Source: a virus
Lineage: Duplodnaviria; Heunggongvirae; Uroviricota; Caudoviricetes
IMG/VR virus record: IMGVR_UViG_2690316225_000012
Reading direction: 5' to 3' (one strand)
Length of the DNA stretch: 7,480 nt
In this document: piece by piece, positions 1 to 7,480 of the stretch
Position numbering within the stretch: the first letter of the stretch is position 1
Layout: the number at the start of each line of letters is the position of its first letter
The notes under the pieces: model-generated
What the model was told of the DNA's origin: nothing
Database searches by the model: none
What the model saw: the letters and a program-made list of their open reading frames with translations, nothing else
Program-made: the position numbers and the translations under genes

Positions 1-1
1 G

Positions 2-109
2 AATTACGAGAAGCGCCATACCAAACAGGGGATACAGACCAACCTGACGCTGAAAGAGGAAAGCTACGGCGACTGGCTGCCAAAATGTGACGACCCTGCG
101 ACAGCCTGA
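2..109 (+). CDS. 3' end of an unidentified gene (last 35 codons; start lies outside the window)
   Basis: Frame 2 is open from the window edge to TGA at 107-109 (...NYEKRHTKQGIQTNLTLKEESYGDWLPKCDDPATA*); the other two + frames contain stops. A terminator hairpin follows immediately. Product not recognised. Confidence 0.4.
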   Translation, partial: NYEKRHTKQGIQTNLTLKEESYGDWLPKCDDPATA

Positions 110-115
110 CCCACC

Positions 116-140
116 TGACCGGCATCTGCCGGTCTTTTTT
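116..140 (+). terminator. Rho-independent terminator
   Basis: Stem GACCGGC (116-122), loop ATCT, stem GCCGGTC (127-133), then T7 (134-140), 7 nt after the stop codon of the upstream partial ORF. Confidence 0.7.
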
Positions 141-470
141 TATCCCTGAATTCCCCGAAGGTGAACAATCCACTGTTCACCCTTCACCGTACATTCACCC
201 GTTATCACACTGAAATTTAAAGAGAAAAATGAAAGGTGAACAGTGTGAACAATCAAATCAAAAAAAAACTTTTTTCTCCCTGTGTGATTTCAGTTCGGGG
301 GATTAATCACCGGTATGAGTCACACCGGCAGAATGCCGGAGGTGAAGAATCGAATGTTCACCCTTCACCCATTATTCACCACCTATCACTCTGAAATAAA
401 AGGAGAAAATCAAAGGGTGAACAGTGTGAACAGTTCTTTCGAAAAAAAATTTTTTTCCTGTACGATATAG
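116..470. repeat. Two direct repeat units, about 180-bp period, roughly 80% identical by eye (approx. 116-288 and 325-468), each with internal palindromes and A/T tracts
   Basis: Unit A: GTGAACA(161-167)...TGTTCAC(174-180), TTCACC at 183-188 and 195-200, GGTGAACAGTGTGAACA (235-251), A-tract then T-tract (260-275). Unit B has the same order at +181: CCCTTCACCC (361-370), GGTGAACAGTGTGAACA (416-432), A8T7 (442-456). Each unit is preceded by a CCGGCA-N-TGCCGG hairpin (118-131; 325-339). No ORF in the track covers this region. Confidence 0.7.
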
Positions 471-743
471 CATCAATCCAAGTAAAAATGCGCTTTCATT
501 TCACATTAACTTACAGCCATTGGTATACGATTAGGTATACGCACAAAAACTGAATTAAACAAAATCGTTAAAAATCAAAGCAATATAATATTTATTCAAA
601 CTCCGCCAGCCCCCAATCATGATTGGACGGTGTAAGGACAACACCAACAAAAACAGGAAGTTAGCAGTCTCAGCAGGACACCGACCAGACGGTGAGGAGA
701 CAAAAAAGGATACGCAAAGGAGCCGCGGCTCTCAAGTGTGAAA

Positions 744-769
744 GAAGCCCGCAAATTGCGGGCTTTTTT
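744..769 (+). terminator. Rho-independent terminator
   Basis: GC-rich stem GCCCGC (747-752) / GCGGGC (758-763), extendable by A-T pairs, loop AAATT, followed by T6 (764-769). No ORF upstream, so it may end a non-coding transcript or insulate orf343. Confidence 0.8.
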
Positions 770-824
770 ATTGATCAGTCAACAATAAACAGTAACCGAA
801 TGAGAATTTAATAAGGATATTCAT

Positions 825-1856
825 ATGGAAGCTACTGTGGATTCGATTGATTTTCTGATCCGTAGTGAAGATGATTTTCTAAACTTTCTGGAAGAAATGA
901 AAGCCCGAGAGGGGCTTGATTCTAAAGAGTTTATTTTCCCTAACGTAAAGTTTGCAGGCTGGCCATCCTTAGACATAAATGTAAAAGGAGAGCGGTATCA
1001 TTCATCAATTACATCAGCAATGTTGTTTGGTATGTCAATGCTCAACGAGGAGATACAGCGGGCGTTTGCAACCATACGATACGGATCGCAGAATCTTCAA
1101 CGCTTGACTAATGAAGACAAGCAACGACTTGATATAAATTTTAAAATTAGCGAAGGTTCTAGTGATGCGGAAGGCACCACTGACAAGATCATCAACGCAG
1201 TAACTGATTTTTTGCGAGATACTATGTCTGGACTGAACGGCTGGCAGAAAATGCTTGTTATAATCACAATGGTTGGCGCGGCCAGCACATGTGGTTATCA
1301 CTACATTTCAGAAAATGCCGTAACAGAAAGACATGCAACTGATCGGCAGGTTGAAATTGCAAAAACCACATCCGATGGCATAAACAAAGCCATAGAAGCA
1401 ACATTAGATTATAAAATCTATGGGAAATCAGCGATTAGCGATAAAGTTACTAGTCACGGACAAGCAGGTAAAAGTGCTTTAGTGAAGCAATTAGCTGCTG
1501 ATCCTACTGTCGAAACCGTGACTTTAGGAAATGAGAAACTAACACGACAAGACCTAAATACCTACAACAGCCGACAATCTGTAGATAGAGAACGTAAAGA
1601 ACGAACTGATATATTTTCCATCAAAGGTGTAACCAGAACAGGGCCAACAAATCAGGATATTAATATTAACGTTGTTAGGGTCTCTAATGACGAATGCTTC
1701 ACAATCAAAGCTTCAGCTGATGTTATCACCCAAGATGAGTTGACAGCTATTGTTGACGCTTTGTCAAACAACTCTCATATTAAAATCAGTTACTTAGAGG
1801 TAATTGAAAAGGGTGCTGTTTCTATAGGTCAGTTCAACACTATTGTTTCAGAATAA
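825..1856 (+). CDS. Hypothetical protein, 343 aa, with one central hydrophobic (likely transmembrane) segment; AT-rich cargo gene of unknown function
   Basis: Long ORF with ATG at 825 and an AAGGA ribosome-binding site at 813-817 (7-nt spacing). Hydrophobic stretch WQKMLVIITMVGAASTCGYHYI. Visibly more AT-rich than the tail genes. No motif I can assign to a known family. Confidence 0.8.
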   Translation: MEATVDSIDFLIRSEDDFLNFLEEMKAREGLDSKEFIFPNVKFAGWPSLDINVKGERYHSSITSAMLFGMSMLNEEIQRAFATIRYGSQNLQRLTNEDKQRLDINFKISEGSSDAEGTTDKIINAVTDFLRDTMSGLNGWQKMLVIITMVGAASTCGYHYISENAVTERHATDRQVEIAKTTSDGINKAIEATLDYKIYGKSAISDKVTSHGQAGKSALVKQLAADPTVETVTLGNEKLTRQDLNTYNSRQSVDRERKERTDIFSIKGVTRTGPTNQDININVVRVSNDECFTIKASADVITQDELTAIVDALSNNSHIKISYLEVIEKGAVSIGQFNTIVSE

Positions 1857-1907
1857 TCACTTAACCCCATTTATGTCGGTTGAGGTTATAAGTCACGGAG
1901 ACCAGAT

Positions 1908-2252
1908 ATGTCCTTAAAGTATGCACATGAAAAATTTCATACTGCAGTACTTACTCTTGCGGGCCATGGAAGTATTCAAGAACGCTTGATTAATTCGTAT
2001 GTTTTTAGCCTTGGGCATCTTAAAACAGCCGATGATATTCCAAATGCCTTACAAAGCAGGTTCGATGAATTATGTAAGGAACTGACTAAGTTTGATGCCA
2101 CTGGCGATGAGGGGCGAGTTCAAGCAACAGTATCAAAACTTAACGATTTCGAGATCAATAAACTGATCGAAGATATTGTCAGTCTTAACGATGATATTTG
2201 CATGAAATTGGCTCTGACGGATGAGACTTACCAAGACATACACCAAAGTTAA
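1908..2252 (+). CDS. Hypothetical acidic protein, 114 aa; its last 27 codons lie inside the left inverted repeat
   Basis: ATG at 1908 with GGAG at 1897-1900 (7-nt spacing), 51 bp after orf343, same strand and AT-rich composition. Stop at 2250-2252, followed by a hairpin at 2280-2302. Confidence 0.75.
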   Translation: MSLKYAHEKFHTAVLTLAGHGSIQERLINSYVFSLGHLKTADDIPNALQSRFDELCKELTKFDATGDEGRVQATVSKLNDFEINKLIEDIVSLNDDICMKLALTDETYQDIHQS

Positions 2253-2279
2253 TTGATTAAATTCAAAAAGTTAACGTTC

Positions 2280-2302
2280 AACCAGCCAGTTTTTGGCTGG
2301 TT
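2280..2302 (+). terminator. Hairpin terminator downstream of orf114 (convergent with orf70)
   Basis: AACCAGCC (2280-2287), loop AGTTTTT, GGCTGGTT (2295-2302), followed by TATTGTCTT. Sits between the convergent orf114 and orf70. Confidence 0.55.
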
Positions 2303-2336
2303 TATTGTCTTATAATATTCTTGCTCGAATGATGCA

Positions 2337-2549
2337 CTATTTATGATGTAATCCGGACATCAGTTCATGGACAAGATTATCTCTTTCATTGTGTTGCAAC
2401 CGTAAATGCATAGCAAAAAGGTGAGCACTATCCTCATTCCTCTTCAAGCCATGCTGTTCAAGATACCCGAAAAAACGGCTTCTCTTATCCGCTATTTCCT
2501 GAGTCTGACGTGCAACATTTACCAAATTTTCTAGCGTTTTTCTTGGCAT
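2337..2549 (-). CDS. Hypothetical small basic protein, 70 aa, immediately downstream of pin (copy 1)
   Basis: Identical to ORF 6135-6347; the strong AGGAGG ribosome-binding site read from the right copy (6122-6127, 7 nt before the ATG) is present here by symmetry. Product not recognised. Confidence 0.6.
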   Translation of the reverse strand: MPRKTLENLVNVARQTQEIADKRSRFFGYLEQHGLKRNEDSAHLFAMHLRLQHNERDNLVHELMSGLHHK

Positions 2550-2747
2550 ACTATTTCCTCCTGAAATTGTTGTAATTCACTAGGATATTCATTTTAATTT
2601 GTATCATTTAGTACCAAAACCGCTATCAATTAACAAAGCCATCGTTGTGGTTTACCTTGCAGCCGTTTTTTGTCATTGACTCTATGTGAAAATAATGAAT
2701 CATCATGAGATTGGCTCACACGTTCTTGAATTCGACGAGCTGTGTCT

Positions 2748-3302
2748 TTATTTATCTCCTGCCGGAAACCTCTGATACAAAGTCGATACGCCAACATCAT
2801 AGATAATCGCAACTTTCTGGCGCGGAACTCCTGATGCAATTAATCGTCCGGCTTGTGCCCATTGTTCTGGTGTAAGTTTGGGACGACGTCCACCAATTCG
2901 TCCCTGTGCGCGAGCAGCTTCCAGTCCAGCTTTTGTTCGTTCAACAATCAGTTCTCGTTCCATTTCAGCCAGGGCCCCCATCACATGAAAGAAAAAGCGC
3001 CCCATTGGGGTACTGGTATCAATTGAATCCGTCAGACTACGAAAGTTGATGCCTCGTTCGCGCAACTCCTCCACCAGCACGACAAGATGCCGCATACTGC
3101 GCCCCAGTCGGTCCAGTTTCCAGACCACCAGCGTATCGCCTGCCGATAATGTCCTGAGCAGTTTTTTCAGTCCCGGCCTTTCGGACTTTGTACCGCTTAT
3201 CTTGTCTTCAAAAATCAGCTCGCATCCTGCACAGTTCAGCGCATTACGTTGTAGATCTGTGTTCTGGTCATTTGTTGACACACGTACATAGCCAATAAGC
3301 AT
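2748..3302 (-). CDS. pin: Serine DNA invertase, Hin/Gin/Cin/Pin family (copy 1), 184 aa
   Basis: Translation MLIGYVRVSTNDQ... has the N-terminal catalytic Ser10 motif of small serine recombinases and a C-terminal helix-turn-helix region (GVPRQKVAIIYDVGVSTLYQRF). Preferred start is the internal ATG at 3300-3302, which has a GGAG site 7 nt upstream, not the ORF-track start at 3338. I recognise it as e14 Pin-like. Confidence 0.9.
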   Translation of the reverse strand: MLIGYVRVSTNDQNTDLQRNALNCAGCELIFEDKISGTKSERPGLKKLLRTLSAGDTLVVWKLDRLGRSMRHLVVLVEELRERGINFRSLTDSIDTSTPMGRFFFHVMGALAEMERELIVERTKAGLEAARAQGRIGGRRPKLTPEQWAQAGRLIASGVPRQKVAIIYDVGVSTLYQRFPAGDK

Positions 3303-3356
3303 GGTAGATCTCCCTGACAAAAGCAGGAATGATGCCATTTGCTCGTTATTTCTGCA

Positions 3357-3382
3357 TTTTCATAAACGTTGGTTTGGGAGAA
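3357..3382. other. 26-bp invertase crossover site 1 (pix/gix/hix-like)
   Basis: TTTTCATAAACG-TT-GGTTTGGGAGAA: two imperfectly palindromic 12-bp half-sites around a 2-bp AA/TT core, matching the architecture of hixL/gixL/cix sites. Located between pin and variable cassette A, in frame for GLGE. Confidence 0.75.
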
Positions 3383-3383
3383 G

Positions 3384-3823
3384 CGGCAAAACGAAATGTG
3401 GGCAACGGGGAAAACCAAATCCCTGATATGTCTTTCTGGACGGTTACTGGTGGCAATGGAAATTTTGTGATTCGTCAACCTGACGGGCTAATCATTCAGA
3501 TGGTTACTGTAAGTATAAGCGGTCCAGTGGCGATGAATGGAATGACTGATAATGCTTATGCCATTACAGGTTCTAATAAGTCTTATATTGCCACAGCCAC
3601 ATTGCCCTTTGTATTTCCTAATAAGGTGCTGGGCGTTATCCCTCTGGTATCAACAACAGCTTATGGTGGTGTATCCAGTAATATTACAGGTTCATACGCG
3701 ACGGCGGTTTGTTCTTTTGCCGCTGTCAGGGGGAATAATACGATTGTGTTCAAAGTCGACAAACCACTGAATGCAGCCTTTCCTTCAGATACCAGCGTCT
3801 CAGCGTTAATCATTGGACGGTAA
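3384..3823 (+). CDS. Side tail-fibre C-terminal variable cassette A (no start codon of its own; in frame with the GLGE codons of site 1)
   Basis: ORF track 3329-3823; the first 18 residues (MMPFARYFCIFINVGLGE) are read from pin-upstream and crossover-site sequence shared with cassette B, so the listed start is not real. Sequence diverges from cassette B exactly after GLGE. Confidence 0.75.
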
Positions 3824-3825
3824 GA

Positions 3826-4269
3826 ATGAACTCAGTATTCTTTTCACCCGCAAGTAAAAGTTTTTATCTGCAAGAATTGTTTCCAGAATATGAGGATGCG
3901 GGAACGCTTCCTGATGATGTTATTGAAATTACCAGAGAAACATATGAGCAATTTCTTGGGCTGCATCCAGAAGGGAAAGAAATTGGCGCTGACAGTTCAG
4001 GACGGCCAATATGGATTAATTCCCCGCCGCCTTCAAAAGAGGATGAGATGCTGGCGGCTGAAATGAAAAAGATATCTTTGGTTTCAGAAGTCAATACCTA
4101 CATCAATACCCATCAGTGGCCTGGCAAAGCTGCTATTGGTCGTCTGAAAGGTTACGAGCTGGAACAATATAATTTATGGCTGGATTATCTGGACGCACTG
4201 GAACTGGTTGATACCTCCAGTGCTCCAGATATTGAATGGCCTACGCCTCCGGTAGTTCAGGCCAGATGA
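3826..4269 (+). CDS. Tail fibre assembly protein (Tfa), paired with cassette A
   Basis: 147 aa ending ...YLDALELVDTSSAPDIEWPTPP, the conserved Tfa C-terminal motif. ATG lies 2 nt after the cassette A stop. Confidence 0.85.
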   Translation: MNSVFFSPASKSFYLQELFPEYEDAGTLPDDVIEITRETYEQFLGLHPEGKEIGADSSGRPIWINSPPPSKEDEMLAAEMKKISLVSEVNTYINTHQWPGKAAIGRLKGYELEQYNLWLDYLDALELVDTSSAPDIEWPTPPVVQAR

Positions 4270-4846
4270 CATCCGGCGCGGTGCTGGTATCTGTTGCAGT
4301 CACCGCGTCAATGTAATCCAGCACAGCGTTAAGCCGGGTTGTTTCTGCCTGCGTCAGCTTCCGCCCGGCCTGCAATTTCAGCTGAATCAGACTAATGGAA
4401 GCCATAGCAGCATCAATCAGTGACTGGCGCCGTACTTCTGCCGCGTCTACTGCGGCGTTATGCTGTGCCTCAGTATCGGTCACCCATTTCTCACCATCCC
4501 ATTTATCGTATGACGTTAACGGGGCGATAGTGGTTGTATTTTCAGGGTAATCACCCGGAACTGTGATTTCTTTTGATTCTCCTGTTTCGGTGCTATAGAC
4601 GATTTCACCGCGATGGTCTGGCACATATTCCCATGAGTTAAAATCTGCAGAACGGCAAATTGCATAACCAGCTTTATATGAGCCAGGAGCATCTAAACAG
4701 GAACATGCCGGGATACCAACACCCACAGCAAGATATTCAGTTGATGTGGAAATATATTCCCGTGTTTCACCATCATAATTATAAACGGTAATGTCTCCGG
4801 CCTTTGTGGCGATGAGTTCATTATTTAATACAGCTTTACTTATCAT
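4241..4846 (-). CDS. Tail fibre assembly protein (Tfa), paired with cassette B
   Basis: 201 aa ending ...LDYIDAVTATDTSTAPDVIWPELPEA (Tfa C-terminal motif). Start overlaps the cassette B stop as ATGA (4843-4846); its 3' end overlaps the other tfa by 29 bp. Confidence 0.85.
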   Translation of the reverse strand: MISKAVLNNELIATKAGDITVYNYDGETREYISTSTEYLAVGVGIPACSCLDAPGSYKAGYAICRSADFNSWEYVPDHRGEIVYSTETGESKEITVPGDYPENTTTIAPLTSYDKWDGEKWVTDTEAQHNAAVDAAEVRRQSLIDAAMASISLIQLKLQAGRKLTQAETTRLNAVLDYIDAVTATDTSTAPDVIWPELPEA

Positions 4847-5300
4847 GCAGCCCTCACAATATAATTAAAGGCGATGTTACGGGAGCGGGTTTCAGATGCT
4901 GTGCGAACTGAGCGAGATGCGTCGAATGTCCAGTTATAAGCGCCATAACCCTCAATAATTTCGGCTTCCTTTAGACCTGTAGATAATACTTGCCCATGTT
5001 GACTAAATGGCCCTGAACTAAGTACGTCTCTAAAAAGCTGGGTACGCCCAAAAGAACCAACAATATTCTGAATTGCATCATTCTGTGCAGATAATAAGTT
5101 ACGACCAGAGTCAATCCCGCGCCCATCATCCCAGCCACGAATAAATTCACCGCGTAAATCTGGTAATTTTAATGTTGGGTAAGCCTTTGCCAGATTTGGG
5201 TACTTTTCAGAAGAAAATACTGCTCCGTTACATTTTAGCCACCCCGTTGGCGGAGTGGCGGAAGGCCACGGAACAGGCACACCAACGGGTAATGCCGAAC
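4843..5300 (-). CDS. Side tail-fibre C-terminal variable cassette B (no start codon of its own; in frame with the GLGE codons of site 2)
   Basis: ORF track 4843-5355. After GLGE: GSALPVGVPVPWPSATPPTGWLKCNGAVFSSEKYPNLAKAYPTLKLPDLRGEFIRGWDDGRG...RNIAFNYIVRAA, which I recognise as a Mu S / e14 StfE-type fibre C-terminus. Confidence 0.8.
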
Positions 5301-5301
5301 C

Positions 5302-5327
5302 TTCTCCCAAACCAACGTTTATGAAAA
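5302..5327. other. 26-bp invertase crossover site 2 (inverted copy of site 1)
   Basis: TTCTCCCAAACC-AA-CGTTTATGAAAA; exact reverse complement of site 1; encodes FINVGLGE on the minus strand at the start of cassette B. Confidence 0.75.
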
Positions 5328-5381
5328 TGCAGAAATAACGAGCAAATGGCATCATTCCTGCTTTTGTCAGGGAGATCTACC

Positions 5382-5936
5382 ATGCTTATTGGCTATGTAC
5401 GTGTGTCAACAAATGACCAGAACACAGATCTACAACGTAATGCGCTGAACTGTGCAGGATGCGAGCTGATTTTTGAAGACAAGATAAGCGGTACAAAGTC
5501 CGAAAGGCCGGGACTGAAAAAACTGCTCAGGACATTATCGGCAGGCGATACGCTGGTGGTCTGGAAACTGGACCGACTGGGGCGCAGTATGCGGCATCTT
5601 GTCGTGCTGGTGGAGGAGTTGCGCGAACGAGGCATCAACTTTCGTAGTCTGACGGATTCAATTGATACCAGTACCCCAATGGGGCGCTTTTTCTTTCATG
5701 TGATGGGGGCCCTGGCTGAAATGGAACGAGAACTGATTGTTGAACGAACAAAAGCTGGACTGGAAGCTGCTCGCGCACAGGGACGAATTGGTGGACGTCG
5801 TCCCAAACTTACACCAGAACAATGGGCACAAGCCGGACGATTAATTGCATCAGGAGTTCCGCGCCAGAAAGTTGCGATTATCTATGATGTTGGCGTATCG
5901 ACTTTGTATCAGAGGTTTCCGGCAGGAGATAAATAA
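5382..5936 (+). CDS. pin: Serine DNA invertase, Hin/Gin/Cin/Pin family (copy 2), 184 aa
   Basis: Identical translation to copy 1; GGAG at 5371-5374, ATG at 5382. The ORF-track start at 5346 adds 12 codons with no ribosome-binding site and is not preferred. Confidence 0.9.
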   Translation: MLIGYVRVSTNDQNTDLQRNALNCAGCELIFEDKISGTKSERPGLKKLLRTLSAGDTLVVWKLDRLGRSMRHLVVLVEELRERGINFRSLTDSIDTSTPMGRFFFHVMGALAEMERELIVERTKAGLEAARAQGRIGGRRPKLTPEQWAQAGRLIASGVPRQKVAIIYDVGVSTLYQRFPAGDK

Positions 5937-6134
5937 AGACACAGCTCGTCGAATTCAAGAACGTGTGAGCCAATCTCATGATGATTCATTATTTTCACAT
6001 AGAGTCAATGACAAAAAACGGCTGCAAGGTAAACCACAACGATGGCTTTGTTAATTGATAGCGGTTTTGGTACTAAATGATACAAATTAAAATGAATATC
6101 CTAGTGAATTACAACAATTTCAGGAGGAAATAGT

Positions 6135-6347
6135 ATGCCAAGAAAAACGCTAGAAAATTTGGTAAATGTTGCACGTCAGACTCAGGAAATAGCGGATAAG
6201 AGAAGCCGTTTTTTCGGGTATCTTGAACAGCATGGCTTGAAGAGGAATGAGGATAGTGCTCACCTTTTTGCTATGCATTTACGGTTGCAACACAATGAAA
6301 GAGATAATCTTGTCCATGAACTGATGTCCGGATTACATCATAAATAG
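6135..6347 (+). CDS. Hypothetical small basic protein, 70 aa, downstream of pin (copy 2)
   Basis: AGGAGG at 6122-6127, ATG at 6135; identical to 2337-2549 (-). Confidence 0.6.
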   Translation: MPRKTLENLVNVARQTQEIADKRSRFFGYLEQHGLKRNEDSAHLFAMHLRLQHNERDNLVHELMSGLHHK

Positions 6348-6381
6348 TGCATCATTCGAGCAAGAATATTATAAGACAATA

Positions 6382-6404
6382 AACCAGCCAAAAACTGGCT
6401 GGTT
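6382..6404 (-). terminator. Hairpin terminator (inverted-repeat copy of 2280-2302), here oriented to end the truncated fibre transcript
   Basis: Reverse complement of the 2280-2302 hairpin; on the minus strand the stem is followed by TATTGTCTT. Confidence 0.5.
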
Positions 6405-6431
6405 GAACGTTAACTTTTTGAATTTAATCAA

Positions 6432-6818
6432 TTAACTTTGGTGTATGTCTTGGTAAGTCTCATCCGTCAGAGCCAATTTCATGCAAATATCATCGTTAAG
6501 ACTGACAATATCTACTTCTCCCAAACCAAGGTTTTCGAGAGCCGTTTTCACCGTGCCATCAGATTTGATATCGCCAAACGGATTCTTGCGGCTTAACAGC
6601 AGCGCACGAAGCGCGGTAAGCAGCTGGTCATGCCGCCCCTTCTCCAGGCTGGCACCGGATGCCTCCACCACGCTGCAGAGTTCTTCCTGCAACATGTCAA
6701 AGTAGTCATCATCCAGATCGGTGGCAGGTGTGCCGGTCTGGGGGTTACCACGGGTAAAACCGTTCTTACCCGCGCCGAACTTATCCTTCTGCGCGGTTTT
6801 CGTGTCTATACGATGCAT
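6432..6818 (-). CDS. Side tail-fibre N-terminal constant domain, fused in this arrangement to a 27-aa tail copied from orf114 (truncated fibre)
   Basis: ATG at 6816-6818 with GGAG 7 nt upstream, 3 nt after the YmfQ-like stop. [21 protein letters not shown]...[10 protein letters not shown] looks like a fibre N-terminal domain and ends in the GLGE crossover-site codons. The ORF then runs into the inverted repeat and ends [27 protein letters not shown], identical to the orf114 C-terminus. Confidence 0.7.
6516..6541. other. 26-bp invertase crossover site 3, inside the fibre constant-domain gene
   Basis: TTCTCCCAAACC-AA-GGTTTTCGAGAG: the left half-site is identical to that of site 2, the right half-site is fibre-specific; encodes LENLGLGE in the fibre frame; 2 nt from the inverted-repeat boundary. 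Confidence 0.7.
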
Positions 6819-6821
6819 GGA

Positions 6822-7479
<658 letters not shown>

Positions 7480-7480
7480 C

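Follow-up and report, generated by a model that had tools for sequence, protein, structure and literature searches.

Near the start of the 7480-nt stretch of DNA analysed here, which we refer to as the window, a dense and ordered array of short repeats is present, and the question is what this array does. The initial annotation listed three options without choosing between them: integrase arm-type and IHF sites at a prophage attachment site, replication-origin iterons, or an operator array for the downstream cargo. Our analyses establish the identity of the array with the crr of phage P4, the content and arrangement of its iterons, its linkage to the alpha gene and the selective conservation of the iterons. 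Positions 155-455 are almost certainly the crr, the cis replication region, of a P4-like satellite prophage located at ssrA, just 3' of the alpha gene and its terminator, and evidence contradicting this assignment was not met in this analysis. The crr was sequenced and named in the 1980s and has its place in the annotated GenBank records of P4; the repeat array is not a new element.

Identity and organization of the repeat array

A blastn search with window positions 1-820 against phage records revealed that positions 1-455 correspond to positions 4291-4744 of the phage P4 sequence X51522, with 95.6% identity (E=0). The same match was obtained for records NC_001609 and X05623. On the aligned bases, X51522 has annotations for the alpha gene end (AA 1-777), talpha, two copies of a "crr 120bp direct repeat" and ten copies of an "ori type 1 repeat" (TGTTCACC), five of which are present in each of the two direct repeats. 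All ten annotated iteron positions are occupied in the window, with matching orientations, and nine of the ten iterons are unchanged. Pairwise alignment showed that the third one differs at its first base (window position 192), being CATTCACC in the window and TATTCACC in P4. All other differences between the window and P4 lie between the iterons, and the similarity stops abruptly at window position 455. Moreover, every "ori type 1 repeat" annotated in P4 coincides with a motif that had been listed for the array beforehand. Hence, among the three options, that of replication-origin iterons holds, and those of an att array and an operator do not (see below).

The array also resembles P4 crr (X51522 4291-4590; X05623) in its position after alpha and talpha, and in the presence of two 120-bp repeats that are about 60 bp apart. 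It differs from P4 crr by one extra A in the first A-tract, by a spacer hairpin that is longer by 1 bp, and by a flanking att arm that is wholly different. The att arm is unlike that of P4 because the satellite in the window uses ssrA and not the P4 site. An Rfam scan of the whole window (E<=0.1) gave no match in positions 1-900; therefore, the element is not a known RNA. The ssrA-like core of att did not score either, being too short or too degenerate.

The order of features is the alpha 3' end, talpha and then crr, starting at position 155 (Table 1). The open reading frame at positions 2-109, which had been considered as the possible 3' end of a host gene, is in fact the end of alpha, a gene of the satellite itself, and comprises its last 35 codons. 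Its translation, NYEKRHTKQGIQTNLTLKEESYGDWLPKCDDPATA, agrees with the C-terminus of the alpha homologue; it is in frame, and it differs from P4 alpha at the last residue only. A composite query, consisting of the 35 residues encoded by the window and 76 upstream residues taken from the satellite of Escherichia coli GN03551 (locus L003), matches PDB entry 1ka8 over its full chain (E=2e-66); this chain has 100 residues, of which the window itself encodes the last 28. In PMC2777425, alpha is described as carrying a C-terminal winged-helix DNA-binding domain, and 1ka8 is cited for the winged-helix domain with which P4 alpha binds the origin.

Two hairpins are present in the region. The talpha hairpin (117-134) is followed by a T7 stretch and folds at -14.1 kcal/mol (z=-5.2); among 16 relatives its stem is conserved and its loop is variable. 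The second hairpin, CCGGCA-GAA-TGCCGG (325-339), folds at -14.5 kcal/mol and is without a T tail. The 14 nt bearing it are missing from most non-E. coli loci, and this hairpin is a lineage-specific feature of the spacer. The hairpins had been described as parts of the repeat units. Both exist and fold as proposed, but they are 206 nt apart, out of register with the 181-nt repeat, and are thus not unit parts.

A repeat search identified two direct repeats (family D1) at positions 155-276 and 336-457, each of 122 nt, which are 79% identical and have a start-to-start distance of 181 nt. This agrees well with the initial annotation, in which two roughly 80%-identical units with a period of about 180 bp and the same order of motifs were reported. 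Each 120-bp unit contains five or six type I iterons, either TGTTCACC or a close variant of it, arranged as an inverted iteron pair, two direct copies, about 35 A/T-rich bp, a tandem pair on the opposite strand and an A-tract/T-tract junction. In unit A, the two iterons of the inverted pair, GGTGAACA and TGTTCACC, are separated by N6.

The reported packing of GTGAACA/TGTTCAC motifs was borne out by a motif search across the entire window: all seven exact 7-mers fall within positions 160-432. When one mismatch to TGTTCACC is allowed, 9 of the 15 matches in the window are located inside this same 273-nt stretch, where about 0.25 matches are expected; the mean after shuffling is 6.9 per whole window. 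The nine matches consist of five exact copies and four with one mismatch, and the annotated position 192-199 (CATTCACC) has two mismatches. Some details of the initial annotation required adjustment. The A8T7 tract is present at the second A-tract/T-tract junction, but the first junction reads A9-C-T6. Likewise, the inverted repeat ACTGAAAT / ATTTCAGT exists, but its arms are at 209-216 and 287-294, 2 nt away from where they had been placed.

Table 1. Positions in the window of the features of the alpha end, the crr and the attachment site.
Feature	Position	Strand	Basis
3' end of alpha (primase-helicase-origin binding), last 35 codons + TGA	2-109	+	aligned to the end of the P4 alpha CDS
talpha, rho-independent terminator of alpha, GACCGGC-ATCT-GCCGGTC + T7	117-141	+	X51522 "talpha put. 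rho-independent terminator"; terminator scan
crr 120-bp direct repeat A	155-274	.	aligned P4 annotation "crr 120bp direct repeat", L001 1655-1774; family D1
type I iteron GGTGAACA (= TGTTCACC on the - strand)	160-167	-	exact match; "ori type 1 repeat" in P4
type I iteron TGTTCACC	174-181	+	exact match; annotated in P4
iteron-like CCTTCACC	181-188	+	without P4 annotation, yet highly conserved
type I iteron variant CATTCACC (P4: TATTCACC)	192-199	+	P4 "ori type 1 repeat" at the aligned position
two adjacent type I iterons, GGTGAACA (235-242) and TGTGAACA (244-251); whole block GGTGAACAGTGTGAACA	235-251	-	match and P4 annotation
A9-C-T6 tract, end of unit A	260-275	.	sequence reading
non-conserved spacer between the repeats, about 60 bp	276-335	.	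unalignable among relatives; contains hairpin 325-339
crr 120-bp direct repeat B	336-455	.	aligned P4 annotation, L001 1835-1954
unit B iteron GGTGAAGA	341-348	-	motif match
unit B iteron TGTTCACC	355-362	+	motif match
unit B iteron CCTTCACC	362-369	+	motif match
unit B iteron TATTCACC	373-380	+	motif match
unit B iterons in block GGTGAACAGTGTGAACA (416-432)	416-423, 425-432	-	motif matches
A8T7 tract, unit B end	442-456	.	
candidate integrase arm-type sites TTGGTATACG-A-TTAGGTATACG	520-541	+	repeat distribution in L003
attR core, degenerate copy of the ssrA (tmRNA) 3' end, TTCAAACTCCGCCAGCCCCCAA	595-616	+	alignment with ssrA of two E. coli strains and attR of GN03551

Two mechanical open reading frames, 236-394 and 315-470, are present in the region that had been called ORF-free. 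Neither of them is conserved, so that the description holds in substance. In the RefSeq record of P4 (NC_001609; L085 614-949, corresponding to the region of window positions 315-470), a GeneMark "hypothetical protein", P4p05, is annotated over crr unit B through attP. The C-terminal two-thirds of P4p05 are lost in the window, where the homology ends at position 455, and the frame is cut short likewise at other att sites. P4p05 is probably not a real gene, and we rejected it as such.

Conservation of crr units at alpha loci

We used the C-terminal 270 aa of alpha as a query in a survey of one genome per species, which yielded 80 alpha loci (L004-L083). Nearly all of these belong to genera of the Enterobacterales, and a few records have MAG or other labels. 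The loci were then screened for crr units with a profile built from the two units of the window itself. A crr unit was found at 57 of the 80 loci, mostly starting about 50 nt past the alpha stop codon. Fourteen loci, in addition to the window, P4 and GN03551, contain two units, with periods of 166-181 nt, and unit B shows visible decay in two of them, L009 and L010. Most of the other surveyed satellites have a single unit whose internal architecture is unchanged, and the two-unit form is therefore the minority form. At about 23 of the 80 loci the profile search did not detect a unit; some of these absences are explained by a frameshifted alpha gene, and some may reflect true loss.

Conservation within the unit is concentrated on the iterons. 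For 72 distinct units from Enterobacterales, the mean frequency of the top base was 0.84 in iteron columns versus 0.57 in columns outside iterons and tracts (Mann-Whitney p=3e-7), a contrast that is somewhat inflated by the seeding of the profile with the window units, which favours alignment on conserved iterons. The 72 units likewise retain the tandem GTGAACAGTGTGAAC block and the A-tract/T-tract junction. The block at positions 235-251 is the best-conserved part of the unit, and an A7-8/T5-7 junction is kept in the units of nearly all relatives. The CTTCACC of the iteron-like CCTTCACC (181-188) is nearly invariant, both in a 16-locus alignment and in the 72-unit alignment. Together, the aligned units indicate that the crr iterons are under selective constraint.

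Exact copies of TGTTCACC fade out at the alpha loci of Pantoea, Pectobacterium and Serratia. The profile search showed that the unit itself persists in these distant genera with variant half-sites such as GTGAAGA, GTGTAGA and CATCACC. The variant half-sites in Pantoea and Pectobacterium suggest co-evolution with the winged helix of alpha.

With respect to the loci that contain two units, similarity across genera is 0.84 between A units and 0.85 between B units, versus 0.73 between the A and B units within a locus. As orthologous units are closer to each other than the pair within a locus, the duplication is old and both copies have been maintained. In addition, unit B consistently bears the variant half-site GTGAAGA. 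These similarities, the variant half-site and the prevalence of the single-unit form speak for a reading in which the two units are old paralogues that have become functionally differentiated, and are not redundant copies, but this reading seems unlikely to us. If they were differentiated, the duplication might serve to tune copy number or the loading of alpha, or the two units might serve the ori1 and ori2 replicons separately. To our knowledge, a comparative examination of the differentiation of crr units has not been reported.

At the level of a single species, crr-like DNA is present in 1075 of the 5426 complete E. coli genomes, at one to four places per genome (median 1), all of them chromosomal and never on plasmids. 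These low copy numbers are not those of a dispersed host repeat of the REP/ERIC type, a possibility that the initial annotation had raised. In the three loci inspected (P4, GN03551 and strain H15), crr adjoins alpha in every case. Thus, about 20% of the complete E. coli genomes carry crr, yet the RefSeq annotation of the chromosome is blank there.

A proposed role of the array in replication

For P4, alpha reportedly binds the type I iterons of both ori1 and crr, and can loop out the intervening DNA. The crr is said to be required in cis by both the oriI and the oriII replicons, in either orientation. Replication of P4 reportedly starts at ori1, proceeds bidirectionally and does so without DnaA or DnaG, and Cnr is said to modulate the affinity of alpha for the type I iteron sites. 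P4 replication has been treated by Flensburg and Calendar (1987, J Mol Biol), Ziegelin et al. (1993, EMBO J; 1995, J Bacteriol), Terzano et al. (1994, J Bacteriol), Tocchetti et al. (1999, J Virol) and Yeo et al. (2002, Mol Microbiol).

Alpha, without which P4 does not replicate, combines primase with helicase activity (PMC8628076), and the crr, the "cis required region for replication", is described as essential (bioRxiv 10.64898/2026.03.30.715334). In the 28.8-kb locus L003 of GN03551, exact copies of TGTTCACC are distributed as six in the ori1 region between sid and a regulator gene, five in crr and two elsewhere, a distribution that mirrors the annotated P4 ori. In the mechanism that we propose from the P4 literature, the C-terminal winged-helix domain of alpha would bind the crr iterons as well as the six ori1 iterons, located about 4.7 kb away; for the prophage analysed here, ori1 would be expected about 4.7 kb upstream of where the window starts. 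Alpha present at both ori1 and crr would bring these sites together, and initiation at ori1 as well as at ori2, the internal origin, would depend on crr in cis; in other words, crr would constitute the second half of a bipartite origin. The conserved AnTn junction may be an intrinsically bent or easily deformed segment that aids formation of the complex. By analogy with P4, we infer that such binding, looping and requirement for replication would also apply to the prophage in the window.

A known system with a shared motif is P4 ori1 (X51522 ~9310-9413), which consists of six type I iterons and an AT-rich region and has the 8-bp iteron TGTTCACC in common with crr. P4 ori1 is bound by the same alpha as crr, and replication begins at ori1, not at crr. 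The ori1 iterons are mostly in one orientation, with a spacing of about 10-11 bp, within about 100 bp. In contrast, crr consists of two copies of a 120-bp unit, each combining an inverted pair with direct copies and with a tandem pair in the opposite orientation. A further likeness exists with the iteron arrays and auxiliary origins of theta plasmids (R6K gamma ori with the distant alpha/beta ori; P1/F incA/incC), which also are clusters of short repeats for the element's own initiator, with a cluster that is distant from the start of replication and with initiator-mediated pairing or looping between clusters. However, these plasmid systems use initiators of the Rep/pi type, whereas the P4-type initiator is a primase-helicase with a C-terminal winged helix. 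Moreover, P4-type crr is positively required in cis and is not primarily a brake on copy number, and a sequence relationship between crr and theta plasmid iterons is absent.

The value of these data as a discovery is small, and the survey adds a modest comparative picture. In practical terms, crr, talpha and the adjacent attR mark the exact right end of P4-like satellites, and, once crr is recognized, the replication module can be told apart from that of att and from islands nearby. The single-unit form, the A/B paralogy and the conservation of the AnTn junction could guide the design of minimal replicons for P4-based delivery vectors.

The satellite end, alternative readings and downstream DNA

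The element in E. coli GN03551 is 97% identical to the window over positions 1-775. This P4-like satellite spans about 10.7 kb, has the tmRNA gene as its integration site and is arranged as ssrA - int - one cargo gene - psu - delta - sid - regulators - alpha - crr - attR - ypjA. In the window, the match to the satellite-free ssrA locus of strain 602687 begins at position 595, the first base of the attR core. A different repeat, GGTATACG, is present at positions 522-529 and 534-541. In the 28.8 kb of L003, GGTATACG occurs solely in attL (4126, 4138, 4166-) and attR (14521, 14533); therefore, judged by this confinement to the two att arms, it is likely an arm-type integrase site. The genuine attR apparatus hence adjoins crr, about 140 bp further on, rather than being located inside it.

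In strain H15, an alpha-crr module that is 99.3% identical to window positions 1-460 belongs to a satellite at tRNA-Sec with a different integrase, and the homology ends at position 460. The same alpha-crr replication module is thus joined to three integration modules: those of P4 attP, ssrA and tRNA-Sec. A sharp module boundary is seen right after the T-tract of unit B, at 455-460 in the window, at 12311 in L086 and at 1954 in L001.

These data bear directly on whether the array could be a prophage att arm. On that reading, the integrase would bind the short repeats as arm-type sites, and the A/T tracts would serve integration and excision as bending sites or as sites for IHF. The array is indeed only about 140 bp from the attR core and at the very end of the integrated satellite, as would fit such a role. 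However, essentially the same sequence (95-99% identity) adjoins three att sites that have different integrases, with the homology breaking at 455-460 each time, and the presence of the same crr beside three unrelated att sites excludes an att-arm function. Moreover, the annotated attP arm repeats of P4 are outside crr, the crr motif equals the ori1 iteron, and both att arms of L003 are marked by GGTATACG, with TGTTCACC being absent from the attL arm. We therefore consider an att arm to be highly improbable. The chance that orf343, orf114 and orf70 are controlled from the array as an operator or a regulatory region is smaller still and practically negligible. Its dense palindromic and direct sites lie upstream of these + strand ORFs, but the attR core and native ssrA-downstream DNA (618-775), with a terminator at 741-769, intervene before the ORFs are reached, and the cargo lies beyond attR and is part of a different element. 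The downstream genes are present without crr in strain 602687, elsewhere crr is followed by other genes, ypjA and setC among them, and a promoter scan of positions 1-900 found no promoter-like site on the + strand.

A reading that accepts the descent of the array from crr is that it is an inert relic, as the satellite may be defective, for instance through mutation of alpha or ori1. Many P4-like prophages are degraded; some of the surveyed alpha genes are frameshifted or lack crr, unit B is decayed in L009 and L010, and the window starts inside alpha, of which it holds only the last 109 nt. On the other hand, nine of the ten P4 iterons are unchanged in the window and the tenth is off by a single base (position 192), the 3' end of alpha is in frame and P4-like save for its last residue, and the identity is 95.6% to P4 and 99.3% to the H15 satellite. 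Given this degree of preservation, we regard a relic as improbable, though less so than an att arm or an operator. The array is thus best read as the crr of a P4-like satellite, as stated above.

Window positions 618-775 correspond to the native DNA downstream of ssrA. These ~160 bp are non-coding, have 84-88% identity with phages LLS, Ayreon and phiNP, and end with a strong terminator (741-769; -19.3 kcal/mol); an Rfam match for 618-775 was not found. This stretch may be an ssrA trailer carried by phages, or else a small RNA. The features of phage LLS over this match are attP and a "tmRNA pseudogene". We rejected the latter (LLS annotation, window 599-772), as only positions 595-616 resemble the 3' end of ssrA, the remainder being native ssrA-downstream DNA.

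From about position 825 on, the DNA belongs to another element, the remnant of a prophage that has a Pin invertase. Just past ssrA, it contains the + strand ORFs 825-1856 (343 aa) and 1908-2252 (114 aa), which are annotated as "hypothetical protein" in E. coli 602687 and for which no Pfam match was found. Further downstream, a perfect (100%) inverted repeat of 1213 bp is present at 2171-3383 and 5301-6513. In each arm, the 3' end of orf114 is present together with orf70 and a gene for a serine invertase of the Pin type (Resolvase + HTH_7). Between the arms is a 1917-bp invertible segment with tail-fibre and tail-fibre-assembly genes. The second arm splits the tail-fibre gene into 4843-5300 and 6514-6818. 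Strain 602687 has a single copy of pin, and the 6513/6514 junction is spanned in none of the 5426 complete E. coli genomes. Either a rare rearrangement associated with the invertase or an artefact of the assembly accounts for the inverted duplication. Finally, positions 7450-7480 show a weak match, clipped by the end of the window, to the model of the Hfq-binding sRNA isrC (25.6 bits versus a gathering score of 39; E=0.043).

Follow-up and report, generated by a model that had tools for sequence, protein, structure and literature searches.

The region between positions 480 and 769 of the window (the whole stretch of viral DNA that was analysed, 7,480 nucleotides) very likely includes a junction made by site-specific recombination, within a series of mobile elements inserted in tandem at ssrA, the tmRNA gene; ssrA and the satellite integrase lie outside the window, and the picture of a tandem array is drawn from related genomes. 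The original prediction had gathered the motifs of this region into a single candidate, i.e., a small RNA or a regulatory leader of orf343 located in ORF-free, AT-rich DNA. The motifs themselves were correctly placed, as reading of the sequence showed (GGTATACG at 522-529 and 534-541, TATAAT at 584-589, CCAATCATGATTGG at 613-626, and GAGCCGCGGCTC at 720-731). They belong, however, to three different things: the arm of a satellite attachment site, a dead ssrA end, and a trailer. The layout of the window is the following:

1-109, + strand: 3' end of the P4-type alpha gene (primase-helicase) of a P4-like satellite, with its stop codon TGA at 107-109
117-141, + strand: t-alpha, the rho-independent terminator of the alpha operon (stem 117-134, then TTTTTTT), equal to the annotated P4 talpha
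155-457, no strand: crr (cis replication region), two direct repeats of about 120 bp (155-276 and 336-457)
458-594, no strand: P arm of the satellite attachment site, attR side, AT-rich (20-33% GC)
520-543, + strand: tandem 12-bp putative arm-type integrase boxes, TTGGTATACGAT and TAGGTATACGCA (cores 522-529 and 534-541)
573-589, + strand: AATCAAAGCAATA (IHF-like, one mismatch) plus TATAAT, in the AT-rich spacer from boxes to core
595-617, + strand: predicted pseudo-ssrA, the decayed last ~23 nt of the tmRNA gene and att core, equivalent of K-12 psaA
618-769, + strand: predicted phage-supplied ssrA 3' trailer, orphaned, formed by HP0, an A-rich linker, HP1, HP2 and a terminator
629-645, + strand: HP0, stem 629-633/641-645
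646-666, + strand: A-rich linker
667-701, + strand: HP1, stem 667-671/697-701, with an inner stem at 679-694 (679-683/690-694)
719-732, + strand: HP2, stem 719-723/728-732
741-769, + strand: rho-independent terminator, bidirectional in shape, presumably where ssrA transcripts of lysogens naturally end
825-2252, + strand: variable cargo of the resident prophage, i.e., orf343 (825-1856) and orf114 (1908-2252)

The two sides of the junction have different relatives. Positions 1-455, which include alpha, its terminator and crr, are 96.1% identical to positions 4291-4744 of P4 (X51522), the crr of the window being homologous to P4 crr (4291-4590), and the likeness to P4 stops at 455. The attachment site is therefore found in physical linkage with the P4 replication module (alpha and crr). 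From 595 through 7480 the window shares 99.9% identity with the chromosome of E. coli strain 602687, where an intact ssrA runs directly into the sequence from window position 618 onward, and the shared stretch starts inside the last 23 nt of ssrA; in this strain the order downstream is orf343, orf114, the pin invertase, the invertible tail-fibre genes and ymfQ. The invertible tail-fibre segment is surrounded by a perfect inverted repeat of 1213 nt. GN03551 has a homolog of 480-775, located at the distal end of an entire P4-like satellite that contains an integrase, one cargo gene, psu, delta, alpha and crr, and whose integrase end abuts an intact ssrA. Positions 442-611 of the window match GN03551 base for base. 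The exact combination present in the window is absent from the E. coli genome collection, in which the best match to the junction is 95%.

It is proposed that a phiNP/LLS-type temperate prophage, the older element, would have integrated first at ssrA, with 618-769 as its first ~150 nt, and that a P4-like satellite would have inserted later at the same gene, carrying its own short trailer and terminator for ssrA. A satellite-borne trailer and terminator are indeed seen behind ssrA in GN03551. The insertion of the satellite would have left the 618-769 trailer orphaned, ~10 kb away from the ssrA promoter. Because the whole satellite (roughly 10 kb in GN03551) would separate this copy from the ssrA promoter, the copy present in the window, with the alpha terminator and crr ahead of it, is most likely transcribed weakly or not at all. 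Tandem elements at ssrA have reportedly been described before; these, the P4-type attachment site and the psaA-type pseudo-ssrA are all of known kinds, and the junction adds one more.

The middle piece, 595-617, can be aligned to the final ~23 nt of ssrA with two indels and one or two substitutions, i.e., the core derives from a tmRNA 3' end. In this alignment the intact ssrA of strain 602687 reads TTCAACTCCCGCCAGCTCCACCA and the window TTCAAACTCCGCCAGCCCCCA. The 3' strand of the acceptor is changed from CAGCUCCACCA to CAGCCCCCA; the U that is the partner of G3 in tmRNA has become C in the window, in K-12 and in GN03551, and the window is short of one further base. Among other satellite junctions, the C-run of the core shows a series of lengths. 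ARAGORN detected no tmRNA gene in the window, nor was there an Rfam tmRNA hit, and K-12 has psaA annotated at the position that aligns to 595-617. Judged by this alignment, the att core that remained at attR is 595-617; like psaA, it duplicates the 3' end of ssrA without being functional.

The psaA pseudogene of K-12 is reportedly associated with the cryptic prophage CP4-57. At this locus (psaA, b4645, at the attR of CP4-57) a pseudo-ssrA is also followed by the same trailer and terminator, which are 88.7% identical to the window over 618-768; this orphan copy occupies positions 2,777,986-2,778,145 of K-12. The two loci differ in that the island upstream in K-12 is of the CP4-57 type and ends in the cbtA/ypjF toxin genes, not in a P4-like satellite; in addition, K-12 has no TATAAT, the gene downstream is the convergent ypjA instead of orf343, and the core of the window is 1 nt shorter. 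If the satellite were excised by recombination at a point to the left of these changed positions, the decayed core would pass to ssrA, and since this core lacks the partner of G3 (the G3:U pair) and a proper ACCA end, excision could inactivate tmRNA. The excision of CP4-57 is said to have this effect on tmRNA.

Upstream of the core, the GGTATACG boxes had been counted among the features of a candidate RNA; they are better described as predicted DNA sites of the integrase type. The exact 8-mer occurs at only two sites in the window (522-529 and 534-541), and the boxes have a period of 12 bp and end 51-53 bp before the core. Within the 17-kb locus of GN03551 exact copies of GGTATACG are found only at the two att arms, i.e., the P arm at attR and the P' arm located between ssrA and int. 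In the P' arm two direct boxes lie 114 bp from the end of ssrA, and are followed by two inverted boxes, one of them with a mismatch, that abut the start of int. Repeated boxes are present on both arms, including the vicinity of the int start, the P' boxes having been seen in GN03551 only. In this satellite 185 nt separate int from the upstream ssrA, and the integrase shows 61% identity to K-12 IntA and 36% to P4 Int.

This arrangement resembles that of P4, whose attP reportedly has a 20-bp core and 12-bp arm repeats. According to the arm features annotated in X51522, P4 attP also adjoins crr and alpha. Its crr-side arm carries two tandem 12-bp boxes at a distance of 53 bp from the core, with an AT-rich spacer in between; the int-side arm has another tandem pair, ~112 bp away from the core (114 bp in GN03551), and an inverted box over the int start codon. 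The differences are the sequence of the boxes, GGGGGCA in P4 and GGTATACG here, and the target, leuX in P4 and ssrA here. The same arm plan with still different boxes (TAGGCCCA) is observed in CP4-57 from K-12. Considering the distribution and the layout of the boxes, they are very probably arm-type sites of an ssrA-specific integrase of the P4 family; the integrase of the P4-like satellite would target the 3' end of ssrA, and the GGTATACG boxes would be the arm-type sites that it binds. Throughout other satellite attR junctions the arm as a whole is ~95% conserved; therefore, the conservation of the boxes is inseparable from that of their background.

The description of the region as AT-rich holds for positions 451-600 (20-33% GC) and fails for 601-750, where the GC content is about 50%. 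P4 attP has an AT-rich spacer as the counterpart of the AT-rich stretch that includes TATAAT; this stretch is probably a bendable spacer between boxes and core, not a promoter. An IHF-like site at 573-585 is proposed from its position only, given that the IHF pattern with one mismatch was found 14 times versus 11.7 expected, and this site is not above chance.

The hexamer TATAAT at 584-589 had been proposed as a promoter, a reading that was not supported: the hexamer belongs to the att arm of another mobile element, it has no -35, and its frequency is that of chance (8 occurrences in the window versus 4.5 +/- 2.1 expected). A consensus scan of the + strand from 1 to 1000 did not detect any sigma-70-like site. 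Among satellite arms the hexamer reads TATAAT, TACAAT or TAAAAT, and the form TAnAAT is kept in all arm variants. There may be a weak outward promoter at this hexamer; nothing supports one. These observations bear on the possibility of an independent sRNA gene, in which TATAAT would drive an RNA of ~175 nt (about 596-769) that ends at the terminator. Such a gene would account for a structured, conserved and non-coding element with a good terminator, for a -10-like hexamer that stays TAnAAT in four arm variants, and for the A/T-rich DNA upstream, which could serve as an UP element. Nevertheless, it is unlikely: no promoter of its own was called, since neither a -35 nor an extended -10 is present, the hexamer and the body of the RNA come from different mobile elements, 47% of the E. 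coli genomes have ssrA ahead of the body, junctions of the K-12 type have no TATAAT, and no Rfam family matches. From the small RNA originally envisaged, there stands a conserved, structured and non-coding element, 618-769, that ends at the terminator; the single unit of ~175 nt is not supported, as the recombination junction crosses it.

The origin of 618-769 can be traced through its homologs, which were found in the phages phiNP, LLS and Ayreon, in excised phage circles, and in at least 120 IMG/VR viral contigs; among the IMG/VR matches listed, 75 have an unaltered 25-nt end of ssrA immediately upstream, and ssrA is complete in 31 out of the 75. For its integration, the Citrobacter phage phiNP uses a 25-bp core that coincides with the 3' end of ssrA (PMC6456863), and a homolog of 618-731 is located directly behind this core. 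For phage LLS, the record has an annotated attP and a 'tmRNA pseudogene'. A common layout, xis-int-(cargo)-core-trailer-cargo-tail fibre, is shared by LLS, pZ1323, CT01_p3 and the CFSAN064035 prophage, and several circular 'plasmids' of 30-44 kb that carry the trailer are excised phages. In complete E. coli genomes, ssrA is contiguous with the trailer in 2537 out of 5426 (47%), and the trailer is present anywhere in the genome in 4228 of them. Its occurrence was observed in E. coli, Citrobacter, Klebsiella and E. albertii; a scan of genome contigs with the 16-mer ACACCGACCAGACGGT, a poor query that yields chance matches, gave E. albertii L113 as the only real homolog among the matches listed.

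By homology, 618-769 is identified as the left end of a temperate prophage of the phiNP/LLS type that integrates at ssrA, and not as ancestral host DNA. The window shares with the attP/attL of these phages the 25-bp core formed by the ssrA end, the trailer homolog, a variable cargo and the tail-fibre genes, and differs from them in that its core is decayed and detached from ssrA; phiNP, in turn, is devoid of the CCAATCATGATTGG palindrome, and the hairpin that it has at the position of the terminator is different. The attP of phiNP/LLS-type phages carries the 3' end of ssrA, followed by a structured trailer with three hairpins and by a rho-independent terminator, and it is envisaged that integration would rebuild ssrA and stop its strong transcription ahead of the phage cargo (orf343 and orf114). 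Judging from its position, the minimal function of this element is clear, i.e., it is the phage-supplied 3' trailer and terminator of the rebuilt ssrA, which shields the cargo. In strains where both are contiguous, the trailer would be transcribed from the ssrA promoter.

The terminator was correctly recognized in the original prediction as a GC-rich hairpin with a T6 tail. It extends from 741 to 769, with a stem of 13 bp in the MFE fold (hairpin 741-754/756-769, T6 at 764-769), and compensatory double changes from G-C to A-U were observed in the stem of 9 sequences, as befits a rho-independent terminator. A simple terminator scan missed 741-769 because the T-run pairs with an upstream A-run. 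The idea that this terminator insulates orf343 was essentially right, though the transcription against which it would do so is that of ssrA. The product of orf343 matches phrog_6191, of unknown function, and no Pfam or PADLOC hit was obtained for orf343 or orf114. Between psaA and ypjA, no ncRNA is annotated in the RefSeq record of K-12. A comparable situation has been described in S. pyogenes M1UK, where ssrA terminators control the expression of prophage cargo downstream of ssrA (PMC9951164). As in the window, a prophage is located at ssrA and a terminator (T1/T2, with read-through into speA) lies between ssrA and the cargo; however, sequences and host are unrelated, and the phage of M1UK lies between two host terminators, whereas the phage considered here brings its own.

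The secondary structure of the trailer was evaluated next to its conservation. The MFE fold of the trailer is stable (z-score of -4.6), and the hairpins are kept through compensatory changes. The hairpin structure that was tested was taken from the window's own MFE fold. In 80 distinct homologs, which are mutually related and were gathered with a 28-nt pattern that inflates conservation, 96.6% of the cells were paired versus 41-49% when the partners were slid, and 91 cells were changed on both sides versus 7-16 with slid partners; none of 500 shuffles of this set reached the observed covariation. For example, the pair 633-641 is AU in 32 homologs, UA in 32 and CG in 13, and the pair 629-645 is GC in 45 and AU in 24. 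A variant of HP2, GAGTCGCGACTC, is also compensatory. The CCAATCATGATTGG palindrome, the GAGCCGCGGCTC box and the terminator are all kept in the 80 homologs, and compensatory changes are shown by the GAGCCGCGGCTC box and the terminator. Median identity to the window over 618-735 is 93%; the homology starts at the CCA of ssrA and stops at the T-run, and the flanks are unrelated. With RNAalifold alone, HP1 and two pairs of the terminator were recovered, and the HP2 region was paired in an alternative way; HP0 did not appear, and its support comes from the pair count of the named structure.

The region is not strictly free of ORFs, since two small ones overlap it, i.e., one of 40 aa at 619-741 on the + strand and another of 45 aa at 617-754 on the - strand, with a TTG start. 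A coding role was considered and rejected for both: the former is intact in 14 of the 80 homologs and has a stop at codon 5 in 31 of them, and the latter is intact in only 2. These small ORFs are broken in most homologs; therefore, they are not coding, and in this respect the claim of non-coding DNA stands. A secondary structure that is kept without coding potential, as is expected for an sRNA gene, is what the trailer shows.

The Rfam search that had been suggested gave no family at the gathering threshold. When the whole window was scanned with Rfam 15 (E<=10), nothing was found at 595-740, and the matches below the gathering score correspond to the generic terminator hairpin only (Trp/Thr leader and STnc320, E 0.8-5.6). 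The 80 homologs were also used to build a covariance model (R1), which detected no further copy in P4, e14, or the left ends of CP4-57 and of the satellite; the short trailers that these elements do have (P4, e14, CP4-57 and the satellite left end) are unrelated to 618-769. The C0293 sRNA of e14 occupies an analogous place after icd and was discarded as a relative, as it has no similarity to the trailer.

A cis-regulatory leader or attenuator of orf343, the other half of the original prediction, is hardly credible. The trailer and orf343 share the strand and are 55 nt apart, the trailer being upstream, and the terminator gave weak hits to Trp/Thr leaders (E 0.8-5.6, well under the gathering score), which could be taken as a hint in this direction. 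These hits, however, are to the generic hairpin mentioned above, and no leader peptide is conserved. Moreover, in other phages and strains this element is followed by unrelated genes, or by a convergent one (ypjA); restriction-modification, ddi/HicAB, BRO and DUF262-HNH genes were found behind it. Given that the downstream genes vary among homologs, the trailer is not a leader for orf343.

The possibility that 618-735 is the P' arm of the resident phage attP, kept for integrase, IHF or Xis sites, was also considered. It lies directly behind the att core in phages with a proven or annotated attP at ssrA, and the repeat GACGGTG is found at 627-633 and 688-694. Even so, it is very improbable that this explains the element. 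The integrases adjoining the trailer belong to at least four families, with no detectable identity, or only ~22%, between them, yet the element is 79-93% identical; in addition, the P side is wholly unconserved, and compensatory substitutions are not required by protein-binding sites. Since the adjoining integrases are unrelated and the P side is not conserved, the arm sites of one integrase do not explain the conservation of the trailer.

An element that is structured, ends in a terminator and lies across attP from int also brings to mind the sib/tI region of lambda. A retroregulator of this kind would destabilize the int transcripts of the excised phage, which cross attP into the element, and integration would separate int from it. 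The element is downstream of xis-int, on the same strand and across the att core, in LLS, pZ1323, CT01_p3, Kp_p4 and RHB23, and it is independent of the integrase family. Lambda sib needs the sequence past tI to complete the RNase III hairpin. The trailer has no conserved sequence past the terminator for such a site, its conservation ending exactly at the T-run; because nothing beyond the T-run is conserved, a retroregulator of the sib type is quite improbable. Furthermore, up to ~2 kb of cargo is interposed between int and the element in some phages, and often cargo separates them, and in Ayreon int points away from the element.

The reading of 618-769 as a phage-borne trailer and terminator of ssrA is the one that fits its position; however, the hairpins located ahead of the terminator exceed what termination demands. 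The ssrA trailers of the satellite and CP4-57 are unrelated and have only 45-70 nt; because other elements manage with such trailers, the extra hairpins suggest an additional role at the RNA level, and 'trailer plus terminator' may be an incomplete description. No literature describing this trailer was found.

A more defined form of this idea is that the trailer is a phage ncRNA made only in lysogens, co-transcribed with tmRNA, released by 3' processing and endowed with a trans-acting or processing function of its own, so that the copy in the window would be a silenced orphan. This is possible and is put forward tentatively. The compensatory changes in the three hairpins ahead of the terminator point to it, as do the median conservation of 93% despite unrelated integrases and unconserved flanks, the tract of five A-R-N repeats at 646-660 together with a U-tailed terminator, and the structure kept by orphan copies (K-12 and the window); moreover, unrelated short trailers suffice elsewhere, so that tmRNA maturation does not need this block. 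On the other hand, the high identity may be due in part to recent spread or recombination among prophages at one site, the set of homologs gathered with the 28-nt pattern inflates conservation, and RNAalifold alone gives just HP1, the alternative pairing in the HP2 region and the two terminator pairs. The proposal that the complete four-hairpin block is a phage-encoded functional RNA, driven by the ssrA promoter in lysogens only, released by tmRNA 3' processing and acting in trans or on tmRNA maturation, is rather doubtful. In concept, there is a precedent in the 3' external transcribed spacers of tRNAs, which reportedly act as sRNA sponges, as in the case of 3'ETS-leuZ. The likeness to 3'ETS-leuZ is conceptual only, i.e., an RNA that is freed from the 3' trailer in the precursor of a stable RNA, and whose end is the terminator of this precursor, as the trailer described here might be; the latter differs in its phage origin, the host being the source of the former.

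The interpretation of the region as a junction between two elements that share the ssrA site accounts for the boxes, the palindrome and the 'promoter' altogether. For annotation, this means that intergenic DNA rich in motifs and close to P4-like or prophage modules should be checked for att anatomy before an sRNA is called. The attachment site of the satellite faithfully reproduces the plan of P4 with boxes of a new sequence, and this sequence would provide a testable recognition code for ssrA-specific integrases of the P4 family. On the phage side, a prophage supplies the 3' trailer and the terminator of the tmRNA gene in 47% of the complete E. coli genomes, and the case of speA in S. pyogenes M1UK illustrates that the junction between ssrA and a prophage can matter clinically. 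The presence of structure beyond the needs of termination raises the question of whether phages exploit or tune the transcription of ssrA. If the trailer were a functional RNA, its role in trans could be, for example, that of an Hfq-binding RNA or sponge, or the control of superinfection; in that case, about half of all E. coli genomes would harbour behind ssrA an RNA family not yet described, and the copies of the window and K-12 would be its fossils.

The phage-type trailer, the 3' trailer that the phage supplies to the tmRNA gene (ssrA), was found anywhere in the genome in 4228 of 5426 complete E. coli genomes; in 2537 of the 5426, as counted with a junction query (compared locus L005, 5944-6103), ssrA is intact and directly contiguous with it. 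Between the trailer elements HP0 and HP1, positions 646-660 of the window read, in the sequence itself, as five consecutive A-R-N triplets (AACAAAAACAGGAAG); A-R-N repeat tracts are the kind of sequence that the distal face of Hfq binds.

Copies of the trailer also occur in other settings. The K. pneumoniae IncFIB/IncFII plasmid p90CM2-172k (L010:3982-4086) carries a piece of approx. 85 nt that corresponds to window 624-708 with 88% identity, as do five similar plasmids; there the piece stands among metabolic genes and small ORFs of the 'TonB family', with no ssrA or integrase nearby, and is probably a relic. The copies of the Ayreon type (phage Ayreon, L002:2991-3106, and L235) have neither the ssrA fragment nor the terminator. 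The Ayreon record has an annotated promoter, TTGACA-17-TACAAC, which was not called by a simple promoter scan; since this promoter overlaps HP0, the HP1-HP2 part of Ayreon would be a separately transcribed RNA or a leader.

At the satellite attR, the pseudo-ssrA core, a decayed copy of the 3' end of ssrA, varies by its C-run or by small deletions (window 607-617; IMG/VR loci L165, L187, L193, L202, L210, L244 and others). Among the matches listed, the core forms are GCCAGCCAATC, GCCAGCCCAATC, GCCAGCCCCAATC, GCCAGCCCCCAATC, which is the window's own, and GCCAGCCCACCAATC; in every one of these satellite-junction forms the tmRNA G3:U pair has lost its U.

Beyond the trailer lies a variable cargo slot:

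Window 825-2252: orf343 and orf114, the variable cargo slot.

In related phages the same slot holds restriction-modification, HicAB, BRO or DUF262-HNH genes. The product of orf343 matches phrog_6191 (function unknown), and neither orf343 nor orf114 had a match in Pfam or PADLOC; therefore, they are candidates for uncharacterised moron or defence genes. The end of orf114 falls within a perfect inverted repeat of 1213 nt (2171-3383 and 5301-6513), which also contains a 70-aa ORF and a complete pin-type invertase gene, so that all three are present twice, and whose copies flank an invertible tail-fibre segment of 1917 nt. The 20-nt crossover site CTTCTCCCAAACCAAsGTTT is present a third time, at 6515-6534, after the repeat. 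Strain 602687, where ssrA directly precedes the trailer, has a single pin copy; either Pin generated the repeat by inverted duplication, or a population of mixed orientation led to an artefact in the assembly. Separately, window 7450-7480 matches positions 1-31 of isrC (Rfam RF01387) with 25.6 bits (E 0.043), below the gathering score because the end of the window cuts the alignment.

In the left end of K-12 CP4-57 (L008:956-1160) and at the ssrA-side end (L007:11578-11763) of the complete P4-like satellite in the related strain GN03551, the CCA of ssrA is directly followed by the element's own short hairpin and terminator, then by its own arm boxes (putative integrase-binding repeats) and int:

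CP4-57, arm boxes before int: TAGGCCCA
GN03551 satellite, arm boxes before int: GGTATACG

This order is one common design of the ssrA-targeting elements, assembled from unrelated sequences.

What the first reader, a model, noticed from the sequence alone, without database searches (positions are those of the whole stretch)
825..2252. AT-rich two-gene cassette (orf343 with a central membrane-like helix, plus orf114) in the cargo slot next to pin: candidate uncharacterised phage-defence or abortive-infection module
orf343 and orf114 are co-oriented, closely spaced (51 bp), have strong ribosome-binding sites and are bracketed by terminators (744-769 and 2280-2302). They are clearly more AT-rich than the neighbouring tail genes and pin, consistent with horizontally acquired cargo. 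They occupy the position next to the invertase that in e14 holds the restriction gene mcrA, and regions downstream of prophage tail-fibre genes are known hotspots for anti-phage systems. I see no recognisable catalytic motif (no canonical P-loop, nuclease or reverse-transcriptase signature). orf343 has a single hydrophobic segment (WQKMLVIITMVGAASTCGYHYI) between two soluble-looking halves; orf114 is small and acidic. The function is a hypothesis only.
Basis: partly seen in the sequence, partly recalled or inferred. Interest (0 to 1): 0.7.

Follow-up and report, generated by a model that had tools for sequence, protein, structure and literature searches.

The report
Uncharacterised prophage membrane protein, likely exclusion gene
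The larger gene belongs to a big, never-studied family of phage membrane proteins that sits where temperate phages keep genes that block rival phages (including the slot of lambda's rexAB), so it is a good but unproven candidate for a new single-gene phage-exclusion protein, while the small second gene is only a local companion.

Summary
orf343 (825-1856) and orf114 (1908-2252) are real, co-oriented and 51 nt apart. Both have ribosome-binding sites, are AT-rich (39% GC against 50-57% for neighbours) and are bracketed by strong terminator hairpins.

orf343 belongs to a large uncharacterised family (phrog_6191; 841 representatives at 50% identity) with no Pfam, NCBIfam, PADLOC or PDB sequence match. 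Its predicted architecture is a conserved N-terminal α/β domain, one positionally conserved hydrophobic helix, a helical hairpin and a C-terminal OB fold.

Across 53 loci the family is a stand-alone accessory gene of temperate phages. In 19 loci it lies directly after cI, in lambda's rexAB slot, in a cI-gene-terminator arrangement. Elsewhere it sits in tail-gene moron slots or at prophage ends. orf114 accompanies it only in the near-identical E. coli lineage, so this is not a conserved two-gene system.

In the window's own slot (pinE to the prophage end), other strains carry mcrA or a restriction-modification pair plus a GIY-YIG gene.

Best reading (about 0.5): a lysogen-expressed, membrane-anchored exclusion or defence protein. 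No function has been shown.

Side finding: the last 82 nt of orf114 lie in a 1,213-nt perfect inverted repeat that duplicates pin. This layout is absent from 5,426 complete genomes.

The parts
741..769 (+). Intrinsic terminator hairpin plus U-run downstream of the ssrA 3' end/att copy; it insulates orf343 from upstream transcription.
   Evidence: dG -19.3 kcal/mol, z -5.96, 0 of 200 shuffles fold as well. In complete genomes ssrA ends at the equivalent of window ~617.
825..1856 (+). orf343: a 343-aa member of an uncharacterised phage family (phrog_6191). Predicted to be a single-pass membrane protein.
   Evidence: ORF. phrog_6191 E 6.8e-38 over the full length. 76 clusters and 841 representatives. 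No Pfam, NCBIfam or PADLOC hit. AF2 mean pLDDT 79.
846..1229 (+). Codes for the N-terminal α/β domain (aa 8-135), the most conserved part of the family (motifs GWPxLxINVKG, NLQRLTNEDKQxLD, EGSS).
   Evidence: Alignment A1. Mean pairwise identity among distant members is 0.27, against 0.15-0.19 for the C-terminal parts. No PDB fold match was found for this domain.
1248..1307 (+). Codes for the hydrophobic segment (aa 142-161, KMLVIITMVGAASTCGYHYI), the predicted transmembrane helix.
   Evidence: KD19 of 1.41 here and mostly 1.6 or higher in homologs. The position is conserved in 69 of 69 members while the sequence varies. AF2 helix at 139-153.
1509..1844 (+). Codes for the C-terminal OB-fold domain (aa ~229-340), preceded by a helical hairpin (aa 179-224).
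1908..2252 (+). orf114: a small acidic protein predicted to be all-helical. It is a real gene but confined to one lineage.
   Evidence: ORF. pI 4.91. 6 clusters only. 19 synonymous against 14 nonsynonymous codon differences relative to the 85% homolog. AF2 pLDDT 49, so the model is unusable.
2131..2154 (+). Secondary Pin crossover site inside orf114 (TATCAAAACTT-AA-CGATTTCGAGA, centre at 2142-2143).
   Evidence: In L058 the block 2144-3368 is inverted in place, with both junctions at the site centres. orf114 becomes a 122-aa variant that diverges after residue 79. The site score of 15/22 is not above chance on its own.
2280..2302 (+). Terminator hairpin between the convergent genes orf114 and orf70.
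   Evidence: 10-pair stem plus T-run. (dG -15.2 kcal/mol, z -4.73).
2337..2549 (-). orf70: a 70-aa basic ORF (pI 9.4) in the same AT-rich block, between orf114 and pin. Function unknown.
   Evidence: Annotated as WP_001137529.1, hypothetical. Co-occurs with the E. coli cassette in 7 loci. No family hit.
2748..3302 (-). pin (pinE), the serine invertase.
   Evidence: Resolvase E 1.8e-51 plus HTH_7. Annotated as pinE in complete genomes.
3358..3381 (+). Primary crossover site upstream of pin (TTTCATAAACG-TT-GGTTTGGGAGA). Further copies lie at 5303-5326 and 6517-6540.
   Evidence: three sites score 22/22.
5301..6513 (-). Second, inverted copy of 2171-3383 (orf114 3' end, terminator, orf70, pin). 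It creates a 128-aa fusion ORF between the tail-fibre N-terminus and the orf114 tail (6432-6818).
   Evidence: (1,213 nt, 100% complementary). The junction is absent from 5,426 complete genomes and from IMG/VR.

Best explanation
orf343 is an autonomous accessory ('moron') gene of temperate phages. It encodes a single-pass inner-membrane protein with four parts: a conserved N-terminal α/β domain (most likely cytoplasmic), one transmembrane helix, a helical hairpin stalk, and a more variable C-terminal OB-fold domain (most likely periplasmic).

It is expressed from the prophage. In lambdoid phages it is co-transcribed with the cI repressor. In this window it is an insulated cassette beside ssrA.

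Its most likely job is to protect the lysogen from other phages at the cell membrane. It could do this by interfering with genome entry (superinfection exclusion, as with HK97 gp15 or P22 SieA). Alternatively it could sense infection and abort it.

orf114 is a real, small, acidic helical protein that travels with orf343 only in the E. coli lineage. It is a local accessory or modulator, not an obligate partner.

Shown here: gene reality, family size, architecture, genomic slots and operon layout. Inferred: membrane topology, expression in lysogens, and any anti-phage activity.

For: 2. The rexAB slot. In 19 of 53 loci the gene lies 26-190 nt downstream of, and co-oriented with, an HTH_3 + Peptidase_S24 repressor. 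In 9 of these loci an N36 antiterminator gene follows. The same layout appears in deposited phages phi458 and PhiR12_1. In both there is no terminator between cI and the gene, a strong terminator right after the gene, and then a PL-like promoter before N.

3. Other slots are also classical moron or cargo positions. One is between the gene at the tail-chaperone position and the tape-measure gene in Klebsiella, which is the slot of the HK97 gp15 exclusion moron (PMC3594210). Others are next to integrase, or next to tail-fibre genes at prophage ends.

4. The window's own slot holds mcrA in K-12 and a type II RM pair plus a GIY-YIG gene in strain 1916D18.

5. orf114 is absent from 46 of the 53 loci surveyed. 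It is retained under purifying selection in two E. coli contexts.
Against: - No experimental phenotype exists.
- Neither orf343 nor 40 distant relatives match any PADLOC model.
- No effector or catalytic domain is recognisable.
- The window protein's own hydrophobic segment is only marginal (KD 1.41), and AF2 models only residues 139-153 as a helix. The charge bias for topology is weak.
- A large, highly conserved cytoplasmic domain is not needed for a simple entry blocker.
- No clear promoter was found upstream of orf343 in the window.
- Occupants of the rex slot can have other roles. RexA, for example, also biases the lysis-lysogeny switch (abstracts listed).
- Guilt by association with defence slots is suggestive only.
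Confidence: 0.5

Rival explanations
1. This is the reader's version: a two-gene abortive-infection or toxin-antitoxin-like module. orf343 would be a membrane-acting toxin or effector, and orf114 would neutralise, regulate or trigger it.
For: - The two genes are co-oriented, 51 nt apart and share flanking terminators.
- They are always found together at 99.6% identity or more in 46 of 46 complete E. coli genomes that carry either.
- The pair persists in a second context without orf70 and pin (L059/L060).
- orf114 is under purifying selection.
Against: - orf114 has only 6 close clusters.
- It is missing next to every orf343 homolog at 82% identity or less, including the 80% homologs that also sit beside ssrA.
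- The wider family of 841 representatives shows no conserved partner.
- Frameshifted copies of both genes exist (L057). In L058 orf114 lost its C-terminus by inversion while orf343 stayed intact, which argues against strict antitoxin dependence.
Confidence: 0.15
2. orf343 is a lysogen-expressed accessory protein with a role other than defence. It might modulate the prophage's own lysis-lysogeny switch or induction (as RexA does). It might instead change host envelope physiology, such as transport, stress tolerance or colonisation.
For: - The gene occupies lysogen-expressed slots.
- It has no nuclease, NTPase or other typical defence domain, and no PADLOC hit.
- Its conserved cytoplasmic domain and membrane anchor would suit signalling.
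- RexA has a documented role in the switch (papers listed).
- phi458 was studied for biofilm and virulence effects (title).
Against: - The family appears in very different phage backbones and slots: the immunity region, the tail operon and att ends. A switch regulator tied to one immunity system would not be expected to do so.
- The same slots are the known homes of exclusion genes.
- It has no signal peptide or outer-membrane features like the Lom or Bor virulence morons.
Confidence: 0.25
3. orf343 is a component of the phage's own lytic machinery, such as a tail, injection or lysis protein, rather than cargo.
For: Some homologs lie inside tail-gene clusters. The OB fold and coiled hairpin also occur in structural proteins.
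Against: - The gene is present in only 46 of 5,426 E. coli genomes, although the neighbouring tail module is common.
- It is AT-rich relative to its neighbours and is bracketed by its own terminators.
- It is found in the immunity region, on the repressor strand, in 19 loci.
- It is retained in a degraded prophage remnant beside ssrA.
- PHROGs assigns no structural category.
Confidence: 0.05

Closest known systems
Bacteriophage lambda RexA/RexB exclusion system
   Same: Family members occupy the same genomic slot, between cI and N on the repressor strand. They have the same operon logic: cI, then the gene, then a terminator, then PL-N. A membrane component is involved in both.
   Different: There is no sequence relationship (hhalign probability 0.1% to RexA and to RexB). 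This family is one gene rather than two. It has one predicted TM helix, where RexB is a polytopic membrane protein (from general knowledge). RexA's fold is absent.
Inner-membrane superinfection-exclusion morons: HK97 gp15 (YebO-like) and P22 SieA
   Same: All are prophage-expressed, single-gene, membrane-inserted proteins. The Klebsiella homologs sit between the gene at the tail-chaperone position and the tape-measure gene, the slot described for HK97 gene 15 (PMC3594210). SieA is a single inner-membrane protein that is sufficient to block DNA injection (PMC10883804).
   Different: orf343 is much larger (343 aa; SieA is 162-164 aa with three TM helices, and gp15 is a small protein). It has two folded soluble domains, including an OB fold and a highly conserved N-terminal domain. 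No shared family was detected. Exclusion activity is untested.
SNIPE / PD-lambda-1 (membrane-anchored DUF4041 + GIY-YIG nuclease)
   Same: SNIPE is a single-protein, single-pass membrane-anchored defence that acts at the site of genome injection, with variable regions thought to contact phage or host entry proteins (PMC13190303). It is a plausible functional analogue.
   Different: SNIPE's TM helix is near the N-terminus, and its DUF4041 and nuclease domains are cytoplasmic. orf343 has a central TM helix, no DUF4041, no nuclease domain and no PADLOC hit.
Cargo of the e14-type pinE-to-att slot: McrA (K-12) and a type II RM pair plus a GIY-YIG gene (strain 1916D18)
   Same: All occupy the same position relative to the ymfQ/tail-fibre/tfa/pinE module, at the prophage end.
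   Different: Those are recognisable nucleases or methyltransferases. orf343, orf114 and orf70 have no recognisable enzymatic domain.
DUF6575-containing proteins (one of the domains listed among the 21 systems validated by Vassallo et al. 2022)
   Same: A siphovirus protein annotated as 'DUF6575 domain-containing' is one of three full-length structural matches in BFVD (E 1.1e-5, 321 columns). DUF6575 is listed among domains newly implicated in defence (PMC9519451).
   Different: Neither orf343 nor 40 relatives match Pfam DUF6575 or any PD-system model in PADLOC. I could not determine which PD system contains DUF6575 or what its architecture is. This is a lead, not a relationship.
Hin/hix H-segment of Salmonella and multi-site invertase systems (Min of p15B)
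   Same: With the secondary site inside orf114, pin lies inside its own invertible segment, as hin does (from general knowledge). The locus then has two adjacent invertible segments that share a middle site.
   Different: The inverted state was seen in only one draft assembly and in none of 5,426 complete genomes. The site is a weak match (15/22). The result of inversion is truncation and re-tailing of orf114, not a known expression switch.

Membership tests
Known anti-phage defence systems (PADLOC-DB v2.0.0) | Significant match of a component to a system HMM | tested here: not met
   orf343, orf114 and orf70 give 0 families at E<=1. Among 40 distant orf343 relatives only three isolated hits appear, at E 0.005-0.01 and to different models. 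Newer DefenseFinder models could not be searched.
Lambda RexAB | Sequence or profile homology to RexA or RexB | tested here: not met
   hhalign of family profile A1 against lambda RexA and RexB gives probability 0.1% and E 0.55-0.63.
Lambda RexAB | Location between cI and N, co-oriented with cI, terminator after the gene(s) | tested here: met
   Seen in 19 of 53 loci, plus phi458 and PhiR12_1. This holds for homologs, not for the window's own copy, which lies beside ssrA and pin.
Membrane superinfection-exclusion proteins (HK97 gp15, P22 SieA type) | Integral inner-membrane localisation | tested here: inconclusive
   There is one hydrophobic segment, conserved in position in 69 of 69 members. 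It is marginal in the window protein (KD 1.41). No dedicated TM predictor or experiment was available.
Membrane superinfection-exclusion proteins (HK97 gp15, P22 SieA type) | Blocks DNA entry of superinfecting phage without affecting adsorption | not testable with these tools
   This needs plating, adsorption and DNA-injection assays.
Membrane superinfection-exclusion proteins (HK97 gp15, P22 SieA type) | Prophage moron slot with its own or repressor-linked expression | tested here: met
   The slot before the tape-measure gene in Klebsiella (the slot is defined in PMC3594210). The cI operon. Terminator-bracketed in the window.
Two-gene toxin-antitoxin or Abi module | Both genes co-conserved across the family | tested here: not met
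   orf114 lies next to orf343 in only 7 of 53 loci, all at 94% orf343 identity or more. There is no conserved downstream partner elsewhere.
Two-gene toxin-antitoxin or Abi module | Toxicity of one component relieved by the other | not testable with these tools
   This needs expression experiments.
OB-fold domain superfamily | Five-stranded β-barrel with a helix between strands 3 and 4, and a significant structural match | tested here: met
Pfam DUF6575 | Match to the DUF6575 HMM | tested here: not met
   No DUF6575 hit for orf343 at E<=1, or for 40 relatives at E<=0.01. There is only a structural match to one viral protein carrying that label.
Pin/Hin/Gin invertible-DNA system (for the site inside orf114) | Inversion with junctions at the central dinucleotide of two inverted crossover sites next to a serine invertase | tested here: met
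   In L058, window 2144-3368 is inverted in place. The junctions are ...CTTAACG|TTTATGG... and ...CGAAATCG TT GGTTTGGGAGAA. pin is adjacent.
Pin/Hin/Gin invertible-DNA system (for the site inside orf114) | Recognisable 26-bp dyad site above background | tested here: inconclusive
   The score is 15/22 against 22/22 for the three primary sites. Shuffled sequence gives 1.4 sites at 15 or more on average.

The most novel reading that the evidence does not exclude
The phrog_6191 family is a new, widespread class of single-protein transmembrane anti-phage sensor-effectors. A variable periplasmic OB-fold domain on a helical stalk would recognise a component of the incoming phage's injection apparatus, such as the tape measure or ejection proteins. 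The conserved cytoplasmic N-terminal domain, which has no known fold relative, would execute exclusion or abortive infection. Temperate phages would swap this gene into the rexAB slot and other moron slots.
Probability: 0.2. Interest if true: 0.8.

Novelty: new variant of a known kind. Interest (0 to 1): 0.55.

Why it matters
If orf343 excludes phages, it would define a large defence family that is missing from PADLOC v2 (841 representatives at 50% identity, reaching at the structural level to Leptospira and uncultured phages). The protein is a single, experimentally tractable gene with an unusual architecture: a membrane-spanning protein with an OB fold and a novel conserved domain. It would also show that the cI-N interval of lambdoid phages is a swappable exclusion slot beyond rexAB. 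The family offers a direct way to ask how cells detect phage genome entry at the inner membrane. For annotation, it would give a working hypothesis for a 'hypothetical protein' found in many Enterobacterales prophages. The side observation matters too. Pin-site rearrangements reach into the cargo genes, and draft assemblies of this locus are frequently rearranged or chimeric.

Tried and rejected
- Pfam, NCBIfam, PADLOC and PDB-sequence searches of orf343, orf114 and orf70 gave nothing significant. The same held for 40 distant orf343 relatives.
- tRNA/tmRNA and Rfam scans of the window found nothing. Only about 23 nt of the ssrA 3' end is present.
- The orf114 structure prediction was too poor (pLDDT 49) to search with.
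- The 'T2SS GspM' annotation of the PhiR12 homolog is not supported by Pfam.
- RexA/RexB homology is rejected.
- I looked for a conserved partner gene and found none.
- I took the L057 '86% orf114 variant' for a possible hypervariable allele. It is a frameshifted copy.
- I tried to explain the window's junction at 6513/6514 by crossover at the orf114 site, by microhomology, and by tandem duplication followed by inversion. None fits exactly. The junction is in no complete genome and no IMG/VR contig.
- I tested whether the 2,637-bp circular record (window 732-3368) reflects reciprocal excision. The predicted chromosomal scar is absent.
- Literature searches for phi458, PhiR12, the protein accessions and phrog_6191 found no characterisation.
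- The DUF6575 lead could not be tied to a specific PD system.
- The search for related loci with the divergent alignment A2 failed because it had no conserved stretch.
Full report
**1. The observation**

The two ORFs exist as described. orf343 is at 825-1856 and orf114 at 1908-2252, both on the + strand and 51 nt apart. Shine-Dalgarno motifs lie 7 nt upstream of each ATG: AAGGA for orf343 and GGAG for orf114 (sequence).

Both proposed terminators fold as strong hairpins followed by U-runs. The one at 741-769 has dG -19.3 kcal/mol and z -5.96. The one at 2280-2302 has dG -15.2 kcal/mol and z -4.73 (the second is also).

The block is AT-rich. GC is 0.395 for orf343, 0.386 for orf114 and 0.399 for the neighbouring orf70. 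That compares with 0.497 for pin and 0.568 for the tail genes. orf114 is acidic (pI 4.9). orf343 has one hydrophobic stretch at residues 143-161.

A third AT-rich ORF, orf70 (2337-2549, minus strand), separates the pair from pin. The last 82 nt of orf114 belong to a 1,213-nt perfect inverted repeat. No convincing promoter lies between the upstream terminator and orf343.

**2. Where the locus sits**

In complete E. coli genomes the order is ssrA (tmRNA), orf343, orf114, orf70 (-), pinE (-), invertible tail-fibre segment, ymfQ. The cassette is therefore the last cargo at the ssrA-proximal end of a prophage or prophage remnant that carries an e14-type tail-fibre/pin module.

The pair is present in 46 of 5,426 complete genomes. 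It is always found together, at 99.6% identity or more, once per genome.

The same pinE-to-end slot holds the type IV restriction gene mcrA in K-12 e14. In strain 1916D18 it holds a type II restriction-modification pair plus a GIY-YIG gene.

**3. What orf343 is**

It has no Pfam, NCBIfam, PADLOC or PDB-sequence match. It matches phrog_6191 ('unknown function') over its full length (E 6.8e-38).

A word-indexed search found 76 clusters, all hypothetical proteins from Enterobacterales. An exhaustive profile search found 841 representatives at 50% identity (494 at E<=1e-10). Nearly all are 320-350 aa and align end to end. Forty distant members also hit no Pfam or PADLOC family.

AlphaFold2 with a 30-sequence alignment gave a usable model (mean pLDDT 79, pTM 0.60). 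It shows:
- an N-terminal α/β domain (residues about 10-132);
- a helix at 139-153 that covers the hydrophobic segment;
- a disordered linker (156-183);
- a helical hairpin (179-224);
- a β-rich C-terminal domain.

BFVD gave three full-length matches to uncharacterised phage proteins: Leptospira phage LE1, a protein labelled 'DUF6575 domain-containing', and a myovirus protein (E 5e-6 to 1e-5).

The hydrophobic segment is conserved in position in all 69 distinct members examined, while its sequence varies. This is the pattern expected of a transmembrane helix. Flanking charges weakly favour an N-in, C-out topology. The N-domain is the most conserved part, with 0.27 mean identity among distant members against 0.15-0.19 for the linker, hairpin and OB.

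**4. Genomic context of the family (the key evidence)**

I collected 53 loci and tabulated their neighbours.

In 19 loci the gene lies 26-190 nt downstream of, and co-oriented with, a lambda-type repressor (HTH_3 + Peptidase_S24). In 9 of those loci the next co-oriented gene is an N antiterminator (Pfam N36). The cI-to-N interval is where lambda carries rexA-rexB.

Two deposited lambdoid phages show the same layout. In phi458 the order is cI, Orf11, and so on. In PhiR12_1 it is cro, then divergently cI, the gene, and N. In both phages there is no terminator between cI and the gene. A GC-rich terminator follows its stop codon, and a PL-like promoter then precedes N. That is the cI-rexA-rexB-terminator / PL-N logic.

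The other contexts are also accessory slots:
- between the gene at the tail-chaperone position and the tape-measure gene in Klebsiella prophages, which is the slot of the HK97 gp15 exclusion moron (PMC3594210);
- at the end of a lambdoid Enterobacter prophage, after the tail fibre and DinI genes;
- between tail-fibre genes near an integrase in Xenorhabdus;
- next to a lambda-type integrase.

The family is unrelated to RexA or RexB (hhalign probability 0.1%).

**5. orf114 and the 'two-gene' idea**

orf114 has only six close clusters. Two of them are frameshift artefacts and one is an inversion product.

It accompanied orf343 in only 7 of the 53 loci, all at 94% orf343 identity or more. Homologs at 80-82% identity that also sit beside ssrA have an S24-peptidase (UmuD-like) gene downstream instead.

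orf114 is nevertheless a real gene. An 85%-identical version still follows orf343 in a second context that lacks orf70 and pin (L059/L060). The substitutions are mostly conservative, with 19 synonymous against 14 nonsynonymous codon differences.

Its AlphaFold model is all-helical but low-confidence (pLDDT 49), so I drew no fold inference.

Conclusion: orf343 is the autonomous unit. orf114 is a lineage-specific companion of unknown role.

**6. Most likely mechanism**

The evidence is as follows. The gene is a single-gene accessory in lysogen-expressed slots of many unrelated temperate phages. It has a conserved membrane anchor, a variable OB domain on a stalk, and no enzymatic signature.

My best reading (about 0.5) is a prophage-encoded exclusion or defence protein acting at the inner membrane. 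It may block genome entry. HK97 gp15 and P22 SieA are precedents, and SNIPE is a precedent for a membrane-anchored defence acting at injection. Alternatively it may be a transmembrane sensor-effector that causes abortive infection. The highly conserved cytoplasmic domain fits that second option better than a passive blocker.

Topology, expression and activity are all inferred, not shown.

The rivals are:
- a true two-gene Abi/TA module (0.15);
- a non-defence lysogenic-conversion or switch-modulating role (0.25);
- a structural or lysis role (0.05).

**7. Comparison with known systems and novelty**

The gene shares the slot of RexAB but not its family. It shares the logic of gp15, SieA and SNIPE but not their architecture. 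It shares a slot with McrA and RM cargo but has none of their domains.

DUF6575 appears in a list of domains found among experimentally validated E. coli defence systems (PMC9519451). The only link to orf343 is a structural match to one viral protein carrying that label. Direct HMM tests were negative, so this remains a lead.

I class the finding as a new variant of a known kind, namely a prophage exclusion moron, belonging to an uncharacterised family. It is not a demonstrated new system.

**8.

The window contains pin and orf70 twice, as a perfect 1,213-nt inverted repeat (2171-3383 / 5301-6513) flanking the tail-fibre segment. There are three identical crossover sites. The outer end of the second arm abuts a complete crossover site at the end of the tail-fibre constant region. 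This creates a 128-aa fusion ORF that ends in the last 25 residues of orf114.

No complete genome has this layout or this junction, and neither does IMG/VR. It is either a private rearrangement or an assembly chimera.

Separately, an NCBI draft assembly (L058) has the block 2144-3368 inverted in place. Both junctions fall exactly at site centres, which reveals a secondary Pin site inside orf114 (2131-2154). The inversion yields a 122-aa orf114 variant. The site is a weak match (15/22, not above chance), and the inverted state is absent from complete genomes.

A 2,637-bp 'circular plasmid' record equals window 732-3368 closed at the pin-proximal site centre. The predicted chromosomal scar was not found.

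Other draft contigs (L011, L013) also show odd arrangements. Assemblies of this locus should be treated with caution.

Noticed in passing
window 2171-3383 and 5301-6513: A perfect 1,213-nt inverted repeat duplicates the orf114 3' end, the terminator, orf70, pin and the crossover site on both sides of the invertible tail-fibre segment. The junction at 6513/6514 fuses the tail-fibre N-terminal ORF (6432-6818) to the last 25 residues of orf114. This layout is absent from 5,426 complete E. coli genomes and from IMG/VR. It is either a private rearrangement or an assembly chimera, and I could not derive the junction from a simple crossover.
   Followed up: partly
window 2131-2154; L058:4560-5800: There is a secondary Pin crossover site inside orf114. 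In one NCBI draft assembly the 1.2-kb block containing the orf114 3' end, orf70 and pin is inverted in place, with junctions at the site centres. That puts pin inside its own invertible segment (Hin-like) and gives orf114 a different tail (122 aa). The state is rare: it was not seen in any complete genome.
   Followed up: partly
L063 (NZ_CP148395.1, 2,637 bp) = window 732-3368: A 'complete circular plasmid' record consists only of orf343, orf114, orf70 and pinE. It closes exactly at the centre of the crossover site upstream of pin, and that assembly has the gene pair nowhere else. The predicted chromosomal excision scar was not found, so the choice between an excised circle and an assembly artefact is unresolved.
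   Followed up: partly
window 2337-2549 (-) and 6135-6347 (+): orf70 is a 70-aa basic ORF (pI 9.4) with the same low GC as orf343 and orf114. It travels with the E. coli cassette downstream of pin. It matches no family, and its function is unknown.
   Followed up: partly
window 1-775: The left end is 96-97% identical to regions in other E. coli genomes that lie at the end of a gene annotated as 'primase-helicase zinc-binding domain-containing protein'. I take this to be P4-like, which is my inference. It is followed from ~595 by a copy of the ssrA 3' end/att region. A 122-nt direct repeat (155-276 / 336-457, 79% identity) lies within it. In the source genome, therefore, another integrative element probably sits between ssrA and this cassette.
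   Followed up: partly
L011 and L013 (IMG/VR contigs): Other draft contigs of the same locus are also oddly arranged. L013 has pin + orf70 on both sides of a different invertible segment. L011 joins window 3988 to 6929 and repeats part of the invertible segment in the opposite orientation. This suggests mixed-orientation populations or misassembly at Pin sites.
   Followed up: no
L057 (window-equivalent 1156 and 1980); L016 (window-equivalent 1280): Some copies of the cassette carry single-base indels that frameshift orf343 and/or orf114. These may be sequencing errors or the start of pseudogenisation. The protein-database entries P0080 and P0082 are such artefacts.
   Followed up: yes
L004:9797-15250: In one Enterobacter genome, the region just beyond the orf343 homolog contains a palindromic duplication: an ISL3 transposase, a small ORF, Peptidase_S24 and SoPB_HTH genes, mirrored around the centre.
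   Followed up: no
L059:896-1276 and L060:726-887: In the second context of the orf343-orf114 pair, the downstream gene begins MCGRFAQ.... I recognise this from memory as a YedK/SRAP-like (SOS-response-associated peptidase) start, and I did not test it. Only an 11-residue remnant of orf70 lies in between.
   Followed up: no

Follow-up and report, generated by a model that had tools for sequence, protein, structure and literature searches.

The locus in the window, meaning the whole 7,480-nt stretch of DNA analysed here, is best explained as a canonical e14/Mu-type Pin tail-fibre switch plus one very recent secondary rearrangement. We suggest that no novel type of switch is involved and that the extra pin copy arose either through an accident of replication in the very recent past or through faulty assembly; we give about an even chance to a real, recent duplication by template switching. 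The setting is a small, decayed ssrA-linked E. coli prophage remnant beside a P4-like element.

The repeat search of the window detected an inverted repeat (2171-3383 and 5301-6513) with arms of 1,213 nt, 100% complementary and spaced by 1,917 nt. String comparison demonstrated that the arms are exact reverse complements and that extension by even one base is impossible at either arm, confirming the full-length identity proposed in the earlier note. Chance origin of a perfect 1.2-kb repeat is far out of reach. Both arms carry the contents that had been listed for them, namely a complete pin, orf70, a hairpin terminator and 82 nt from the 3' end of orf114, and the inner arm ends fall on 26-bp crossover sites, as had also been described.
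Left arm, 2171..3383: original copy in its native context
orf114, 1908..2252, plus strand: intact cargo gene, with its last 82 nt (2171-2252) inside the left arm
Terminator-like hairpin, 2280-2302, plus strand: between the convergent orf114 and orf70, 10 pairs, T-rich tail
orf70, 2337-2549, minus strand: function unknown, hypothetical in the annotation of relatives
pin copy 1, 2748-3302, minus strand: DNA invertase, 184 aa, Pfam Resolvase and HTH_7
Right arm, 5301..6513: additional pin module in inverted orientation
pin copy 2, 5382-5936, plus strand: identical to copy 1
orf70 copy 2, 6135-6347, plus strand: from the ORF list
Terminator hairpin copy 2, 6382-6404, minus strand: mirror of 2280-2302
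Orphan orf114 3' 82 nt, 6432-6513, minus strand: fused in frame to the fibre constant part, Sc

The pin copy 1 product is identical to WP_000904997.1 (pinE) and matches Gin (3UJ3) over its full length (residues 1-181, E=1e-93). The left arm is joined to orf114 and orf343, the same as in every single-copy relative, while the right arm together with base 6514 makes up 1,214 bp inserted where the cassettes would otherwise meet Sc. The earlier note had put a pin gene at each flank of the tail-fibre invertible segment; there are indeed two copies, but the second one is an insertion that splits the cassettes from Sc, and the sites are three. All three 26-bp crossover sites are intact, with a 12-2-12 layout and an asymmetric core.
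Site A, 3357..3382, plus strand: TTTTCATAAACG-TT-GGTTTGGGAGAA (pin-side half, core, cassette-side half)
Site B, 5302..5327, minus strand: identical to A in sequence, in opposite orientation to A and in the same orientation as C
Site C, 6516..6541, minus strand: CTCTCGAAAACC-TT-GGTTTGGGAGAA (Sc-side half, core, cassette-side half)
Orphan base 6514, part of the novel junction: A on the plus strand, T on the minus strand

Site A agrees with the consensus that PMC4134206 tabulates for invertase crossover sites and is the exact crossover point separating the flip isomers 602687 and PS1Thumoskin9. The third site, C, which the earlier note did not mention, lies one base away from the outer end of the right arm. 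Sites B and C lie 1,214 bp apart in direct orientation and bracket the right-arm insertion, and A is inverted relative to both; a site of the B type is missing from single-copy relatives. The novel junction reads GGGAGAAG-T-AGATATTG, and its base 6514 is untemplated (minus-strand T versus A in orf114, G in Sv1 and C in Sv2). We did not find this junction in 5,426 complete E. coli genomes (0/5,426) or in IMG/VR, JGI metagenomes and GTDB representatives, and the Sc-orf114 fusion ORF had no match in the exact-protein index or in 5.8 billion protein clusters, although Pin of exactly this sequence is present in 1,520 index blocks.

The insertion interrupts the fibre gene, another feature that the earlier note did not mention: Sc, which matches tail-fibre PHROGs, adjoins the orf114 fragment without any cassette attached.
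Sv2, 3384..3823, plus strand: alternative fibre C-terminal cassette, starting AAKRNVG..., weak Gp53-like_C match
tfa2, 3826..4269, plus strand: tail-fibre assembly gene for Sv2, Caudo_TAP E=6e-27
tfa1 (tfaE-like), 4241..4846, minus strand: tail-fibre assembly gene for Sv1, Caudo_TAP E=6e-32
Sv1, 4843..5300, minus strand: alternative fibre C-terminal cassette, starting GSALPVG..., Collar E=2e-15
Truncated fibre ORF, 6432..6818, minus strand: 128 aa, of which 101 aa are Sc (end ...ENLGLGE) and 27 aa come from the orf114 fragment

The tfa1 counterpart in 602687 is annotated tfaE. Simulation of recombination between the sites predicted four isomers. Inversion between A and B leaves the fibre gene at 128 aa with nothing altered, and inversion between A and C places the pins in tandem and restores the fibre as Sc-Sv2 (247 aa) or Sc-Sv1 (253 aa). 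Deletion between B and C excises a 1,214-bp circle and regains the exact parent. The 253-aa Sc-Sv1 fibre is that of 602687, and the 247-aa Sc-Sv2 fibre is present in PS1Thumoskin9 and in the related locus L087. From the repeat length, RecA-dependent flipping between the 1.2-kb arms is a reasonable prediction. The inverted form would resist loss by homologous recombination, which could only flip the arms, while the tandem isomer would be expected to collapse via RecA.

Comparison with single-pin relatives supported the earlier suggestion of a recent duplication. Taking one B-to-C unit out of the window leaves 5,646 nt that occur with 0 differences in the single-pin E. coli 602687, whose fibre is also identical. 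PS1Thumoskin9 is the exact flip isomer, with the exchange at the cores of A and C, and the parent switch is therefore a normal, active two-site switch. L087 has the architecture of the window, P4-like element plus remnant, but one pin. The module is single-copy in all 46 complete genomes that have it, orf114 is full-length and single-copy in these genomes without exception, and one copy was found on each of the ten long contigs with the exact Pin. The duplication, whose frequency among relatives had been put forward as a check, was seen nowhere else with this junction, and ongoing gene conversion, raised as the other source of arm identity, is unlikely in the sense of a stable two-pin design.

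The flanks of the locus and the ends of the window bear on how the sequence was assembled.
P4-like primase-helicase gene, 3' end, 1..109, plus strand: left neighbour element
Two 122-bp direct repeats with TGTTCACC iterons, 155..457, plus strand: spacing 181
Degenerate ssrA 3' end copy, 595..615, plus strand: att remnant
orf343, 825..1856, plus strand: cargo gene, function unknown, matching phrog_6191 at E=7e-38 (a family of unknown function)
ymfQ-like baseplate gene, Mu gp48 family, 6822..7381, minus strand: Phage_Mu_Gp48 E=1e-26, 5' end cut by IS3
IS3-family element end, 7382..7480: exactly 99 nt, IS3 transposase annotated in 602687 and PS1Thumoskin9

Positions 1..109 align collinearly with L087, in which the CDS of a 777-aa primase terminates at this point, and relatives annotate a primase-helicase here. 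Five exact occurrences of TGTTCACC at 160-423 (0.32 expected) mark the direct repeats, which we take to be a replication element of the P4-like crr type. The att remnant is where homology to the ssrA-linked remnant of 602687 begins, and orf343 had no match in the Pfam or PADLOC searches. The 99-nt IS3 end is probably a k-mer overlap at a contig end. Together with the window start, which lies in the multi-copy P4-like region, and the absence of any N, this suggests that the window is a complete k=99 de Bruijn short-read contig, in which case the junction k-mers should be present in the reads.

The parent order would have been Sc, crossover site, the Sv1-tfa1 / tfa2-Sv2 cassettes, crossover site and pin, and the material inserted at the Sc/cassette site would comprise crossover site, pin, orf70, terminator, 82 nt of orf114 and one orphan base. 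We propose that a nascent strand, fresh from copying 15-20 nt of one crossover site, switched template and paired with the inverted copy of the site sequence 1.9 kb distant; it would then have copied back through pin for 1.2 kb before returning to the first unpaired base of the original template. Such a switch would account for the identical arms with their inner ends on the sites, the complete site C abutting the outer junction and the one untemplated base at that junction. Quasi-palindrome template switching occurs in E. coli. An equivalent two-step path would be for 2171-3383 to undergo illegitimate tandem duplication and for Pin then to invert the segment between A and C. The breakpoint 2170/2171 cannot be created by mixed flip isomers alone, and 2171 is a mosaic boundary in none of the 46 genomes with the module. 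A real duplication is also favoured by the independent strain L006, which has pin on both sides and arms that are 100% identical over at least 1,046 nt. Every breakpoint but 2171 is a flip-isomer divergence point and also an assembly-graph branch point, which counts against a real duplication.

An assembly artefact from a culture in which a normal one-pin switch was present in both orientations is quite possible, at somewhat less than an even chance. An assembler, scaffolder or gap-closer would have run past the Sv1 end of the cassettes by following reads from the opposite isomer into pin and further on, the tail then being joined via one spurious base to a contig beginning at the site C branch point. 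Use of the same reads twice would make identical arms trivial, the breakpoints 3383, 5301 and 6515 are exact isomer divergence points with an orphan base at the join, and the arrangement is a singleton across all genome and protein searches. Artefactual duplications of this sort are documented at invertible fibre loci, in the same kind of locus and with breakpoints at isomer divergence points in EC958 (PMC4134206). Related deposits show comparable errors: L013 has a 3,010-nt, 100% identical 'tandem duplication' that includes pin and a single-N join, an N-join in L064 puts two sites in the wrong relative orientation, and in L095 positions 732-3368 of the window are recorded as a 2.6-kb 'circular plasmid' that ends exactly at the half-site. 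Many database Sc proteins are likewise partial genes cut at contig ends just beyond the site. However, EC958 and these sister cases consist either of separate alternate contigs or of contigs that are N-joined or overlapping, whereas the window has a clean novel junction without any N at a non-repeat position. An isomer mix alone gives no adjacency at 2171, which is neither a repeat nor a mosaic boundary; the internal junction k-mers of a k=99 contig normally require read support, and we identified no concrete assembler step that writes such a junction.

Two further accounts appear very improbable. In one, two invertase genes are a stable evolved design, the copies homogenised by gene conversion or RecA flip-flop and the single-pin strains being deletion derivatives, which deletion between B and C would regenerate exactly. 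It draws support from the independent strain L006, where pin also lies on both sides and the arms, at least 1,046 nt long, are 100% identical to each other and 1 SNP from the arms of the window, the pattern expected under concerted evolution; L006 has other cassettes and 24 flank SNPs. Such a design would leave the fibre gene broken, and the single-copy state of the module in the complete genomes, the uniqueness of the junction despite the abundance of the exact Pin and the zero substitutions relative to 602687 over 5.6 kb all argue against it. The outer junction of L006 is concealed by record trimming, and this record may be a hairpin contig.

The other account, which we hold to be just as doubtful, derives the second pin from the inversion system of another prophage or from Pin-catalysed integration of a pin circle from an orf114 quasi-site. 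A remnant in FDAARGOS_1287 shows that crossover between the sites of two prophages does happen, B and C bracket the insert as direct repeats like an integrated circle, and L095 is readable as a pin-carrying circle. The 100% identity of the arms, including the neighbouring orf114 fragment, points instead to the same locus as the source. There is no pix-like sequence on the orf114 side and no quasi-site at the other end of L095, and the junction keeps a full cassette-side half-site plus the orphan base, unlike a crossover at the core. The junction sequence largely refutes this origin.

Apart from the insertion, the locus resembles the e14 Pin/P-segment (pinE, stfP/stfE, tfaP/tfaE), with the shared order ymfQ, constant fibre part, 26-bp site, two opposed Sv+tfa cassette pairs, 26-bp site and pin; Pin of the relatives is annotated pinE, and natural exact flip isomers are known. 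It differs in its ssrA-linked position (e14 is at icd), in the pin-side cargo (orf70/orf114/orf343 versus mcrA), and in the second inverted pin module, third site and interrupted fibre gene. Cryptic switches can matter to the host, since PinQ/StfE2 blocks T2 adsorption (PMC12529663). FDAARGOS_1287 (NZ_CP070071.1) also carries these cassettes between two invertase genes within the same ssrA remnant, but its second gene is ~82% identical and comes from a P2-like prophage whose tail genes lie next to it, whereas the second copy in the window is a 100% self-duplication carrying the orf114 piece. The Min system of plasmid p15B similarly has more than two crossover sites and therefore more than two isomers; the extra Min sites bound extra fibre cassettes and give many cassette permutations, whereas the one in the window borders a duplicated copy of the invertase module and contributes fibre-OFF states alone. 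The ODIRA model (PMC4689423) shares a short inverted repeat at the inner ends and an illegitimate outer junction, but differs in yielding inverted triplications from closely spaced repeats, against a duplication with a unique spacer between repeats 1.9 kb apart.

The Gin/G segment of Mu, Cin/C segment of P1 and Hin/H segment of Salmonella, systems of Fis/enhancer-dependent serine DNA invertases, share the 12-2-12 sites with an asymmetric core with the window locus, and they have one invertase gene outside a two-site segment in contrast to the two genes and three sites detected here. The Hin enhancer lies ~100 bp from hixL, and a Gln/Arg/Leu patch of Hin contacts Fis (PMC3798978). The enhancer, said in the earlier note to be duplicated as well, would be so if Pin, like Hin, has its enhancer within the 5' portion of its gene, and in the Pin/Gin alignment the Fis-contact patch appears to be kept as QAGRL.

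The repeat search of the window detected a perfect inverted repeat of 1,213 nt (2171-3383 and 5301-6513, 100% complementary, spacer 1,917 nt), and direct string comparison of the arms demonstrated that neither can be extended by one base. The earlier note's 1.2-kb inverted repeat with pin in both arms is thus accurate, and the arms are identical over the full 1,213 nt. Each arm contains the following features.

Contents of each arm
Complete gene for the 184-aa invertase Pin (Resolvase and HTH_7 domains)
orf70
Terminator-like hairpin (stem of 10 bp)
Last 82 nt of orf114

The anatomy described in the earlier note was correct as far as it was given and incomplete in that one crossover site, site C, had been missed; the window has three sites, not two.

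Crossover sites in the window
Site A, 3357-3382, reference orientation, TTTTCATAAACG-TT-GGTTTGGGAGAA
Site B, 5302-5327, inverted relative to A, same sequence as A
Site C, 6516-6541, inverted relative to A and direct relative to B, CTCTCGAAAACC-TT-GGTTTGGGAGAA (reverse strand)

Sites B and C repeat each other in direct orientation at a distance of 1,214 bp and enclose the right-hand pin copy, and one base (6514) stands between the outer end of the right arm (6513) and site C. The half-site belonging to Sc, the constant part of the tail fibre, was found in site C. The reverse-strand fibre ORF reads from Sc (...ENLGLGE) through site C and in frame into an orphan orf114 fragment, and neither of the alternative C-terminal cassettes, Sv1 and Sv2, is joined to Sc in the window as assembled. 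The second pin does lie on the far side of the invertible segment, as had been noted, but the right arm is an insertion that parts the cassettes from the fibre gene they should complete. The sole truly novel adjacency in the window is ...GGTTTGGGAGAAG-T-AGATATTG..., in which the end of the shared crossover sequence is joined to orf114 position 2171.

The domains of Pin (PF00239, E=1.5e-51; PF02796, E=3.6e-13) and its length of 184 aa agree with the resolvase plus HTH composition and the ~185-195 aa of the Hin/Gin/Cin/Pin invertases, and Pin aligned with Mu Gin (3UJ3) over residues 1-181 (E=1.3e-93). The catalytic serine of the YVRVS motif is present in Pin (MLIGYVRVSTNDQ), at a position where the crystallised Gin has A. 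The family has a Fis-bound enhancer in cis, within the 5' region of the invertase gene, whose position is known in Hin; the Fis consensus scan of the window was uninformative (four matches versus 7.5 expected, none of them in pin), and the Fis-contact residues look conserved in the Pin alignment. Sites A, B and C fit the 12-2-12, 26-bp architecture and the consensus of the family in Table 3 of PMC4134206, which also gives the sites of strain EC958, and the EC958 Phi2 site (GAGAGATAAACGTT-GGTTTGGGGGAA) resembles site A. Judged from sequence, the domains, the similarity to Gin, the site architecture and the natural flip isomers described below place the invertase and its switch in the Hin/Gin/Cin/Pin family.

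Among 5,426 complete E. coli genomes, the closest match to the window was strain 602687 (H1), with a single pin and the order orf343, orf114, orf70, pinE, Sv2, tfa, tfaE, a 253-aa Sc-Sv1 fibre gene, ymfQ and IS3 beside ssrA. When one B-to-C unit was removed from the window in silico, position 621 to the end became an exact 5,646-nt substring of H1, and the differences between the two were confined to the att remnant at 595-615. Another single-pin strain, PS1Thumoskin9 (H14), carries the exact flip of this sequence; the two were exchanged at the A and C cores and are otherwise the same throughout the 5,646 nt. H1 and H14 come from unrelated isolates (Bangladesh and China) and carry the cassettes in opposite orientations with no substitution over 5.6 kb. 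In this pair, an inversion of the Pin type at the core dinucleotides is cleanly documented in nature. On this comparative evidence the parent is a canonical two-site Pin switch that inverts in this lineage. The whole architecture of the window, including the P4-like element on the left, was also found in a 5.15-Mb contig (L087), but with one pin. In the fibre host-range switches of the Mu G, P1 C and e14 P type, the constant part is joined to one of two opposed C-terminal cassettes, each accompanied by a separate tfa gene, and in the parent it reads through the site into either one (253-aa fibre in H1, 247-aa fibre in H14), whereas in the window as assembled Sc remains unjoined, running into the orf114 fragment with a stop at 128 aa.

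The isomers of the three-site window were built explicitly in silico.

Predicted isomers of the three-site window
No event (window as assembled): pin copies inverted, fibre truncated at 128 aa
A×B inversion, or exchange of the arms by RecA: cassettes in the other orientation, fibre unchanged at 128 aa
A×C inversion: pin modules in direct tandem, with arms starting at 2171 and 3385, fibre Sc-Sv2 of 247 aa or Sc-Sv1 of 253 aa
B×C deletion: 1,214-bp circle excised and parent restored exactly, fibre 253 aa

Invertases of the Hin/Gin/Cin/Pin family strongly prefer inversion to deletion, and homologous recombination quickly removes direct 1.2-kb repeats while it merely flips inverted ones; for these reasons the inverted isomer would be the form expected to persist.

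Either the duplication arose very recently, as a single secondary event in a prophage remnant already in decay, or it is a product of assembly. We give about an even chance to a real, recent rearrangement, and an assembly artefact is a serious alternative with a probability a little short of even. The junction and its fusion ORF were absent from the 5,426 complete E. coli genomes, IMG/VR, the JGI metagenomes, the GTDB genomes and the exact-protein index, and the homologue search with the fusion ORF detected no protein cluster spanning both Sc and the 27-aa tail, which favours an artefact. The orf343-orf114-orf70 cargo was present in 46 of the 5,426 genomes, at the ssrA or the e14 (~1.2 Mb) position, and the orf114-orf70 module was single-copy in all 46; 10 of 10 long contigs with this exact Pin likewise have one copy, which points the same way. 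Also suggestive of an artefact, the breakpoints 3383, 5301 and 6515 are the points where the flip isomers diverge, i.e., the branch points of an assembly graph, and the EC958 genome paper warned that alternate-orientation contigs of such regions can give artefactual duplications (PMC4134206). The orphan base at 6514 is suggestive only. Also on the artefact side, several assembly errors were detected among the 79 IMG/VR Pin loci surveyed, and a probable one in RefSeq. However, the window has no non-ACGT base and its junction is internal, not at an N join, a contig end or overlapping contig ends. Position 2171 is neither a repeat boundary nor a mosaic one, and mixed isomers cannot make an adjacency there; a graph branch at such a boundary was considered and rejected, none being present there in the 46 genomes with the module. 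No assembler step was identified that would write the junction. The window starts in a multi-copy P4-like region and ends exactly 99 nt inside an IS3 element, which suggests a complete contig of a k=99 de Bruijn assembly; in such an assembly the k-mers of the junction must occur in the reads. At the left end, all of 1-330 is conserved among P4-like elements, which is consistent with a repeat boundary at 99/100 and not diagnostic of it.

Another point against an artefact is a locus from a different strain (L006, IMGVR_UViG_2585427784_000007, 1-3596) with pin likewise on both sides, around a different cassette pair. Its inverted repeat is perfect over at least 1,046 nt, and its arms differ from those of the window by one SNP, while its cassettes are other ones and its flanks show 24 SNPs. 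This record was trimmed at gene boundaries, so that the repeat is cut at the orf70 boundary and the outer junction is hidden; ssrA and smpB are on the other side. Both a hairpin contig and a second genuine occurrence would fit it. The errors in the survey took several forms. At L013 (5721-11741), a false tandem duplication of 3,010 nt, 100% identical and including pin and a crossover site, is joined by a single N. At L064 (3837), an N join misorients a site and leaves the two sites in direct orientation, and in the IMG/VR isolate record L012 (6098) a single-N join lies in or near the invertible fibre segment. In a complete RefSeq genome, a record presented as a circular plasmid of 2,637 bp (NZ_CP148395.1, 'plasmid pZ1323HEC0010-5', L095) is exactly window 732-3368; it contains orf343, orf114, orf70 and pinE, one end falls on the final base of the half-site on the pin side, and it has no replication gene and no quasi-site at the opposite end. 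This record probably is a graph segment that was circularised spuriously, and less likely an excised circle.

If the duplication is real, two routes would fit the junction. In the first, a nascent strand that had just copied the 15-nt shared part of one site would pair with the inverted copy 1.9 kb away, copy back 1.2 kb and return to the first unpaired base of its own template; such a return would explain why a complete site C abuts the junction with one untemplated base. Related replication-based models for inverted duplications have been described (PMC4689423). The other route would be an illegitimate tandem duplication of 2171-3383 followed by A×C inversion, and its endpoint would have to fall at the site boundary by chance. 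A stable evolved two-invertase design, a Pin-mediated origin and a cross-prophage origin are together improbable. Sc is left unjoined to either cassette, so the duplication breaks the fibre gene, and it adds no function. Neither crossover by Pin at some quasi-site within orf114 nor the integration of a circle made by Pin fits: the sequence left of 2171 (AATAAACTGATCGA) is not pix-like, and the junction keeps the whole cassette-side half-site plus one extra base, with no exchange of cores. Import of the second pin from another prophage is ruled out for the window by the 100% identity of the arms and by the orf114 fragment.

The nearest natural case of an invertase on both sides is FDAARGOS_1287 (NZ_CP070071.1, L002, 8156-11337), in which the same ssrA remnant is present and a second invertase gene, ~82% identical, lies beyond the cassettes, followed by P2-like tail sheath, tube and tape-measure genes. 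That arrangement apparently arose when the inversion sites of two prophages crossed over and the chromosome was rearranged, and, unlike in the window, its second gene is a different invertase, from the P2-like prophage. The tail of orf114 was also considered as a third natural fibre cassette, as the BLAST matches H51-H59 run 11-14 nt past site C. This extension is a chance resemblance to an unrelated cassette (GAAGCCAGATATGTCA), absent from H1 and the window, and orf114 is always intact and contiguous in the 46 genomes. In Min systems of the p15B type, more than two sites bound additional cassettes; the window has three sites and two cassettes, and its third site bounds the duplicated pin module and no extra cassette, so it does not belong to the Min-type multiple-inversion systems. 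In the literature searched, no switch of this kind was described with a self-duplicated invertase module.

A more specific reading of the duplication, as real and made in vivo, is tentative and rather doubtful: the crossover sites, possibly held together by Pin, would serve as an inverted repeat of 15-20 nt and trigger a snap-back template switch, yielding a self-trapping switch of three sites and four isomers whose inverted form resists loss by RecA, and L006 would be a second independent occurrence. Under the snap-back reading, the switch would be fibre-OFF in two states and fibre-ON in two, with both the invertase gene and the enhancer doubled; together with L006 this would represent a recurrent mode of failure or evolution of invertase switches and a route for invertase modules to duplicate and spread. 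The interest of the locus lies in the possible generating mechanism, the predicted four-isomer behaviour and the caution on assemblies of invertible loci. If the rearrangement is real, short inverted crossover sites can give rise to an inverted duplication of the invertase module on the kilobase scale. A two-state host-range switch would then gain OFF states and have four states in all, and in its inverted form the duplication would be protected against homologous deletion; this would contribute, modestly but concretely, to the picture of how inversion switches evolve and decay. An artefact would still be of use as a worked case of assemblies corrupted by invertible prophage segments. Either way the direct biological consequence is small, since the underlying system is the well-known Pin/e14-type switch, located in a prophage remnant without other tail genes.

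The window also includes remnants of neighbouring elements. The Rfam scan of the window matched no family. The three-gene cargo orf343, orf114 and orf70 (825-2549) occupies the place where e14 carries mcrA; none of the three genes had a Pfam or PADLOC match, and only orf343 matched a PHROG family, phrog_6191 of unknown function. The cargo is a candidate accessory or defence module. Window 1-457 is the right end of a P4-like satellite prophage, with the last 109 nt of its primase-helicase gene and, beyond it, a pair of 122-bp direct repeats at a spacing of 181 bp that carry five exact TGTTCACC motifs (0.32 expected); the pair looks like the crr-type replication element of P4, in which the iterons are those of the alpha protein. 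At 595-615 the 3' end of ssrA recurs in degenerate form (att remnant); in strain 602687 the pin remnant directly adjoins ssrA, and in the genome of the window and in L087 the P4-like element intervenes. At the other end (7381/7382-7480), an IS3-family element truncates the ymfQ-like gene, with the annotated start codon inside the IS end. About 2 kb past IS3 in strain 602687 (L001, 10685-10825), a 143-nt fragment annotated as a recombinase pseudogene is 85% identical to the middle of pin (window 3033-3173), so that the island holds one more invertase remnant in decay.

Follow-up and report, generated by a model that had tools for sequence, protein, structure and literature searches.

Has the prophage tail-fibre locus described here acquired a third alternative fibre C-terminus and a second invertase of its own, or is it a familiar two-site switch to which something has been added by chance? 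The window (the whole 7,480-nucleotide stretch that was analysed) carries a cryptic prophage remnant adjoining ssrA in E. coli. Three pix crossover sites and two pinE invertase genes are found in it (Table 1). The locus is probably an ordinary e14-type Pin/pix switch bearing an inverted copy of its pin arm, and this copy would be a recent one-off accident instead of an evolved third cassette.

Table 1. Sites, genes and repeat structures in the window
Feature	Position	Strand	Remarks
orf114, intact native copy	1908..2252	+	WP_000054185.1 in normal loci; its last 82 nt (2171-2252) lie outermost in the left arm
Left arm of perfect inverted repeat, original position	2171..3383		Holds orf114 tail, orf70, pinE and pin-proximal pix site
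orf70, copy 1	2337..2549	-	No family match
pinE, copy 1	2748..3302	-	184-aa serine invertase; Resolvase and HTH_7 domains
Site 1, canonical pin-proximal pix site	3357..3382	+	TTTTCATAAACG-TT-GGTTTGGGAGAA; core 3369-3370
Fibre variable cassette A (GLGE-AAKRNV...)	3371..3823	+	Weak Gp53-like_C match
Tail-fibre assembly protein, cassette A	3826..4269	+	Caudo_TAP
Tail-fibre assembly protein TfaE, cassette B	4241..4846	-	Caudo_TAP
Fibre variable cassette B (GLGE-GSALPVG...)	4843..5313	-	Phage tail collar domain
Site 2, supernumerary	5302..5327	-	Exact inverted copy of site 1; core 5314-5315
Insertion relative to strain 602687, core to core	5316..6529		1,214 bp; 15-nt direct repeat CTTCTCCCAAACCAA at its flanks
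pinE, copy 2	5382..5936	+	Identical to copy 1
orf70, copy 2	6135..6347	+	Within duplicated arm
Duplicated orf114 tail	6432..6513	-	82 nt; gives the fibre ORF its final residues and stop codon
Fibre ORF, present state	6432..6818	-	128 aa: 101-aa constant N-terminus ending GLGE plus 27-aa orf114 tail
Junction J, illegitimate end of duplication	6514..6515		- strand GGTTTGGGAGAAG-T-AGATATTGTC; one untemplated nucleotide
Site 3, canonical fibre-side pix	6516..6541	-	- strand CTCTCGAAAACC-TT-GGTTTGGGAGAA; core 6528-6529
YmfQ / Mu gp48-like baseplate gene	6822..7433	-	IS3-family element cuts the prophage just upstream

In each crossover site a 2-bp core separates two half-sites of 12 bp, which are imperfect inverted repeats of each other. 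The initial annotation had described three 26-mers with an AA/TT core and a common half-site, the second being the reverse complement of the first, and the sequence reads exactly so. The half-site GGTTTGGGAGAA occurs exactly three times in the window and encodes GLGE in the fibre frame (GGT TTG GGA GAA). Written on the + strand, site 3 is TTCTCCCAAACC-AA-GGTTTTCGAGAG, and it starts 2 nt past the right repeat arm, as had been noted. A scan of the window for degenerate hix/gix/pix-type 26-mers, tolerating at most three mismatches, returned three sites where 0.01 are expected; the three 26-bp sites are not chance matches. Their computed orientations, in the order 1, 2 and 3, are +, - and -, which bears out the description of sites 2 and 3 as direct repeats, with site 1 inverted relative to both. 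Assignment to the hix/gix/cix family is likewise sound. The sites are of the Hin/Gin/Cin/Pin type, align with Mu gix and, when compared directly against the K-12 e14 sequence, are base-identical to the two pix sites found there. The e14 inversion repeats have been published as TTGGTTTGGGAGAAGG (PMC12529663).

Which of the three is the extra site? The annotation had singled out the one inside the fibre gene. That site exists, but it is canonical in every e14-type locus: it is identical to the pix site inside stfP of K-12 e14 and to the fibre-side site of E. coli strain 602687. The normal order of the locus is orf343, orf114, orf70, pinE, pin-side pix, cassette A, tfa, tfaE, cassette B, fibre-side pix, fibre constant region and ymfQ. 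Site 3 lies at the constant/variable junction of the fibre gene and site 1 beside pin, with the two cassettes and the Caudo_TAP genes between them. The supernumerary site is site 2, which exists because of a 1,214-bp duplication.

This duplication becomes evident when the window is compared with strain 602687. Once the 1,214 bp are removed, there are zero differences between the two sequences across positions 613-7480 (6.8 kb). The block lies inverted, with cassette B on one side and the fibre constant region on the other, and comprises the terminal 82 nt of orf114 together with orf70, pinE and the pin-proximal site. The resulting repeat arms (2171-3383 and 5301-6513) are 1,213 nt each and 100% identical. 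Judged by sequence, the duplication looks recent. Addition of the inverted pin-arm copy exactly at the fibre-side site would yield the three pix sites and the two copies of pin. The invertase gene is indeed present twice, as had been claimed.

The pinE product shares 180 of 184 residues (98%) with K-12 PinE and matches PF00239 at 1.5e-51 and PF02796 at 3.6e-13. The pin 5' region aligns at 82% with the Mu gin 5' region, and the recombinational enhancer of gin, which is bound by Fis, is situated in the gin 5' region. Cassette A scores 24.2 bits against Gp53-like_C, slightly below the Pfam cut-off of 24.9. Searches of Pfam and PADLOC returned nothing for orf70, orf114 or orf343, and an Rfam scan of the window gave no match.

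The inner flanks of the three sites are cassette A, cassette B and the orf114 tail, just as annotated. However, the orf114-tail flank is a piece of an unrelated neighbouring gene and no genuine fibre cassette; no Pfam domain is found in its 27 residues. Because this piece serves as the third flank, the fibre gene would here be in a truncated null state, with its frame passing from the constant region into a 27-codon orf114 tail. The 128-aa ORF is without a receptor-binding domain. A natural third cassette starting GLGE-VD was also considered and rejected. The megablast extension into the cassettes of FDN-9 and Res13 reflects a chance AGATAT-GTCA similarity, and those cassettes read GLGE-PDMSF.

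The two ends of the insert differ in character. One falls within the 15-nt stretch that is common to all pix sites. The other, junction J, lies 14 nt from the site-3 core and 1 nt past the sequence shared by all pix flanks. A simple duplication through GAAG/GAAG microhomology can be dismissed for junction J, since it predicts GAAGATATT, and the actual sequence, GAAGTAGATATT, has three bases too many. Two routes might have produced the present arrangement. Replication may have switched templates between the short inverted pix repeats and then returned to its departure point, or a tandem duplication may have been followed by one Pin inversion. One report describes template switching at short inverted repeats as a model for inverted amplifications that was both proposed and tested (PMC4689423). 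Neither route fully accounts for the filler base or for the position of the junction.

Simulated Pin recombination generates four isomers and two deletion products, with fibre products of 128, 247 or 253 aa. Inversion between sites 1 and 2 would silently flip the A/B segment. Inversion between sites 1 and 3 would turn the duplication into a direct tandem one, with the A/B switch working as normal. Deletion between sites 2 and 3 would bring back the wild-type locus, and one of the simulated deletion products does have the layout of strain 602687. Deletion between direct repeats is disfavoured by the enzyme family to which Pin belongs.

In natural populations the invertible segment occurs both ways round. 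Cassette B is joined to the constant region in one genome (H1) and cassette A in another (H14), with identical proteins, and metagenome contigs show junctions of pin with either cassette. The junction of the orf114 tail with site 3 did not turn up in any of the 5,426 complete E. coli genomes searched. The contig collections searched (genome, viral and metagenome) lack it too, and the phage and plasmid collections contain no second instance. An exact-protein look-up of the 128-aa fibre protein was without match, and none of 2,748 fibre homologues carries the orf114 tail. On these searches, the three-site layout is private to one sequence. The topology formally allows multi-site rearrangement, but the layout is no conserved multi-site system of the kind of Min of p15B: it is absent from these genomes and homologues, and a single perfect insertion of 1,214 bp is all that sets it apart from a normal two-site locus.

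Such singularity is also what an assembly or library chimera would produce, and this is the alternative that survives best, although we consider it rather unlikely. The genome would then have the normal two-site locus, with the second pin arm and junction J created during assembly or scaffolding of a population with mixed segment orientations. This locus demonstrably misleads assemblers. Three deposited records present the invertible segment alone as a circular 'plasmid' of 1.92 kb, and one SPAdes metagenome contig (L009) bears the pin-side flank at both ends of the segment. The window itself terminates about 95 nt inside the IS3 element, which resembles a contig end. Past one odd base, moreover, the fibre-side part begins at the first base of the shared 15-nt stretch, and an edge in an assembly graph would start at this stretch, which is common to all four junction types. 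On the other hand, a mis-walk through the graph should run on through orf114 and orf343 and not halt at 2171 to jump to the fibre side. The sequence GAAG-T-AGATATT must either occur in reads or arise by an unusual joining step. The exact form of the site-flanked duplication, with its 15-nt direct repeats and perfect arms, is also unlike a random chimera.

Two observations on junction J weigh against an accidental duplication in the genome. The position 1 nt beyond the shared sequence is where an assembler consensus would break in a mixed-orientation population, and the junction is known here from one sequence alone.

It is improbable, but worth stating, that the window represents a real natural switch with three sites and two invertases. 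Pin would then switch the fibre back and forth from a truncated OFF form to either of two ON forms, A or B, and the inverted isomer would shield the pin duplication from RecA-mediated collapse. If this were true, a pin gene together with its own pix site would constitute a module that can be copied into the partner site. Such copying would offer a route for the spread of invertase modules or a start for multi-site switches.

Very unlikely, and for the most part refuted, is an evolved multi-inversion system with three alternative fibre C-termini and a duplicated recombinase. All three sites and both pin genes are intact, the fusion of the fibre to the orf114 tail is in frame, and E. coli prophage switches with three inverted repeats and three C-termini do exist (PMC4272514). 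However, the third flank is taken from a neighbouring gene and has no fibre domain, the join lies off the core and includes a filler base, and there is zero divergence between the arms and from the two-site relative. No other genome or homologue searched has the arrangement. In addition, the prophage is a remnant that is cut by IS3 just upstream of ymfQ; since the rest of the tail genes are missing, it presumably assembles no tails.

Least credible of all is that Pin made both ends of the duplication by crossing over at a quasi-pix site in orf114. Cin and Gin are known to cross over at secondary sites, and by inspection a weak motif resembling an outer half-site (GATCAATAAACT, 2153-2164) matches TTTTCATAAACG at 7 of 12 positions, but the 2170/2171 breakpoint sits 5 nt from the motif's would-be core, the degenerate scan shows no fourth site, the distance of the join from the site-3 core and the junction sequence itself contradict such an origin (no way of placing a 2-nt core between two flanks gives both parental sequences), and site 3 is fully intact with both half-sites, so its core has undergone no exchange.

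On any of these readings, the basic system is the e14 Pin switch, which has long been known. If the accidental duplication is real, the window is a natural snapshot of a single accident of replication or recombination that gave a two-site switch one more site and another copy of its recombinase. Multi-site systems such as Min could begin in this way. The locus, with its direct and inverted site pairs and two putative enhancers, is also a ready substrate for studying how strictly Pin avoids deletion in vivo. Should the structure prove an artefact, it serves as a warning that invertible segments create false structures in assemblies, as do the 1.9-kb 'plasmids'.

Among known systems, the shufflon, to which the locus had been likened, fails as an analogy because Rci of the R64 type is a tyrosine recombinase acting on sfx repeats and the enzyme here is a serine resolvase/invertase. 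The Gin/gix system of Mu, Cin/cix of P1 and Hin/hix of Salmonella likewise employ a serine invertase. Mu gix has the same 12-2-12 layout in alignment, with one site at the fibre constant/variable junction, although its core reads TC there and the cores here are AA/TT. These three systems use two sites and one invertase, in contrast to the three sites and two invertase genes of the window.

More than two sites per fibre locus are found in Min of plasmid p15B, which has six, and in the P2-like prophage switch with three repeats (PMC4272514). In both, as here, nested inversions yield several isomers (four in the present case). However, each extra site in those systems fronts a genuine alternative fibre C-terminus and a single invertase serves all of them. 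In the window a duplication has produced the extra flank as a side effect, there are two copies of the invertase, and only one sequence shows the layout. In E. coli FDAARGOS_1287, too, a cassette-tfa-tfa-cassette segment has an invertase gene on either side, and each of these genes has a site of the pin-proximal type. There, however, the second gene is a distinct one (86% identical) from a P2-like prophage, which implies exchange between two prophages and not local duplication.

The closest relative is the e14 P-segment of K-12 (stfP-tfaP-tfaE-stfE-pinE), with which the window shares both 26-bp sites exactly and a 98% identical Pin. Gene order is the same, with ymfQ, a constant region ending in GLGE, two cassettes with two tfa genes, and pin pointing outward, and this segment too is found in nature in both orientations. 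The locus in the window differs in that it adjoins ssrA in a smaller remnant and carries orf70, orf114 and orf343 beyond pin, where e14 has mcrA. In the present sequence alone there is a second, inverted pin arm of 1,214 bp, and with it the third site, the second pin gene and the truncated fibre ORF.

Direct reading of the window agreed exactly with the positions and sequences of all three 26-mers proposed in the initial annotation. Exactly three copies of the half-site GGTTTGGGAGAA are present, and a degenerate invertase-site consensus, scanned with up to three mismatches, matches only these three places, against a chance expectation of 0.01. Orientation analysis bears out that sites 2 and 3 are direct repeats and that site 1 is inverted relative to both, and the arm coordinates place the start of site 3 at 2 nt outside the right repeat arm, as claimed. 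On alignment, both pix site types share the 12-2-12 layout of Mu gix, and the window sites are identical to the two sites of K-12 e14: sites 1 and 2 to the one adjoining pinE (TTTTCATAAACG-TT-GGTTTGGGAGAA), and site 3 to the fibre-side one inside stfP (CTCTCGAAAACC-TT-GGTTTGGGAGAA). The e14 inversion repeats have been published as TTGGTTTGGGAGAAGG (PMC12529663). Because of this identity, the third site, although present in the fibre gene, is not novel but the canonical fibre-side pix site of every such locus. Site 1 is the canonical pin-proximal site and site 2 the supernumerary one.

Positions of features in the window
Feature	Position	Strand	Remarks
End of P4-like satellite	1-594		primase-helicase gene
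122-nt direct repeat	155-276 and 336-457		79% identical copies
Duplicate of ssrA 3' end	595-617
orf343, orf114, orf70	825-2549		beyond pin
Perfect inverted repeat, 1,213 nt	2171-3383 and 5301-6513		sites 1 and 2 at inner ends
Site 1	3357-3382	+
Site 2	5302-5327	-
Site 3	6516-6541	-
15-nt direct repeats	5301 and 6515		CTTCTCCCAAACCAA
Junction J	6514-6515	-	GGTTTGGGAGAAG-T-AGATATTGTC
IS3-family element	~7385-7480		interrupts prophage

Recombinase, layout, natural inversion and the structure of the sites all place the locus in the Hin/Gin/Cin/Pin family, e14 type. Its invertase shares 98% identity with PinE of K-12 e14 and contains a Resolvase and an HTH_7 domain; by sequence comparison, the pin 5' region, the candidate place of a Fis enhancer, is homologous to that of gin. 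Between sites 1 and 2 lie two fibre C-terminal cassettes, A with a weak Gp53-like match slightly below the Pfam cut-off and B with a tail-collar domain (Pfam), separated by two convergent tail-fibre assembly genes. The fibre constant region, with its GLGE end, and a YmfQ/Mu gp48-like gene follow to the right of the segment. The suggested likeness to shufflons fails, since the recombinase is of the serine type.

Strain 602687 is the closest of 5,426 complete E. coli genomes and has the normal layout adjoining ssrA (from the ssrA side: orf343, orf114, orf70, pinE, cassette A, tfa, tfaE, fibre, ymfQ, IS3 element) and a 253-aa fibre composed of the constant region and cassette B. Removal of 1,214 bp, bounded by the 15-nt direct repeats, converts the window to the 602687 sequence with no differences across positions 613-7480. 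Apart from one extra base, the insertion repeats the left arm perfectly in inverted orientation; it comprises the final 82 nt of orf114 together with orf70, pinE and the pin-side site. Its inner end falls inside sequence common to all pix sites, and its outer end is junction J. As a consequence, the fibre ORF is truncated: it runs from GLGE through 27 orf114 codons to a stop, giving 128 aa without a receptor-binding domain.

Neither the duplicated arm nor J is found in any of the 5,426 genomes. A 32-mer spanning J was absent from genome, viral and metagenome contig collections, and protein look-up returned no record of the 128-aa product. The orf114 tail is likewise missing from all 2,748 homologues of the fibre constant region, among which many other cassettes and decayed forms are present. 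In many of the database homologues (P0030, P0005, P0107 and others), GLGE is joined to frameshifted, truncated or read-through sequence; in P0030, for instance, the reading frame crosses an inverted site and continues as the antisense of cassette B. In cryptic prophages the locus decays by many routes. Given that the two arms do not differ and that the rest of the window matches a two-site relative exactly, the duplication is either very recent or no biological event.

The initial observation holds and its interpretation holds in part: the locus is a known system with a recombinase-arm duplication private to this sequence, or it may be an assembly chimera. If the duplication is genuine, a nascent strand might have switched templates from site 3 to site 1 through the 15 identical bases of these short inverted pix repeats, copied 1.2 kb of the pin arm and returned to its departure point. 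Such a route would place J exactly where the shared 15 nt begin, and that is where it lies. For inverted amplifications, template switching at short inverted repeats is a model that has been tested (PMC4689423). Alternatively, tandem duplication of 2171-3383 could have been followed by one Pin inversion, which leaves the coincidence of the end-point with the site edge without explanation. Neither route accounts for the filler at J, which is one base, or three if GAAG/GAAG microhomology was used.

That assembly created the duplicated arm and J is unlikely, yet it is the most serious of the rival explanations. The fibre-side part, after one odd base, begins exactly at the graph-edge start expected for a mixed-orientation culture, and assemblers are visibly confused here. 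Three deposited 1.92-kb circular 'plasmids' of cat E. coli (PLSDB CP148528.1, NZ_CP148540.1 and NZ_CP148539.1; 1,920-1,923 bp) contain the invertible segment alone. These records correspond exactly to the segment between pix sites (window 3381-5303; 99.5% identity) and are almost certainly assembly artefacts of it, not plasmids. The SPAdes metagenome contig L009 (ENA ERZ15609710 NODE_24294, 2,027 bp) consists of the same segment with 42 nt of pin-side flank at each end, and fits a k=55 graph edge from a mixed-orientation population. It is direct evidence of inversion under way in a gut sample, and it shows how topologies with pin on both sides can form in assembly. However, an assembler that strayed into the reversed arm should have gone on past 2171, and an artefact still requires J to exist in the reads.

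Recombination simulated at the cores gives four isomers of 7,480 bp, the window among them. Exchange of site 1 with site 2 turns the A/B segment round and leaves the fibre truncated. Exchange of site 1 with site 3 leaves the 1,214-bp unit as a simple tandem duplication in direct orientation, with a normal A/B switch beyond it and fibres of 247 or 253 aa. Simulated deletion between direct sites yields 6,266-bp products, one with exactly the 602687 layout; Hin/Gin-type enzymes strongly disfavour direct-repeat deletion. RecA-dependent flipping through the 1.2-kb arms would also be possible. Homologous recombination would soon collapse the tandem duplication, and the inverted isomer in the window would be shielded from this collapse. 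Inversion is active in this lineage: strain PS1Thumoskin9 encodes the same proteins and has its segment in the opposite orientation, and metagenome contigs contain both pin-A and pin-B junctions.

A functioning three-state switch or self-copying pin-pix module is improbable. An evolved three-cassette system is very improbable, as neither a genuine cassette behind each site nor conservation across genomes was found. A junction made purely by Pin is hardly credible, since the site-3 core is 14 nt away from J, whose sequence rules out a core-crossover product.

The prophage remnant retains only ymfQ, the fibre switch and the cargo genes, and is presumably unable to build tails. The cargo genes stand where K-12 e14 has mcrA, have no Pfam or PADLOC match and may be an uncharacterised accessory or defence module; at this position other strains (for example, locus H24) carry a methyltransferase and a restriction endonuclease. 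Its match to the ssrA 3' end makes 595-617 an attachment site. The direct repeat in the adjoining P4-like satellite is rich in GTGAACA motifs, and no complete E. coli genome has this satellite joined directly to orf343. The IS3-family element lies immediately upstream of ymfQ, likewise in strain 602687, and the window ends ~95 nt inside it, as is typical of a short-read contig.

The proposed likeness to multi-site systems such as Min of p15B stands for the presence of more than two sites, the sole resemblance, and fails for a cassette per site and for conservation across genomes. A P2-like prophage fibre switch with three repeats (PMC4272514) is similar in this respect alone. E. coli FDAARGOS_1287 (NZ_CP070071.1, 8156-11337) has the same ssrA-orf343-orf114-orf70-pinE arm and, beyond it, a cassette-tfa-tfa-cassette segment, then a second invertase gene (86% identical) and P2-like sheath and tube genes. 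Here a segment naturally lies between two invertase genes, but the second is a different invertase, that of a P2-like prophage, with its own pin-proximal-type site, TTCTCCCAAACC-AA-CGTTTAAGAAAA. This layout implies that two prophages underwent exchange at their crossover sites, probably as a chromosomal inversion of large size.

Follow-up and report, generated by a model that had tools for sequence, protein, structure and literature searches.

A second, inverted copy of pin in a decayed module of apparent e14 type: probably a recent structural mutation

The DNA analysed here, a stretch of 7,480 nt that will be called the window, contains an inverted repeat of 1,213 bp (2171–3383 and 5301–6513), detected by a repeat search and found to be 100% complementary by a direct base check, together with a tail fibre gene that is cut off precisely at its constant/variable boundary. 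The reading that we favour, to which we assign a probability of roughly 75%, is that this arrangement is a recent and sporadic structural mutation in a decayed e14-type module, and not an evolved third state. A piece of 1,214 bp, formed by the 3' end of orf114, orf70, pin, the pin-side leader, a crossover site and one orphan base, would have been inserted, as an inverted copy, at the crossover site next to the fibre, very recently and in one genome; as a result, the fibre would stop after its 101-aa constant domain and a 27-aa out-of-context tail, and both variable cassettes would be left behind the pin-side leader. Knowledge of the Pin/P-segment switch dates from the 1980s; what is new is the structural variant with two pin genes and three crossover sites.

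A perfect repeat of 1.2 kb cannot be attributed to chance. Each arm comprises the last 82 bp of orf114, orf70, pin, a short leader and a crossover site of 26 bp, and the 1,917 bp between the arms are occupied by two convergent units of a cassette and its assembly gene. The left arm (2171–3383) is the native one, according to the repeat search and to the comparison with E. coli 602687, and the right arm (5301–6513), missing in that strain, is the inserted one. The native pin gene (2748–3302, minus strand) encodes a serine DNA invertase of 184 aa that is 98% identical to PinE of K-12, and its duplicate (5382–5936, plus strand) has the same sequence. Likewise, orf70, an open reading frame of 70 codons, is found at 2337–2549 (minus strand) and again, from the ORF list, at 6135–6347 (plus strand). 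The intact native orf114 (1908–2252, plus strand) contributes its final 82 bp (2171–2252) to the duplicated segment, so that a second pin, a second orf70 and a second orf114 3' end are wedged between cassette B and the constant domain of the fibre; at its outer end (6513), the right arm comes within one base of crossover site 3. A hairpin of 23 nt between orf114 and orf70 (2280–2302) resembles a bidirectional terminator, and its arm-borne copy (6382–6404, minus strand) now follows the truncated fibre ORF, whose stop codon precedes it by approx. 30 bp.

Comparison with sister strains defines the event. E. coli 602687 has one pin gene and an intact fibre of 253 aa, in which the constant domain is joined to cassette B. 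When positions 5301–6514 are removed from the window, the remainder is 100% identical to 602687 from approx. 613 to 7480; therefore, the window differs from this strain by a single insertion of 1,214 bp, i.e., an inverted copy of 1,213 bp plus one base. With the insert removed, all the differences between both sequences lie in the first 18 bases or so from position 595. The single-pin remnant is also found in strains PS1Thumoskin9 and CD45, where it is flipped to the constant-A arrangement; its accessory proteins are identical there and the IS3 junction is shared. Given that these flipped loci share the IS3 truncation, ordinary two-site inversion operated in this lineage after the decay of the prophage. 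The evidence for inversion of the segment is thus the presence of both orientations among the near-identical single-pin loci of sister strains, and not the strain under study.

The duplicated structure is rare. None of the 5,426 complete E. coli genomes contained a place covering at least 80% of the window; the joint between the orf114 tail and the fibre was present in 0 of these 5,426 genomes, and the joint of the tandem isomer, which would have ranked top in the joint search, was missing from them as well. The orf114-fibre joint was also missing from the PLSDB plasmids, IMG/VR, the GTDB representative genomes and the JGI metagenome contigs, and the GTDB and JGI collections gave no match either to a second pattern, which includes the tandem isomer. 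Finally, an exact-protein look-up of the 128-aa chimera returned no record in an index of 153 billion gene positions. Absence from databases means rarity, not recency; that the duplication is recent follows from the zero divergence between the two copies.

Invertase crossover sites span 26 bp and are formed by two imperfect inverted half-sites of 12 bp around a core of 2 bp. A search of the window allowing up to three mismatches detected exactly three sites that match the invertase consensus TTNTCNNAAACCNNGGTTTNNGANAA, with one mismatch each (0.01 expected by chance), and no fourth one, including the vicinity of position 2171. Site 1 (3357–3382, plus strand) reads TTTTCATAAACG TT GGTTTGGGAGAA, corresponding to the pin-side half, the core and the cassette-side half. 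Site 2 (5302–5327, plus strand) reads TTCTCCCAAACC AA CGTTTATGAAAA and is the exact reverse complement of site 1, whereas site 3 (6516–6541, plus strand), which reads TTCTCCCAAACC AA GGTTTTCGAGAG in the order cassette-side half, core and fibre-side half, is complete and identical to the stfP site of e14. Sites 1 and 2 are inverted relative to each other and bracket the 1,917-bp segment; sites 2 and 3 are direct repeats. Gin, Cin and Hin have a Fis-bound recombinational enhancer in cis, located inside the 5' part of the invertase gene; if a Fis enhancer is present here, it would have been duplicated along with the arm.

The pin product shows the Resolvase (PF00239, 1.5e-51) and HTH_7 (PF02796, 3.6e-13) domains, that is, an N-terminal catalytic domain and a C-terminal HTH; it shares 180 of 184 residues with PinE from K-12, including the GYVRVST serine motif, and the constant domain of the fibre is identical to the N-terminus of StfP in 100 of 101 residues. 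Within the segment, the StfE2-type leader-cassette A ORF (3329–3823, plus strand; 164 aa, with the cassette starting at 3384) precedes its tail fibre assembly gene (3826–4269, plus strand), and the StfE-type leader-cassette B ORF (4843–5355, minus strand; 170 aa, with a Collar domain and the cassette ending at 5300) precedes the assembly gene tfaE (4241–4846, minus strand). The two cassettes are thus oppositely oriented and convergent, each with an assembly gene of the Caudo_TAP family. Cassette A is gp53-like, with a Pfam match to Gp53-like_C that falls just under the curated cutoff (24.2 versus 24.9 bits). As the preliminary description had pointed out, neither variable cassette is on a constant domain and both abut pin copies, A from 3384 by site 1 and B, ending at 5300, by site 2. 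In the Gin and Cin switches of Mu and P1 the constant N-terminus of the fibre lies outside the segment, the alternative C-termini and the assembly genes lie inside, and the invertase gene is found just outside (PMC12529663). A constant N-terminus joined through a site to a cassette is present in 602687 and PS1Thumoskin9, but not in the window.

The truncated fibre ORF (6432–6818, minus strand) encodes 128 aa; its translation in the ORF list starts with MHRIDTK and ends with HQS, and it consists of a StfP-type constant domain of 101 aa, a junction V and 26 aa of the orf114 C-terminus. It had been described as the constant domain fused to 27 residues of orf114; the fusion is real, but 26 residues match, and the junction V is a GTA codon that spans the orphan base, at a place where orf114 reads IEDIVS. 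This base, an A on the plus strand at position 6514, sits at the joint between the copy of the orf114 tail and site 3. The outer joint, i.e., orf114 position 2171, one base and site 3, has the sequence GACAATATCTACTTCTCCC, and on the minus strand it reads ...GGTTTGGGAGAAG-T-AGATATTGTC.... That the tail of orf114 is read in frame is an accident with a probability of 1 in 3. The outer joint is illegitimate: it is placed on the outer border of site 3, itself complete, at 13–14 bp from the core, it includes one orphan base and it has no pseudo-site near 2171. A Pin-made joint through a pseudo-site in orf114 was also considered; it was rejected given the completeness of site 3, the distance to the core and the lack of a fourth site at up to three mismatches. 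The partners of the joint share no k-mer-length sequence; the tetranucleotide GAAG is found at each breakpoint, but shifted by 3 nt relative to the joint. The inner joint, running from cassette B through site 2 into pin, looks like an ordinary product of a Pin crossover. In the invertase-less, SfV-like Shigella phages SfV, SfI, SfII and SfIV, homology to the fibre gene stops exactly at the GLGE boundary (6515), which suggests that the constant/variable boundary is a general module junction of this fibre family, beyond the Pin site.

Two routes could have led to this structure. In route (a), an illegitimate tandem duplication of 1,214 bp, involving 2171–3383, would come first, and Pin would then carry out a single normal inversion, with the upstream one of the duplicated sites and the site on the fibre side as partners; this is the reverse of the computed inversion between sites 1 and 3, which yields direct arms at 2171 and 3385. 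In route (b), a replication fold-back template switch would use the inverted crossover sites as 15–20 bp of homology, after which 1.2 kb would be copied backwards before the return to the original template; inverted duplication by template switching has been described as a general mechanism (PMC4689423, PMC7954356, PMC8604942). Both routes reproduce the structure exactly and, as far as we can infer, fit equally well; neither of them fully accounts for the coincidence of a breakpoint placed exactly at the edge of a site.

Among the other explanations, the one that survives best, although we consider it unlikely, is that the second arm is an artefact of assembly or finishing, in which mixed inversion isomers led to the pin-side contig being used twice, the real genome having a single pin and an intact fibre. 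A structure found nowhere else, with copies that are 100% identical, is what such an error would give; moreover, invertible segments are known to confuse assembly, and the inner joint is expected in a mixed population. The outer joint, nevertheless, is difficult to obtain in this way: its partners have no common k-mer-length sequence and offer nothing for a graph mis-join, no inversion among the three real sites produces it, and it is a clean single-base filler with no gap. In addition, the resolution of a perfect inverted repeat of 1.2 kb in one contig suggests spanning reads. A mis-join in a De Bruijn graph was specifically judged unlikely, as the joint partners share no sequence.

The context of the duplication, which we continue to regard as a recent mutation, is a prophage remnant of approx. 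5.7 kb in its single-pin form, where IS3 is found in place of everything upstream of ymfQ. This gene, encoding a Mu gp48-like baseplate wedge protein (6822–7394, minus strand), retains phage homology up to position 7385, 7 codons short of its native start, and from there the left end of an IS3-family element (7386–7480, plus strand, with the transposase ATG at 7454) takes the place of the remaining tail operon. In SfV, an intact Mu-like phage, a full baseplate operon is located upstream of the gp48-like gene, and the homology of the window ends at 7385. No other virion genes were found at this locus in the sister strains. The IS3 junction that replaces the first 7 codons of ymfQ is common to 602687, PS1Thumoskin9 and CD45.

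On the opposite side, positions 1–594 (plus strand) are what the window contains of a P4-like satellite prophage, namely its right end, with the C-terminus of a primase/helicase (1–108), a terminator and two repeats of 122 nt (155–276 and 336–457). These repeats are 79% identical and carry five TGTTCACC octamers, versus 0.3 expected by chance, which we take to resemble the ori/crr iterons of P4. This left flank was evaluated as part of the fibre element and rejected, given that it belongs to the neighbouring satellite. It is followed by an attachment remnant similar to the 3' end of ssrA (595–620, plus strand), from which the window matches the region immediately downstream of ssrA in 602687; since in this strain the prophage remnant directly follows ssrA, it seems that integration of the satellite at ssrA displaced the remnant downstream. 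The remnant carries orf343 (825–1856, plus strand, from the ORF list), a cargo gene of unknown function; neither orf343 nor orf114 nor orf70 showed a match in the Pfam or PADLOC scans. In K-12 e14 the pin-adjacent slot (825–2549) is occupied by mcrA; in strain 1916D18, genes for a methyltransferase, a restriction endonuclease and a GIY-YIG protein are found there. This has the appearance of a variable slot for defence cargo, and orf343, orf114 and orf70 may be an uncharacterised defence candidate.

A second alternative concerns the short proteins encoded at both ends of the segment. The spacer between pin and the site (3329–3382 and 5302–5355) encodes, on the strand opposite to pin, a conserved leader of 18 aa, MMPFARYFCIFINVGLGE, that runs through the site into whichever cassette adjoins; its counterpart in K-12 is the start of stfE. 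In K-12 e14, inversion of the P-segment makes the pin-side chimera StfE2, formed by the leader and a gp53-like cassette, which is reported to block adsorption of T2, and other invertases are reported to act in trans on the segment (PMC12529663). It could then be proposed that the duplication was selected for placing both cassettes behind a pin-side leader, fixing short proteins of the StfE/StfE2 type and an e14-like anti-phage effect that is locked on, a proposal that we find improbable. More doubtful still is its fuller version, a selected "both-on" state in which each end of the segment has its own leader, both StfE-type proteins can be encoded in either orientation, adsorption blocking is locked on and the virion fibre has been discarded. 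In agreement with this idea, the leader-cassette ORFs of 164 and 170 aa are intact and, in silico, inversion between sites 1 and 2 alters neither; furthermore, the leader is almost identical to that of K-12 StfE, and the cassette B ORF with its leader is 59% identical overall to this protein. Nevertheless, in a protein comparison cassette A has no meaningful similarity to the C-terminus of StfP, the part that makes StfE2, and its gp53-like match is below the cutoff. The promoter scan of the duplicated arm gave nothing above chance, the sole promoter-like match being approx. 630 bp upstream; the structure has a single occurrence, and stfE is annotated as a pseudogene in K-12, although StfE2, which derives from that start, is reported to be functional (PMC12529663).

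The products of recombination were built in silico, taking the 2-bp cores as the points of crossover. As it stands, the window encodes a null fibre of 128 aa, with A (164 aa) and B (170 aa) behind leaders and the pin copies inverted, and all of this is retained after inversion between sites 1 and 2. Inversion between sites 1 and 3 would restore a constant-A fibre of 247 aa, leaving B behind the leader (170 aa) and the pin copies in tandem, with the arms at 2171 and 3385 and the tandem joint GGGAGAAGTAGATATTGTC beside pin; this in-frame fusion with direct pin repeats had been anticipated in the preliminary description, and the constant-A fibre gene of PS1Thumoskin9 and CD45 is 100% identical to the computed product. 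If the inversion between sites 1 and 2 occurs first, the one between sites 1 and 3 would yield a constant-B fibre of 253 aa, with A behind the leader (164 aa) and pin again in tandem. A deletion between sites 2 and 3 also gives a constant-B fibre of 253 aa in frame, with A behind the leader and a single pin, and both the layout and the fibre of this second predicted product are those of 602687; it is the deletion route itself that is questionable. For Fis/enhancer-dependent invertases of this family inversion is "the exclusive outcome" (PMC3798978), and efficient deletion was seen with enhancer-independent mutants (PMC4817059). Given that sites 2 and 3 are directly repeated and that the family gives inversion only, this deletion would be disfavoured for Pin. 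Constant-B would be better reached by two inversions or by RecA-dependent collapse of the tandem form, and homologous recombination, which could reduce the tandem pin copies to the canonical locus, is probably a more plausible way back to it than deletion. The junction strings that had been suggested as markers of these products are both already present beside the pin copies of the window, and they are informative only when paired with constant-domain sequence.

These computed states were the basis for the earlier suggestion of a working OFF/A/B host-range switch. In its favour, OFF, OFF', constant-A (247 aa) and constant-B (253 aa) interconvert by inversions alone with the frames kept, albeit in silico only, both pin copies are intact, and the P segment has inverted in the sister strains; however, a genuine, selected three-state phase-variation switch of the tail fibre is scarcely credible, the weakest of the explanations considered, for a layout unique to this sequence among the 5,426 complete E. 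coli genomes and with zero divergence between its copies, in a remnant that has no virion for the fibre, an IS3 in place of the operon upstream of ymfQ and no promoter-like site in the scan of 6300–7480, around the fibre ORF (this last being weak evidence), and whose deletion route is disfavoured and whose ON states hold a tandem repeat of 1.2 kb, expected to be lost by homologous recombination to give an ordinary two-state switch. The preliminary description had itself named a prophage that is otherwise defective as evidence against such a switch, and had offered a recently damaged prophage locus as the alternative; the comparative evidence favours the latter.

The significance of this locus is small, being a structural mutation of one genome in a cryptic prophage remnant, and a null fibre is irrelevant as a phage host-range switch where there is no virion. 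It is, nonetheless, a worked example of how an invertase could stabilise a tandem duplication, unstable as such, by making it inverted, or of how short inverted sites could seed a fold-back duplication; either origin would lead to a system of three sites, one state of which is silent but reversible by the invertase itself. If the leader-cassette ORFs are indeed expressed adsorption blockers, the locus would be a natural mutant with both isoforms on, suitable for testing the StfE2 model.

Regarding its formation, the locus resembles the products of quasi-palindrome template switching, TID and ODIRA in that adjacent DNA is copied as its reverse complement, one of the joints falling on a short inverted repeat and the other showing microhomology or filler. 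It differs in that a simple intrastrand switch would be expected to involve a shorter loop than the 1.9 kb, and a shorter copied tract than the 1.2 kb, seen here, and in that TID and ODIRA generate a triplication, whereas the window shows a duplication.

Regarding its function, the Min system of plasmid p15B and the R64 shufflon have one recombinase, more than two crossover sites and more than two isomers, and the window would be similar to them in having more than two sites under one recombinase. However, those systems are conserved and contain several evolved, diverged cassettes, and the shufflon enzyme is a tyrosine recombinase; in contrast, the third site of the window is a duplication copy with zero divergence that brings no new cassette. 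The Gin/G segment of Mu and the Cin/C segment of P1 share with the window the enzyme family and the logic of the switch, but they belong to functional phages with one invertase gene and two sites, while the window has no virion and its constant domain is cut off by an additional site and an additional copy of the gene.

The closest relative is the P segment of e14, and on sequence grounds the locus is an e14-type inversion module. The half-sites and the core of the crossover sites are identical in both; the repeats of the e14 P segment have been given as CCTTCTCCCAAACCAA and TTGGTTTGGGAGAAGG (PMC12529663), and the half-sites of the window match them. The gene order (stfP-tfaP-tfaE-stfE-pinE), the convergent tfa genes that overlap at their 3' ends and the ORF of the pin-side leader are also shared, and e14 is a cryptic remnant too. 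The differences are that e14 has two sites, whereas the window has three, along with two inverted copies of pin; that its constant domain adjoins a fragment of orf114 and no cassette; that cassette A is another gp53-like variant; that the slot beside pin holds orf70, orf114 and orf343 instead of mcrA; and that the locus lies downstream of ssrA, while e14 is found at icd.

Follow-up and report, generated by a model that had tools for sequence, protein, structure and literature searches.

How did a prophage tail-fibre switch of the Pin type come to carry two identical invertase genes in inverted orientation, one of them with a fragment of a neighbouring gene joined to the fibre gene, and did the invertase itself make that joint? 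We investigated this question in a stretch of 7,480 nt of Escherichia coli prophage DNA, hereafter the window. An earlier note on this DNA had proposed that the right-hand pin copy is derived and the left arm ancestral, that an AT-rich piece of orf114 is embedded in the GC-richer fibre gene with its junction exactly at the end of a crossover site, and that an invertase-mediated event at a secondary site, or an intermolecular exchange, was responsible and not random illegitimate recombination.

Layout of the window and prophage context

From left to right, the window holds a P4-like primase gene's 3' end with crr-like repeats after it (1-457), an imperfect ssrA 3'-end copy (595-617; the att repeat), orf343, orf114, orf70, pin, an invertible segment, a second pin-orf70 pair, the constant part of a fibre gene, a ymfQ-like (Mu Gp48) gene (6822-7394, minus strand) and the start of an IS3-family element. 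The prophage is a truncated, cryptic Mu/SfV-type remnant at ssrA with an e14-type Pin tail-fibre switch. The primase 3' end, the crr-like repeats and the ssrA 3'-end copy within 1-617 indicate that a P4-like satellite lies in tandem with this remnant at ssrA, and the same P4-like/ssrA context was identified in GCA_977067085.1. The crr-like repeats are two direct repeats of about 120 nt, rich in TGTTCACC/GGTGAACA, at 155-276 and 336-457. Scans for tRNA/tmRNA and against Rfam gave no match over the whole window. At the right end, ymfQ is slightly shortened (190 aa, against 194 aa in intact prophages), and the IS3-family element, occupying 7395-7480 of the window with its transposase ORF starting at 7455, begins directly after it. 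This element removes the rest of the prophage, leaving the fibre switch in a small remnant.

The slot between att and pin (825-2549) is a cargo hotspot across relatives, in which we identified GmrSD, a LEM-3 GIY-YIG protein, DpnII-type restriction-modification, McrA or a 1484-aa protein. In this window the slot is occupied by orf343, orf114 and orf70, none of which had a match in Pfam, PADLOC or NCBIfam; orf343 matches phrog_6191 only, a family of unknown function. It is possible that all three are uncharacterised defence genes. Three GC-rich hairpins, terminator-like in having T/A runs after or beside them, were found at 741-769, 2280-2302 and 6382-6404; that at 2280-2302 lies between the convergent orf114 and orf70, and has been duplicated along with the arm described below.

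A Din-family switch with three crossover sites

The left pin copy (2748-3302, minus strand) encodes a serine DNA invertase of 184 aa, annotated pinE in relatives, with a resolvase domain (PF00239, E=1.8e-51) and a C-terminal helix-turn-helix (HTH_7, PF02796, E=4e-13). It matches the Gin structures 3uj3/4m6f at E=1e-93 over residues 1-181, and has the form of a small serine recombinase of the Din family, close to Gin and Pin. The first 250 bp of pin contain several G-N13-C candidates for Fis-enhancer sites 47-50 bp apart, identified in a crude scan with a motif that is highly degenerate.

A degenerate pattern for the 26-bp (12-2-12) crossover site has three matches in the window, where 0.01 would be expected by chance. 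All three are given here on the plus strand: site1 (3357-3382) reads TTTTCATAAACG TT GGTTTGGGAGAA, with its core at 3369-3370; site2 (5302-5327) reads TTCTCCCAAACC AA CGTTTATGAAAA, with its core at 5314-5315, and has the junction found in the flipped natural isomer; and site3 (6516-6541), which lies complete in the fibre gene, reads TTCTCCCAAACC AA GGTTTTCGAGAG, with its core at 6528-6529. The inverted sites 1 and 2 bound the invertible segment (3384-5300), which holds alternative fibre C-termini and their chaperones, namely cassette A (3384-3823) and tfaA (3826-4269) on the plus strand, and tfaB (4241-4843) and cassette B (4843-5300) on the minus strand. Gp53-like_C, Collar and Caudo_TAP domains were identified within this segment. 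The constant N-terminal part of the fibre (6515-6818, minus strand) comprises 101 aa and ends in ...GLGE; phrog tail-fibre families cover residues 1-109, and the same N-terminus is found on the full fibres of relatives.

In E. coli 602687 (NZ_CP189657) the fibre consists of the constant part and cassette B, and in PS1Thumoskin9 of the constant part and cassette A, in DNA that is otherwise identical (loci L001 and L004). The segment therefore occurs in both orientations, with the exchange at the central dinucleotide, which is where Din-family invertases exchange strands within the 26-bp site (PMC4134206). The presence of the same element in opposite orientations in these two strains indicates that Pin is, to judge from the genomes, active in this lineage. 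Separately, we noted a weak site-like 26-mer within orf343 (1507-1532; CTGTCGAAACCG TG ACTTTAGGAAAT), which has 6 mismatches to the site pattern, approximately the level of shuffled sequence, and no sign of use.

The system is a well-known Pin/Gin/Cin switch. It shares with the Din-family systems e14 Pin, Mu Gin and P1 Cin a 184-aa invertase very close to Gin, 26-bp sites of the 12-2-12 form, a constant fibre N-terminus that ends at a site, two C-terminal cassettes each with its own chaperone, the order ymfQ-fibre-tfa-tfa-cassette-pin-cargo, and the occurrence of both orientations in nature. In contrast to those systems, the window has two identical, inverted invertase genes flanking the segment, three sites instead of two, a fibre gene joined at present to part of a cargo gene, so that neither cassette would be expressed, and a location in an IS3-truncated remnant. 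This two-invertase, three-site layout is an unusual singleton, a strain-specific variant of the switch.

Polarity of the duplication

The two invertase genes lie in the arms of a perfect inverted repeat that carries pin and orf70 (2171-3383 against 5301-6513, complementary at 1213/1213 positions). The left arm (2171-3383) comprises the 3' 82 nt of orf114, the terminator hairpin, orf70 (2337-2549, minus strand; 70 aa, function unknown), pin, and the whole of site1 plus a G. The right arm (5301-6513) contains, in reverse order, site2, pin (5382-5936, plus strand), orf70 (6135-6347, plus strand), the hairpin and the orf114 3' fragment. This fragment (6432-6513, minus strand, 82 nt) is the reverse complement of 2171-2252, and thus consists of the last 26 codons of orf114, its stop codon and one extra base; read in orf114's own frame, it supplies the C-terminal 26 aa and the stop of a fusion protein.

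Several lines of evidence bear on which arm came first. The left orf114 (1908-2252, plus strand; 114 aa, function unknown) is the only whole copy, preceded by GGAG 7 nt before its ATG, so that the 82 bp are complete, with a start codon and ribosome-binding site, on the left only, as previously proposed; the same protein is annotated in 602687 and in other strains. The described contrast in composition was likewise borne out when GC and GC3 were calculated: the fragment has 36.6% GC, similar to orf114 (38.6%) and orf343 (39.5%), against 55.3% in the fibre constant part (6515-6818) and 57.2% in ymfQ, and GC3 is 0.34 in orf114 against 0.62 in the fibre constant part.

Comparison with prophages of the canonical gene order recovered the ancestral single-pin junctions. 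When 5301-6514 is removed, the window equals the single-pin locus of 602687, with 0 mismatches from 618 to the window end and gaps only in the imperfect att repeat (595-617). The same reduced sequence is colinear with GCA_977067085.1 over 1-7480 at 99.6%, including the P4-like left flank. Both genomes have the arrangement orf343-orf114-orf70-pin-cassette-tfa-tfa-fibre-ymfQ, with one pin each. More broadly, orf114 and orf70 (1908-2420) were identified in 46 of 5426 complete E. coli genomes, in every one of which (46/46) they are single, contiguous and at least 99% identical to the window.

We considered the reverse polarity, in which the right-hand arrangement would be ancestral and the left orf114 chimeric. 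Nothing was found in its favour, and it is wholly improbable, because each of the 46 complete genomes with orf114 has it uninterrupted at 2170/2171 and lacks the right-hand joint, and because the composition of the 82 bp is that of orf114, not of the fibre. In addition, the diverged homologues P0002/P0003 (84-86% identity) align straight across codon 88, where the repeat starts, indicating that orf114 is not a chimera. Nor did we find any genome where the 82 bp natively follow the fibre constant part: this part matches more than 1800 genomes, and each match breaks at 6515. The view that the right copy is derived and the left ancestral is therefore strongly supported by the genomes compared. 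The right arm is 100% identical to the left arm and to the single copy in relatives (loci L001 and L025), indicating that the right copy is very young.

Anatomy of the novel joint

The joint between the right arm and the fibre gene reads ...GACAATATCT (ending at 6513), A (6514), C (6515), TTCTCCCAAACC AA GG.... The orphan A at 6514 matches neither parent, as orf114 would give T at this position, and cassettes A and B G and C, respectively. The joint lies 13-15 bp away from the central AA (6528-6529), on the outer boundary of the variable half-site, and exactly where all cassettes diverge, both in the window and in 26 related loci. The proposal of a junction exactly at the end of a crossover site holds in so far as this is the outer edge and the divergence point of the cassettes. 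It requires correction in that the orf114 fragment ends at 6513 and not at 6515, with a base of neither parent after it, and in that this edge is 13-15 bp removed from the core at which strands are exchanged.

The joint appears to be confined to this DNA. In 1879 E. coli genomes every BLAST match is interrupted at 6513/6515, the joint is spanned in 0/5426 complete E. coli genomes, and it was absent from the phage records, GTDB species representatives and JGI metagenomes searched; an exact look-up of the 128-aa fusion protein that it creates returned no record. A few BLAST matches (H61-H64) run 12-15 nt past the site into the fragment, and these we attribute to chance similarity of an unrelated cassette (GLGE-ARYVIQ). 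A cassette natively carrying TA before the half-site was also considered, of which the sole exact match was an unrelated Flavobacterium contig.

The insert relative to single-pin relatives (5301-6514, 1214 bp) is flanked by a 15-bp direct repeat, CTTCTCCCAAACCAA, at 5301-5315 and 6515-6529, which is the site itself and not a true target-site duplication, in agreement with the earlier note. Insertion of a transposable element can be set aside, as the insert ends in an orf114 fragment on one side and in a crossover site on the other, its flanking repeat pre-existed, and its sole enzyme gene is pin. We searched the surroundings for a local template of the filler base or of a 3-nt insertion, but the junction k-mers showed no repeat that was informative. 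Both endpoints contain GAAG (2169-2172 and 3380-3383), though out of register: a microhomology joint via GAAG/CTTC would give GAGAAGATATT where GAGAAGTAGATATT is observed, and ATATCTTCTCCC where ATATCTACTTCTCCC is observed.

A secondary crossover site in orf114

Within orf114 we identified a quasi-crossover site, Q (2130-2155, plus strand), which reads GTATCAAAACTT AA CGATTTCGAGAT with its core at 2142-2143. Q has 6 mismatches to the degenerate site pattern and lies 15 nt from the breakpoint. A search with the orf114 protein led to a fusion of 122 aa (P0005) on a contig (L016) of the draft genome GCA_042170565.1. In L016, pin and orf70 are inverted and orf114 is split (contig positions 4540-4580 and 5750-5810). 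The two joints read ...GTATCAAAACTT AA CGTTTATGGAAA... and ...ATCTCGAAATCG TT GGTTTGGGAGAAG followed by the cassette, and this inversion is a reciprocal, conservative exchange between Q and site1, exactly at the core. Such a reciprocal inversion implies that Pin binds orf114, and Q may accordingly be described, from the L016 joints, as a functional secondary Pin site, through which pin itself has been flipped in another strain. The L016-type isomer was found in 0/5426 complete genomes. Use of a weakly matching 26-mer in a neighbouring gene, as in GCA_042170565.1, resembles the quasi-site recombination described for P1 Cin.

The earlier note's proposal was thus right in part, in that orf114 does hold a secondary Pin site, used in L016, at 15 nt from the breakpoint; the joint in the window is not its product. 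A quasi-site product is joined at the core, has hybrid half-sites and undergoes no change of base, all three of which are found at both L016 joints. The 6513/6515 joint has a different make-up: relative to a core-exchange product, all 26 bp of site3 are kept and one base is added, and the distances from the joint to the cores of site3 and Q are 13-15 bp and 27-28 bp, respectively. These features set it apart from Cin quasi-site products too, through its offset from both cores, its whole primary site and its filler base. We additionally considered quasi-sites centred on 2170-2171 or 6513-6514, at which the 26-mers have no resemblance to a site and the cores are incompatible. Reasoning through the routes open to Pin alone via Q, site1 and site3, we found that all reachable isomers have a single pin, and that none places the 3' end of orf114 against a complete site3.

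The complete site3, the offset from both cores, the extra base and the absence of a Pin-only route to this arrangement together argue that the joint is illegitimate, and not a Pin crossover. It is therefore very unlikely that Pin made it directly, by exchange between the fibre site and a secondary orf114 site, possibly between sister chromosomes, even though the joint abuts a crossover site and the orf114 site has been used by Pin elsewhere. Wild-type invertases strongly disfavour intermolecular and direct-repeat reactions, which counts against such an exchange as well. Quasi-site recombination is itself on record for the related Cin enzyme (Iida & Hiestand-Nauer 1987, as cited in PMC4134206). 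Pin was nonetheless very probably needed to place the copy in inverted orientation, against the fibre site. The contention that the event was not random thus stays plausible, given the role of Pin and the proximity of Q, although the joint itself is illegitimate.

Tandem duplication, Pin inversion and their alternatives

Because the arms are perfectly identical and the structure is present in no other genome, an assembly artefact has to be weighed, in which there is one real pin, and the contig mixes inversion isomers or has taken in chimeric reads or a contig of an alternative allele. Cultures are heterogeneous at invertible prophage fibre regions, and Forde et al. reported that merging of alternative-allele contigs generates artefactual duplications in phage regions (PMC4134206); the window resembles these long-read artefacts in the kind of locus and in having an extra copy beside the fibre segment. 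However, such artefacts join existing alleles and never make a junction that is absent from the isomers. Mis-joining at repeats cannot create new junction sequence, and the joint of orf114 at 2171, an A and a complete site3 occurs in no Pin-reachable isomer of the ancestor, the Q-mediated one included. Moreover, the joint is not a fold-back palindrome of the hairpin-read type, and both arms have unique sequence on both sides. We regard an artefact as unlikely, and the right copy as very probably a recent and real duplicate.

The simplest origin, to which we assign an even chance of being the true one, is a tandem duplication of 2171-3383 with one filler base, followed by an ordinary Pin inversion. 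The 1213-bp unit, containing the orf114 3' end, orf70, pin and the complete site1, would first have been duplicated in tandem, through a joint ...GGTTTGGGAGAAG, T, AGATATTGTC... (3383 to 2171 with the T between them), which would be the sole illegitimate joint of the history. The duplicate would bring with it a second copy of site1, and Pin would then invert conservatively between the upstream site1 copy and the fibre site. This inversion would carry one of the pin genes across to the other side of the invertible segment, set the duplication joint against the fibre crossover site, and turn the tandem copies into inverted ones, between which homologous recombination flips the intervening DNA and no longer deletes a copy. 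That inverted copies are no longer deletable in this way would explain how an otherwise unstable duplication was caught.

We reproduced this course in silico. Starting from the 602687 arrangement, duplication of 2171-3383 with an added T, followed by conservative inversions at the natural cores, yields the window at 7480/7480 positions, and a single inversion suffices from the PS1Thumoskin9 orientation. Apart from the one illegitimate joint, the route thus calls on no reactions other than those which the lineage is seen to carry out, as between 602687 and PS1Thumoskin9. The joint has the structure of a unit end connected to a unit start, and the arrangement is convertible to a tandem array at existing sites. 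The route is in this way shown to be feasible to the exact sequence; the order of events, with duplication before inversion, is inferred. Against the tandem route, direct inverted duplication gives the same sequence, the joint is without usable microhomology, the structure is a singleton, and the end of the unit lies within 1 nt of the site edge, a coincidence of about 0.1-1% if endpoints were random.

The alternative of a direct, replicative inverted duplication by template switching would produce the structure in one step. A strand would copy the first 15 nt of the fibre site (CTTCTCCCAAACCAA), jump to the inverted site1 1.9 kb away, copy back through pin and orf70 into the 3' end of orf114 as far as 2171, and return to the original template at the branch point with the addition of one base. 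Template switching at inverted repeats is described as an established source of inverted duplications (e.g. PMC4689423, PMC10766186). Site1 and site3 are natural inverted repeats, 15 bp of the site recur as direct repeats on either side of the insert, and copying would have ended 15 nt before Q, the quasi-site that Pin binds; a return at the branch point also accounts for a joint at the end of the inter-site homology, more naturally than does the tandem route. This course nonetheless demands two switches in one event, the second without homology, and a homology of 15 nt is small for a distance of 1.9 kb. Its outcome is indistinguishable in sequence from that of tandem duplication and Pin inversion, the steps of which are individually commoner, and we consider it a possible but rather doubtful origin.

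Short-junction tandem duplications and tandem-inversion duplications of enteric bacteria have reportedly been characterised by the Roth and Andersson laboratories. The window shares with them a recent, identical copy of kilobase scale with no or minimal homology at the junction, and an inverted copy tied to short pre-existing inverted repeats. It differs from enteric duplications in that both endpoints adjoin recombinase binding sites, and tandem duplication followed by Pin inversion differs in that the inversion would be due to a recombinase acting on a duplicated site, and not to remodelling deletions.

Both ends of the joint adjoin Pin-binding sequences, one lying 15 nt from the edge of Q and the other 1 nt from the edge of site1/site3. 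As such proximity is unlikely for random endpoints, it suggests that bound or synapsed Pin may have stalled replication and guided the switch, thereby setting the endpoints of the duplication; a synapse of Q with site1 is productive, according to L016. In its strongest form, Pin at its sites, including Q, would direct non-conservative template switching at stalled replication and so promote duplication of its own gene and site, the product being a working three-site, two-invertase switch (fibre A, fibre B and OFF) with one invertase gene inside the invertible segment. We hold this to be distinctly improbable; if true, it would be a de novo move in the direction of multi-site inversion systems, of which Min of p15B is an example.

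Consequences for the fibre gene and the switch

The fibre gene is now a 128-aa fusion (ORF 6432-6818) of 101 constant residues, a Val at the joint and 26 orf114 residues. The fibre constant part is accordingly predicted to be followed by 27 junk residues, with both cassettes in silent positions. A full fibre would be regained if the DNA between site1 and site3 were inverted, which in principle gives the locus three interchangeable states: fibre A, fibre B and OFF. As the IS3-family element cuts the prophage short just beyond ymfQ, none of this bears on virion function. Pin inversions in cryptic prophages have been reported to yield chimeric fibre proteins that block phage adsorption (PMC12529663), and the altered architecture of the switch could change which chimeras a strain makes.

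If the window arose by tandem duplication and Pin inversion, a two-site switch can gain a third site and a second invertase through one sloppy joint and otherwise normal chemistry, and an inversion can trap a tandem duplication that would otherwise be unstable. L016, for its part, is natural proof that off-target invertase activity reshapes neighbouring cargo genes. For annotation, the 128-aa 'fibre' is best treated as an artefactual fusion left by the rearrangement, and the structure should be confirmed at the level of reads.

Finally, both silent cassettes are readable from a shared leader of 18 codons, MMPFARYFCIFINVGLGE, at 3329-3383 and 5301-5355. This leader overlaps the region upstream of pin, and relatives annotate these as separate small 'phage tail protein' genes.
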